A DNA stretch of 63,842 nt, the filler included, from Octopus bimaculoides (Eukaryota), in NCBI RefSeq assembly GCF_001194135.2. It is 5 parts of 5 records of this genome, joined end to end, with 100 filler letters (N's around TTAATTAATTAA, not from the genome) between each part and the next. Parts side by side here need not be neighbours in the genome. Positions count along the whole stretch, not along the records: positions 29,679 to 46,740 come from NC_068997.1; 4 more parts are not named here. The stretch is one strand, 5' to 3'. Below are positions 1 to 63,842 of the stretch, piece after piece. Within the stretch, counting starts at the first letter, position 1. Each line of letters starts with the position of its first letter. Position numbers and translations under genes: made by a program. The notes beneath the pieces are model-generated. The model did no database searches and had not been told where the DNA came from. It was given only the letters and a program-made list of their open reading frames with translations.

Positions 1-338
1 ATATATATATATACATATATATATATATATGTTGTTGTACTTGGGGATGGTCATATTGCCAGTTTAGCCAATATATATATATATATATATATATAACGTG
101 AGAGAGTTAGGGGTTGGGGGTTCAACCCACTAAGGGATAGTATCTATCCAGTATACTGCTGGGAGGGTACCCAATTATTGCTACACTAGTGCTATACTAG
201 GTGCAATCAATGGGAGCGGGTAAAAGTGGAGGTTTTACCCAACATTTGTGTAACAATTCCAAGCTTACCATTGCTTTCTTTATCCTTTTATATATTTATA
301 TGTATATATATATATATACATATATATCTATATATGTA

Positions 339-436
339 GGTGCAGGAGTGGCTGTGAGCTAAGTAGCTTACTTACAAACCACATGGTTCCGGGTTCAGTC
401 CCACTGCGTGGCACAATGGGCAAGTGTCTTCTACTA
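339..436 (+). mobile_element. tRNA-derived SINE, family A (5' part)
   Basis: Head GGTGCAGGAGTGGCTGTG, B-box-like GGTTCAGTCCC and CORE-like GGGCAAGTGTCTTCTACTA. The same sequence recurs at 6958, 10225, 28275 and 31505. Confidence 0.85.
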
Positions 437-502
437 CATATAGATATATATACGAGTTTGTATAAAACTATATACACTTCCTAGTATGTGTGTATATGAA
501 TG

Positions 503-542
<40 letters not shown>

Positions 543-546
543 AGTC

Positions 547-627
<81 letters not shown>

Positions 628-1891
628 GTGTATATATATATATGTATATATATATATATNNNNNNNNNNNNNNNNNNNNNNNNNNNNNNNNNNNNNNNNN
701 NNNNNNNNNNNNNNNNNNNNNNNNNNNNNNNNNNNNNNNNNNNNNNNNNNNNNNNNNNNNNNNNNNNNNNNNNNNNNNNNNNNNNNNNNNNNNNNNNNNN
801 NNNNNNNNNNNNNNNNNNNNNNNNNNNNNNNNNNNNNNNNNNNNNNNNNNNNNNNNTCTAACATATTTTACCAGTTGTTTCGAACAAGGATATAAAATCT
901 AGACGGTCATAAATTAATATCAAAAAGAGGTTGCTTCAGGTGTAGAATGGAGTCAGTGGGTAAATTAGATGCTTCAAAGCGTTCATTAGCACAGAAATGG
1001 TCTGTCTTCATTTTCTAACGCACCATTTCCTCTTAAACGCGTAATTTTATTCTACATCTCTTCTTTCCTATAATTTTACAATGAAAATAGAATTGTAATT
1101 TATAGTCAAGCTGACAATATGTAGATTATTTTTTTTATTTCTATATTTTAATTAATTTATTTATTTTTATTCTATACAATTTCATTTATACGAAATTGTA
1201 TAATTTCGTCTGTGGGTTTAGTTCTGTCTGTAAATTGCTGCAAAAAGCACACGACTGTCATTGATTCTCACGGTATGATCTAATACAGGACTTTTTAAAA
1301 CAATCACCCGGAGGGAGAACGTCTTATGTATTGGATGAATGTTAACGATTACACAACATGATAATTATATCATCTCACCAATGTGCGAATGTAAAATGCG
1401 TCGAAACAATTGTAGTGGTTTTATATAAAGAACGTCGATCGATCCGTCTTTTATCATGTATCTATTTATATAAACTCTCCGCAGAGTATGGAATTTCTCA
1501 TGTACATCAAGTAGCATGTGCATATTCACTGAACGATGATATCAGGTAACCAATAACAGAAGACGAGCTTTGCAGAACATACTACAATGCTTTTACCCGA
1601 AACTTACTTAAGTATATACCTACACACACGCACTCATGTGTGTGTGTGTGTGTATTCTCTTGCATTTGTGTGTGTTGTGTATTATCTGTCACAATCTTCC
1701 AATTACTCTTGACAAAGGCTTTTTAACCCGGAATATTGAAATATAATTCAAAAGTGTAATCAGTTACCTTTCCCTTTTACTCTCACACGTATATTTACAA
1801 CTTACGTTGTACTAGATTTATAAAACCACTTTTAACAACCGCCTCTCACAAAGATTCATTTAACCTACAACCGATATAATGTGTGTGTGTG

Positions 1892-1936
<45 letters not shown>

Positions 1937-3686
1937 ATGTGTGTATTTGTGTGTACGTGTGCGAGTGAGAGATAAAGAAAGAGGAGATTTGTATGAATTT
2001 TGTGTAAGTATATTTCTTCGGTTGTATGACTGCTAACATAATTCCTGTTGAAAGGAAAGAAATATAATCAAATACTTTCGATGTGTATGGCATTGGAATA
2101 AAGTCTATTATATCACCATCGTCGTATCGATTGGTATTTCCATATATGTAAGTGGTGGTGGTGGTGGTGGGGTGCTACTGCGCCTGCCTGCGTTTGTGTG
2201 CGCGTGCGACTGTTTCAGCTTCCAGAATGATGTCAAAGAGTAATAACCACACTTCAGATTAGTAACACGTGTAGAAGATTACTGATGCAGCTGTATGTAT
2301 GTATGTATGTATGTATGTATGTATGTATGTATGTATGTGCAAGTATGCACATGCATATATACATACACACATATATGTATGTATGCATATATATATATGT
2401 ATANNNNNNNNNNNNNNNNNNNNNNNNNNNNNNNNNNNNNNNNNNNNNNNNNNNNNNNNNNNNNNNNNNNNNNNNNNNNNNNNNNNNNNNNNNNNNNNNN
2501 NNNNNNNNNNNNNNNNNNNNNNNNNNNNNNNNNNNNNNNNNNNNNNNNNNNNNNNNNNNNNNNNNNNNNNNNNNNNNNNNNNNNNNNNNNNNNNNNNNNN
2601 NNNNNNNNNNNNNNNNNNNNNNNNNNNNNNNNNNNNNNNNNNNNNNNNNNNNNNNNNNNNNNNNNNNNNNNNNNNNNNNNNNNNNNNNNNNNNNNNNNNN
2701 NNNNNNNNNNNNNNNNNNNNNNNNNNNNNNNNNNNNNNNNNNNNNNNNNNNNNNNNNNNNNNNNNNNNNNNNNNNNNNNNNNNNNNNNNNNNNNNNNNNN
2801 NNNNNNNNNNNNNNNNNNNNNNNNNNNNNNNNNNNNNNNNNNNNNNNNNNNNNNNNNNNNNNNNNNNNNNNNNNNNNNNNNNNNNNNNNNNNNNNNNNNN
2901 NNNNNNNNNNNNNNNNNNNNNNNNNNNNNNNNNNNNNNNNNNNNNNNNNNNNNNNNNNNNNNNNNNNNNNNNNNNNNNNNNNNNNNNNNNNNNNNNNNNN
3001 NNNNNNNNNNNNNNNNNNNNNNNNNNNNNNNNNNNNNNNNNNNNNNNNNNNNNNNNNNNNNNNNNNNNNNNNNNNNNNNNNNATATATGCATACGTACAT
3101 ACATGCATATTTATATATACACAATTATTACAGAAGCAATTTCGTTTCGTAAATTTTGTAACAGAATGTATGATAATGAGTTTCTCCTTTTTTTTTTTTC
3201 TTGTATTTACACTGAACGTATCTCATCAACTTTGATATCATTATTTTTTTATTTTTTATCCTAAACGTTGCATATTACATTCCAACATTCTATTTAAAGT
3301 TCAACATATACACACGTCAATATAGGCACAGAAATATATATATGCATACGTGAATATATAAATGTACGTATATATGTATGTATATATGTATGTATTCTTT
3401 TTTCCTAACATGTCAGCATATCGGAATTAACAATTGATGGTTAAGTCCCAGTGGACCGTCGAAACATGCCTCTAAGTTTAATTTCGAAGACAGATTTTTC
3501 TCAAACACAGACATTCAGTCTCCAGCATTTGCTGCACCGAACAAGATAGACAGAAACTGAATAAACTGTACTGTGAACTTGTGAGAGAAAGCCAAAAGAA
3601 GAGAGACAAAGAGACTGTCTTTCGATCTATCTATCTGTATCTATCTATATCTCTATTTACTTCTTCTCTCTCTCTCTCTTACTTTA

Positions 3687-3721
<35 letters not shown>

Positions 3722-4074
3722 CAAACAAACACACACATATATATATATATACTTATATATATACACATTTATATATACAAGTATAATTGTATGCGTATAT
3801 ATATATGCACAGATATATCTGTATACATGTGCATAAATAACGAAATTTGCATATCTCCATATATCTCTATATACATATATATCTGGATACGTATATATTT
3901 ATATATATATATATATGCACATATATATATATGTGTGTGTGTGTGTATGTGTGTGCACGTGTGTGTATATGTATGNNNNNNNNNNNNNNNNNNNNNNNNN
4001 NNNNNNNNNNATATATATATATACATATATACATGTATACATATGCATATGTATGTATGTATGTATGTCATTAT

Positions 4075-4170
4075 TCAGTTTTGTTTCAAGATTTCTTGCC
4101 AACAGAGAAAGAACCGGTTTCTAACCCAGATCCAAGGCTCCTTCATTGGAATTTCAACATCAACAACAGA
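4075..4170 (+). repeat. (TATG)n-associated interspersed repeat
   Basis: TTCAGTTTTGTTTCAAGATT...ATTGGAATTTCAACATCAACAACAG. An internally deleted inverted copy lies at ~23391-23450; both abut (TATG)n arrays. Confidence 0.6.
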
Positions 4171-5343
4171 GTACTTTTGTTTGTATGCACGTATGCATGT
4201 GTGTATGTATGTATGTATGTATGTATGTATCTATGTATGTATGTGCAGATTTGCATGTTTTATACATGTATTCTCATGCATATAGCTGCATATCTCGACA
4301 TGCCCATATATATATCTAAATGCTAAACTTCTGGTAAGTTTTACAGATCTTTACAGCACCAGTGATGGATTGGATATATATACGACAATGAGACAGAACC
4401 TGGAACTAAGTGGTTAGGATGCACGCTTCTTACCATTCAACTACACCTGCACCTAACTACGCCGGTACCGCCTAACCTTCCTGAAAATTTACACATTTCG
4501 ACAGTGTAGATTAATTATTTTGGAAAAAAGAAAAAAAAAAGGCTTTGAGAACAATTTCGGTCTTTCCCTTCTGGAATTAATTAAATGAATATTTTTAATG
4601 AATTGAAAATTCGTAATGATATAATTTGAAGAAAAAAATCATCAAAGGTGAATTTCTTTAAAAGACTGTTTGGTATGCATGGGTCTGGGAATATACCCAC
4701 CGCATCTCTGCTATTTCTAGCGTATTACGCGACCACATAGAGGTTGGTTTACGCTTGACTTTGTTTAAAACCGAAAGATTAATGTGACAAACCTAAGTCA
4801 ATATAACACCATATTTCTTCATAAATTCTACAGATGTCTTTGAGCGCTTGCTATTATTCTAACTTTATTTACAAAGTATTATCAGACAAATAAAGGATGC
4901 AAAAAAGAAATTAGGGGTTAAAATATCAGAAAAATTGCACAAATTGAAAATCAAATGCATAAATAAAATACAGCAAGCAGCAGAAAACTGCCTGGAGGGT
5001 GGTCTTTCTGTGGATACCTAAATGCATTCTATATTTTCGTTACTAATTTAATGTGATGTTTAGGATACTGTAAATATAAATTATTACTAGAATAACAAGA
5101 GTATTTATTCCTATTTCCTTAAGTTTTGCAGTTAGCTAAGAGTGTATAGCGCTACTACATATTACGCAACACAATGCGTAGAATAAGACTTATACAATAT
5201 AAAGACGGAAGAAAATGAAATGTTGACACTGGAATAATCTAAATATGGTAGACGGAGATGCTTGCCATATCGGAGTAAAAAAAACACAATGAATATAAGT
5301 GTAATAAGTGTATTGAATGACAATAATAATAATAATAATAATA

Positions 5344-5549
5344 ATCCTTTCTTTTATAGGCACAAGGGCTGAAATTTGGAGGAGGGGGATAATCGGTTAC
5401 ATCGACCTCAGTGCATAACTGGTACTTAATTTATCGACCCCGAAAGGTAAAGTCGATTTCGGCAGAATTTGAACTCAGAACGTAGTGACGGGCGAAATAC
5501 TGCTAAGCATTTCGCCCAGCGTGTTAACGATTCTGCCAGCTCGCCGCCT
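5344..5549 (-). mobile_element. tRNA-derived SINE, family B (central CCTTTC-GGGGTCGATAAA-AAGTACC domain, Meta-domain-like), near full length
   Basis: Minus strand reads GGCGGCGAGCTGGCAGAATCGTTAACACGC...GAGTTCAAATTC...GGGGTCGATAAATTAAGTACC...(TTA)n tail. Homologous copies at 6470, 8651, 9725, 27200 and 44035. Confidence 0.85.
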
Positions 5550-5550
5550 T

Positions 5551-5612
<62 letters not shown>

Positions 5613-5614
<2 letters not shown>

Positions 5615-6083
5615 TGTTTCAATACCAGCAGATGACAACGTTTCTCTAAAAGAAATGGAAAAACTTTCAAAATACAAAGACCTGGAAATAGAGATAACTC
5701 GAATGTGGAATCTAAAAACAGAAACAATTCCTATCATAGTAGGTGCCTTAGGTATAATAAAAAAATATTCAGACAAATACATAACAAAAACACCAGGACT
5801 TACAAATATATATAACNNNNNNNNNNNNNNNNNNNNNNNNNNNNNNNNNNNNNNNNNNNNNNNNNNNNNNNNNNNNNNNNNNNNNNNNNNNNNNNNNNNN
5901 NNNNNNNNNNNNNNNNNNNNNNNNNNNNNNNNNNNNNNNNNNNNNNNNNNNNNNNNNNNNNNNNNNNNNNNNNNNTTTCAATACAGTAAACATAAGAGCA
6001 CCACGGCAAACCACAGCACATACCCAAGGCGCACAGAGCTGCGCTCGGTAGTGAAGTGAAAGCACGTTATAAAAATAAAACTA

Positions 6084-6087
<4 letters not shown>
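5613..6087 (+). mobile_element. Dong/R4-clade non-LTR retrotransposon, 5'-truncated 3' end (RLE endonuclease C-terminus plus 3'UTR)
   Basis: Translation VSIPADDNVSLKEMEKLSKYKDLEIEITRMWNLKTETIPIIVGALG resembles the R4/Dong restriction-like endonuclease tail. Flanked on both sides by (TAA)n, the known Dong target. Interrupted by an N gap. Confidence 0.8.
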
Positions 6088-6139
<52 letters not shown>

Positions 6140-6469
6140 CAATTCTTTCTAAATTTGGTGCTACTTTCGTATGACAGATGTAGTTGATTAAATCTTCGAT
6201 TCGTTATATGTAAATCTCTGACTTTAACATGACTGATTTAATTTTAAACAAACTTACATCTGCACTGCAAATAAATTATAGTTTTTTTCCCCCAATAAAT
6301 TATGCCTTTATTAATATTTAAATCGTAGATTTATCTGCTCACAGTAACAGGACTAAATTTTTTTATTTTGCTAGAACGTGTTTTCATTGTCAAATATCGT
6401 TTTTAATTTAACTGCTTTCACCAAAAGACAATTTCAACACCAAGAAATCATTTTGGAAGTCGGGACTAC

Positions 6470-6606
6470 TCGATAACATCGACCCAGTGTTTTAATCGTA
6501 CTTGATTTGCCCACTCCGAAAGGATGATATGCAAAGGTGACTCCGGTGGAATTTGAACTCAGAATGTAAAGGCGGACGAAGTACCACTAAGCATTTTACC
6601 CGGCAT
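6470..6606 (-). mobile_element. SINE family B, partial
   Basis: ACATCGACCCAGTG...GGAATTTGAACTCAGAATGTAAAG matches the copy at 5344-5549. Confidence 0.75.
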
Positions 6607-6736
6607 ACTCTTTTACTCTTTTACTCTTTTACTCTTTTACTTGTTTCAGTCATTTGACTGCGGCCATCATGGAGCACCGCCTTTAGTCGAGCAAATCGAC
6701 CCCAAGACTTATTCTTTGTAAGCCTAGTACATATTC
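6607..6736 (-). mobile_element. SINE family A 3' tail
   Basis: (CTCTTTTA)n then TTGTTTCAGTCATTTGACTGCGGCC...GGAGCACCGCC. Recurs at ~23460, 28205, 43470, 46000 and (+ strand) 62995. Confidence 0.7.
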
Positions 6737-6925
6737 NNNNNNNNNNNNNNNNNNNNNNNNNNNNNNNNNNNNNNNNNNNNNNNNNNNNNNNNNNNNNNNN
6801 NNNNNNNNNNNNNNNNNNNNNNNNNNNNNNNNNNNNNNNNNNNNNNNNNNNNNNNNNNNNNNNNNNNNNNNNNNNNNNNNNNNNNNNNNNNNNNNNNNNN
6901 NNNNNNNNNNNNNNNNNNNNNNNNN

Positions 6926-6957
<32 letters not shown>

Positions 6958-6959
<2 letters not shown>

Positions 6960-7112
6960 GACGGGCTTCTTTCAGTTTCCGTCTACCAAATCCACTCACA
7001 AAGCTTTGGTCGGCCCGAGGCTATAGTAGAAGGCACTTGCCCAAAGTGCCACGCAGTGGGACTGAACCCGGAAGCATGTGGTTGGTGAGCAAGCTACTTA
7101 CCCCACAGTCAC
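6958..7112 (-). mobile_element. SINE family A (5' half)
   Basis: Near reverse complement of 31505-31675. Confidence 0.85.
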
Positions 7113-7688
7113 TGTGCTAACGATTTTGGCAGTTCACCAATTTAATCCATCTCGCTAATAACAAGAACTCGTTAATTTTCTTGTATAATTCCGTAAGACT
7201 TATCATAGAAGCAAACTGAGAAGATGATAAATTGCCGACCTTATTTATCATCGAATCGGGACTATATTGTGTTTCACTGGTTCCTAGCTATAGCTATGGA
7301 TAAATTATAGCCACAGAAAATCGGCATCGTATGAAAAGATTAAGATTATAGAATTTTCATTGAGGAGAGATTTACGCTATTGCTTTCAGGAAAAAAAAAA
7401 GAAATTCCTTTTTTTTTTTACCAACAACACGAGGACAGTTGATGTTCCAAACAAAACTGACTGCCACCACGTTTGTAGTTTAGTAAAATGAATGAAGAAA
7501 GAGCGAATACCCTGATATCAAAGTACAAACACGCACACACACACACGTATGTATATATACATATGACCATGTCAATGTATAAATTATATATATATATATA
7601 TATAGATAGATAGATGTATTCACATATACGCATACATACATGTGTATTTGTGAATGAATGCATGTATGTATGCATGCATTTATGCATG

Positions 7689-7733
<45 letters not shown>

Positions 7734-8329
7734 NNNNNNNNNNNNNNNNNNNNNNNNNNNNNNNNNNNNNNNNNNNNNNNNNNNNNNNNNNNNNNNNNNN
7801 NNNNNNNNNNNNNNNNNNNNNNNNNNNNNNNNNNNNNNNNNNNNNNNNNNNNNNNNNNNNNNNNNNNNNNNNNNNNNNNNNNNNNNNNNNNNNNNNNNNN
7901 NNNNNNNNNNNNNNNNNNNNNNNNNNNNNNNNNNNNNNNNNNNNNNNNNNNNNNNNNNNNNNNNNNNNNNNNNNNNNNNNNNNNNNNNNNNNNNNNNNNN
8001 NNNNNNNNNNNNNNNNNNNNNNNNNNNNNNNNNNNNNNNNNNNNNNNNNNNNNNNNNNNNNNNNNNNNNNNNNNNNNNNNNNNNNNNNNNNNNNNNNNNN
8101 NNNNNNNNNNNNNNNNNNNNNNNNNNNNNNNNNNNNNNNNNNNNNNNNNNNNNNNNNNNNNNNNNNNNNNNNNNNNNNNNNNNNNNNNNNNNNNNNNNNN
8201 NNNNNNNNNNNNNNNNNNNNNNNNNNNNNNNNNNNNNNNNNNNNNNNNNNNNNNNNNNNNNNNNNNNNNNNNNNNNNNNNNNNNNNNNNNNNNNNNNNNN
8301 NNNNNNNNNNNNNNNNNNNNNNNNNNNNN

Positions 8330-8363
<34 letters not shown>

Positions 8364-8650
8364 CGTGTACACACACACACACATAAACAACAGTTGTTCT
8401 TTCACATACTTTGCATGCTACGTGTGCTTTTATCTCGCTTCACCATTTTTCCCATTCCTTTGGCCCATCATCTTTCATATAAACCCCCACACAAATTGTA
8501 AGCTGTTATTGTAAAGCATCCCTACCCCGATCTTAACCTCCCGCGGCAAACAAAATAATTCCTCCTCCTCCTCCTCCTCCTCATCATCATCATCATCATC
8601 ATCATTATTAAGATCATCATTGTTATTATTATTGTCCTCATTATTATTAG

Positions 8651-8915
8651 GAAGGCTGTGAGCAGGCAGAATCGTTAGCACGCTGGACTGCCTTTCATCC
8701 ATTTGGGATAGATAAAATAAGTACAAGTTGAACATTGGGGGTGGGGGTGGGGGCGCTGTAATCGACTCATCCCCACCTCCCCGAAGCTATCGAGGTCGAC
8801 ATTGCCTTTCATCCTTCGGGGGTCGATAAAATAAGTACCATTTACGCACTGGGGTCGATGTAATCGACTGGTCCCAGCCCCCAAAATTTCAGGCCTTGTG
8901 CCTCCAATAGAAAGA
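8651..8915 (+). mobile_element. SINE family B with internally duplicated central domain
   Basis: GAAGGCTGTGAGCAGGCAGAATCGTTAGCACG head. The block GCCTTTCATCC...GATAAAATAAGTAC...GTAATCGACT occurs twice. (TTA)n tail. Confidence 0.8.
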
Positions 8916-8933
8916 ATTATTATTATTATTATT

Positions 8934-8966
<33 letters not shown>

Positions 8967-9399
8967 CGACAGCAGCAACAGCAGAAGCAGCAGCAGAAAC
9001 AGCAACAGAAGCAGTAGCAGCAGCAGTAGCAGTAGCAGTAGTAGTAGTAGTAGTAGCAGCTGCAGCATATGTGATTTAGGTATTGATCAAAGCATCTGTC
9101 TGACCAGAAAAAAATCGAAAAATACAAAAATTATGATTTTTCTTTTAAGTGCTGACGGAAAGCATTCTTTGCCTCGATAGAGCTGACATAGGAGCAAACG
9201 CATTCCATCTGTGACCATCCTGCCTTTTGTTCAAACATGATTTATCTAGCACTAAATAATCTTTTGATAACGTTTTCAGTTTTTTTTTTCCAGTGTCATA
9301 CATGCTTACGTATACGCATGTATGTATGTATGTATGTATGTATGTATGTATATATGTATGTGTGCGTGTGTGTATGTGTGTGTAAGTATTTTGTTGAGC

Positions 9400-9503
9400 T
9401 TTAGGTGTTTTCACTCAATAAACACTCACAACGCCCGGTCTGGGAATCGAAACCACGATCCTATGACCGCGAGCCCGCTGCTCTAACCACTGGGCCATTC
9501 CAC
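9400..9503 (-). mobile_element. tRNA-derived SINE, family C (head)
   Basis: Minus strand GGCCCAGTGGTTAGAGCAGCGGGCTCGCGGTCATAGGATCGTGGTTTCGATTCCC contains A and B boxes. Confidence 0.75.
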
Positions 9504-9724
9504 CTGTGTGTAAGCATATGAATATACTTATATACATATACACATATACACCCACCGAAATAAAAACGGATGTGAGAAGCAAAAGATTTAGTATTTCCGT
9601 ATGGTTACAGCTGTTTCGTAATCATGAATTATCTGTAGCATATAAACATTCACAAATATTAATCCTTCCTCTGTGTTTCACAGCTTCCGCTGTGTTATAC
9701 ACGGGAAATAATAATGATAATTAT

Positions 9725-9858
9725 GATTTCAAATTTTGGCACGAGGCCAGCAATTTCGGGGAAGGGGATAAGTAGATTACATCGACCCCTGTAGTCACCT
9801 GGTACTTAATTTATGGACGCTGAAAGGATGAAAGGCAAAGTCGGTCACGACGCAATTT
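9725..9858 (-). mobile_element. SINE family B 3' part
   Basis: GGCACGAGGCCAGCAATTT...ACATCGACCCC...CTGGTACTTAATTTAT...GAAAGGATGAAAGGCAAAGTC. Confidence 0.75.
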
Positions 9859-10224
9859 TAACTTAATAACACACACACACACACGCACACACACAGACAC
9901 ACACACACACACGCACACACACACAGACACACACAGACACACACACACACACATACACACACACATACACACATACACACNNNNNNNNNNNNNNNNNNNN
10001 NNNNNNNNNNNNNNNNNNNNNNNNNNNNNNNNNNNNNNNNNNNNNNNNNNNNNNNNNNNNNNNNNNNNNNNNNNNNNNNNNNNNNNNNNNNNNNNNNNNN
10101 NNNNNNNNNNNNNNNNNNNNNNNNNNNNNNNNNNNNNNNNNNNNNNNNNNNNNNNNNNNNNNNNNNNNNNNNNNNNNNNNNNNNNNNNNNNNNNNNNNNN
10201 NNNNTATATATATATATATATCGT

Positions 10225-10545
10225 CGTGTCTGTGTGGTAAGAAGCCAGCTATCCAGCGACACGGTTCTGGTTCCAGTCTCACTTCGTGACATCTTGGGCA
10301 AAAGTGCCTTCTGCTATTGCCTCAGGCCGACCAAAGCCTTGTGAGCGGATTTGACCGAGGGAAATTGAAAAGAAGCACATCGTACATATGTGTGCGTGCG
10401 TGTGTGTATGTGTGTGTGTGTATGTGTGTATCTGTGCGTCTGTGTTTGTCCACCACTTGTCACTCCGTGATGGTTTATTCACGTCCCTATATGCTAGCAG
10501 TTCGGCAATGGGACCGATAGAATAAGTACCATGCTTAAAAAATGT
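10225..10545 (+). mobile_element. SINE family A, diverged near-full copy with internal (TG)n
   Basis: GTGTGGTAAG...CTTGGGCAA...GCCGACCAAAGCCTTGTGAG...(TG)n...GACCGATAGAATAAGTAC. Confidence 0.8.
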
Positions 10546-12401
10546 GGTGTCCCTAAAATATCCTCAGCATATGTTACTTCATTCCGCTTACAACTCTGAG
10601 TGTTATTGACGTAGGTGAAGATTGGATGGACCGTTCAGGATAATTAAGAACATAGCGATACAGAATTCGTTATCTTTATTATTCCTTATCTACGCCATTG
10701 GAGCATCGCCACCGAATAATGACTGGAGTTTTCCAACGTCCAGATCAAAATTTCCCTCTAACTGTAACACTCAATAACACGAAATTAATGCAGTCTTCCA
10801 TACAAATTTCCTCCTTTACCAATCAGTTGTATCTGAACAAGGTACGTGCGTGAATACATTTAAAGAAACTCAAATATAAAATGTGTTAATAGGAATATAA
10901 TCCTGATTAACGTTACTAAATTACTCGATGTCAAGCTTCACTAACCCCTAAATGGAAGAATTCTCCTTTTATCTGGAATATTCCTCGGAGAATATAACTA
11001 ATGTGCTTTCCCACAATATCTCCTTACCTAAATACGATAGCAAATTGATAATTTTATATCGATCATCTAACACACTCCAACTAAATTTTCAATGTCCATG
11101 TTAATTATTTTAGTGGAACAATGCTCCTTCATACATTTTGAATTTTCAGCAAATCAGGTGGGAAACGATATTTTCGGTTTGGAATGCAGAAATAAACTAC
11201 TTTCAAAGACATTGAAGAAATTCTACATCATATGCTGTGAAAGAAGGCTCGATTATTAAAGCTAGCTTCTAAGGGACTAAAGACAATGGGATATATATAT
11301 GTATACATATGCATAAATAAGTGTGGGCGTGGGAGTTCCTACACACATACACACACACACACAAACATATGTATGTATATATATATATATATATATATNN
11401 NNNNNNNNNNNNNNNNNNNNNNNNNNNNNNNNNNNNNNNNNNNNNNNNNNNNNNNNNNNNNNNNNNNNNNNNNNNNNNNNNNNNNNNNNNNNNNNNNNNN
11501 NNNNNNNNNNNNNNNNNNNNNNNNNNNNNNNNNNNNNNNNNNNNNNNNNNNNNNNNNNNNNNNNNNNNNNNNNNNNNNNNNNNNNNNNNNNNNNNNNNNN
11601 NNNNNNNNNNNNNNNNNNNNNNNNNNNNNNNNNNNNNNNNNNNNNNNNNNNNNNNNNNNNNNNNNNNNNNNNNNNNNNNNNNNNNNNNNNNNNNNNNNNN
11701 NNNNNNNNNNNNNNNNNNNNNNNNNNNNNNNNNNNNNNNNNNNNNNNNNNNNNNNNNNNNNNNNNNNNNNNNNNNNNNNNNNNNNNNNNNNNNNNNNNNN
11801 NNNNNNNNNNNNNNNNNNNNNNNNNNNNNNNNNNNNNNNNNNNNNNNNNNNNNNNNNATATATATATATATATAAGCTATTTGGTACAGTGTATTATTGG
11901 AAACGTGGTCGTCATAGGATATCTGATATATTTTCCTCAGGTTTCTTGTGTGATAAGTGCCCACCATGGCCGTTTGCCGATTCGTATTCGGAGGAAGGAA
12001 GGAAGGAGGGAAGGAAGGAACTGATTTGGGATAACTACTATAAGTATTACATATTGGAGCTTAGAAAACTCTTGAATATTTTTATTGATCCACTTGCAGA
12101 TTGTGTTTGTAAACCTCCTGTTAAACGATCTCTTTTTTTTTTTTTGCCTGAAAATCTTTTCTAGATTGTAACTTAGCGAAGTACACAAATGGTTATTAAT
12201 ATAGATATGAAATTATAGCTGAAGTACAAGTAATGTTGAACGTTTCAAAGCTGTTGTCCATAAATATTTTTCTCAATGGTTTTGGCCTTTCACATCTGAA
12301 AGCAGCTTGTTTCCATGACCCTATACTTTCTAGAGTCATAGAAACAAGCCGCCTTGTTTTGTTTTTTCTTTTCCAGCTCAAATAACTATGATAAGTATCT
12401 T

Positions 12402-12720
12402 GTGAAGGCACGTGGCTTAGAAGTTAGGATATTCGGCTCACAATTGTAAGATGGCGAGTTCGATGCCTGGCGACGGATTCTGTCACTGAGCAAAACACTT
12501 TATTTCATGCTGCCACAGTCCAATCATTTAGCAAAAATAAGTTGTACCTGTATTTCAAAGGGTCCAACCTCGTCACATTCTGTGTTACGCTAAATCTCCC
12601 TGAGAACTACGTTAAATAGTGTGTTAAATTCTGTGGAGTACTCAGCCACTTGCACATTAATTTACACCACCAGGCTGTTCTGTTGGAACCCTCGTCGTCA
12701 TAAACGACAAAGTGCCAGTT
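12402..12720 (+). mobile_element. SINE family C, near full length
   Basis: GTGAAGGCACGTGGCTTAG A-box, GAGTTCGATGCC B-box, TGAGCAAAACACTTTATTTCA CORE-like centre, 3' tail to GTGCCAGTT. Confidence 0.8.
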
Positions 12721-13159
12721 AGATGATAAACATCTTATGTTTGCACTTGATAGAAGTTTCTATGAGAATATTCCACCAGCATTTCGTTCTGTTAATATGT
12801 CTGCAGGCATTCCATTGTAAATTGTTTTCGCAACAACATTATGTTGCAATGGAATATTTCACTTGAAGGTAAATTTGGAAATAGCTTTCAAAATTAATTT
12901 GAAATTACGGTCGCGTGATATTTAACATTTCGGGGCAGCTACTGATTATGCGTGTTTTGCCCTCCGCTGAAGTGTGACATAATCGATATTTGCGGTTGCA
13001 TCTTGGGAACTATGTGCTTCCACTGTCTCGTTTATTAGATATTTCGTAGCTATATCCTGTTCTTCGATAACAAGATTATAACCTTCTAAATTTGTCTCCA
13101 TGTATCTTTCTCGAATCCAAAAATATCTACGCTTCATGTTAAAATTTTTATCCCCACCA

Positions 13160-13512
13160 AAGGGGCTTTAGAAAGAATCGAAGTTGTATTGAACAAATTT
13201 ACACGTTGAAGAGTGTACTGGAGACCTGCTTTGAGTGGTGGTGTCTCCCAAATGTTGCGCTGTTCGTAGACTTTCGAAAATCATTCGACAGATAGCGTAA
13301 ACAGAACCATTGACTACTATTCTTGAAATGAGAAGGATAGCATCGAAGATAACATCAGCAGTGAGATGTCTTTATGAACATCAAATAGCATATGTCATTG
13401 CTAATGGAAAACAGTCCCCTGGCTTCACCCCTCAGAGTGGAATTCTGCAAGCTGATGTCTAAGCATCATATCTATTTTTGGTGGTTATGGATCATGTGAT
13501 CAAAGGTGCAAC
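13160..13512 (+). mobile_element. RTE-group LINE reverse-transcriptase remnant (degenerate)
   Basis: Translation fragments GFRKNRSCIEQIYTLKSVLE, LFVDFRKSFD and SGILQADV*ASYLFLVVMDHV match RT domains 2-4, with stops and frameshifts. Confidence 0.7.
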
Positions 13513-14479
13513 CCATATGGAGAACGGAATTCGCATATCAGTCCCATAATTTCTTTTTTTATTTAACTGTTTCTTATAAAAAAATTAACGATAAAGTGTT
13601 ATTTCTTCATGAGATTTGGCTGCTATTTCTAGCTATTCAAGTAATCACAAAGCGGCTCTCTTGTCGACTCGCCATGTTAATGGTTATGTTTTCTGCACAT
13701 GCATAAATTGAGGATTTCTGCCGGGCTCAATGAAGTTACATTACCGAATTCCCTCCCCTTGGAGGGAACTGCGTATGTACCCTTATGTCATTATACAGCG
13801 TCTATAGTATTGCAGGATCCGTGTGCTTTATAATATATATATTCGGCAAACAGAGTTACCATACGCAATAATACTAGAACGACAGCGATGAATCAACTAC
13901 GACAACATGGCTTCTGTTACAACAGATAATTCGTCAGTCACGTGTTAAGTAACTTTAGGCTTCAAATGTGTGATTGCATCTTTTCAGAACATTACACAAC
14001 AATCATATATATTTTTCCTGTTATCATTTCATCACGGCTTACGTTTCCTTTATTACTATTATTATTATTATTATTAAATTAATATTCGTCTTCTTTGATA
14101 CGTTCTTATAATTACGGATTATCTCTTCAGGTAAAAAAAAAAATGTTATCATGATCGTTAATTTTTCTTTAAGGAGAACATAATGTCTGGTATAATATGT
14201 TAATATTTATTTCTATATGTTTCTGATATCAGGATAGTTTAATATTCGATTTCTGAATAGTATTAACTTTTATTTGCTTCACGTTTTTTTTTCTTAGGAC
14301 GGGAAGGGAGGTGGTGGTCGAGTGGGGTAGAGGGTATATCAAGATGCGAATTAATTAAATTCCGAACTGTTTTACTCAGATATTTAAGATTGTTAATCAT
14401 ATAGACACGTATAAATATATTCTTTATAACCCTGTATCAGACAAAATATTTTTTTAATTTTTACTGTATGTGTGTCTAT

Positions 14480-14577
<98 letters not shown>

Positions 14578-15138
14578 TTACGTATGGGTGTGTGCAAACA
14601 TATATCACACACCCAGACACAGAAATGCACACACATATATGCCTGTGTGTGTGTGTGTAATTATTATTATTATTATATATATAATCATATTATATATATT
14701 ATATATAGCTTATTATACTATATATATATGTATATATATATACAGTATTATATTGTCATTATATATATATATATTTATAATTATATTATTATTACTATTA
14801 ATATTATATATATATAATATATATATGATATATTCATATAATATATATATATGATATATTCATATAATATATATATTATATTTATATATATATGCATATA
14901 TATATATATAATGTCTATATGTATGTATATATATGTATATATATATAATGTGTATATGTATGTAAATATATGTATATACTTATAACTGTATTTATTATAT
15001 TATATTATATTATATTATATTATATTTATCTTATGATATTTACTTTACTTTATATTATACTCATTTATTGTGCTTTTAATTATTAATTTTTCTATATGTG
15101 ATAGTGGATTTTCATCGATGAGTTCTTGAAAATTGGTT

Positions 15139-15238
15139 NNNNNNNNNNNNNNNNNNNNNNNNNNNNNNNNNNNNNNNNNNNNTTAATTAATTAANNNNNN
15201 NNNNNNNNNNNNNNNNNNNNNNNNNNNNNNNNNNNNNN
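15139..15238. other. Assembly gap pad N44-TTAATTAATTAA-N44 (12-mer also at 29623, 46785 and 59658)
   Basis: The same 12-mer is centred in 100-bp N blocks four times; it places stop codons in all six frames. Confidence 0.9.
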
Positions 15239-15937
15239 TATATATATATATATATATATAAGCAATGTTAATTCTCTAAATGAAGTATTAACAGTAACTG
15301 CACGATAAAGTGTAGTATATTGCCACTTAAGTGTGGCTGACCCCTATATATATATAGGTTAAAAAAAACAATAACAAAAAAACAACAAAGTGAGGACGTG
15401 ATGCGGATAGTGTTATTGGACGCTCGGGAAAGGATATATATATATATATATGGGTAGGCGTATATATTCATATAGCTATGTATATATCTACATGTATATA
15501 TTTGTCCCTCTATCTCGCTTTCTCTATTTATCTCTTTCTCACTCTCTCTATCTCTCCTGCCACTCACTGCTGAGCTGCCATCATCATCATTATTATAGAT
15601 AATATTCTTCAGTCAGTCATGGCTGGCTCAGGTTGCTCCCGTTTCTTCCCGTTATACCACTCACTTACCACTACCAAACCAATCAAACAGCCTGTGTGTC
15701 TAGCCGATTTCCGCAAGATTCCTTCTTTGGACAACAACTCTAAAATAACAATAAAAATAATAATAACATTAACAATAACAATAGTAATAAGTAGCAGTAG
15801 ACTCCGCCGCTGCCCTACGAGATATTTAAGCCTTTAAGCTTCTATAACTGAAGTACTTGTAAACTCTGTTGTGTTCCCTCTCTCTACTCCTCTCTTGCAG
15901 AATTCCCTCCTCTTTCTTTTCTCTTCCCCTCTTTCTC

Positions 15938-16030
<93 letters not shown>

Positions 16031-16369
16031 CTCTTTTTTTTTTGTTTACTACCAAATCATAGGTGTCGGAACGTCGGCGACTAAACCGGCATCTCCATAT
16101 ACGGTGTTCTTCTTTCAATTTGGTCACCCTGCAGGATGAAATACAAGACCTGTCAAAATTGGTGTGAACTCTGAGGAATCGACGACCATCCAAATAAGCA
16201 ACTCTCTTTATTAATTGTGTGGCTTATTAAAACCTTACCGTTTAAGACAGCAGTAAAAATAACTCCGCCTACTTGTGGCTATACCTACTTTAGGGAAAGG
16301 ATTCGGAATTAAACCTCGAGGATACATCCGGAGCTGGAATCCCTAAAGCAGTTCGATACTATATATAAA

Positions 16370-16865
16370 TTCATTCTGGCAACTCCTGCGGCCCCACTGG
16401 CGCCAAGTCGTATTGGCACCGCCTTCCCTTGGATAACACTAGTAGCGGTAGAGAGAGGAGACGTGCTACATGGGCAACTGCCAACCTCCTATAAAAAAAA
16501 AATCTGCTCAAGGCTGCAACCTGGAGAATACACTCATCGTCTAACCGCGATAGAAAACACGGAAAGCAGCAGTCTACCGATTTGAAGCCTGCACATGGTT
16601 GGCGTAAAAGCAAAGCGCCAGGGGCTGCTTTCGGCGGAGGGAAAGGCGATTGTGCCTGACTGGACAGCTACCGCCCACCATAAGTTGGGTAGTCTCCAGG
16701 CATTTAGGTGCTATCTTGTTACAGTCCACCTGCTCCATTGGGTGTGTGGGGCATAGGGAAACTAATATCCTGAATCGTGGGCAGTAAACACTGCACTCAC
16801 TAAGAAAAACAATAAACAGACAAGAAAACAATGTAAGAAACCAGCAGTCAGACTTGCAAATTGGA

Positions 16866-16870
<5 letters not shown>
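16370..16870 (+). mobile_element. RTE (BovB-like) LINE 5'UTR and start of the APE endonuclease ORF
   Basis: GC-rich leader ending in KQCKKPAVRLANWNL (APE motif I-like, cf. LxLAxWNVRT), truncated at (TG)n and a gap. Confidence 0.55.
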
Positions 16871-16901
<31 letters not shown>

Positions 16902-17585
16902 NNNNNNNNNNNNNNNNNNNNNNNNNNNNNNNNNNNNNNNNNNNNNNNNNNNNNNNNNNNNNNNNNNNNNNNNNNNNNNNNNNNNNNNNNNNNNNNNNNN
17001 NNNNNNNNNNNNNNNNNNNNNNNNNNNNNNNNNNNNNNNNNNNNNNNNNNNNNNNNNNNNNNNNNNNNNNNNNNNNNNNNNNNNNNNNNNNNNNNNNNNN
17101 NNNNNNNNNNNNNNNNNNNNNNNNNNNNNNNNNNNNNNNNNNNNNNNNNNNNNNNNNNNNNNNNNNNNNNNNNNNNNNNNNNNNNNNNNNNNNNNNNNNN
17201 NNNNNNNNNNNNNNNNNNNNNNNNNNNNNNNNNNNNNNNNNNNNNNNNNNNNNNNNNNNNNNNNNNNNNNNNNNNNNNNNNNNNNNNNNNNNNNNNNNNN
17301 NNNNNNNNNNNNNNNNNNNNNNNNNNNNNNNNNNNNNNNNNNNNNNNNNNNNNNNNNNNNNNNNNNNNNNNNNNNNNNNNNNNNNNNNNNNNNNNNNNNN
17401 NNNNNNNNNNNNNNNNNNNNNNNNNNNNNNNNNNNNNNNNNNNNNNNNNNNNNNNNNNNNNNNNNNNNNNNNNNNNNNNNNNNNNNNNNNNNNNNNNNNN
17501 NNNNNNNNNNNNNNNNNNNNNNNNNNNNNNNNNNNNNNNNNNNNNNNNNNNNNNNNNNNNNNNNNNNNNNNNNNNNNNNNNNNNN

Positions 17586-17632
<47 letters not shown>

Positions 17633-19798
17633 AAATACATGTGTGTACACACCACATATATAATACTTATGCGTATATTAAGATGTACACTCTTATGCAT
17701 TTATATCATTATACATATATAAGTTATGAATGTATATACGCGCATACATAGAGACAATGCTGCAAATAAACACACAAAACTCCTTGGGTTTGATATACAG
17801 AACATATATTCATTTATATATGTAAATAAATAAAAGACAAAAACTGAATTATTTCCAGTTGATTAACATTCAGATAAAAACATGTATTCTGATTGTTCAA
17901 GATTTACGTATATTTATATTTATAAATTAATAGACTAAACTTACTGAGATCACATAGAGTCAGAGAATTAGAGGGGAGAATGTATGATGTTACAAGTCTG
18001 ACATCTGTTCCGGGTGCTCGGAGTTAGTAATGCTGGCAGGCGTAGTTCACCGAAAATTTGCAACAAGTAATGGAAACAGACAAACATTGTAAAGCACCGA
18101 CCTCGTTCTTCTGGTTGGAGAGAAAAGAATTAGTCCTTGGTGAAGATATCGGAGTGAGCTCTACAACGTGTTTTCTATANNNNNNNNNNNNNNNNNNNNN
18201 NNNNNNNNNNNNNNNNNNNNNNNNNNNNNNNNNNNNNNNNNNNNNNNNNNNNNNNNNNNNNNNNNNNNNNNNNNNNNNNNNNNNNNNNNNNNNNNNNNNN
18301 NNNNNNNNNNNNNNNNNNNNNNNNNNNNNNNNNNNNNNNNNNNNNNNNNNNNNNNNNNNNNNNNNNNNNNNNNNNNNNNNNNNNNNNNNNNNNNNNNNNN
18401 NNNNNNNNNNNNNNNNNNNNNNNNNNNNNNNNNNNNNNNNNNNNNNNNNNNNNNNNNNNNNNNNNNNNNNNNNNNNNNNNNNNNNNNNNNNNNNNNNNNN
18501 NNNNNNNNNNNNNNNNNNNNNNNNNNNNNNNNNNNNNNNNNNNNNNNNNNNNNNNNNNNNNNNNNNNNNNNNNNNNNNNNNNNNNNNNNNNNNNNNNNNN
18601 NNNNNNNNNNNNNNNNNNNNNNNNNNNNNNNNNNNNNNNNNNNNNNNNNNNNNNNNNNNNNNNNNNNNNNNNNNNNNNNNNNNNNNNNNNTATATATATT
18701 TACATCAGAAATCTATGGAATACGTATGTATCAGTTATGTTTGTAATGGAGGAATTTATACAATTAGTTTGTGAGAATTCTAACAATAATATCTAAACTT
18801 CTATAAACCTGTGATGAGTTACTCTGTTATTTTTCTGTTTATGGAGTAGTTGGAATCTTGCTGGTAGTGGGAAGGGGTTATTTTTGCTGTTCAGTCCCCT
18901 CATCTAATTGGTCATCTATTGTTTTAAAATGTCTTGGTTTAGCTACGGTTGGACAACCATTAACCGGTCAAATGAGTTAGGCATGAATATATATATACAT
19001 ATACGCATACATATACATTCATATATATACGTACACATATACGCACACACACACATACATGCTCACATATCTATATATACCTATATAAATGGAGTGTATA
19101 TAAATAATACAAAGACTAAACAAATTATCGAAAAGTTTATATGCGGAAAATATAAATATTCGTATGTATAAATGCACACATACACGACCTAACGAAAATA
19201 AGGAGCTAAGCAACAAAACAGTAACACAGCAATACTATAAAACTGATCGTATATATCTTCTTGGTATGTTGCCGTTAAACGCTAAGATTACGTCTAGAAT
19301 ACAGTCTCTGATTACTCACTAAAACTCATTCATATATAAATTATACCTACATATTTTCAAATTTTAGTTATTTTTAGTAAAAATACGATCAAAAGCTATT
19401 GTACTCGACAAATTGCCTCAGATTATGTTTAAAGTTAATTATGTCTGACAGCAGGATTCCCTCTATAGTTGAGTCACTTAACTAATAAACTCCTAAGGTA
19501 GTCATTCATAAACTTAGCGATTCGTCTATTTCTATATCTAATTACTTCTACTGGTAAATTTATATTTGGGACATTTTTTTTATTTTCCAAACATGAGTGA
19601 ATGGAGGTAACCCTAGATTTGGGTATCCTAAATAACTTATTAATCTAACGACTAATTAACCAATTCATCAGGTCACCAATCAATCAGCTAATCAATCAAT
19701 CAATCAATCCAAACCCTGGTTAAAAATAGCGTTACATACCAGAGTCCATAACCAAAAATCATACCCATGCATGTGTAATACATACACACACACGCGCG

Positions 19799-19913
<115 letters not shown>

Positions 19914-21539
19914 CACCCACGTATACGATCATCTTTCTACATACATATACATCCCATATACATGTTTGTGCGTACACACTTATACAACCAACTACCTACA
20001 TACATGCATAAACACACATATATATACCTATATACATACCTACCTACACATATCCTCATACACAAAGATATCAGCATAAAACAATCACATATACATATAT
20101 GCCTATTTTCACATACATACAATTGTATTCATACACCAGTATATATACATATACATGTACATATAGGTATGTTATACTTACTTAATTGCCAATACAAGTA
20201 TATATACATACCTAGATATAAGTGCATACCTACCTAAAACTTTATATATGTGTACATATAAATATATACATTTAAATACATACAATTACTCAATATACCT
20301 ACAAATGCTTACAAATATATACATACATCCACCTGTAAATACATCTATATATGCACACATATACATATATAAATAAATACATATATAATACAGAAGTAGT
20401 ATTTATAGTAATAAATCCACATATAAATACATCCATATATACATATATATACGCATACACATATACCTTCAAATACATATATAAATACAGAAGTAGTATT
20501 TATTGTAATAAGTACTCACAGATATATTTATGCCCACATTTATATAATTATATCTAACTAAATATATATCCTCATTTATATATATCTGCTTAATTATCAT
20601 ATGTTAACTCTAAATAATTACTATTACATTAGATGTGGTATTTCAATACTAGGTTCTATTTTTATTTAATATATCTGCATAATTATCATGTGTTAGCTAA
20701 TACAATATAAAATAGTAATAATGGTTAATTCTAAATAATTACTATTACGTCAGAAGTGGTATTTGGCGACTCCAAATACACGTTCAATTTAGTAAATTGA
20801 ACGTGTACTTGCAAGCTGATTTAATTTCTGCCAGCACTGACTTCGAGTATGTAATTTCAGTCAATAACTCTGGCTCCTTTTATTGAACCTGGTTGCAGTT
20901 CCTTTATTTTCGTTCAGCGTCTTAGAGGTGTCCTGTTTCAAAAGATATCATTCGTAGCAGACGTTCTCTCGATATCGTTCACACGCGCCTGACTCGGGCT
21001 CAGAATTTACTGCCCAAGTTGTTATCTATAATCGTAAAAATCAAAAGTAATTCAAATTCAATGTTTTCTTGAAACAATAAACTTCCATAGAGATTAGGAT
21101 TTAAAATCCAATCTATGAAAAGTTTCCCTTCTACAATATTCTTAAAGGAACGAAAAATTATCCAGCAACTCGGGCTAATACGAACGAGCCTGGTGGATGT
21201 AAAAGACTTACTAGCATCTCTTGTCAAGCGTACAGGTGACGGTCAGATCGCTGATGTTTGTTGTGCAGTCCGTTGTCGTTATTTCATAGTTGTTATTCTG
21301 TGCGTCTGTGTGTAAGGATCAGTTGTGTTTTGCAGGGCTGCTTTATTTTTACCCTTAACTTAGAAATGGAAAAATGGAGATATAAAATGGAGAAATGGAG
21401 ATATAAAAAAGAAGCCATTTAGCGCTAGAAATAAAGCGGAAACACGTGAAATTCTTCGATCAGACATGTGTCTTATGCGAAATCTGTGATGAGCCCGAGT
21501 GACGAAATCTGTCCATTTTTTGTTCTAATGCATCTACTA

Positions 21540-22800
21540 GTATGCCTGTGTTGACACGTTCGATATATGTTATCATTGTACTTGGATACTGTGAATGTTT
21601 TATCCTGTTTGTTCATATTGAATTTTGCCTTTGTTAATAGTTTATTTGGGTAATGTGGTTGCCTTTTATTTAAGAAAAGTGTTTGATTAGTTATATTTTT
21701 TTAAAATTTTTTATTTTGTTTCATGATTGGCAAATTTGTTTTGATGATGTTAAAAATGTTTTGGTGATGCGGATTGTCTGTTACTAGAAATGTATTGTGT
21801 TTCGTTGATGGGTTCGTCTTTCTCATGTTGCTCTAAGTTGTTCTATAAGTATCTCTTTTGCTCGTTGTGTGCTATTTTTTATATGTACGAGAGGGTATTT
21901 TTGCTTGAGCAGAAATCCTTTGAGTTCTATAAATCGTATGTTCCTGGTATTTGTTCCATCTACTATAGTACAAATTTTCCCGGCTAGACAATACATGATG
22001 TTGCGTTTTGTGCGTGTTGAGTGGAATGATTTGAAATTTAAGTACTGGTGTGTATCTGTGCTTTTGAGATAAACATCAGATGTGATTGTGGTGTTATTTT
22101 TAATTGCCATTATTACGGTAATTGTGTGTTGCTCATTTCTCTTGTGAATTTGAGACTAGGGTGTAGATTGTTGAGAGGGTGCTGAATTCTTCCAGATTTT
22201 TCTAGGGATTTGGTCCAAATTAGGAAACAATCATCGAGGTATCTTTTCCATATGTCATCTATGTGTCTTCTAAAGGTAATGCGGTAGTTTTCTTCAATTT
22301 TTTCAAATAAGTTTTGTTTCAAAATCTCAATACTGAGTTTGCAGAAACTGGAGCAAATCGCGTCCCCATAGCTGTACCTCGAATTTAGAGGTATTTTTTT
22401 TCCGTTGAGAAAGAATGTATTGTTTTCGAAGATGAGGCTCACCGCGTCTAGTATGAAGGTTACAGTAAATCTATTGGGGATCACTTCTCTGTTTCTCGAC
22501 TTAATATTTTATGGCAGTAATTCCCAAATCATGTGAAATGTTAGTATATAAGTTTGTTACATCAAAACTAACTAACAGTGAAACGGATTCTGTTGTTTTA
22601 GGGAGATGTGACAGGAAATCGATGCCATCCCGAATGAAACTGGGTATATGACTACATAGTGGTTTTAGGATAATGTCAATGAGGTTGGTCAGACGATGTG
22701 TAGGATAGGCTGGACCAGTTATAATGGGTCTTAGTTTAAAATCTTTTGGTTGTAGTAGTTTTATGCATCCACTAACTTGTTTCTTTATGGCATTTTATAT
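21540..22800 (-). mobile_element. Penelope-like element reverse transcriptase (degenerate)
   Basis: LRPIITGPAYPTHRL, LVSFDVTNLYTNI, WKRYLDDCFLIW, LNNLHPSLKFT and DVYLKSTDTHQYL are PLE-type RT motifs; frameshifted. Confidence 0.9.
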
Positions 22801-23035
22801 TGTGTATTTTAGGTAAATCAGAAAAAATACAAAACACCATTCAAATTAATATATCCGAAAATATATAGTAACACTGCATTATCAAGGAAATCCAAAATTA
22901 ACTAGATTCAAAGAGAGCTAAGAAAATTTCTCCAGTAGTAGAACGCATACATAAAGAATGTTCAGAAGAAATACAATATTCTAAGGAAAACCAGTTTAGT
23001 ATTTAACTTTTGACGACGTCAGTAGATAACAATTT

Positions 23036-23202
23036 TTTTTCTCCGTGTTTTTCTCCTTGTCTCCGTATTCTTTCTGTTGAAGAGCGTAGCTCGAAACGTC
23101 AAAGACTTTCCGTATTCCCGAGCGTCATACTAATATATACTTTTGTTATTTACACCACCTGTCCTCGTCTGTTGTTATTATTTGTATATTCTCCCATATA
23201 TA
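23036..23202 (+). mobile_element. 167-bp hammerhead-bearing repeat, copy 1 (Penelope pseudo-LTR or retrozyme-like)
   Basis: Identical by eye to 31696-31862; contains the hammerhead motif. Confidence 0.75.
23069..23105 (+). ncRNA. Minimal type-I hammerhead ribozyme, variant core (family A, copy 1)
   Basis: TCTTT-CTGTTGAA-GAGC gta GCTC-GAAA-C-GTC-AAAGA: 5-bp stem I, 4-bp stem II, palindromic ACGT stem III, GUC triplet. Confidence 0.65.
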
Positions 23203-23589
23203 CAAACATACATACATACATACATACATACATACATACATACATAAATGCATACATACATACATAAATGCATACATACATACATACATACATACATACA
23301 TACATACATACATGCATGCATACATGCATGCGTGCATGCATACATACATACATACATACATACATACATACATACATACATACATACATACCCTGTTGTT
23401 GATGTTTAAATTCCAATCTTGAAATGAAACTGAACAATGACATGCACACGTACATACATATTCTTTTATATATTGTTTTACTCGTTTCAGTAAAGCGGCT
23501 GCGGTATGTAGGAGCACCACCATGATTTTGAACTTTTACATATCACTCTTCTTTGGCTGCGTTCTTCAAGATGGTAGCGTTTCATATCA

Positions 23590-24950
23590 CCACTTCTGCA
23601 CGTGTTTTCTCTCTTGGTTGTTAGCCCATTTAGTGTATGAGGAAGTTTAAAACTGCTGGTCTTATCTGTGCCTCATGCCGGCCTGTTGGTTCATCCGGAA
23701 TCGCGGATAGCAGAATGTCCATTTTGATTCTCGAGACAAACACGTCCATATTGATTGCGACTGAGAACAAAGGTCCTCCAGTGTTCAACATGATATCTTT
23801 GTCTCTTGTCTTGAAGAATTTTAGTATCCATCCTTCCAGTTGTCTGTACTCTACACTTTATTGCCATCTTGGTAATGTGTATATGAATGATACATCATTA
23901 CACATACTGATCCCCAAGTCTCTCCCTGTCTGAGATTCTTGGACTGCAGTATCTTCGGTTCTTGTATATGCAGGCTGTGGTGTATTTAAGACTGATAGCG
24001 CAGTGCTTGAAATTTTCCAGCTTTAAACTGCATATTGTTTTCTTGAGCCCACTTATATATTGCATTTAGGTCCTGTTGTAAGCTTGCTACAACATCTGGG
24101 TTCTTTATTGCCTGTGATAATTTTGTATCATCGGAATAGCTAATGACAATGGCTGTCTGAGTGACTAAGGGCATGTCTAAAAAGGATATAAACAATAATG
24201 GCTCCAAGACAGTTCCCTGGGTGGGGCACCTCTCAGAATTTGTGTTTCCCCAGAGAGGCCACGATTCGCTGAAATTACCTAACTTCTATTTTTTAAGAAG
24301 TTATAGCAGCTATCCAAACGGCTTGACATAGCATCCCATGATCCACCTTATCCAAGGCCTTTGCGAAGTCAACATAAATCACATTGACATCTGAGAGGTG
24401 AAGCAGCTGCTTCAAAACACAGTTATAGTGCCATACGAGCTGTATGAAGCAGCTTCTTGGACGGAAGCCATGCTGTGTATCGTTCAGGAACGTTATCCAT
24501 TTCTTTCTGACGATTCGTTCCATGACTTTACTGATATATGAATTCAGAGAGATTGGCCTGTAGCTTTTAGTCTCTCCTCTGCTCCCGTCTATATGGATAG
24601 AGCTTATAATGCCTTCTGTTATCTTTTGAGGAAGTTTATCACTAGCAAGGAAACTCTGGAAAAGTATCTGAAGTTGTTTTGCTAGTGCCTGCTTGCATGA
24701 CTTCAGGAGAATAACTGGGAAGCGGTCGGAACCAGTTGCTGAACTTAAACTAATTTCGTCTATAGCCGCTATTATATCTGCTTCCTCGATGACAGTGTAA
24801 TCGATAGTTGCCGCCTTCGTTTACAGAGCTGTTATGGCAAAGAACTCAGCCTGGTATTTTTTTTTGGCATTTGTCCCAGGGGAAGATGTGGACTTTAAAT
24901 TGTTCACTCTACGCTTCACCTATCCTTTTCGGGTCCGCGGTCAGTGGGTC
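23590..24950 (-). mobile_element. CR1-group LINE RT and C-terminal region (degenerate)
   Basis: QHGFRPRSC, VIYVDFAKALDKVDHG, SYSDDTKL, LQQDLNAIYKWAQENNMQF, RDLGISM and GWILKFFKTRD, collinear on the minus strand. Confidence 0.85.
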
Positions 24951-25078
24951 ATTCCCTAGGAATAATGTTATTATTTTGTAGTGTTCTGTGGATGTTTCGT
25001 ATGGAGATTTCTAGAATGAGTTAGAGTTTGTTATACTGGTTCAAACCTTTTATAACACATTTGGCAAATGTAAAATTA

Positions 25079-25325
25079 TTAGTCCCTTACAGTTCTATAT
25101 TTAAGAGATGAGGAATTATGTACATTATTTACATTATTTACAATTGACGGATATTCGTCCTCATCTTGTTTGCTATTAACACAACGTTTCGGCTGATATA
25201 CTCTCCATCCCAGGTTCGAAATTTCCCCAAGACACCTGATGAAGGCTGGAGGGTATATCAGTCGAAACGTTGTGTTAACAACAAACATGATGAGAACGAA
25301 TATCCGTCAATTGTAAATAATGAAT
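25079..25325. mobile_element. Penelope-type pseudo-LTR in inverted arrangement
   Basis: ~80-bp arms (about 25128-25209 and 25244-25325) are reverse complements with few mismatches. A homologous single copy lies at 62240-62415. Confidence 0.7.
25231..25276 (+). ncRNA. Minimal type-I hammerhead ribozyme (family B)
   Basis: GACAC-CTGATGAA-GGCTG gagggtatat CAGTC-GAAA-C-GTT-GTGTT. Confidence 0.7.
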
Positions 25326-25763
25326 TTGTCCCTTTGATCAAGACAAGCCTCAATAGTCTTAGCTTTGGTGGTGAGAAATGATTGGACATAATCATCTCCG
25401 TGGTGGCCATTTTCCTGGCTAACAAGTATTAACACTTCTTTCTAGAGAAGAGAATTGGATTTTTTTGTGAAATTAAATCTGTTTTTTCTTGAAATGTTAC
25501 CTCATTTTGTTTCACTGTTGCTAATAGTTTTCACTCGGATTTTTTCATATTTTCTTTGCATTATTTAAGTTTCAATTGTGTAAATCGATCAGTCCGTCAC
25601 TACTTCGCTGACTTACCAAAATCCATGTAATCTGCTGTTTTGAGTACTTATTTTGTACTTGTTATATTCTGTTATTGACTCAAATAAAAGTTCCGGGTAT
25701 AAAAGAAAATCAAACGAATTCTGTAAATATGTTTTTAGTTAACGAGATTTTGCGTTTATATAT

Positions 25764-26813
25764 TGTTACGAACGCCCGCACGCGAAGCACCTCCTTAACG
25801 AAGAGAAAACTCTCGCGCGCGCGAACGTCGACGCTCAGTGAGTCGGGATGTTCGCCACGGCCACTAAGCCCCGGCCGGAGCACACAACGAAGACAACAGG
25901 CAAAAGGAGGAGGAAGAAATAACACGGAGACCATACGTTGGGTAGCGGAACTAACTTTTTTTCTTTTTACATCAGACAAAACATTACATCATCAATACAT
26001 TGCAGCATAACAATAAATTCAATAGCATATAACAATAGCGCATGCAACATAATCAAAGGTTTACAATCATTACATAAGCAAGAGTTCGTACATCAAGTCC
26101 ATTAAAAGTTCTTTTACTTCTTTGTTTTCTTTTCAGTTAAACAACATGTAACAAAGTTCTTTCTTTTTTTTCTCTTTTAAGTTNNNNNNNNNNNNNNNNN
26201 NNNNNNNNNNNNNNNNNNNNNNNNNNNNNNNNNNNNNNNNNNNNNNNNNNNNNNNNNNNNNNNNNNNNNNNNNNNNNNNNNNNNNNNNNNNNNNNNNNNN
26301 NNNNNNNNNNNNNNNNNNNNNNNNNNNNNNNNNNNNNNNNNNNNNNNNNNNNNNNNNNNNNNNNNNNNNNNNNNNNNNNNNNNNNNNNNNNNNNNNNNNN
26401 NNNNNNNNNNNNNNNNNNNNNNNNNNNNNNNNNNNNNNNNNNNNNNNNNNNNNNNNNNNNNNNNNNNNNNNNNNNNNNNNNNNNNNNNNNNNNNNNNNNN
26501 NNNNNNNNNNNNNNNNNNNNNNNNNNNNNNNNNNNNNNNNNNNNNNNNNNNCTTCATCCAACTACTGGACATCTTCACTTCATCCAACTCCCTGGCCAAC
26601 TGCCTTCGCCAACTGCTTGATCCCAACTCCGTACGCCAACTGTTCGCGCCAATTCTTTGTTTATCACAAATACCGTAGCTTTACAGTGCTACCTTACCCC
26701 CCTCCCAAAGCTGGGTCAGTCCAGTACAATTCCTCACTTGTTTTTCTGAACTTTTGGTGACCGGAAAGGGTCACCGATCACTCCTACGCTAAAAATAGCT
26801 GTACTTGTTCACA
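25764..26813. mobile_element. CpG-rich LTR-like or other TE segment (unclassified)
   Basis: Abrupt GC/CpG-rich block starting TGTTACG and ending near GTTCACA. No TSD found and a gap lies inside. Confidence 0.25.
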
Positions 26814-27199
26814 AGACAAAGGAAATACCATTATCCTCAACAACCAGAATACGGTTTCAAAACCCAGCTCGGGAGATAGGGATATAACATTAATTTGTAT
26901 TTCAGCGGTCCGTATCAATATATATATATATTTCATTGAAATTTATTTGAAGTTTTTTAAATATATTTTCCAAATTTGGATTGTATTGAATTCCTAATCT
27001 TTTCGTTTTTACTTGATTCAGTCACTGGACTGCACTCATACTGGAACACTGTTTGAAAGATGTTTTCAGTAAAATAAATCAACTTTACTGCTTATAGAAC
27101 GAGAGAAGACCCTTGTCGAAGATGCTGTGCACTAGATGTGGTCACCATATTACGTGGCTTCAAAAAGATCTTTACTTACATTTTGAATATTTATGAGAA

Positions 27200-27398
27200 A
27201 AGCAGCGAGCTGGCAGAATCGTTAACACGACGGGCAAAATGCCTCGTCCGTCTTTACGTTCTGGATTCACATTCAGTCGACGTTCTCTTTCATTCATTCG
27301 GAATCAATAAATTAGTACCAGTGAAACACTGGCGTCGATATAATGGACTAGTCCCCTACCTCCAAAATTTCAGGTCTTGTGCCTTTAGTCGAAAGGAA
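27200..27398 (+). mobile_element. SINE family B
   Basis: AGCAGCGAGCTGGCAGAATCGTTAACACG...CTTTCATTC...TAAATTAGTACCAG...TTTCAGGTCTTGTGCC. Confidence 0.75.
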
Positions 27399-27819
27399 AT
27401 AAGAGGAAATGAACAAATTTTAATAAAATATTTCTGACAAATATGCTGAAAATACGTTTTCAGCTGGCGGGAATTTCTGGGTGATGTAACAGCTGAGACA
27501 TATTCGTTGTCAACATTAATTACCATCACATTTAGTGAAGATCAGTGCAATAAATTATGACGAAAACTACATCATGCTTCTTGCATGCTGTTTCCAGATC
27601 TAATAAAGAAAATAAATTACAGAGGAAGACGTATTTATTACAAACGTATATATATTTATTGAAAATAACTTCAGGACGTGCTGACAATGATTTCCTAAAG
27701 AGTCATAAGGTCTCGGATTTTGAAGTAAAGAATAAAACGAAGTGTGGCGTTCATAACTTTCACCCAAAATTTGAAACAACTTCAAACCAAAACACATATA
27801 CACACATTCATACAATGCT

Positions 27820-28030
27820 CATACACAAACACGTGTTGTCAAATATGAAGTGGTTGTTTCGTAGGATGAATTCAACTGATTCAATTATGAATTCTTTGCT
27901 GATCCTTTCCGGTATTTCCTCCAGATACTGGTCCAGCCAGAATTGAATTGCTTCTAGCCCATAATTATGAGGTATCCTGGTATATAAGTTAATCACATCA
28001 AATGAAACCATGGTTGTTTCTTCCACGTAC
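27820..28030 (-). mobile_element. Penelope-like RT fragment (second copy)
   Basis: MVSFDVINLYTRIPHNYGLEAIQFWL...FILRNNHFIFDNT. Confidence 0.85.
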
Positions 28031-28204
28031 TCATTCATATATATGTGCATCAACTCATATATACACACATTTATGCAAACATATATATATGAACACACAC
28101 GTGCATGTGCATACACTCATATATGTATATATACATACATATATAGACATCCGCTCACGCACGTACACACATACACACACACATAAATATTTTCATTTTC
28201 ATTT

Positions 28205-28378
28205 TTTCATTTTATCTAGTTTCAGCTCATGAGTTGTGGCCATGCTGAGGCACCGCCATTTTTTTTTTTTTTAGAGGCTATAGTTGAAGACACTTGCCCA
28301 AGTTGCCGCGCAGTGGGACTGAACCCGGAACCATGTGATTCGTGAGCAAGCTACTTACCACACAGTCACTCCTACGCC
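28205..28378 (-). mobile_element. SINE family A pieces (tail plus head)
   Basis: GGCCATGCTGAGGCACCGCC followed by GAGGCTATAGTTGAAGACACTTGCCC...GGGACTGAACCCGGAACCATG. Confidence 0.75.
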
Positions 28379-28883
28379 TACACACACACACACACACACA
28401 CACANNNNNNNNNNNNNNNNNNNNNNNNNNNNNNNNNNNNNNNNNNNNNNNNNNNNNNNNNNNNNNNNNNNNNNNNNNNNNNNNNNNNNNNNNNNNNNNN
28501 NNNNNNNNNNNNNNNNNNNNNNNNNNNNNNNNNNNNNNNNNNNNNNNNNNNNNNNNNNNNNNNNNNNNNNNNNNNNNNNNNNNNNNATATATGCGAGTAA
28601 AAATAAATACAAAAAAGGTTTTTTTTTTGTATGATTGTGTATAGAGGAATATATTATTTTGTTTAAAAGAGTTCCAACACTGTCGGTTTTTTATGTTTTA
28701 TTTATATTCCTGCAGAACCAATGTGGGGTATAGAATATGGAATATGCAATATATAATATAATATACAATATATAATATAAAATAAAATAAAAATGGATGG
28801 CACCATGAAATAAAGTATTGAATGTAGATGAAATATTGAGTGTTCAATATAAAGGATCAAATATATAAATATAAGTATATAAA

Positions 28884-28923
28884 GGCGACTCGAGTTTCAG
28901 GGCTATTTCCCTTCGTCATGGCC
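28884..28923 (-). ncRNA. Degenerate minimal hammerhead-like motif (family D)
   Basis: Minus strand GGC-CATGACGAA-GGG aaatag CCC-T-GAAA-C-TCGA-GTC-GCC; the core carries an extra A after C3. Confidence 0.4.
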
Positions 28924-29703
28924 GGTATGACAGACTTTAACACTTATATACATACACACACATTTACATAAATACACGTCCACACACATAAACACTTTGT
29001 ATTTATCACCACATGCCCATAATTATTTACGTAAGTGTGTGTATGCATACCTTCACATAAATACCAGAAAAAGGAAAGTACATAATGTCATCTACATATA
29101 TGATTAAATAGCATGTGAAATAGTTTATAGGAATATGTGGAATTACGTGTATAGTTACTCACACACATATCGATTTACATACATACATGTACACATATGC
29201 ACGAATACATACATACGCAAAAACACGTGTGCGTATACGTAATTGTGTGTGTCTATATACATATACATACATTCATATAAGTACAAGAAAAATTAATACA
29301 TATTTTTTACGCGCATATGGTCTAAGTATTATGTAAAATAGGTTATTTTTACTCACATATGATCTAAGTATCATGTAAAATAGGTTATAATTATATGTCA
29401 ATCGGTATAGTTAATTATGAAAGCTATTAAAAGTACCGATATTTAATATTATAAGCTATATTCAATTTTGTTTAGTTGTGCGTAAAAGCATAAAGGGACG
29501 AAAGAAAGATGTAAGTGGAAAATAGTTTTGAAGTGTACAGAAGATACGTAAATAAATGGGCACATATCAATTTCAATTNNNNNNNNNNNNNNNNNNNNNN
29601 NNNNNNNNNNNNNNNNNNNNNNTTAATTAATTAANNNNNNNNNNNNNNNNNNNNNNNNNNNNNNNNNNNNNNNNNNNNAGTATGTGTGTGTGTGCGTATG
29701 TGT

Positions 29704-29766
<63 letters not shown>

Positions 29767-29789
29767 CAGATATACCTATATAAATATAA

Positions 29790-30378
29790 ATATTAGAGGG
29801 GTTGTTATATTAATTAATGATCTTCTGTGAACAAGCGACGCATAAATTTTGCTGCAACTCTTTTCATTAGCAATTCCTCGCTCAAAAATCGTTGGCAGGA
29901 CCAGCAGGACATACCATTCATATCAACAAGTTCGTCCATTGTTCACTGAGGGTCCTCCAAGATCAGTTCATGAATTTCCATGATGTTTTCATTCCTTCGT
30001 GACGTCGACGGTCGCCCTGAATGTGGTTTGTGTTCAAGCGACAAGGAACAGTTCCTAATATGAGAACCACACGTAAACTTGTGTTTTGCTCATGGCAGCG
30101 TCCTTGTAATGTTTGAAGCATAGTGTCTGTTTCGGCTGCCGTTTTCCTCAGCAGAAAATAGAATTTCACGGAAGTACGTTGCTCCTTCGTCTCAGACATT
30201 GCAAAAATCGACAAACAGTGGAGAAGCACTGTAAAACAAAGACACACTACGTGGCAGTACGACTTCGCCCAACAACGCCATTCGATAGCCTGATGTCTGA
30301 GGGTTGTATTAAGTGGACTCCAGCGGTGGAAGCCTGAACTATAACCATGAACGTTTCCGGTTACTTTTGGGTACATAT
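29790..30378 (-). mobile_element. mariner transposon, 5' portion (N-terminal HTH region), frameshifted
   Basis: MSETKEQRTSVKFYFLLRKTAAETDTML resembles a mariner N-terminus. Downstream frame-shifted AAKFMRRL resembles the K(F/W)VPxxL linker. Confidence 0.8.
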
Positions 30379-31695
30379 AGAAACGTATCTGTGTATGTGT
30401 ATTTGAGTGTGTTTTTTGCTTGTGTGTGTGTGTGTGTGTTTAAATGAGTGTAGGCATAGTTATGGTAACCGTCACAAATGTAAGTAGAGATATTTATAAC
30501 ACTTAACTCTTCCTTTCTTATTGTTTTTTTTTTTTTGTCTTTTACATTTTCACAGAGAGAATCTTTCCTAGCAGTGACAGAATGCGGAGGGGAGCACTTT
30601 ACACCAGGCGACAGAATACATTTGGCGACATAAAGTTAAAAGCCGTCGCTCTTGTCGGCAGCCTTTTCGACTGTGCTGTCAGGTGTATGTTATCTCCGGA
30701 ATGTGTGGGGTTCGGATATGAATTATTCTGCCAAATGGCTGTGAAGTATTGAAGTTCAACAGAATTTCTTAAAACCCTTTCGTCACACAGACGAACACAC
30801 ACACACCTCACACACATACACACTGAAAAAAAGCTTGTTGAAAGACCTACAGAAAACTGTAAACCCTTCTAGTTATTTCGAAAGATATAATAGTTGTCCA
30901 TGTTTCATAATGGAAATATTAGGTTGTTTCACATGAAATGTCGTATTTGAAAGATAACAATAAAATGTTTCAGAAATTGTTAGAGATCTGATTTATTTAA
31001 TCAAAGTATGATCCATTGTCATTTATGACGTTTACCCAACGTTTCTCTATGTCATATATTCCATCTTTAAAAAAATTCATCTTTTGCTGTGATAAACTGT
31101 TCGAATGCTTCAATTACCTTTTCTTTATTTAAGAATGTTGTATTGCTTATGAAAAGCTCAAAATGCTTAAATAAGTGATGATCAGTAGGAGATATATTAA
31201 AATCCCAATATTCGTCACTGCTAGCATCATCCCCAAAAAATGCTCATCATTATTGCTGTCGTGCCCATCATGAACAGAGCTGTGCAGATAAGAAAAAGAG
31301 TCAGTTATCTTCCTAGATGTTAAGTAATCTATTATTACCTCCCCTTCCACTGTGGTTTATTTAATGTACAGCAGTAAGTATTTATAGCTGGTCAGGTACA
31401 CGTACATAAACATTATGCCCCAAAGAAGTACAACTGCTATGTACCAAGTCATAATTTTAGAATTTACTAAGACGATGGTATACGAAAAATAAAAATCGCC
31501 CCCATTGGCGCAGGAGTGGCTGTGTGGTAAGTAGCTTGCTTACGTACCACATGGTTCTGGGTTCAGTCCCACTGCGTAGCACCTTGGGCAGGTGTCTTCT
31601 ACTATAGCCTTGGGCCAACCAAAGCCTTGTGAGTGGATTTGGTAGACGGAAACTGAAAGAAGCCCGTCGTATATATGTATATATATATTCAATTA

Positions 31696-31862
31696 TTTTT
31701 CTCCGTGTTTTTCTCCTTGTCTCCGTATTCTTTCTGTTGAAGAGCGTAGCTCGAAACGTCAAAGACTTTCCGTATTCCCGAGCGTCATACTAATATATAC
31801 TTTTGTTATTTACACCACCTGTCCTCGTCTGTTGTTATTATTTGTATATTCTCCCATATATA
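31696..31862 (+). mobile_element. 167-bp hammerhead-bearing repeat, copy 2
   Basis: Identical by eye to 23036-23202. Confidence 0.75.
31729..31765 (+). ncRNA. Minimal type-I hammerhead ribozyme, variant core (family A, copy 2)
   Basis: Same sequence as 23069-23105. Confidence 0.65.
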
Positions 31863-31867
31863 TGTGT

Positions 31868-31978
<111 letters not shown>

Positions 31979-34248
31979 TCCTCCCACCATCGCTTGACAA
32001 CCGATGCTGAGTGTGGAATAAATGTTATCCTTGTTACTATTTTCATTTGTTACATAAATCTCTAAATCTTTTTAGATATAATAGTTTTGTTCTTTATTCT
32101 CTTCTCTAAACTATCAATAGAACTCCTGATTGCCAACTATAAATACATAGAAATGTAAACGTTGTATTATTTGATTCTTTGTCTGAAGAAGTTCTTAGAC
32201 ATTTCATGCATGTTTTTACCACGTGTACAATTTTTTAACTCCTATCAGCAAATGAAACGCGTGTAATGGGGAACAAAGAATATCAAAAATAATTTCCAGG
32301 TTCCTGTTTAGATGTGTAATTACTTCATGTATTCCTCACAAAAATATAACTTTGAAATACTGGAAGAAGCAGATGTGCTTCAGGAGGACACAGGTTGTAT
32401 TATAACTCTATCTGCATAATACACATACCTATGTATGTAGATAGATATATACATACAAATATATATTCAAACATAAATATACACATACTTACATTTATTA
32501 TACAGAACAGTACAAACCGGCATTCAAAGGTGTAGTGCTTGACAAAAGTTATCATGCTTCCCATAATACTTTTAGCTGCTTATGTGGTCCCAAGTAGAGA
32601 TGGAAAACTTTCTATCTCTTCACCAACGAATAAAGAGGGATATGATAAATGGTGGAAGATACGGTTGCTCGTGTACCCTGGCTGATACTAATTACAACTG
32701 AGTTAGTGTAGCAACCTGATTGAAGTACCTTTCATAAGGACTTAATGCGCCGCCAAATGCAAGAAACGAACACACGGCCTTATGATCATGAACCAAACAA
32801 CAATACACCATGTGCGTTCCCAAGACTACCATCAACAGTACCTTGCTCCGGCGACGCTTGATCCTGAGTAACCGAATCACTAAGAGACGCGCCTTCACTA
32901 ATCCATCGATCCATCGATTCAACTATCCATGCATTCGTACTCGATCAATACAAGCTATTAGCACTTGCATTATTACCGTCTACCGGTCGATTTTACGAGT
33001 AACTTAATTGCTTCGCGGAAAGAGCAGTCCTGATGGATAGAGATTAAAACAAAGAACGGAAGGTAAGAGCTTTTAAGAAGAAATTGCAAGCTGAATGGAC
33101 AACTCGTAGATTATTTTTATACTTCCTTTAATGGAAGGAGACAATCCGGCAGAATTGTTAGCAAGCCGTGCAAAATGCTTCGTGGCATTTCATCCATCTG
33201 TACGTCCTGATATCAAATTCCTATTGGGGTTGATAAGAAAAGTACCAGCTGAGCATTGAGATCGATGTAATCGACATACCACCTCCATCGAACATATTGA
33301 GTTTGTGCCAAAGTTGAAACGAATATTTTCTTTGCTATTTAGAAATGATATGCACAACTTTGCATTTACCAGAATACTAGGTTTCAAATAGGGGTCAGCA
33401 GTATGAAAATATGTGTATGTTATTAAATCTAAAATGCCATAATAAGGGCTTGACTACTCGAGGACAAAAATATATAAATGTCCGCGTTTTAGTTCGAGCC
33501 TAAGACCCTACATAAGACAATTCATGTCATTTGATGTGAAGAAGGAATAAAAACAGAAGAATAAATTTTACAAAGATTTAATTCTACAAATGGAAATAGT
33601 CAGCAAGGCTAAATTTATTCAATTTACTTCACCACAAAAAAGATAATATGTATGTAATGACTGATTATAATGGTTATCACAGTATTGCTTTTGTGGGGAA
33701 GTTTACTTTGTGTTATACTGAAATATCTTAGCTGTGAATTAATTAAATTTACTGCATTTCATGGGTGAGAGAGAGAGATTAAAATCTATGGTATTTACTG
33801 TACAACATCGCAGTGGAGTGTTAAATATAGATCAACTGGTCGACGACTTTTCTAATAATTTATTCTTTTTGCCAAAGAGAGAAACATGTTTAACGTAATG
33901 CAATACACAAGCGCACACAGACATCCGGTCTAGAAACTGAAATCATGATCTCTCGATTGTGACTGCAACACCCCTAACCACTAGGCCATACGACTTCACA
34001 CACGCACACACATTATATATATTATATATATATATTATATTATATATNNNNNNNNNNNNNNNNNNNNNNNNNNNNNNNNNNNNNNNNNNNNNNNNNNNNN
34101 NNNNNNNNNNNNNNNNNNNNNNNNNNNNNNNNNNNNNNNNNNNNNNNNNNNNNNNNNNNNNNNNNNNNNNNNNNNNNNNNNNNNNNNNNNNNNNNNNNNN
34201 NNNNNNNNNNNNNNNNNNNNNNNNNNNNNNNNNNNNATATAAAATATA

Positions 34249-34279
<31 letters not shown>

Positions 34280-34310
34280 CTAAAATAAGCAACAAGGATA
34301 TCCAGAGGTA

Positions 34311-34399
34311 ATGCAGTACGATCGTTTCATGCAACTCCATTTAATTGAACAATGTAATCATTACATCAATTTAAAATGCAGAGCAATCCTCAGCTGCAC
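34311..34399 (-). ncRNA. Type-I hammerhead-like motif with long irregular stem II (family C)
   Basis: Minus strand GTGCAG-CTGAGGA-(~58 nt)-GAAA-CGATCG-TA-CTGCAT: 6-bp stem I, palindromic ACGATCGT stem III, GUA triplet. Confidence 0.55.
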
Positions 34400-34699
34400 A
34401 AAGATATAGAATTTAATTAAATTAGAACAGATGGACACATTAGTATAATTATACCTAAAATCTCCAAGAAGTTAAGGAGATAGACAATGAGCATATTGCT
34501 TCTACTACAACATAGAAGTTAATAAATAAATTGGCAAGAAGATTCTGCCTATCACTGATTCTATTTGTTTTGTTTTTTTTTTTTGTTTTTTTTTTTAGTT
34601 TTAATCAATAGACTAGTTCATCAAACCTTTATACCTAAGGCTTGAGAGAATAAAGGGCTTTATCGGTTGGAAGACGTTTGAGTTAAACTGGGGGTTGGG

Positions 34700-35100
34700 G
34701 CATGAAAAGCTGCAGAAACTTACGTGATGCTCCAAACTATTTACGGGTTAACTTTTCGCAGGCACAAGAGTTTCAGGGACGGTATAAAGGAAGTGAAAGC
34801 GATGAAACATATAGGAAGGACGTTACAACATCAGAACTGGAGAAAAATTGTAATTTTCTGAATGAAGACAGCCGCATGTCTACAAAGAAAACGTATTGTT
34901 TGATGCTGGTGTATCTAACGTAAACGGAATCGTACATGAAGTTCTGAATATACGCAAAATTTGTGAGCAAAGTGCTCAGTTTAGAGTACTAGAGTAATCA
35001 GTTACTTAACGGAGATATCGTCATCAAAACTATTCCTCGCCTTCCCTACTGTTCAGATCTTGCTACCTGCAACTTTTAGAATTAGCGATTAATTATCTTT
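34700..35100 (+). mobile_element. Highly degenerate mariner transposase remnant
   Basis: FQGRYKGSESDETYRKDVTTSELEKNCNFLNEDSRMS (cf. GRESVxDDxRxGR...DRRVS) and IKTIPRLPYCSDLATCNF (cf. PYSPDLAPCDF). Confidence 0.6.
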
Positions 35101-35318
35101 CAAAATCTTATGAAAGAAGATCAATAAGTGCGTTACGAAAACATAGCCTTAATGTAAAGTTTCGATCGTTAAGTTGTGTTTAAACGCTTGGATAAGTTTT
35201 TCTCTTACGTTTTAATGTATGTGTGATAGTTAAGTTTCTTCTAAGACTTTGCTATGATGTCGTGAACGACGCTTTTGTATGTTTACTTTCTCACAACCAT
35301 TTTCTCCTTGGATACAGG

Positions 35319-35350
<32 letters not shown>

Positions 35351-35438
35351 TGTATGTATGTATACATGTATGTATGTATGTATACATGTATGTATTTATG
35401 TGTGTATGTATGTATTTATGTGTGTATATATACATATG

Positions 35439-35521
<83 letters not shown>

Positions 35522-36552
35522 NNNNNNNNNNNNNNNNNNNNNNNNNNNNNNNNNNNNNNNNNNNNNNNNNNNNNNNNNNNNNNNNNNNNNNNNNNNNNNN
35601 NNNNNNNNNNNNNNNNNNNNNNNNNNNNNNNNNNNNNNNNNNNNNNNNNNNNNNNNNNNNNNNNNNNNNNNNNNNNNNNNNNNNNNNNNNNNNNNNNNNN
35701 NNNNNNNNNNNNNNNNNNNNNNNNNNNNNNNNNNNNNNNNNNNNNNNNNNNNNNNNNNNNNNNNNNNNNNNNNNNNNNNNNNNNNNNNNNNNNNNNNNNN
35801 NNNNNNNNNNNNNNNNNNNNNNNNNNNNNNNNNNNNNNNNNNNNNNNNNNNNNNNNNNNNNNNNNNNNNNNNNNNNNNNNNNNNNNNNNNNNNNNNNNNN
35901 NNNNNNNNNNNNNNNNNNNNNNNNNNNNNNNNNNNNNNNNNNNNNNNNNNNNNNNNNNNNNNNNNNNNNNNNNNNNNNNNNNNNNNNNNNNNNNNNNNNN
36001 NNNNNNNNNNNNNNNNNNNNNNNNNNNNNNNNNNNNNNNNNNNNNNNNNNNNNNNNNNNNNNNNNNNNNNNNNNNNNNNNNNNNNNNNNNNNNNNNNNNN
36101 NNNNNNNNNNNNNNNNNNNNNNNNNNNNNNNNNNNNNNNNNNNNNNNNNNNNNNNNNNNNNNNNNNNNNNNNNNNNNNNNNNNNNNNNNNNNNNNNNNNN
36201 NNNNNNNNNNNNNNNNNNNNNNNNNNNNNNNNNNNNNNNNNNNNNNNNNNNNNNNNNNNNNNNNNNNNNNNNNNNNNNNNNNNNNNNNNNNNNNNNNNNN
36301 NNNNNNNNNNNNNNNNNNNNNNNNNNNNNNNNNNNNNNNNNNNNNNNNNNNNNNNNNNNNNNNNNNNNNNNNNNNNNNNNNNNNNNNNNNNNNNNNNNNN
36401 NNNNNNNNNNNNNNNNNNNNNNNNNNNNNNNNNNNNNNNNNNNNNNNNNNNNNNNNNNNNNNNNNNNNNNNNNNNNATATATATAAACGCATATATATTT
36501 GATCGTGTGATATATGGAGATGAGAGAGAGCAGGTCGAGGGAGAGAATTATA

Positions 36553-36586
36553 TATAAACTGGATTCTTGTCGGGATCACGTCATTC
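36553..36586 (+). promoter_or_regulatory. TATA box plus Initiator core promoter
   Basis: TATAAA at 36553-36558 and TCATTC (TCAKTY Inr) at 36581-36586. The Inr A at 36583 is exactly 30 nt downstream of the TATA T, and an ATG follows 15 nt later. Confidence 0.65.
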
Positions 36587-36597
36587 TTAGTCGTGAA

Positions 36598-36643
36598 ATG
36601 GAACCAACGATGAATATGAAGATACATTTTGTATTATATTTTA
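36598..36643 (+). CDS. Secreted PAN/Apple-domain protein, exon 1 (signal peptide N-half)
   Basis: MEPTMNMKIHFVLYF plus 1 nt, then the strong donor GTAAGT (phase 1). Confidence 0.65.
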
Positions 36644-37380
36644 GTAAGTTCACTTTTATTGTTATTGCATAATATTGCTGTTGTTGTTGTTTATATCTAT
36701 ATCAGATTTGACCCATCTGTCATACAATCAAAACCAAATCTCAAGTGCGCATCCAATCTTGTTTTTTCAGACACACTAAAACTAATCTACATTAATCAAA
36801 TGAAATTTTTCTTTCTAAATCTTTAATCTGTTTGGCAAGAATTTTGATCTGAACCAGTGTCAAACATTTAAGAAGAAATTGGTTTAACGAAAAATGATTT
36901 TGTAGATTATTTCGAAAAAGAAAAGTGAGGTGAACTATAGACAAGCAACAACCGTTGTTTTTTTCATTTTATAGATTTTATCACTCAAGACTCTTCCCAG
37001 TGTTTTATTATTTTTGGAATATAGGGAATCATAAATGCTAGCGACACTGGTAGTATGGCGCAGTTTGGAATGATGCTTGAAACTGGTGGGCTTCCAAGAT
37101 GATGCCATGGAATTCGTCAATTCAGAAGGTCGTAAGAAATTGGTGTAACTAAATATTAAAACGAAATCGACATTGCCAGTCTGGTAGTCGGTGTTGTATA
37201 CGAATATTCCATCAGTGGATATTAAAGATGTGAAATTGCAAAATAGAAAATAGGAGAAAATACTATGCAACTAGAAGTATATTAGTTGTTTTCTTCCAAT
37301 TCTTGTGACAGTAGTTTGTCATTTTAGGGAAATGCGGCTGATATTTTTGATGACAGATTAAAAGCTTTTTTAACTCTTTC

Positions 37381-37427
<47 letters not shown>

Positions 37428-37435
37428 TACACATA

Positions 37436-38165
37436 CAGGGTGCGATAAGTAAGTTGTCGCAATTTTATATTTTTGATTTAGCGCATGTGCATTGTTTATT
37501 CTTTATTTTGTCGACTACAAAGTATAGTAGGGTCAGTTTGGCACCGTCTGTGAGAAAATGAGCACTATGACGCAATTCACTCTGCCAGAAATTTGGAAAC
37601 GACATTCTGAACTGCTTGGCATTCGCATCGGAAGCTCCAATACGAACGTTTCAGAGTGTCTGAGGACAGTGCAGAAAATTCAGAAAGAGTTGGATGAGTC
37701 TAATGGTGATTAGGAAGGTAGGGCAGCTCAGAAAACTCACTCTGATCGTTCTGATAAGAAAAGAACTACTCCTGAATTTGTTGGTGAGATCCATGATTGA
37801 CAACGATCCCTCCAAGTCAATCAGGTCTATCACCAGCGACATGAGAGTGTCTGAGTTTCTCATGGGGCAAGTAGTGCATGAAGACATTCAATATTCCTCA
37901 TACAAGATGAGAAAGGGCTAATTTTTATCCCAAGCCATCAAGGACAAGAGGAAAGGCCACGCTACGAAGCTTTTGAACAAGTTCAAGCATCCCGCGCAAC
38001 CGAACATGCTTTGGTTTTTCTTAGACGAGAAAAGGTTTTTACAGGATCAGGTGGAGAACACACAGAACTACCGTTGACTTTCCATGTCCCCAAAACATGT
38101 ACCGAGAGTGATAAAAGTCAAACATCCAGTAAGCACCATGGTGTTTGGAGGGATCGCTAGCTTGT
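37436..38165 (+). mobile_element. Tc1/mariner-superfamily transposon (maT/DD37D-like), truncated, in intron 1
   Basis: TA|CAGGGTG terminus; MIDNDPSKSIRSI...VVHEDIQYSSYKMRKG...LWFFLDEK...KHPVSTMVFG. The third catalytic residue is not present, so the subfamily is inferred. Confidence 0.75.
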
Positions 38166-38422
38166 TTGATTAGGTGGCTTCCATAGGGTTGTGTGGTTCC
38201 AAACTTTGATTCACAAATATGTTGTCTAGTTCGAGCCAGCTGTTTGACATTTTATACATGTTAATTATTCAACAGCCTCAAGTGAAAGAAACCCTTCCAA
38301 TGAACTTTAGTTAGATGAAATCTATATGCAAATCTGTCAGGTGATTAATTCATTTTTCGTGGAGGCAAGACATACACTGTCAACTGGTTTATTTTCACCA
38401 ATTGGCCCTTTCATTCTTTTAG

Positions 38423-38455
38423 CAGTGTTCCCTTTGTTGCAAGCATTTTGGGCAG
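38423..38455 (+). CDS. Secreted PAN/Apple-domain protein, exon 2 (signal peptide C-half)
   Basis: Polypyrimidine tract TTCATTCTTTTAG acceptor; 33 nt, phase 1-1, (T)VFPLLQAFWA(G); donor GTTTGC. Confidence 0.6.
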
Positions 38456-38794
38456 GTTTGCAAAATGAAAAAAACATCGCTTTTTCTGACCAAACGTTTC
38501 AGACGCGCCAAGAAGATGATAGACGCTGTCTTTCCTCGCCCTATTGAAGTATTAAATTGTAAACTGAGAAAAAATAAATAAATAAGCAATATCGGAATTT
38601 ATAAGTTTTTTCTTTTCTAATTCCAGCATTATGTTTTTTCTTGGCACGTGGACAAGGTATGTAAAATATATATTAACCTGTTTTTCTTTCTACAAATAAC
38701 TAGTTACGTAATTGAATGTGTGTTTGTGTGTCTGCACGCACGCACGCGCGTTTATCTGTCTGTCTTATGGTGTTTTCAAAGGAGGAGACAGCAT

Positions 38795-39470
38795 AGCTGA
38801 TATGAGACACCAGGTGTCACAGTACTGAGCAAGGGTGAACCACCAACAATTATGAAGGAGGAGGTTATGTGCTGCAAAGCTCATCCTGTGTGAGCAGCAA
38901 GTGCAGCACTGTCGGCAAAGAGGAGATCTTGGATCATTTGTTCCAGGGTGCTCATATGGGCATGTAGTCATCGGAGATTAAACAGACTCTCATCAAATGG
39001 TATCTGACATAGACTTCGCCCTCGTCCGCAAAATCTGTGGCCTGCATGCACATCATACTGAAGAAGCCGGTGAAGAGAGCTGGTGCCATAACGCAAACCT
39101 GCTTCACTCCGTTGCTGATCGGGAAGTTACTGAATCTGATTTCCCAACGCTGGTTTTCATACAACTGGCTGACCATTTTCAGGACCTTTGTGGTACAGAC
39201 GAGTCTCTCAACGATATGCTGCAATCTCTTCCAACTCGCTGAGTTGAATCCTTTAGTCAGGTCAATGAGTATTAGATACCACCCTTTGCTTTGCTTCCAG
39301 CAATTCTCTTGTACCTGCCCGGAAACAAACACCATGTCTGTGATGATCTCGTTGAATCTGAAGACGCACTGGCTCTCGGAAGTTGTTCTTCCGTGTCTGT
39401 TCAGCAAAACCCTTTCAGGAACAATACATATATAAAAAGAACAAAAGAGAATTGAAGTGGGAAGTGCCAT
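38795..39470 (-). mobile_element. RTE (BovB-like) LINE RT fragment
   Basis: ESQCVFR...TDMVFV...IDLTKGF...FPISNGVKQVCVMAPALF resembles RTE RT domains 2-4. Confidence 0.85.
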
Positions 39471-39520
39471 CAGGGTAAGGATTTGTAGATGACACGTCGC
39501 TTCTTAAATCACACGATGTT

Positions 39521-39572
<52 letters not shown>

Positions 39573-39818
39573 CCAAGCTTGTTTCACTTTCCGGGTATAA
39601 AACCCATTCATGTATTCGGTTGGCCCGAGGTTATAGTAGAAGTGCTAGCAGTGGAACTGAACCTTCAGGCATGTCGTTCGGAATCAAATTTCTCTCCACA
39701 CATCCACACCTGCATTTAACTAAAAATAACAATAACAACATTAGTCGCTGAGCGTATAATACCATGCAAAATGCTTCATTCGAAATCAAACCAAATATTT
39801 CGTGTATGCTTTCATATA

Positions 39819-40104
39819 CTGTAATCCCTCGCCATATCGAGGTTCACCTATCGCGGCTCACTTATCGCAATTCACTTATCACGGTTCACTTATCGCGATT
39901 CAACTATAGCGCTTCAACTATCGCGGTTTATCATTTAAGCTTGCGTCGGTTCATTCGTGGTGGTGTTTTGCATTTATAATAAAATAAATATATACAAATT
40001 CTAAAAATGATTAAAATATATACAGCATTGTTTCTACTTCATGGATTTTTAGCTAACGCGGCGGGTTTTGGAATGTATCACTCGCGATATTCGAGGGATT
40101 ACTG
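39819..40104. mobile_element. Tigger/pogo-like MITE
   Basis: TIRs C(T/A)GTAATCCCTCG and CGAGGGATTACTG, TA TSD at 39817-18 and 40105-06, internal ~14-bp TTCACTTATCGCGG-type tandem repeats. Confidence 0.8.
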
Positions 40105-40127
40105 TAGATTAAATCAGAGAAATACTA

Positions 40128-40277
40128 TACGTCTGGAAAAAAGATAATTTACTATTTCAAGTTTAATTATTGAATTTCTGCAGCTTTACGTACTCTTCAG
40201 CTACGTGTATTCAATGTTTCATACAATCATATTTTAAATAAAGGATTCGAGTCATATTATTATCGAAGTAAATTTAT
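40128..40277 (+). pseudogene. Truncated duplicate of the intron 2/exon 3 junction (pseudo-exon)
   Basis: Aligns with ~41340-41489 (AAAGATAA...TTTCAAGTTTAATTATTGAATTTCT...TAAAGGA..GAGTCATATTATTATCGAAGTAAATTTAT). Reads GFESYYYRSKFIK, then runs into an L1 fragment and a stop. Confidence 0.75.
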
Positions 40278-41330
40278 CAAGAGCTTTAGAATGATCTAAA
40301 TTGATCAGGGCTCCACCCGTGCTAGCTTCTTTAGCCAGTTTCTCAAGTTGTTGTGGGTGGATCTTTTCGGGATGGCACATGTCTGTGCATCCCCAACCAG
40401 ATCCCCGACGACAAGCACCAACCTCATAGCTAACATCTTGGCCATAGTTTGAACTCTGCATTAAGCAGAATTATGAGCCTAACGTTGTCGATACAAAACT
40501 TCAAGTTCGGGTCATTTCTCAGCAACGCTACTAATGTTAGCTATCAGGTTTATAAATACTCCAGCGGGGTGACAATACTGTTTATATATATATATAAAGG
40601 AAAGCTTCTCGTTGGGCTTCTGGTAAGGTTTATAAAAGGGGGGGGGGAGTCTAGGTAACGATAAGATCGTGGATTTAATTCCACGCCATGCCTCTGCCAC
40701 TTGGGCCTATTGCACGGCGTTTGTCCCTTCTTGTCTAAGTGCTCGTGCCCCAGCTCTGACAACGCAACCTTCGTTGAAGAATTGGCCGAGTGCAAATCCG
40801 CTGCATGCACGTCTATCGGCATGCCTTTTCTAACAGTCTCGTCTTTTTTTCTTGACTATCTGTCTCTACTCTGTTTCATTCTATTGCTAGTCCTTTACTA
40901 AACCTTATCGATTCTATTCTAATCGGCCTTTTCTAGGCGAACCACTATTTATTGTTGATTATTTTCCCCGACAACACCCTCTTAACTAGTTAACTAATCC
41001 GATAACTGAAATCTTTATGCACCAGAAACGACGTGTTCAGGTTCTAGTAACCGGGTCTCTGTCTATGAAACCTATATAAGACGTCTGTATCTCGCTGTGT
41101 GCACGTCGATCGAGATGCCTTTTTAAAATTCTCATCTAACTTCTTCACTATCTGTCTCTACTCTATTTATTTCTAATGCTAGGCTTCTTCCTCGGTGTGG
41201 AATCGAATGTCCACCATTCCATTGGCCCTGCTTCTCTGTATTTTTTCCTTTAGATTAGACAGAACCTAAAGCTTTTTGTATTTGAGCCTCTCTGGCTCTT
41301 TCCACCCACCTTGATTTTAAACCGATTGTA
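40278..41330 (-). mobile_element. L1/Tx1-clade LINE fragments (EN-RT linker and RT N-terminus)
   Basis: VALLRNDP, ILLNAEFK, LVVGDLVGDAQTCAIP and GALINLDHSKALD. The segment at ~40805-40885 is duplicated at ~41100-41180. Confidence 0.65.
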
Positions 41331-41455
41331 CAGTTCGTCACTGTTTGTGAAAAAGATAACTTATTATTTCAAGTTTAATTATTGAATTTCTATCTTAACA
41401 GTATTTTTTCAGCTTTATGTATTGTATGTTTCATTCAATTATATTTCTTATAAAG

Positions 41456-41713
41456 GAGATGAGTCATATTATTATCGAAGTAAATTTATTAAAGTTACCA
41501 ATGCTACAATTGATGGAAATTTCTTGCTGAAGATGCCTGCGAACGATAGCGAAAATTGTGCAGAAATATGTCACAGAGACGATATGTGTAATTCATTCGT
41601 ATTAAACCACGTAGAAGAGTGGTGTGAACTTTATCGCGAGACGACAAGAGCACATAGATTACTGATAAACTCAAATACTGACTACTATGAGCTCAGACAT
41701 ATAAGTAAAGGCG
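41456..41713 (+). CDS. Secreted PAN/Apple-domain protein, exon 3 (canonical PAN domain)
   Basis: CAEICHRDDMCNSFVLNHVEEWCELY...TDYYE = C-x3-C-x5-C-x-SF...C-x-L...YYE PAN signature. Acceptor ATAAAG, donor GTAAAT; 258 nt, phase 1-1. Confidence 0.9.
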
Positions 41714-41735
41714 GTAAATATACTACTACTACTAC

Positions 41736-41796
<61 letters not shown>

Positions 41797-42208
41797 NNNN
41801 NNNNNNNNNNNNNNNNNNNNNNNNNNNNNNNNNNNNNNNNNNNNNNNNNNNNNNNNNNNNNNNNNNNNNNNNNNNNNNNNNNNNNNNNNNNNNNNNNNNN
41901 NNNNNNNNNNNNNNNNNNNNNNNNNNNNNNNNNNNNNNNNNNNNNNNNNNNNNNNNNNNNNNNNNNNNNNNNNNNNNNNNNNNNNNNNNNNNNNNNNNNN
42001 NNNNNNNNNNNNNNNNNNNNNNNNNNNNNNNNNNNNNNNNNNNNNNNNNNNNNNNNNNNNNNNNNNNNNNNNNNNNNNNNNNNNNNNNNNNNNNNNNNNN
42101 NNNNNNNNNNNNNNNNNNNNNNNNNNNNNNNNNNNNNNNNNNNNNNNNNNNNNNNNNNNNNNNNNNNNNNNNNNNNNNNNNNNNNNNNNNNNNNNNNNNN
42201 NNNNNNNN

Positions 42209-42270
<62 letters not shown>

Positions 42271-42272
<2 letters not shown>

Positions 42273-42690
42273 GCCCGGATGCAGTACCAGGCAGTGACTC
42301 TCATGGTTTCTGATCTTAATTGATTGGAAGTGTTATCATGTACATTGTTTTATCTTGGTATGAAAAGATGGGCTACAGCAAATATTCTGCTTAATACCAC
42401 AGATTTGCTTGCCAGTTGTTTGACCTTAACCAGTTAAGCATGTCACTTGGTGGCTGACGATAAGTACATCTCTGATCATGAGTAGAAGTAGTGGGGGAGC
42501 ATCATAGCCATGTGTTGAGAGGAATTCTTTGGGGTTTGGATAATTCACCTTTGGAAACATGGGTGTTTTGCTCAACATCCTTAAACAAACCTTATTCAGA
42601 GACCTTTTGAGCGGGATGGGCTACTCGACCTGAAGAAGATTCTAACTGGGCCCCACCTGCGAGGTCATGTGCTGCGAGGTCATGCTAATC
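42271..42690. repeat. (TAA)n-adjacent interspersed repeat, non-coding
   Basis: Higher-GC block abutting a (TAA)n array, with no ORF. It resembles a common octopus repeat from recollection only and is single-copy in this window. Confidence 0.3.
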
Positions 42691-42976
42691 TTGTTCTGTT
42701 TTCTGCCTATCCGGCTGAATTGATGACTCCTGATTGTCGGCCAAATGGCATATAAGAGAACCGAATTTAAGTGATACCAATTGTTTTATATATTGTTATC
42801 TTCAAGATAAGAATTACATAATTTTTATGACGGTGAGGTGAGTCAGACATCTTGAAACATTTAGAAATATGGTTGTTTGTGATAAAGTTTAGCAACATAC
42901 CATCTTTGTTACAATACTTTACAGTAACTTACTGTTCTCATTTAACTAACAGTCATATTTTTTATTACATTTATAG

Positions 42977-43204
42977 AGTGTCCAGTCAGTGTCATTTATG
43001 GAGCCAAGTTCCAGGAACATGCATATCCAGCTAAACAGGGGGAATCATTCTTTGACATTCTAAAGCATTGCTATCAATCGAATTGGTGTAAGGCTTTCAG
43101 CTACAACTCCAAATCAGCCGTATACTACCTGAGTAATTATACATCTCACAATGCCACTGTTATCGTGATCAAAAATGATTGGCAACACATTGAATTCATA
43201 AAAT
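42977..43204 (+). CDS. Secreted PAN/Apple-domain protein, exon 4 (Cys-reduced PAN-like domain)
   Basis: Acceptor TTACATTTATAG, donor GTAAGT; 228 nt, phase 1-1, stop-free. (E)CPVSVIYGAKFQEHAY...HCYQSNWCKAFSYNSKSAVYYLS...DWQHIEFIK. Confidence 0.8.
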
Positions 43205-43563
43205 GTAAGTTGGTATTTGTTTACCTCGTCTTCTGTGATATATTGAGTATACTACATAGCATTCTGCAGAAAATAATTCGACATTATATGTATAGCTGTT
43301 TGATTGGGGTTTCACTTCACAGTAACTGGGAAACGCCTCTGACAAGTGTGTTCAACTACAGACTTTGGTCTTCCAATGGGTTGCGAGTGAAACTGTAATC
43401 TAGAAAACACTTCCTACAGAATGCTTTCGTGTATATGCAGATATGTATATGTACATATGTATGTATTCTTTTATTCCTTCACTTGGTTCAGTCATTTTGA
43501 CTGTGGCCATGCTAGAGCACCGCCTTTTAGTCGAAGAAATCGACCCCTGCACTTATATGTATT

Positions 43564-43594
<31 letters not shown>

Positions 43595-44034
43595 NNNNNN
43601 NNNNNNNNNNNNNNNNNNNNNNNNNNNNNNNNNNNNNNNNNNNNNNNNNNNNNNNNNNNNNNNNNNNNNNNNNNNNNNNNNNNNNNNNNNNNNNNNNNNN
43701 NNNNNNNNNNNNNNNNNNNNNNNNNNNNNNNNNNNNNNNNNNNNNNNNNNNNNNNNNNNNNNNNNNNNNNNNNNNNNNNNNNNNNNNNNNNNNNNNNNNN
43801 NNNNNNNNNNNNNNNNNNNNNNNNNNNNNNNNNNNNNNNNNNNNNNNNNNNNNNNNNNNNNNNNNNNNNNNNNNNNNNNNNNNNNNNNNNNNNNNNNNNN
43901 NNNNNNNNNNNNNNNNNNNNNNNNNNNNNNNNNNNNGAATAGAAATCCCAGGTAAATTCTCGTGTATAACATGTAAATCTAACAATCGTTTTGTAGACTT
44001 TTAAGAAATTCAGAGTATTTAGCAACGACAAATA

Positions 44035-44170
44035 ATCTTTTCTGGTCTAGGCTCAAGGCTCGAAATTTTTGGTAGGTGGGGGCCTGTCGATTAATTCGAC
44101 CCCAGTACGCAACTGGTACTTAAGTTTTTGACCCCCGAAAGAATGAAAGGCAAAGTCGACCTCGGCGGAA
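44035..44170 (-). mobile_element. SINE family B 3' part
   Basis: TCGACCCCAGTACGCAACTGGTACT...CCCCGAAAGAATGAAAGGCAAAGTCGACCTCGGCGGAA. Confidence 0.8.
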
Positions 44171-44830
44171 CAACGACAGATAATATGTGCGAAGAAAATC
44201 ATAATCTTTATTTTAGATTACACCTTAAAAATCTAGCAATTGTTGCAATTGCATTCACATATACGTACGCACAGAAACACACACACACACACTCACATAT
44301 GTATAAACACAAACACACACAAGCATGCATACGCATACACACACATATGTATATACGTATAAGCAATATTATTAAAATTAATAATATCTTCGAAAATATA
44401 TGCCGGCACAGCATTATTAAGATAATACAAATTGGTGAAATTTCAACTGAACATCTGAAAACATTTTAGCTGCAAATAAACGCTAACAAAAAGAAAAGCC
44501 AAAATCAAATCTAACTTAAGACATTCATTCAGCAACCAGCAACATCATTGAATAAGTGATTTACTTTATAAAAATAAAAGATAAAAAATACCATACTAAT
44601 TCTATGTTCTTTGACTGTTTGAAATCTACATAGGAAAATAATCTAAAAAAAATAATCTCATAAAGACAATAACTATAAACAGAAAATACATTGACTGAAT
44701 CCAGTAACTCAACGAATTAATCTAAATTCATCGGTGTAAAAGAATACATATGAAGATATATGGTTTGTATACATACAAATATTTGTGTAACGATATCAGT
44801 AAATATATGTATTTCGTGTTTTTCTTTTAG

Positions 44831-44923
44831 CCTTCAAGTTCGAAATGAAGTATAATCTAGATGATATTCAGTCACCTAGTGGCTGCACTTTGAGAAATTT
44901 ACGTACGGTTTACTTTAAAAACG
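44831..44923 (+). CDS. Secreted PAN/Apple-domain protein, exon 5 (linker with one Cys)
   Basis: Strong acceptor TTTTTCTTTTAG, donor GTAAAT; 93 nt, phase 1-1. (S)FKFEMKYNLDDIQSPSGCTLRNLRTVYFKN. Confidence 0.7.
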
Positions 44924-45478
44924 GTAAATAATATATTTATTTCCACAACGGTTACCATATTTTATATATTCATTTTGCATTGAATATTTGTTTATTTATT
45001 TTATAACGCAATATCAAAAGTGCTTGGTTTAATGATTAAGGTGTTGCAATCACAATCGTAAGATCCTTGTTTCGATATCCAGAGGTGAGGTGCAATGTGT
45101 TCTTGAATATATAAAAAAAAAAACACTTTATTTTACAATACTCCATTTCACTCTCGTGTAATAATTATGCTACAGCAACAGCTTGAAATCTAACGGTGCG
45201 AGGTAACAACTTTCCATCAGTGGGGATATGTTGTAATTTCAGTCTTTTATAGGGTTTGGAAACTTTTATAGGGTTTGGAGTTTGTCTGTAACGCTTAAAA
45301 TGAGTTTTACATTTTACGTATATTTATATGTTATTCAGCTGAAAGTATAGAATTAATTATTTACTAATCCATAAACATATTCATACGCACATAAATACGC
45401 CTACACACAAATTCATATACCATCAAAGATACAAAAATATTATAGAATGTTAACTTCCTTTTCTTTTCATATTCACAG

Positions 45479-45675
45479 AGTTAAACAAAAATGGTGGGAT
45501 ACAGGCCACAAGATACACAAGAAGATTAGACACAAACACCTTTACAAAATTGTTAAAGAGACCAGACGATCGAATCCATAGCAGAATTTCCTGTGCCGCT
45601 TCTTGTGATTTAACTTCAGAATGTATTGGCTTCACATATATAAATAACAAGTGTGCTTTTAAAACTTTTTATTGA
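45479..45675 (+). CDS. Secreted PAN/Apple-domain protein, terminal exon 6 (short apple-like module)
   Basis: Acceptor TTTCATATTCACAG, phase 1. ...HSRISCAASCDLTSECIGFTYINNKCAFKTFY* (C-x3-C-x5-C-x-GF-x-Y...C); TGA at 45673-45675. Possible AATAAA at 46136. Confidence 0.85.
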
Positions 45676-46221
45676 AATCCAAGAGACTTATTCAAAATAT
45701 TGTGTGTAGCCAAGTGACGTTGTCATCAATCTTTTGCATCTTAGGTGCGGGCAGAAATCTAAAGCTACGTCCCTTCACACAATCGTTTCCTTCTTATATA
45801 CGCTACTGAAATGTAATTCTTTAAAGCATACTTGTAATATTTTACTACTTTTTCCTAGCCATAACTGAAAATTTTCTGTTTCGTTTCAACACATCCTGCA
45901 TAGCAGTGAACATACTTTATCGGTATACTACTCAGAACATACTCAACATCCCAACACATAAATTTCAAATTTTAAATTTTGACATATATACTTTTATTCC
46001 TTTATTCTTTTACTTGATCTAGTCATTTGACTGCGGCCATGCTGTAGCACTGCCTTGTAATAATATAAATTATTTACAGGTTTTTTTTTCAGTTACGAAA
46101 CAATTTGTCGTGATACTAGAATTGTCTTATTGTTAAATAAAATTTCATCAAACTATTTCGCTGTCATTTACGACTTTATACACTCCTTATCGTTTTCTCT
46201 CGTATAGTACTATATATTCTA

Positions 46222-46670
46222 CAGGGTGGCCATAAAGTCATGCACCAACCTGCAATATGTGAAATTGCTAACATTCTCATCTTCATCTCTTTTCACAACT
46301 ACCGACATTACTCACAAACCAGTCCTCATTGGATGGAAGCAGATAATCAACAAGGCCGGAGCAAGGTACTGGTTTGGTGTGGGATTTGGCATAATCAGGT
46401 AATTCAACCATTCTATTTTGAGTGTTCTGTGACAGGTGGCTGGCAACAAGATGATGGAGGATCTTGGCAACAAAATGATGCTTAGCAACAAGATGATGCT
46501 TGATAGCAAAATGATGCAGGATGGGGATCTGCCCCATTATGCATTAGAGCTTCATAATTTTCTGATTGAACATTTTCTAGGGAGGTGGGTCGAGTGTCGC
46601 GTGGCAATTGAATGGGCACCACGGTCACCAGGCTTAGCTCCCATGGACTTTTCTTCTGGGGTTACATTAG
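46222..46670 (+). mobile_element. Tc1/mariner-superfamily DD41D (rosa-type) transposon remnant
   Basis: TA|CAGGGTGGCC terminus; KVLVWCGIW; QDG...PHY...WAPRSPGLAPMDF with 41 residues between the second and third Asp. Confidence 0.75.
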
Positions 46671-46849
46671 AACGATATATATATGTATATATATATACAT
46701 ATACACAGACATACGAACGATATATATATATATATATATANNNNNNNNNNNNNNNNNNNNNNNNNNNNNNNNNNNNNNNNNNNNTTAATTAATTAANNNN
46801 NNNNNNNNNNNNNNNNNNNNNNNNNNNNNNNNNNNNNNNNATACAATTG

Positions 46850-47960
46850 TTCATCGTCGTCTTCAACAACTTGGAAAGGTTCCTATACTTGGAAAATGGT
46901 TAGCAGGTGCTTCATTTCAGGCTCGTCACTTAAAAAATGTCACTAAGAACATCAAATAGTTCCATAAATCTTTTCAAGCAATTCCCCTTTGAGAGCCACC
47001 TTACCTCAGTGTGAGATAAAAGTCTCACATAGTCTGCATTTTCACAAAACTGCTTGAAAAGACGTTCGCATTTGGCATTAGTTTTGATAGCATTGACACA
47101 TTTTATAACTGATTTTAGTACCTCATTGAGAACAGGAGACATATTTTTGGATACTAAGCTCTCTCTATGAATAACACAGTGCACAAGAAGCATTTCTTTG
47201 TTCTCATCTTTCATCAATTTTGAGCAGCCTTTTTTCTTGCCCATCATAACAGGAGCACCATCTGCAGCACAAGATGTTATGTTCTCTATTGGTATATTGT
47301 TGACATCCAGGTAATTTATTAGCTTATCATATATATCAATGGTGGATTCTAATGATTTGCAGAATATCATTTCTTCAGCAATTTCACCTTTATCAATATA
47401 TCTTGCATAGGTTAGTAATACAACTTCACTGTCTCTTAGAGTTGATTCATCCATTTGTAATGAAAATTTTCTTGATTTCAGCTTTTCAACAAATTGTGTT
47501 TCAATATCTTCACTCATTTCATCTATTCTTCTAACAGTATTGTTACTGAGTGGCATGGCTTCAACAACTTCGTCATCTTTTTTCCAGGACTGTTTTAAAA
47601 AATGCTGATATTGATGGTTTAATTAAATCCTCCCCAATAGTATGATTTTTTCCACATTTAGCAATGAGTAATGAAATTTCATAACTAGCCTCAAGAGTAC
47701 AACAGACATTAACAGTTTGTGTAGTAAACAGAGATGTTATTGTTGTTCTTTTTGCAAACTTCTTTAAAGTAATTTAAATCTGAATATACATACACACTAT
47801 GTTTTGTCTTCAAATGCAACTGAAGACGATTTGGTTTCATTGATTTGTTGGTCAAACATTGTTGGCACAAGAGGCGGAGAAGTAACTGTTTTCTGTGGAT
47901 AGCGGATATAAATTCAAATTTCAAATGTTCCTCTGAATATTGATGAACTCTTTTTTTAAA
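46850..47960 (-). mobile_element. hAT (Buster/Charlie, ZBED5/ZBED8-like) transposase, frameshifted
   Basis: QYSEEHLKF...LCQQCLTNKSMKPNRLQLHLKTKH (BED finger); PLSNNTVRR; FSLQMDEST; AADGAPVMMG; HCVIHRE; HTEVRWLSKG. Confidence 0.9.
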
Positions 47961-49098
47961 CTTTCACTACTTATTTTATGTATTTTTGAATCAAACTCAA
48001 AGAGATTTCAGTTCAAACAAATTTTTTCAACAATTTCTTCAAAAAGATTTCAGTATAAACTTTCGGAAAATATGCTCAAAAAATATTCCGTGAATCTTCT
48101 CAGCTGCAAAAGCCTTTCTATCAATGATGGAAGTTTTTCTTACCTTTTTGCTGAATTCACAAACTCGATAATAATTCCTGACTGGTTAGACACCCATAAT
48201 TTTTCATCCCAAGTTACAATTCAACACCAAAAACAAGCATCTCATGGATTTGCCACCATTTGTTTTTCACCACTCATTATCACAGCTGTAATCTAAAGAA
48301 TAAAAAAATAATGCTTATATGCTACATATGAAAATAAAAAAAATACACAATACAGTAACAATTGTACAAGTTGTATCATATTAATGATATAACATGGAGA
48401 TATGAGTTGCCAAAAAAGTCATCAGTGAAAATTTGAAAAAACTGTGGACTCAACCTTGTAGCTCTATGTTTGAGCATGTTACATATCCTGGGGTCAGGAC
48501 AATGTGAAGCAGTAAAAGCATTTGAAACTAGTGAAGATGATCTTTTATCAAGCTACAAAGAGATACACAAAGGATTTAATCAAAGTCATTACTTTGCATA
48601 GAGTGGCTAGAAGTGATTCATTACTAAAAACACATGCTTATATGTTTCTCTTACATCTCTGTCTTTCCTAACGCATATAGCTTCACTTGATTAATTGATA
48701 TATATGAGTATATGAGTGTGTATGTGTGTTTTTGTGTGTGTGTGTATATAATATAAATATATATACATATATATATATATACACATATATATACACACAC
48801 ATGCATACGTATGTATATATATATANNNNNNNNNNNNNNNNNNNNNNNNNNNNNNNNNNNNNNNNNNNNNNNNNNNNNNNNNNNNNNNNNNNNNNNNNNN
48901 NNNNNNNNNNNNNNNNNNNNNNNNNNNNNNNNNNNNNNNNNNNNNNNNNNNNNNNNNNNNNNNNNNNNNNNNNNNNNNNNNNNNNNNNNNNNNNNNNNNN
49001 NNNNNNNNNNNNNNNNNNNNNNNNNNNNNNNNNNNNNNATATATATACGCACACATATGTACACACTCATGCACATATATATTGGTATGTATACATAA

Positions 49099-49201
<103 letters not shown>

Positions 49202-49974
49202 CATACATGCATACATACATATGTATATATATATATGCATACACACACATACACACGCGCACACACACAGAGATTTATTAATATAACAAAATCTATAATT
49301 ATTTTATAAGAACCTACGTAAATAACAAATAAACAGATAGACGATTAATAAAATATCGGTAAATAAAAACAAAGAGAAATAAATTAATATCTTGTGTATG
49401 CCTGATGACAAAGAACCTATATATCAAATGTATATCAATTAATTTATCAGTGATGAGCTAGGATTAAAGAACTTATTAAATGAATATGCCACCCACCTTC
49501 TCTCTTCATAGGCTAACATACACTTCACTGCACAACCATAATATACTAAAAACTTATACACACACTTCACTGCATGTCCGTAAGGCATCCACACTGAAAT
49601 ACACAAGTTTCATTACACATTCATCATACACTGACTCTCATACACAGTATGATGCCTTGGGCAGACTACACAATAATACTTTGTGTCTCTCATTATACAC
49701 ACGTTTGCATGTACTCTTGCTCTGTCCATGGCCTTTGCAGGCCCATCTGCAACTGGTGAGATTAAAAATAAGAGTGAAGTTCCTTCCCTTGTTACCATAT
49801 TTTAATGTATATAAGGAACCCCCTAATTTCGGGGGCTTAAAATTTGGAAAAAAAGATTTTGTAAGGGATTCTAATACTATCCATGTATAAGAAACTCCCA
49901 TATTTTTTAAACCTAATTTTTAACATATTAAAGTACATATAGAGTCATAAAGCTGGTTTTCTGTTTTCCATGGC

Positions 49975-50405
49975 AGTTATATTCCCCACCTGGACAGAAC
50001 GCCAGTCCATCACAGGATTGCTCATTTTTTGGCAGCTGAGTGGACAGGAGCAATGTGAAATGAAGTGTTTTGTTCAAGAACTCAATGTGTTGTCCAGTCC
50101 AGGAATTGAAACCACAATCTTACGATCATAGTCCAATATCCTACCCATTAAGCCACTACTAAAGGAAAGGTTATCTTTTTGGGTCGTACTGACTCGTAAG
50201 GGCCGGTTTCCCAGTTTCATGACATATATATTCCTTACCTGGACGGGAGGCCAGTCGATTACAGGATTACTCATTTTTGCCAGCTGAATGGACTGGAACA
50301 AAGTGGAATGAAGTGTTTTGTTCAAGAACACACTGTGTCCCCAGTCCAGGAAATGAAACCACAATCTTACGATCATGAGTCCAATACCCTAACCACTAAG
50401 CCACA
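49975..50405 (-). mobile_element. Two head-to-tail SINE family C copies, CpG-decayed
   Basis: The unit ...GGATT(G/A)CTCATTTTT..CAGCTGA(G/A)TGGAC...AAGTGTTTTGTTCAAGAAC...CCAGTCCAGGAA...CTTACGATCAT...ACC(C)A(T/C)TAAGCCAC occurs twice. Confidence 0.8.
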
Positions 50406-50409
50406 CTGA

Positions 50410-50940
50410 TTGGTGATGAGATTAATGATGTTAAAATTCCACTTGAAGAGTGGCAAATTGATGGCTGATGGAAAAATATGTGCAATGGGGGAATTCCAGA
50501 AGGAATGAGTATAGAATGGTTAGTGTAAAGTCTGAGATTGGTGGATATAATATGGGTGATAAGAGAAGGAGAGATTAGTAAATCAGAAAAAGCTAGATAG
50601 AGGTGGCATGAGGCCAGCCACCTCTGAGCTGATGAGGCCATTATAGTTGCAGTAGGAAAGGTAGATAGAAATGTTAGCTTGTCTGCAGGCCAGACATTAG
50701 AATGTGTTGGTGAGTGACTTTATTATGCCAATAAGTCAAGTAACCTTTCTTTGAATGTAGTCTAGGACATTTGAATGTAGTAGTAACAATAACAGCAGCA
50801 ACATGCTAGAAGTAGGAGCATTCTCTATTGTGAGGTCTCATCTGAGTTTTCAAACAGTTGCAGTATTTCCTGGTTCAGAAGAGAAAGGCTTGTCTTTGTG
50901 ATGTAGTCTGTGTTATGTTGAATATGTGCTTTTACCAGAA
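50410..50940 (-). mobile_element. L2/CR1-group LINE RT C-terminal remnant
   Basis: LDYIQRKVT*LI...YCNYNGLISSEVAGLMPP resembles LDRVQRKAxRLI...FYRYYxGxCSSELAxxxPP; very degenerate. Confidence 0.45.
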
Positions 50941-51744
50941 CAGATCTTCGAAAGTTCTTCTGCATGCTGGACATATTTAGTGGTGTTAGGGTATGATAAT
51001 CATACTAAATAAGAAACAGATGAGTGTCTTATTGCTGATGTTTAGACCCAGATCTGCCTGGATTAAGTAGATTTATGATTAAACATCTCAGAATGACATT
51101 ATCCAAAATGCCATCTCATTCAACAAATGAGATAAGTTTTGGAACTTATAAATTCAATAAACATATAAATAGGTGTATAAAGAGATAGATAGATATGAAT
51201 GTCTTCCTAGGGCCAAAAACAACAGTAACACTGTCTTCTATAGGACTGCCACATTTAGTTGGCAAATATATCTTATGTGAATAAATGGATAGGGATAAGT
51301 AGATACACAGACAAATAAATAGATGAAAAAGTTAAAAATTTAAAATTGGGGAGAGGTGAAATTTGAGCCCCTTATTAAACTTTATAACATTAATTATTAA
51401 ATATTAATGTTTGCTTCTCATAAAATGGTGTATATTTAATTTACATTATTTTATTATTTATGATTATTTAAGGCAAACACAAGTAAAACGCAAATTCTTT
51501 TCACTTTAATGCTTTTGTCTGTATTTAATTTTGATTTGCATATGTTTGTCAAATCGCTATGATCTCTTTAAAGTAAACAAAACCAAAAATTTAAAGTGTG
51601 GGTGGGAAGGTGAAATTTTAAAAAATTGCTTTTTTTTGCGTATTTGTAATCTTTGACATCTAAAACATAGGAACCTGAAAATTTTTTTTCCAAAAATGCA
51701 TTTTTCAAGGACAGGTGTGAAATTGCATTAGCTTTCATTGCCAG

Positions 51745-52065
51745 TACTATTGACACTTAAAAGGCACTTGTACCAGTGACATTGTAAGAGGCACCCATGC
51801 CAATGACAAGTAAAAGGCATCAGTGCCAGCAATGAGTAAAAGGAACCCACACTGGAGACACGTAAAAGGCACCCTGCTGGTGGCACACATTAAGCATCCA
51901 TGCCAGTGACACCTAAGGAACACCCAGTATACTCTATAAAGTGTTAGGAAGGGCATCCAGTGATAGAAACCAAGCTGATACAGATGACTGGAATCTGGTG
52001 CAGCTCTCCAGAACACCAACTCCAGTCAAACTGTTACCCATGCCGGCATGGAAAATGGATGTTAA

Positions 52066-52097
<32 letters not shown>

Positions 52098-52100
52098 CAA
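51745..52100 (+). mobile_element. SINE-like repeat with internal AAAGGCACCC...GCCAGT tandem units and (GAT)n tail
   Basis: GTTAGGAAGGGCATCCAG...CCCATGCCGGCATGGAAAATGGATGTTAAA(TGA)n. Confidence 0.55.
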
Positions 52101-53528
52101 TGCTTCTGTAACTTTGCTTGTTACAAGGTAGGAGTGTTGTGCTTGCATGTGTTTGCCTTATTGCATATATAAGAATTGTTGGATATCATGTGGGATGGTG
52201 TAGCCTACAGTATACTATTAAACAACTTTGACCATTCTTTAACTGTTTTAATTTCTAGGCGTACCATTGCTTCTTTCTTTACGCTACTCTTTACCCACCT
52301 CCTTCCAGCATCGTTCCTTGATCATCAACATGGTCTTACTTAAACCTCTTAATACTGACCCACAAGAGACAGCCTCTGGGTCTTTGACACAAATTTCTTG
52401 TTTTAAAGTGATCTAGATTAAAATCTTCCATAAAAATTTCATGTTAATTATTTTAAACACCAGGTTCACTGCTATGAAGTAACAGCTTCAAACCAATATC
52501 AATGACAAAAGAAAATATTGAAAATGGCTTGTGAATTTCTTTCATAGTTAAAACTAAAATATTTACTGCTATAAGAACATCTTTGCAAGGTAGAACTCTC
52601 TGGAAACAGTTAATCTGCATGTAGACAATAATAATTTTCTCTCTCTTCTCTTTTGATTACTAAACAACTAAGGTTCTATGAAGAATAAAAGAAAAAAAAT
52701 CTCAAAACACATTCCATGAATTTCTTTCAGACTGTAATTATTTTCCATCTAAAAACGAAATGTCTTGCTTTATAAAATGTTTAATTCGTATACCTCAGGT
52801 TATGTCATGCTGACAATTTCTAAATAAAAATGAAATGATACTATATATGGTTATCTATGACTAGAACTTTTAAGACCTTTATAATAAGAAAAGGAAAAAA
52901 AAAAGACAATAAATTAATAATGAATATTCTATGCATCTTGTTCTTTACCATTTTTACTGGCATGCAAGTCATTGTAGTATACAGTGTAAATGTAGAGTAA
53001 ACACTCAAATATTGTCACTGTCTTTCCAAACCCAGCTGTAATTCACATGGAGGTTTTGGTCCTCCAAAATTTGCCACCTGAAAAAGGCAAGTTGACTCCA
53101 CAGGCAACCTAACTTTGGCCTGAAAATTCAACTCACATGCTTCTAAATTCGAACTTCTAATCTCATCAAATATATGATGAGATGATTGTACTAAGTGGTC
53201 ACTAGAAGAACTTCACATGTTTGAATGACAAAGTTATTTTTCTAAATTCTTTATTATTTTCAAAATCAACGGAGACTCAGTTAGTGTATTTCAACAGAAA
53301 TAGACTAACAATAGAATTTAAGCTGTGAACCACTCCACTTTATCTGTCTCATTCATTATTTCCTCTCCATTCATTTATTTCAGACCCTGTCATACTTAAA
53401 CTACTTGTCTTCTGACTTTCATAATCTCCTTTCCATTCACCATTCACCATTTACCAGCAGCCTAAGGAGACAACCCCACCTTTCCTCAATCTCTTCCATA
53501 TTTTCAGATGAAGAGCAAGAACCTAGAG

Positions 53529-53833
53529 CAGTGGTTCCCAAAGTGGGCGATATTGCCCCCCTGTGAGTGGTAGAAATTTCCAAGAGGGCGCTGAAGTAAA
53601 GTGGGGTAATAACGGGATAGTAATTCATGTAAAATGTGGGGCAATAATGGGGTAGCGATTCACGCAAAAACAACAAAATAATGGGTTTGTTAGGTCAAGT
53701 TTTATTTGTGAAATGCAGTTGCAATGTTTCAGAAAGAGGTCTATGTTTGTGATGGTTACTTGTGGTGGGGGCTCTAGGAATGTGGCTCGGGTGTTAAGGG
53801 GGTGGCAGCCCCAGAAAAGTTTGGGAACCACTG
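53529..53833. mobile_element. hAT (Buster/Charlie-type) MITE
   Basis: Perfect 14-bp TIRs CAGTGGTTCCCAAA and TTTGGGAACCACTG; perfect 8-bp TSD ACCTAGAG at 53521-53528 and 53834-53841. Confidence 0.95.
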
Positions 53834-54267
53834 ACCTAGAGTATTAGATTCTTCACTCTATATAACAATTAGAACTTAATGAACTCATGTACAAGTATGA
53901 GGTGGTAATTATTCAGCTCCTATGATTACGACAGTCATTGCTGTGATTGAATTTAAATTCTGTGCTGGTTGTTTCTACATTTTTTGCCTGAACACTGATG
54001 AAACATCAAAACCCTTTCATGACAGAATTATCCTATGCAGACCTCTACCGCCAAGTAAGAGGAGAAATTTGTGGAAGGACTTCATTCTTCTGTTCTGTTA
54101 GCCCCTTTTTGCTCCATCTTAGCACATTAATCTAGCCATTATTGATAGCTATTAGTGATTATTTATAGGAAAGGTCAGATCAATTGATTGATTGATTGAT
54201 TGATTGATAACCAAGTAACACTGACATTCTCTTAAAATAGTTAATTCTTCCTTTCTCGCTTATGTGT

Positions 54268-54321
<54 letters not shown>

Positions 54322-54398
54322 AGTCTCTTTGTTTCTGTCATTTTCTTAGTCATTTTTCTATCTAGCATCTATCTTCTCAATTGCTCCCATTCTCCCTC

Positions 54399-54437
<39 letters not shown>

Positions 54438-54889
54438 TACACACGCATGCACACACATACACACTCACGCACACACACACATACACACTCACGCACACAC
54501 ACACATACACATACATACACACACGGACGCACATACACACACACACACGTACACATTCACACCCACACCCACACCCACACACCCACATATACTCACACAC
54601 GCATACACACTCACACACACACACACACACTACTTTTATACTACTCACATATCTACAAGCACACAAACATATTCCCATCAACCTACCTACCTCCCTACCT
54701 ACCTACACCATACCCTTTCCCCAATCTATCTCCATGCAACTCTCATATTGTCTTTGTCTCTGTTTCAATTGCTTAATTTCTTTATTTCTCCCCTATTTTC
54801 TCTCTCTCTAGCCACTAAGTTACTTTCTCTTTATCTATTACTGTCACTCTCTTTACCACTTATACTCTATCCCTCTCTCTCTGTACTCT

Positions 54890-55538
54890 CCTACTTACTC
54901 CATCCGTCTCTCTTTACTCTACCACTTACTCTCTCTCTCTCTCCCTCTCTCTTTACTCTACCACTTTCTCTCTCTTATCCCTCTCTCTTTACTCTACCAC
55001 TTACTCTCTCGCTCCCTCTCTCTTTCCCTATCCCTCTCTCTTTACTCTACCACTTACTCTATCTCTCTCTCTCTCTCTCTCTCTCCCTATCCCTCACTCT
55101 TTACTCTACCATTTACTCTCTCTCTCTCTCTCCCTCTCTCTTTACTCTACCACTTTCTCTCTCTTATCCCTCTCTCTTTACTCTACCACTTACTCTCTCT
55201 CTCTCTTTCTCTCTCTACCTCTCTCTTTCTCTCTCTCTCTATCCCTCTCTCTTTACTCTACCACTTACTCTCTCGCTCCCTCTCTCTCTCCCTATCCCTC
55301 TCTCTCTCCCTATCCCCCTCTCTCTCCCTATTCCTCTCTCTCTCCCTATCCCTCTCTCTCTCCCTATCCCTCTCTCTTTACTCTACCACTTACTCTCTAT
55401 CTCTCTCTCTCTCTCCCTATCTCTCACTCTTTACTCTACCACTTACTCTCTCTCTAACCCTATCCCTCTCTCTTTACTCTACCACTTACTCTCTCTCTCT
55501 TTATCCCTCTCTCTTTACTCTACCACTTACTCTCTCTA

Positions 55539-55572
<34 letters not shown>

Positions 55573-56392
55573 CCTCTCTCTTTCTCTCTCTATCCCTCTC
55601 TCTTTACTCTACCACTTACTCTCTCTCTCTCTCTCTCTCTCTCCCTCTATCCCTCTCTCTTTACTCTACCACTTACTCTCTCTCTCTCTCCCTATCCCTC
55701 TCTCTTTACTCTACCACTTACTCTATCTCTCTCTCTCTCTCTATCACTCTCACTTTACTCTACCACTTACTCTCTCTCTCTCTCTCCCTCTCTCGTTACT
55801 CTACCACTTACTCTCTCTCTCCCTATCCCTCTCTCTTTAATCTACCACTTACTCTCTCTCTCTCTCTCTTTACTCTACCACTTACTCTCAATCTCTCTCT
55901 CTATCCCCCTCTCTTTACTCTACCACTTACTCTCTCTCTCTCTCTCTCTCTCTCTCCCAATCCCTCTCTCTCTCTCTTTACTCTACCACTTACTCTCTCT
56001 CTCTCTCTATCCCTCTCTCTTTACTCTACCACTTACACTCTCTCTCTCCCTATCCCTCTCTCTTTACTCTACCACTTACTCTCTCTCTCTCTCCCTATCC
56101 CTCTCTCTTTACTCTACCACTTACTCTCTCTCTCTCCCTATCCCTCTCTCTTTACTCTACCACTTACTCTCTCTCTCTCTTCCTATTCCTCTCTCTTTAC
56201 TCTACCACTTACTTTCTCTCTCTCTCTCCCTCCCTATCCCTCTCTCTTTACTCTACCACTTACTCTCTCTCTCTCTCCCTCTCTCTTTACTCTACCACTT
56301 ACTCTCTCTCTCTCTCCCTATCCCTCTCTCTTTACTCTACCACTTACTCTCACTCTCTCTATCCCTCTCTCTTTACTCTACCACTTAGTCTC

Positions 56393-56425
<33 letters not shown>

Positions 56426-56930
56426 CTGTCTGTCTCTCTCTCTCTCTCTCTCTATCCCTCTCTCTCTCTCTATCCCTCTCTCTTTACTCTACCACTTACT
56501 CTCTCTCTTTCTTTTCCTTTCCCTCTCTCTTTACTCTACCATTTACCCTCTCATTCTCTCTCTCTCCCTTTCCCTCTCTCTTTACTCTACCACTTACTCT
56601 CTCTGTCCCTCTCTCTTTACTCTACCACTTACTCTCTCTCTCTCTATCCCCCTCTCTTTACTCTACCACTTACTCTTTCTCTCTCTCTCTATCCCTCTCT
56701 CTCTTTACTCTACCACTTACTCTCTCTCTCTCTCTCCCTCTCTCTTTACTCTACCACTTTCTCTCTCTCTCTCTCTCTCTATCCCTCTCTCTTTACTCTA
56801 CCACTTACTCTCTCTCTCCATCCCTCTCTCTTTACTCTACCACTTACTCTCTCTCTCTCTCTCCCTCTCTCTTTACTCTACCACTTACTCTCTCTCTCTC
56901 TCTCTATCCCTCTCTCTTTACTCTACCACT

Positions 56931-56965
<35 letters not shown>

Positions 56966-57010
56966 TCTCTTTACTCTACCACTTACTCTCTCTATCCCTC
57001 TCTCTTTACT
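54890..57010. repeat. Polypyrimidine minisatellite: constant CTCTTTACTCTACCACTTACTCT core with variable (CT)n/ATCCCT linkers
   Basis: The core recurs dozens of times (roughly 50, not exactly counted) at ~30-55-bp spacing. Confidence 0.95.
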
Positions 57011-57239
57011 CTCACACTGTCTACCTCTATCTTTGACTTAATTTATCTCATTCCTCCCTCTCACTGTTTGTAACATCAACCTGTCTTCCTCTGTCTCGCT
57101 TCATTTCTCCCTTACTCTCTTTTTATATGTCTCTATCTTTCCACCAACCTGTGTCTCTCTCTCTCAACTTATAACTGTCTTTCTCTTTTCGTTTTTCTCA
57201 CTCTCTGTTTTTGTCTTGATATTTCCAACAACCTGCATC

Positions 57240-58350
57240 TCTCTCTCTCTTATCTTATATGTCTCTCCTTCTCTCTCTACCTCTATCTATCAGTCTGTCA
57301 GTCTGTCTTTGTCTCTGTTTGTCTGTCTGTCTGTCTCTCTTCCTCTCTCTCTCTCTTCCTCTCTCTCTCTCTTCCTCTCTCTCTCTCTCTTCCCCTCTTC
57401 CTCTCTCTCTCTTCCTCTCTTCCTCTATCTCTCTTCCTCTCTTCCTCTCTTCCTCTCTTTCTCTCTCTCTCTTCCTCTCTCTCTCTTCTCTTCCTCTCTT
57501 CCGCTCTCTCTCTTCNNNNNNNNNNNNNNNNNNNNNNNNNNNNNNNNNNNNNNNNNNNNNNNNNNNNNNNNNNNNNNNNNNNNNNNNNNNNNNNNNNNNN
57601 NNNNNNNNNNNNNNNNNNNNNNNNNNNNNNNNNNNNNNNNNNNNNNNNNNNNNNNNNNNNNNNNNNNNNNNNNNNNNNNNNNNNNNNNNNNNNNNNNNNN
57701 NNNNNNNNNNNNNNNNNNNNNNNNNNNNNNNNNNNNNNNNNNNNNNNNNNNNNNNNNNNNNNNNNNNNNNNNNNNNNNNNNNNNNNNNNNNNNNNNNNNN
57801 NNNNNNNNNNNNNNNNNNNNNNNNNNNNNNNNNNNNNNNNNNNNNNNNNNNNNNNNNNNNNNNNNNNNNNNNNNNNNNNNNNNNNNNNNNNNNNNNNNNN
57901 NNNNNNNNNNNNNNNNNNNNNNNNNNNNNNNNNNNNNNNNNNNNNNNNNNNNNNNNNNNNNNNNNNNNNNNNNNNNNNNNNNNNNNNNNNNNNNNNNNNN
58001 NNNNNNNNNNNNNNNNNNNNNNNNNNNNTCCTCTCTCTCTCTTCCTCTCTCTCTCTTCCTCTCTCTCTCTTCCTCTCTCTCTCTTCCTCTCTCTCTCTTC
58101 CTCTCTCTCCTCCTCTCTCTCTCTTCCTCTCTCTCTCTTCCTCTATTCCCCTCTCTCTCTTCCTCTCTCTCTGTTTATATGTCTTAATCTCTCTATCTCT
58201 CTCTTTCAACCTATAACACACTCCCTTTCTCCATTTCTCTCTCACTCTTTGTTTATATGCCTCAATCTTTCCACCTCTTGTATCTCTCTCTCTCTTTCAA
58301 CTTATAATGCTTTCTCCCCGCTTTCCCCCCTCTCCCCCTCTCTCTCTCTT
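57240..58350. repeat. (CT)n/CTCTT compound microsatellite spanning a gap
   Basis: Visible directly in the sequence. Confidence 0.9.
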
Positions 58351-58748
58351 CATTAAGTCTATCAAGCTAATGGCAACTACAATGAAATGACCATCAACCA
58401 TGAAATGCCATACATCTTTCACTGAGAATGATAAATTCTCCTTAAGTCTAAAAATGAAAGGAAATTTCTGAATTTTGATCTATGGGTCACTTCCTGTTGC
58501 TAGTGACCCCATTCTGAGAGTTAATGATGTCATCGTTTAACTTAATAGCTTGAAATTCCCTGCCCCACTCAGCCCCCCCCCCTCCTTTACGTTGTCAAGA
58601 TTTTAATTAGTGATTTGAGTAAAGCCAAAACTTGAGTGAAGACTGCCAGGAAAGCTGAAGAAAGACTTGAAATATAAGCTTATCTAGAGTGCATGGCAGA
58701 CTTAGTGTTCTCAATCTCAAGTCCAGAGTGGAGTGAGTAAAACTGATT

Positions 58749-58890
58749 GAGTATGAGTGTAGGATTGATTGAGTATGAGTGTAAGATTGACTTTGAGTAT
58801 GAGTGTAAGATTGACTTTGAGTATGAGTGTAAGATTGACTTTGAGGATGAGTGTAAGATTGACTTTGAGTATGAGTGTAAGATTGACTTT
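58749..58890. repeat. 24-bp tandem repeat GAGTATGAGTGTAAGATTGACTTT
   Basis: Five full units at 58771-58890 (one substitution in unit 4) plus a degenerate 22-bp unit at 58749-58770. Confidence 0.95.
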
Positions 58891-59094
58891 GTAGTTGTTA
58901 GACATGGGTAAAAATTAAACAAAAATCTGACCAACACTTGAGTGCAAGAATTCAATGTGTTTCTATGATACTACAATACTGAAATTTATCAAGTTCTAGA
59001 TTAATGCTATCAATTACATTGACCTCTCTTTAATCAACATGCCTTTCTCTTCTCGAAGAAAATTATATAAGATTTGCATAATGTTTCCTGAGTC

Positions 59095-59195
59095 AGACAT
59101 TGAGTACAACAAAACAAAGGGGTTTGAACTCAATGTTAAGACAGACGATCATAATTCCAACACCCTAACCACTAAGCCATGCGCCTCCACCACTA
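59095..59195 (-). mobile_element. SINE family C head (degenerate)
   Basis: GGGTTTGAACTC...CCCTAACCACTAAGCCATGCGCCTCCAC. Confidence 0.6.
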
Positions 59196-59484
59196 GACAT
59201 GGTTAATGACAAAGATACCTGCTGTCTTACAGGCTTTTTTCTATTAAATGAAATCTCTCAAGTAATGTAAGTTAAAGATGTGGAATGATTGCTATGTCTG
59301 GAATATGGAGATTTCATCATGGAATTGATAGCAGAGGATGAGTTTAGTTCTGGCAGGTCAAATAGCTATAAATGTTGTAAATGTGTTTGGACATATACAT
59401 AGGTGTTAAAAAACAACAACAAAGCTTGATAATGATGGAAAAACAAACACGAAACATATAATATAAAATAATATATATATGCAT

Positions 59485-59546
<62 letters not shown>

Positions 59547-59713
59547 GGTGGTGGTGGTGAGGATGATGATGATGGTAGTAGTGGTGGTGGTGATGATAAC
59601 GAAGATGGTGGTGNNNNNNNNNNNNNNNNNNNNNNNNNNNNNNNNNNNNNNNNNNNNTTAATTAATTAANNNNNNNNNNNNNNNNNNNNNNNNNNNNNNN
59701 NNNNNNNNNNNNN

Positions 59714-59764
<51 letters not shown>

Positions 59765-60313
59765 TAGAGAGAGAGAGAGAGAAACAGTGGTGGTGTTGAT
59801 AACACTGGATAAAAAGGCGGCGTTGATGACACTGGATGGCTTGATGGTTTTGGTGGTGTTGGTAGCCCTGTATAGAAACAGAGCTCGGTAAAGAAGTAGT
59901 GGTTTTGGCATAGGTGGCGTTGCGTAAAGAAGTGGGCGTTGGTGGCTCTCGTGGTACTCGATAGAGCTGGTGTTGGCGATGCTAGACTCAGAAGTGGTGT
60001 CGGTGGCGTCGATGGTTTCGAGTAAGGCGGTGGTGTTGGTAGTGGTAAATAAAAGGATTAGCGATGGTAGGTATTTGTGGTTCTGAATAGTTATGTTGTG
60101 CCTGTGCTGCTGGATATTATATTTGAGTTGTTGTTCATGATGTTGGTTATGGCCTAACTGGCAATGTTGTTAGCAGTAGGTTTGCTTTTGAAGGTGAAGG
60201 CGGTGTGGGTTAGCGGGACACTTGACTCAATACTGGCTGGGAAATATGATTCACCCATCTCAAATTGGATCTCACAATGTTTAATGTTACATCAACATAC
60301 ATACAGATATACA

Positions 60314-60367
<54 letters not shown>

Positions 60368-61336
60368 NNNNNNNNNNNNNNNNNNNNNNNNNNNNNNNNN
60401 NNNNNNNNNNNNNNNNNNNNNNNNNNNNNNNNNNNNNNNNNNNNNNNNNNNNNNNNNNNNNNNNNNNNNNNNNNNNNNNNNNNNNNNNNNNNNNNNNNNN
60501 NNNNNNNNNNNNNNNNNNNNNNNNNNNNNNNNNNNNNNNNNNNNNNNNNNNNNNNNNNNNNNNNNNNNNNNNNNNNNNNNNNNNNNNNNNNNNNNNNNNN
60601 NNNNNNNNNNNNNNNNNNNNNNNNNNNNNNNNNNNNNNNNNNNNNNNNNNNNNNNNNNNNNNNNNNNNNNNNNNNNNNNNNNNNNNNNNNNNNNNNNNNN
60701 NNNNNNNNNNNNNNNNNNNNNNNNNNNNNNNNNNNNNNNNNNNNNNNNNNNNNNNNNNNNNNNNNNNNNNNNNNNNNNNNNNNNNNNNNNNNNNNNNNNN
60801 NNNNNNNNNNNNNNNNNNNNNNNNNNNNNNNNNNNNNNNNNNNNNNNNNNNNNNNNNNNNNNNNNNNNNNNNNNNNNNNNNNNNNNNNNNNNNNNNNNNN
60901 NNNNNNNNNNNNNNNNNNNNNNNNNNNNNNNNNNNNNNNNNNNNNNNNNNNNNNNNNNNNNNNNNNNNNNNNNNNNNNNNNNNNNNNNNNNNNNNNNNNN
61001 NNNNNNNATATATATATATATATATATATAGTGCAAGAGTGGTACAAACGGTAGAAATGAAGGCGAAAGGAGAAAGAGAGAAAGAAAAAAAGAAATAGAA
61101 CAGAAATAGAGAAGAAAGCGATTGGAAACGTGGGAGCAGGTTGGGACCAACTGCCTCCCACACATCATAATAGTAGTGAAGTTTAAGTGATGGATGATGT
61201 GGACCTCATTTAACTGTACACATTGACCATAATTCTCACTTGGCGTGAGGTTTCTTTGATTGCCGTCACATGATTTATTGTCCACTTATAGACTGCAGCA
61301 GCAGTAGTAATAGTAGTAATAACGATGATGATAATG

Positions 61337-61409
<73 letters not shown>

Positions 61410-61417
61410 CAATAATA

Positions 61418-61491
<74 letters not shown>

Positions 61492-61775
61492 ACTAAAAAC
61501 AACATAATAAAAATAAAAATATAGTAATGGTAATAATAATGATGATAATAATAAGATAAACAAGAAGAGGAACGAAAATATAAAAAAAGAGCAAGAGGAA
61601 GCAGATGAACTGAAAGTGAAAGTGAAAGTGAAAGAAGGAAAAACGAAAAAGTGTTTGTTGGCAGATTTTGCATAGTTTTGTTTTATGAAAATATGTCAGT
61701 GTTAATGTATTTAGGTATGTATACTCACACACACACACAGAGAAACGCACACACAGACACACACACACAGACACA

Positions 61776-61827
<52 letters not shown>

Positions 61828-62239
61828 CACACACAAACATCTATGTACACATTCGTCGATATATACCTACAGACAGGCACACGCACACAAACCAGTGCTT
61901 TACTTCATGATGTAATATCTATAACGCGCTATGTATATGTAATCGTTAATATATAACAATGGAATGAGATGTTATTCAGGTATATATTTACGCATTTGTT
62001 CCCGGTTTGAAGCAGACTTAATGCATATACGGCCTTGTATATGAGGTTGTCGATGAGTCTCCTTTTCACCAACGCTTCACGGAGGCCGCTAGTCTGGTAC
62101 CATATAATCCTAAAGATTTCCCGGCATCCGTCCTTGAGTTACATGAACTTTGTGGTAAGATGCTGTGTGCTGTTGAAACATAAGACTTTCCACTTTCTCT
62201 ATAACTTTCTCCAGTGCTTCATTGAAGAAACAGATAGCG

Positions 62240-62410
62240 AGGCTGTACAATTCTATATTGAAGAGATGGGGAATTATGTACATTATTTACATTATTTATG
62301 TTTGACTGATGTTTGTCCTCATCTTTTCGGCTGATATACCCTCCAGCCTTCATCAGATGTCTTTGGCAAATTTCGAACCTGGGTTCTCATTCCTTAGGTA
62401 TTTTCCGACG

Positions 62411-62415
<5 letters not shown>
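62240..62415 (-). mobile_element. Penelope-type pseudo-LTR (family B) with a deleted hammerhead
   Basis: Homologous to 25079-25325. Minus strand GACAT-CTGATGAA-GGCTG..CAGCC-GAAA-AGATGAGG lacks ~20 nt covering stem III and the 3' strand of stem I. Confidence 0.7.
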
Positions 62416-62483
<68 letters not shown>

Positions 62484-62544
62484 CATTATTATCATCATCA
62501 TCATCATCATCATCATCGTCATCATCATCATCATCATTATTATT

Positions 62545-62622
62545 CATGTCACTGCCTGGAATCGAACTCGGAATCTTGGGATTAGTAGCCCGCGCTCTTA
62601 ACCACTACACCATATGCCCGTG
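62545..62622 (-). mobile_element. SINE family C-like head
   Basis: CCTGGAATCGAACTCGGAATC...GCCCGCGCTCTTAACCACTACACC; tRNA-like A and B boxes on the minus strand. Confidence 0.6.
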
Positions 62623-63790
62623 GGCTGTAGTTAAATGGTTTACTAACAGAAAGTTTAGACTGTACATTCATCCAGTTCGATATAATGGAATTTTAACCAT
62701 TAACGTTTAAGAGAAAATGTTGGGTTTCTGGTCTACAAACAATAGCACAATACCCAATCATCAGCATGGAAGTACAATAATACCACGCTCTGTCCCCTCG
62801 ACGGTATGGGTCTTACGAAGGTACTTATAGTGCGACGATGACAATTGCAAATGGTCGATAGGACTCACAGAAAATAAATATGTATAAAATCAAATACACA
62901 CGGTATATGCTCCATTCTCCATTTCGACCGGGTTAGATGCAATTTCATCTCTCTAGTCTAATTGAAAAACGAAAGATTTGTGAATTATCAAAACGGTAGA
63001 GCTCCAGCATGACCACAGCTTTAAAGCTGAAACAGTTTAAAGAACTTTCAGGATTAAATATCTTTGAACAAGAGCGTGATTGAAACAGCAGCCCTATGTT
63101 TAAATTTACTTGAGAAATGCATCCGGAGCTTCATGCAAAACTGTAGCATCTTTACACAACATTTCAACGTGTTCGACAAGAAATGCAAAATATTGTTCAT
63201 ATGCAGACGTATGAACATGAGTAATGTGAAGGAAAAATTGAAGTCGATCTTCTACGCAAATAGTCACTATACACAGCAACTATACAATCGTTCCACCGGT
63301 AGATATAGCAGTCAAATCTTCTATAAATCACATTATGGCTTTTTATTTTTAAAAGGGGACACATTTGATAATGTAGTCCCTCATAATGTAGACGGTTGGG
63401 AAATCTTTGAAATTTAGGCCTACTTGATCAGGGCTAAGTCAGAGGTAAACAAATGCAAGAAGAGGAAGACGGAGGAGGAGGAGGAGGAGAAGAAAAAGAA
63501 GAAGAACAACAACTACAACGACGACAACAACAGCAACAACAAATACAGAAATCACATTTACGAAAAGAAGAAATTAATGCAATCACCACAGAACGTTGTC
63601 AGCGGCAAGTTCATGTCACGTGACACGGTGTTTAGTGTTTCCTGATTAAGCATTGGACGATTTCCCAATTACAGGCTTTGTTCAACGGAAACCGCTTTGA
63701 CAATCTCCGTTTGAATAAAACGCAATATGGCGGCCAAGGGTCCGGCAGTGAATGGCAATTTAATGAACAAATCTTAATAACTTCTACTGT

Positions 63791-63842
<52 letters not shown>

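What the first reader, a model, noticed from the sequence alone, without database searches (positions are those of the whole stretch)
36553..45675. Hidden six-exon gene for a small secreted triple PAN/Apple protein
Joining the exons gives 855 nt = 284 aa plus stop, with every intron GT-AG and phase 1. The product is a signal peptide (MNMKIHFVLYFTVFPLLQAFWAG), a PAN domain, a Cys-reduced PAN-like domain, a linker and a short apple module. It has four N-glycosylation sequons (NAT, NDS, NYT, NAT), 12 Cys and no enzymatic, lectin or TM domain. The ORF track shows only exon 3. PAN/Apple modules mediate protein or glycan binding (established). A PAN-only secreted protein under a TATA promoter suggests a tissue-specific gland, mucus or immune product (inference). 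Extra exons could be hidden in the gaps at 41797-42208 and 43595-43935.
Basis: partly seen in the sequence, partly recalled or inferred. Interest (0 to 1): 0.75.

Follow-up and report, generated by a model that had tools for sequence, protein, structure and literature searches.

The report
Annotated octopus secreted PAN/apple protein gene

Summary
The gene is real. It has six exons, every intron is GT-AG and phase 1, and both assembly gaps lie inside introns. It is not hidden. Its product is UniProt A0A0L8HWA4 ("Apple domain-containing protein", Octopus bimaculoides), 100 % identical over the shared 279 residues. The same CDS end is called in assembly GCA_001194135.2.

- Exon 2 is 38627-38656 (…TLCFFLARGQ…), not 38423-38455.
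- The CDS is 840 nt / 279 aa, not 855 / 284.
- No exon hides in the gaps. The gap-free O. sinensis orthologue and a tandem paralogue have the same six exons with uninterrupted junctions.

The PAN assignment holds. Pfam PAN_1 gives E 9e-13. The AlphaFold2 model matches factor XI/prekallikrein apple domains, MIC4 and the HGF N domain. Module 2 has lost one disulfide pair that its relatives keep.

The gene sits in a same-strand tandem array of an octopod family (Octopus, Argonauta). Against O. sinensis, exons are less conserved than introns: exon 3 is 76-80 % identical, its flanking intron 93-95 %. dN/dS is 1.55, and module-1 non-synonymous divergence is 2.6 times the non-coding rate (p 1.6e-9).

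The most likely role is a secreted, glycosylated, non-enzymatic binding protein with a fast-evolving recognition surface. Tissue and ligand are unknown. No paper in the searchable library mentions it.

The parts
36551..36558 (+). TATATAAA box, 52 nt upstream of the ATG at 36610
   Evidence: It sits in a block (TATATATAAACTGGATTCT) that is invariant in the O. sinensis orthologue and the O. bimaculoides paralogue, while sequence further upstream diverges. TSS use was not tested.
36610..36643 (+). Exon 1 (CDS part): MNMKIHFVLYF + 1 nt; donor GTAAGT. Further in-frame ATGs lie at 36598 (MEPT…), 36520 and 36514 (the annotated N-terminal extension).
   Evidence: The paralogue has no in-frame ATG upstream of MNMK. 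The 30-32 aa extension in the database models spans the TATA box, so it is probably an over-extension (inference).
38423..38455 (+).
   Evidence: It is absent from all four database proteins. Its donor is weak (CAG|GTTTGC). It is conserved with its splice sites in O. sinensis. In the paralogue the GT at the position of the donor is lost and the nearest GT lies 4 nt upstream, which would break the frame. Occasional alternative use cannot be excluded without RNA reads.
38627..38656 (+). Exon 2 as annotated (30 nt, phase 1-1): …T LCFFLARGQ G…, the second half of the signal peptide
   Evidence: tblastn with A0A0L8HWA4. Acceptor ttccag, donor GTATGT. Homologous exons exist in the O. sinensis orthologue and in the paralogue, the latter with an in-frame 3-nt indel.
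41456..41713 (+). Exon 3 (258 nt, phase 1-1): PAN module 1, residues 23-109; Cys56, 60, 66, 78; sequons N37 and N51
   Evidence: Pfam PAN_1 E 2.8e-9, 37.1 bits against a cut-off of 21.4. AF2 pLDDT about 80-89 over most of the module. It is the fastest-evolving part: dN 0.278, dS 0.151, and 76-80 % nt identity against 93-95 % in the flanking intron.
41797..42208 (.). Assembly gap 1, inside intron 3, flanked on both sides by (AAT)n
   Evidence: The same gap is present in GCA_001194135.2. The O. sinensis intron 3 is gap-free and has no PAN-like hit.
42977..43204 (+). Exon 4 (228 nt, phase 1-1): PAN/apple module 2, residues 109-185; Cys109, 139, 145; sequons N161 and N166
   Evidence: Pfam PAN_1 is sub-threshold when the module is scanned alone (E 0.033). 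AF2 pLDDT is about 70-84. Profile hits to MIC4 and SML-2 apple domains. Relatives carry two more Cys, at the positions of I135 and Y158.
43595..43936 (.). Assembly gap 2, inside intron 4, after a (TA)n run
   Evidence: The orthologous O. sinensis intron is 11 kb. Its extra sequence holds a reverse-transcriptase-like ORF and long microsatellite runs, with no PAN-like hit.
44831..44923 (+). Exon 5 (93 nt, phase 1-1): residues 185-216, with the conserved Cys202. Probably the C-terminal closure of module 2.
   Evidence: Cys202 is conserved in most family members. The model has pLDDT below 50 here, so the pairing with Cys109 is inferred.
45479..45675 (+). Exon 6 (197 nt including TGA): short PAN-like module 3, residues 216-279; Cys253, 257, 263, 273
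   Evidence: It has the same C-x3-C-x5-C-x9-C motif as module 1. Pfam PAN_1/PAN_4 are sub-threshold (E 0.03-0.04). AF2 pLDDT is 50-59. The stop coincides with the end of the CDS called in GCA_001194135.2.
46136..46141 (+). AATAAA, the only canonical poly(A) signal in the 1 kb after the stop (a 3' UTR of about 460 nt if it is used)
   Evidence: Pattern search; use not tested.
30555..30752 (+). Last exon of the neighbouring upstream family member (…FDCAVRCMLSPECVGFGYELFCQMAVKY*)
   Evidence: tblastn gives 60-64 % identity to the C-termini of A0A0L8HWE5 (P0017) and P0022. Pfam PAN_1 E 0.005. It shows that the gene lies in a same-strand tandem array.

Best explanation
Window 36551-46141 (+) holds the already annotated Octopus bimaculoides gene for A0A0L8HWA4. 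It has six exons.

The protein is 279 aa. A signal peptide is probably cut after Gly20 or Gly22. The mature protein is about 30 kDa, has pI about 8.4 and carries up to four N-glycans. It is built only of PAN/apple modules:
- Module 1 (exon 3) is a four-Cys PAN domain.
- Module 2 (exons 4 and 5) is an apple-type domain. It has lost its second-to-fifth Cys pair and keeps the inner pair and, probably, the first-to-last pair Cys109-Cys202.
- Module 3 (exon 6) is a C-terminally short four-Cys PAN-like domain.

The gene is one member of a same-strand tandem array of an octopod family of such three-module proteins. This family is related to giant octopus proteins that combine many PAN repeats with Sushi repeats. 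Each of modules 1 and 2 is carried mainly by one symmetric phase 1-1 exon, the arrangement that permits duplication and skipping of modules without loss of frame.

Proposed mode of action (inferred): the protein is secreted and acts without catalysis, by binding a protein or glycan partner through its PAN surfaces. Module 1 is the variable recognition surface, because its amino-acid sequence has changed faster than neutral DNA since the split from O. sinensis.

Shown: gene structure, orthology, domain family and rate pattern.
Inferred: secretion, glycosylation, disulfide pairing and the binding role.
Unknown: tissue and ligand.
For: Gene model:
- Exon coordinates, GT-AG borders and phases.
- 100 % identity and coverage to A0A0L8HWA4 with the annotated exon 2.
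- The same six phase-1 exons occur in the O. sinensis orthologue (L001, gap-free, collinear) and in paralogue LOC106868215 (L002).

Domains:
- PAN_1 scores 48.3 bits against a cut-off of 21.4, in three stretches.
- The PDB profile search hits the PAN domains of a fungal copper oxidase, MIC4 and SML-2.
- The AF2 model built on 15 octopus sequences has pLDDT of about 80-89 (module 1) and 70-84 (module 2).
- Its best Foldseek matches are factor XI and prekallikrein apple domains (E 2e-7, about 275 columns), MIC4, SML-2, the HGF N domain and plasminogen PAN.

Secretion:
- The only strongly hydrophobic stretch is N-terminal.
- Pfam finds no other domain.

Family and array:
-.
- The giant relatives show 14-21 PAN_1 stretches plus Sushi repeats.

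Rates against O. sinensis:
- dN 0.165, dS 0.106, dN/dS 1.55. For module 1, dN is 0.278.
- The non-synonymous proportion is 0.232 in module 1 against 0.090 for 7,602 aligned non-coding sites of the same locus (Fisher p 1.6e-9). For the whole CDS it is 0.148 (p 2.8e-6).
- Identity drops exactly at the exon borders.
- All 12 mature Cys, all splice sites and the frame are kept in both species.
Against: - No expression or junction data could be consulted, so transcription, the choice of exon 2, the start codon and the tissue are unverified.
- SignalP was not available. The signal peptide rests on hydrophobicity and the -3/-1 rule.
- The overall dN/dS above 1 is not significant on its own (binomial p 0.08).
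- The stronger test uses aligned non-coding DNA as the neutral yardstick. That yardstick may be biased towards conserved segments.
- Only two species were compared, so relaxed constraint plus chance is not fully excluded for modules 2 and 3, whose rates are close to neutral.
- Module 3 and residues 183-240 are poorly modelled (pLDDT below 60 and below 50).
- Modules 2 and 3 are below the Pfam threshold when scanned alone.
- The database models start 30-32 codons further upstream. If that start is real, it would put a charged extension in front of the hydrophobic segment.
Confidence: 0.8

Rival explanations
1. The reader's transcript is right, or is an alternative form: exon 1 splices to 38423-38455 (VFPLLQAFWA) instead of, or in addition to, 38627-38656. 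Both candidates are phase 1-1 and hydrophobic. Either one, or both together, would still give a signal peptide and the same mature protein.
For: - Both have AG acceptors and GT donors and keep the frame.
- Its hydrophobicity is similar to that of the annotated exon.
Against: - It is used in none of the four database proteins from two species and two loci.
- In the paralogue the GT at the position of the donor is lost; the nearest GT lies 4 nt upstream and would break the frame. The annotated exon differs there only by an in-frame 3-nt indel.
- Its donor CAG|GTTTGC departs from the consensus at three positions, against one for AAG|GTATGT.
- The surrounding intron is just as conserved, so its conservation carries no information.
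Confidence: 0.1
2. The gene is a decaying or functionally relaxed duplicate. The high amino-acid divergence reflects lost constraint in a redundant tandem family, not selection for change.
For: - dN/dS is close to 1 for modules 2 and 3 (0.93 and 1.17).
- The overall excess is not significant by the synonymous-site test (p 0.08).
- One disulfide pair of module 2 has been lost.
- Several O. sinensis family members are fragments or chimeric models.
Against: - After a neutral divergence of about 0.10 per site, the frame, all ten splice sites, the stop, all 12 mature Cys and three of the four sequons are kept in both species (N51 is replaced in O. sinensis).
- Module 1 changes 2.6 times faster than non-coding DNA, which neutrality cannot produce.
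- The two lost Cys are the two presumed partners, a coherent change shared by both species and therefore older than their split.
Confidence: 0.12
3. The elevated divergence of exon 3 comes from gene conversion by a paralogous exon in one lineage, not from point substitutions under selection.
For: - Tandem paralogues with homologous exons lie within 10-20 kb.
- dS of exon 3 (0.151) is somewhat above the non-coding rate of 0.096.
Against: - The identity drop begins and ends at the exon borders, and the flanking intron stays at 93-95 %.
- Exon 3 of either species is no closer to the known paralogue. Protein identity to the paralogue is 56 % for this gene and 53 % for the O. sinensis orthologue, with dS of 0.43-0.50.
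- The excess lies in non-synonymous changes, not synonymous ones.
Confidence: 0.05
4. The longer database form (309/311 aa, starting at 36520 or 36514) is the true product. A 30-32 residue charged N-terminal extension then makes the hydrophobic segment an internal signal-anchor rather than a cleaved signal peptide.
For: - The upstream frame is open in both O. bimaculoides and O. sinensis.
- Both sets of annotators chose this start.
Against: - The extension contains the TATA box that is conserved in all three genes.
- The homologous stretch of the paralogue has stops and no ATG, and its protein starts at MNMK.
- Other family members start directly with a short signal peptide.
Confidence: 0.1

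Closest known systems
UniProt A0A0L8HWA4_OCTBM 'Apple domain-containing protein' (isoform model A0A0L8HWC3) and the 311-aa product called at CM046617.1:48.90 Mb in GCA_001194135.2
   Same: It is the same gene. It is 100 % identical over residues 31-309 and has the same exons 1-6 and the same stop.
   Different: The database models start 30-32 codons upstream, across the TATA box. A0A0L8HWC3 skips exon 3. No function or expression is attached to either entry.
Octopus sinensis LOC118766661 (orthologue), O. bimaculoides LOC106868215 (tandem paralogue) and the wider octopod family (LOC106868906, LOC106868212, Argonauta hians Ahia01_0012215/0008499)
   Same: The orthologue (LOC118766661) and the tandem paralogue (LOC106868215) share the six-exon phase-1 structure. 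The wider family shares the order signal peptide, PAN, apple-like module, short PAN. Several members lie on the same chromosome.
   Different: Identity is 71 % to the orthologue, 56 % to the paralogue and 24-32 % to the more distant family members aligned. Only this gene and its orthologue lack the second-to-fifth Cys pair of module 2.
Apple domains of coagulation factor XI and plasma prekallikrein (PDB 7QOX, 5EOK, 6O1G)
   Same: They are the best structural matches (Foldseek E 2e-7 to 1e-6). The alignment runs over about 275 columns, that is, several tandem modules. They act by non-catalytic protein binding (established knowledge).
   Different: Sequence identity is 12-15 %. There are three modules rather than four and no protease domain. 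None of the three modules keeps all six apple Cys. The relative placement of the modules is not comparable (rmsd 13-17 Å).
Stand-alone PAN/apple adhesins and binders: Toxoplasma MIC4, Sarcocystis SML-2 (galactose-binding), the HGF and plasminogen N domains (heparin/protein binding), and leech antiplatelet protein (a salivary PAN protein that binds collagen; cited from my own knowledge)
   Same: They are small secreted proteins or domains that consist of PAN modules and work by binding glycans or proteins. They appear in the structure and profile hits. HGF N domain matches have rmsd 2-3 Å over about 80-90 residues.
   Different: There is no detectable orthology and identity is only 13-22 %. Ligand-binding residues were not compared. 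The analogy is functional and was not tested.
Giant octopus multi-PAN + Sushi proteins (O. sinensis LOC118764742, 2643 aa; O. bimaculoides LOC106869390, 1730 aa)
   Same: They are the closest non-family sequence relatives (E 2e-77 and 6e-51). The module 1 + module 2 unit matches repeatedly within them.
   Different: They contain 14-21 PAN_1 stretches plus Sushi repeats. They are about ten times longer and lie on another chromosome. The short third module was not seen in the best-matching stretch.

Membership tests
PAN/apple superfamily (Pfam PF00024 PAN_1 and clan) | Match to the family HMM above the curated threshold | tested here: met
   The whole protein scores 48.3 bits against a cut-off of 21.4, E 9e-13, in three stretches. 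Module 1 alone scores 37.1 bits. Modules 2 and 3 alone score 14.5 and 14.2 bits, below the threshold.
PAN/apple superfamily (Pfam PF00024 PAN_1 and clan) | Core Cys motif C-x3-C-x5-C-x(9-12)-C, giving two nested disulfides | tested here: met
   Read from the sequence. Module 1: C56, C60, C66, C78. Module 3: C253, C257, C263, C273. Module 2 keeps only the inner pair, C139 and C145; the paralogue has all four. Disulfide bonding itself was not tested.
PAN/apple superfamily (Pfam PF00024 PAN_1 and clan) | PAN fold (a helix packed on an antiparallel sheet) recognisable by structure comparison | tested here: met
   In the AF2 model, modules 1 and 2 have pLDDT of about 70-89 and strand-strand-helix-strand-strand order. 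All 50 listed Foldseek PDB matches are PAN/apple-containing proteins. Module 3 is inconclusive (pLDDT 50-59).
Apple domain in the strict sense (factor XI / prekallikrein type) | About 90 residues with six Cys paired 1-6, 2-5 and 3-4 | tested here: not met
   Modules 1 and 3 have four Cys and no terminal pair. Module 2 plus exon 5 has C109, C139, C145 and C202, with the second and fifth Cys replaced by I135 and Y158. Paralogues have all six. The protein is therefore PAN-type overall and has one degenerate apple-type module.
Apple domain in the strict sense (factor XI / prekallikrein type) | Actual disulfide connectivity | not testable with these tools
   This needs mass spectrometry of the protein or an experimental structure. 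The model is unreliable at residues 183-240.
Octopod three-module secreted PAN family (tandem array on O. bimaculoides CM046617.1) | Shared six-exon, all-phase-1 gene structure and module order | tested here: met
   Exon maps of this gene, the O. sinensis orthologue and the paralogue. Family alignments.
Octopod three-module secreted PAN family (tandem array on O. bimaculoides CM046617.1) | Tandem, same-strand neighbours of the same family | tested here: met
   The upstream last exon lies at 30555-30752. Downstream lie LOC106868215 and a 249-aa PAN gene.
Classically secreted protein | Cleavable N-terminal signal peptide and no other membrane segment | tested here: inconclusive
   The hydrophobic core is at residues 5-17, and A18/G20 or G20/G22 occupy positions -3/-1. 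No later hydrophobic stretch reaches the usual Kyte-Doolittle transmembrane cut-off of about 1.6 over 19 residues; the highest value after residue 25 is 0.98. No signal-peptide predictor was available and the start codon is ambiguous.

The most novel reading that the evidence does not exclude
The gene belongs to an octopod-restricted, tandemly expanded family of small secreted PAN/apple proteins whose first module is under diversifying selection. That would make the family recognition or effector molecules acting on a fast-changing outside partner: microbes (a lectin-like immune factor), prey (a salivary or venom binder in the manner of the leech PAN protein that blocks collagen-platelet adhesion) or gametes. 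No paper in the searchable library describes the family.
Probability: 0.3. Interest if true: 0.5.

Novelty: already known. Interest (0 to 1): 0.25.

Why it matters
As stated, the finding adds nothing to the databases. The gene and its 'Apple domain-containing' label have been in public databases since the first O. bimaculoides genome annotation.

What may be worth a specialist's time is the context found here. An uncharacterised family of small PAN-only secreted proteins, so far seen only in octopods, is arrayed in tandem. Its exons have diverged faster than its introns. In other animals that pattern marks venom, immune and fertilisation proteins.

If a tissue panel showed gland-specific expression, the family would be a candidate for a new class of cephalopod secretory effectors.

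Tried and rejected
1. Closing the gaps with the chromosome-level O. bimaculoides assembly. L002 carries the same N runs at the same places, so it is the same sequence and gives no new information. The O. sinensis locus was used instead.
2. AlphaFold2 with a three-sequence alignment gave pLDDT 36.7 and was discarded. The 15-sequence run was used.
3. Profile-profile comparison of the three modules with each other. With three sequences per profile the probabilities were only 0.2-13 %. The alignments fell in the register of the Cys motif, but this is not evidence on its own.
4. Word-indexed homologue searches found only Octopus proteins. The exhaustive HMM search was needed to see Argonauta and the giant multi-PAN relatives.
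5. Five literature searches (apple/PAN domain with octopus or cephalopod terms; six accession numbers) found nothing on this gene or family.
6. The Pfam hit ORF158L-like (E 0.055, below threshold) was rejected as chance.
7. The bacterial promoter/terminator scan does not apply to a eukaryotic gene.
8. Mariner-like transposase remnants, suspected by eye in intron 1 (37540-38170) and downstream (46226-46700), gave no Pfam hit and remain unconfirmed.

Full report
**Source and identity.**
The piece is Octopus bimaculoides DNA. Window 38079-46740 is 100 % identical to CM046617.1 (GCA_001194135.2) 48,898,381 onward, N runs included. Exons 36610-36643, 38423-38455, 41456-41713, 42977-43204, 44831-44923 and 45479-45675 all have AG/GT borders and phase 1. 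They give an open frame of 843 nt (280 aa), not the stated 855 nt / 284 aa.

**The gene is not hidden.**
A search of 5.8 billion proteins returned four hits:
- A0A0L8HWA4_OCTBM, 'Apple domain-containing protein', 309 aa.
- A0A0L8HWC3, an isoform model that lacks exon 3.
- O. sinensis LOC118766661, 71 % identical.
- O. bimaculoides LOC106868215, 56 % identical.

tblastn places that peptide at 38627-38656, with acceptor ttccag and donor GTATGT. With this exon the CDS is 840 nt / 279 aa and matches A0A0L8HWA4 residues 31-309 exactly.

In the paralogue the GT at the position of its donor is lost; the nearest GT lies 4 nt upstream and would break the frame. The annotated exon differs there only by an in-frame 3-nt indel. 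I therefore take 38627-38656 as exon 2. Rare alternative use of 38423-38455 remains untested.

**The gaps.**
Both gaps are intronic. Gap 41797-42208 lies within an (AAT)n run in intron 3. Gap 43595-43936 follows a (TA)n run in intron 4. The orthologous O. sinensis locus (L001, 47 kb, no N) is collinear with the window on both sides of each gap.
- It has the same six exons.
- It has no PAN-like tblastn hit in introns 3 or 4.
- Its intron 4 is 11 kb. The extra DNA carries a reverse-transcriptase-like ORF and long microsatellite tracts.
- The orthologue and the paralogue read straight through the exon 3/4 and 4/5 junctions.

Nothing suggests a hidden exon. The true lengths of the gaps remain unknown.

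**Start and promoter.**
TATATAAA at 36551-36558 sits in a block that is invariant in the orthologue and the paralogue. The database proteins start at 36514 or 36520, upstream of this box. In the paralogue the homologous stretch has stops and no ATG, and its protein begins at MNMK. The likely start is therefore 36610, or the in-frame ATG at 36598. The mature protein is the same in either case.

**Protein.**
- Pfam PAN_1 scores 48.3 bits (cut-off 21.4) in three stretches.
- Scanned alone, module 1 is significant (E 2.8e-9) and modules 2 and 3 are sub-threshold (E 0.03-0.04).
- All three modules share C-x3-C-x5-C-x(9-12)-C, except that module 2 of this gene and of its orthologue lacks the outer two Cys, which every other relative keeps.
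- In those relatives the stretch from Cys109 to Cys202 holds six Cys over 94 residues. That is the apple pattern (pairs 1-6, 2-5 and 3-4; established knowledge). Exon 5 is therefore probably the closing part of module 2 rather than a linker (inference).
- An AlphaFold2 model from 15 octopus sequences has pLDDT of about 80-89 for module 1, 70-84 for module 2, 50-59 for module 3 and below 50 for residues 183-240.
- Its best PDB matches are factor XI and prekallikrein apple domains (E 2e-7, about 275 columns), MIC4, SML-2, the HGF N domain and plasminogen PAN. A sequence-profile search of the PDB agrees.
- The only strongly hydrophobic segment is N-terminal. The mature chain is about 30 kDa with pI 8.4.

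**Family and genomic setting.**
- An exhaustive HMM search of 1.84 billion representatives found 118 proteins at E ≤ 1e-3.
- Of the 22 best named hits I looked up, 20 are octopod (O. bimaculoides, O. sinensis, O. vulgaris, Argonauta hians). The other two are annelid multi-PAN proteins. Three further hits I looked up are unnamed metagenome sequences.
- The closest non-family relatives are giant octopus proteins with 14-21 PAN_1 stretches plus Sushi repeats.
- In the genome the gene is flanked, on the same strand, by the last exon of another family member at 30555-30752 and downstream by LOC106868215 and a 249-aa PAN gene.
- Exons 2-5 are all phase 1-1. This allows the exon-3-skipped model A0A0L8HWC3 to stay in frame.

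**Evolutionary rate.**
Against O. sinensis, Nei-Gojobori estimates are dN 0.165, dS 0.106 and dN/dS 1.55. The synonymous-deficit test gives p 0.08. For module 1, dN is 0.278 and dS 0.151.

The 7,602 aligned non-coding sites of the same locus differ at 9.0 %. Non-synonymous sites differ at 14.8 % overall (p 2.8e-6) and at 23.2 % in module 1 (p 1.6e-9). In 100-nt windows, identity falls from 93-95 % in the intron to 76-80 % inside exon 3, and from 93-94 % to 84-90 % inside exon 4.

The frame, splice sites, Cys and three of the four sequons are nevertheless kept. This pattern argues for selection for change on module 1 rather than decay. Caveats:
- Only two species were compared.
- The neutral yardstick is aligned DNA only.
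- Gene conversion is unlikely, because the drop stops at the exon borders, but it was not formally excluded.

**Interpretation.**
The best-supported account is a secreted, N-glycosylated, disulfide-stabilised protein that works by binding. Its first PAN module is a rapidly changing recognition surface. It is one of a lineage-restricted tandem family.

Comparable stand-alone PAN proteins bind galactose (SML-2, MIC4), heparin (HGF N domain), other proteins (factor XI apple domains) or collagen (leech antiplatelet protein; cited from my own knowledge). Which of these applies here, and in which tissue, cannot be decided here. Five literature searches found nothing on the gene or the family.

**Verdict.**
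The claim of a hidden gene is wrong. The domain reading is right. The functional guess is untested. Interest is low as a discovery, with a modest lead in the exon-faster-than-intron pattern.

Noticed in passing
window 40131-40280 versus 41343-41492: A 150-nt direct duplicate (83 % identical, 1,212 nt upstream) copies the end of intron 2 and the first 37 nt of exon 3. It keeps an AG acceptor and runs into a stop after 18 codons, so it is a decoy pseudo-exon. O. sinensis has only the true copy.
   Followed up: partly
window 30555-30752 (+): The terminal exon of a neighbouring family member ends …CMLSPECVGFGYELFCQMAVKY*. It is 60-64 % identical to the C-termini of A0A0L8HWE5 and an O. sinensis-type relative. 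The rest of that gene lies outside the piece.
   Followed up: partly
window 38952-39470 (-), in intron 2: A 172-aa ORF matches reverse transcriptase RVT_1 (E 2.9e-11). It is a retroelement fragment, and it is also present at the orthologous place in O. sinensis (92 % identity).
   Followed up: partly
window 37540-38170 (+) and 46226-46700 (+); also 29963-30376 (-): These stretches are broken by stops and frameshifts. By eye their translations resemble mariner/Tc1-type transposase remnants (for example …WAPRSPGLAPMDF…). Pfam gave no hit.
   Followed up: partly
window 42209-42674 (intron 3, just after gap 1): This segment has no counterpart in the O. sinensis intron. It is 88.6 % identical to a segment in intron 3 of the tandem paralogue (L002 17018-17470). 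It is a locally repeated element of unknown kind.
   Followed up: no
window 38380-38660 and L002 10640-10960: The last ~250 nt of intron 1 upstream of exon 2 aligns throughout between the two paralogues (window 38237-38730 is 76 % identical to L002 10512-10993). It was not determined whether this is a regulatory element or simply slow decay.
   Followed up: no
L001 19390-19395 (O. sinensis exon 3 acceptor): The orthologue has a tandem acceptor (aaag|aag|G). The annotated protein uses the upstream AG, which keeps the length equal to O. bimaculoides exon 3.
   Followed up: no
P0011 (298 aa; source species not looked up): This database protein is a chimeric prediction. It joins PAN modules of a neighbouring family member to the signal-peptide end and the start of module 1 of the orthologue LOC118766661. 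It ends with exon 6 of that orthologue read in a wrong frame (RVKQKWWDTG…).
   Followed up: no
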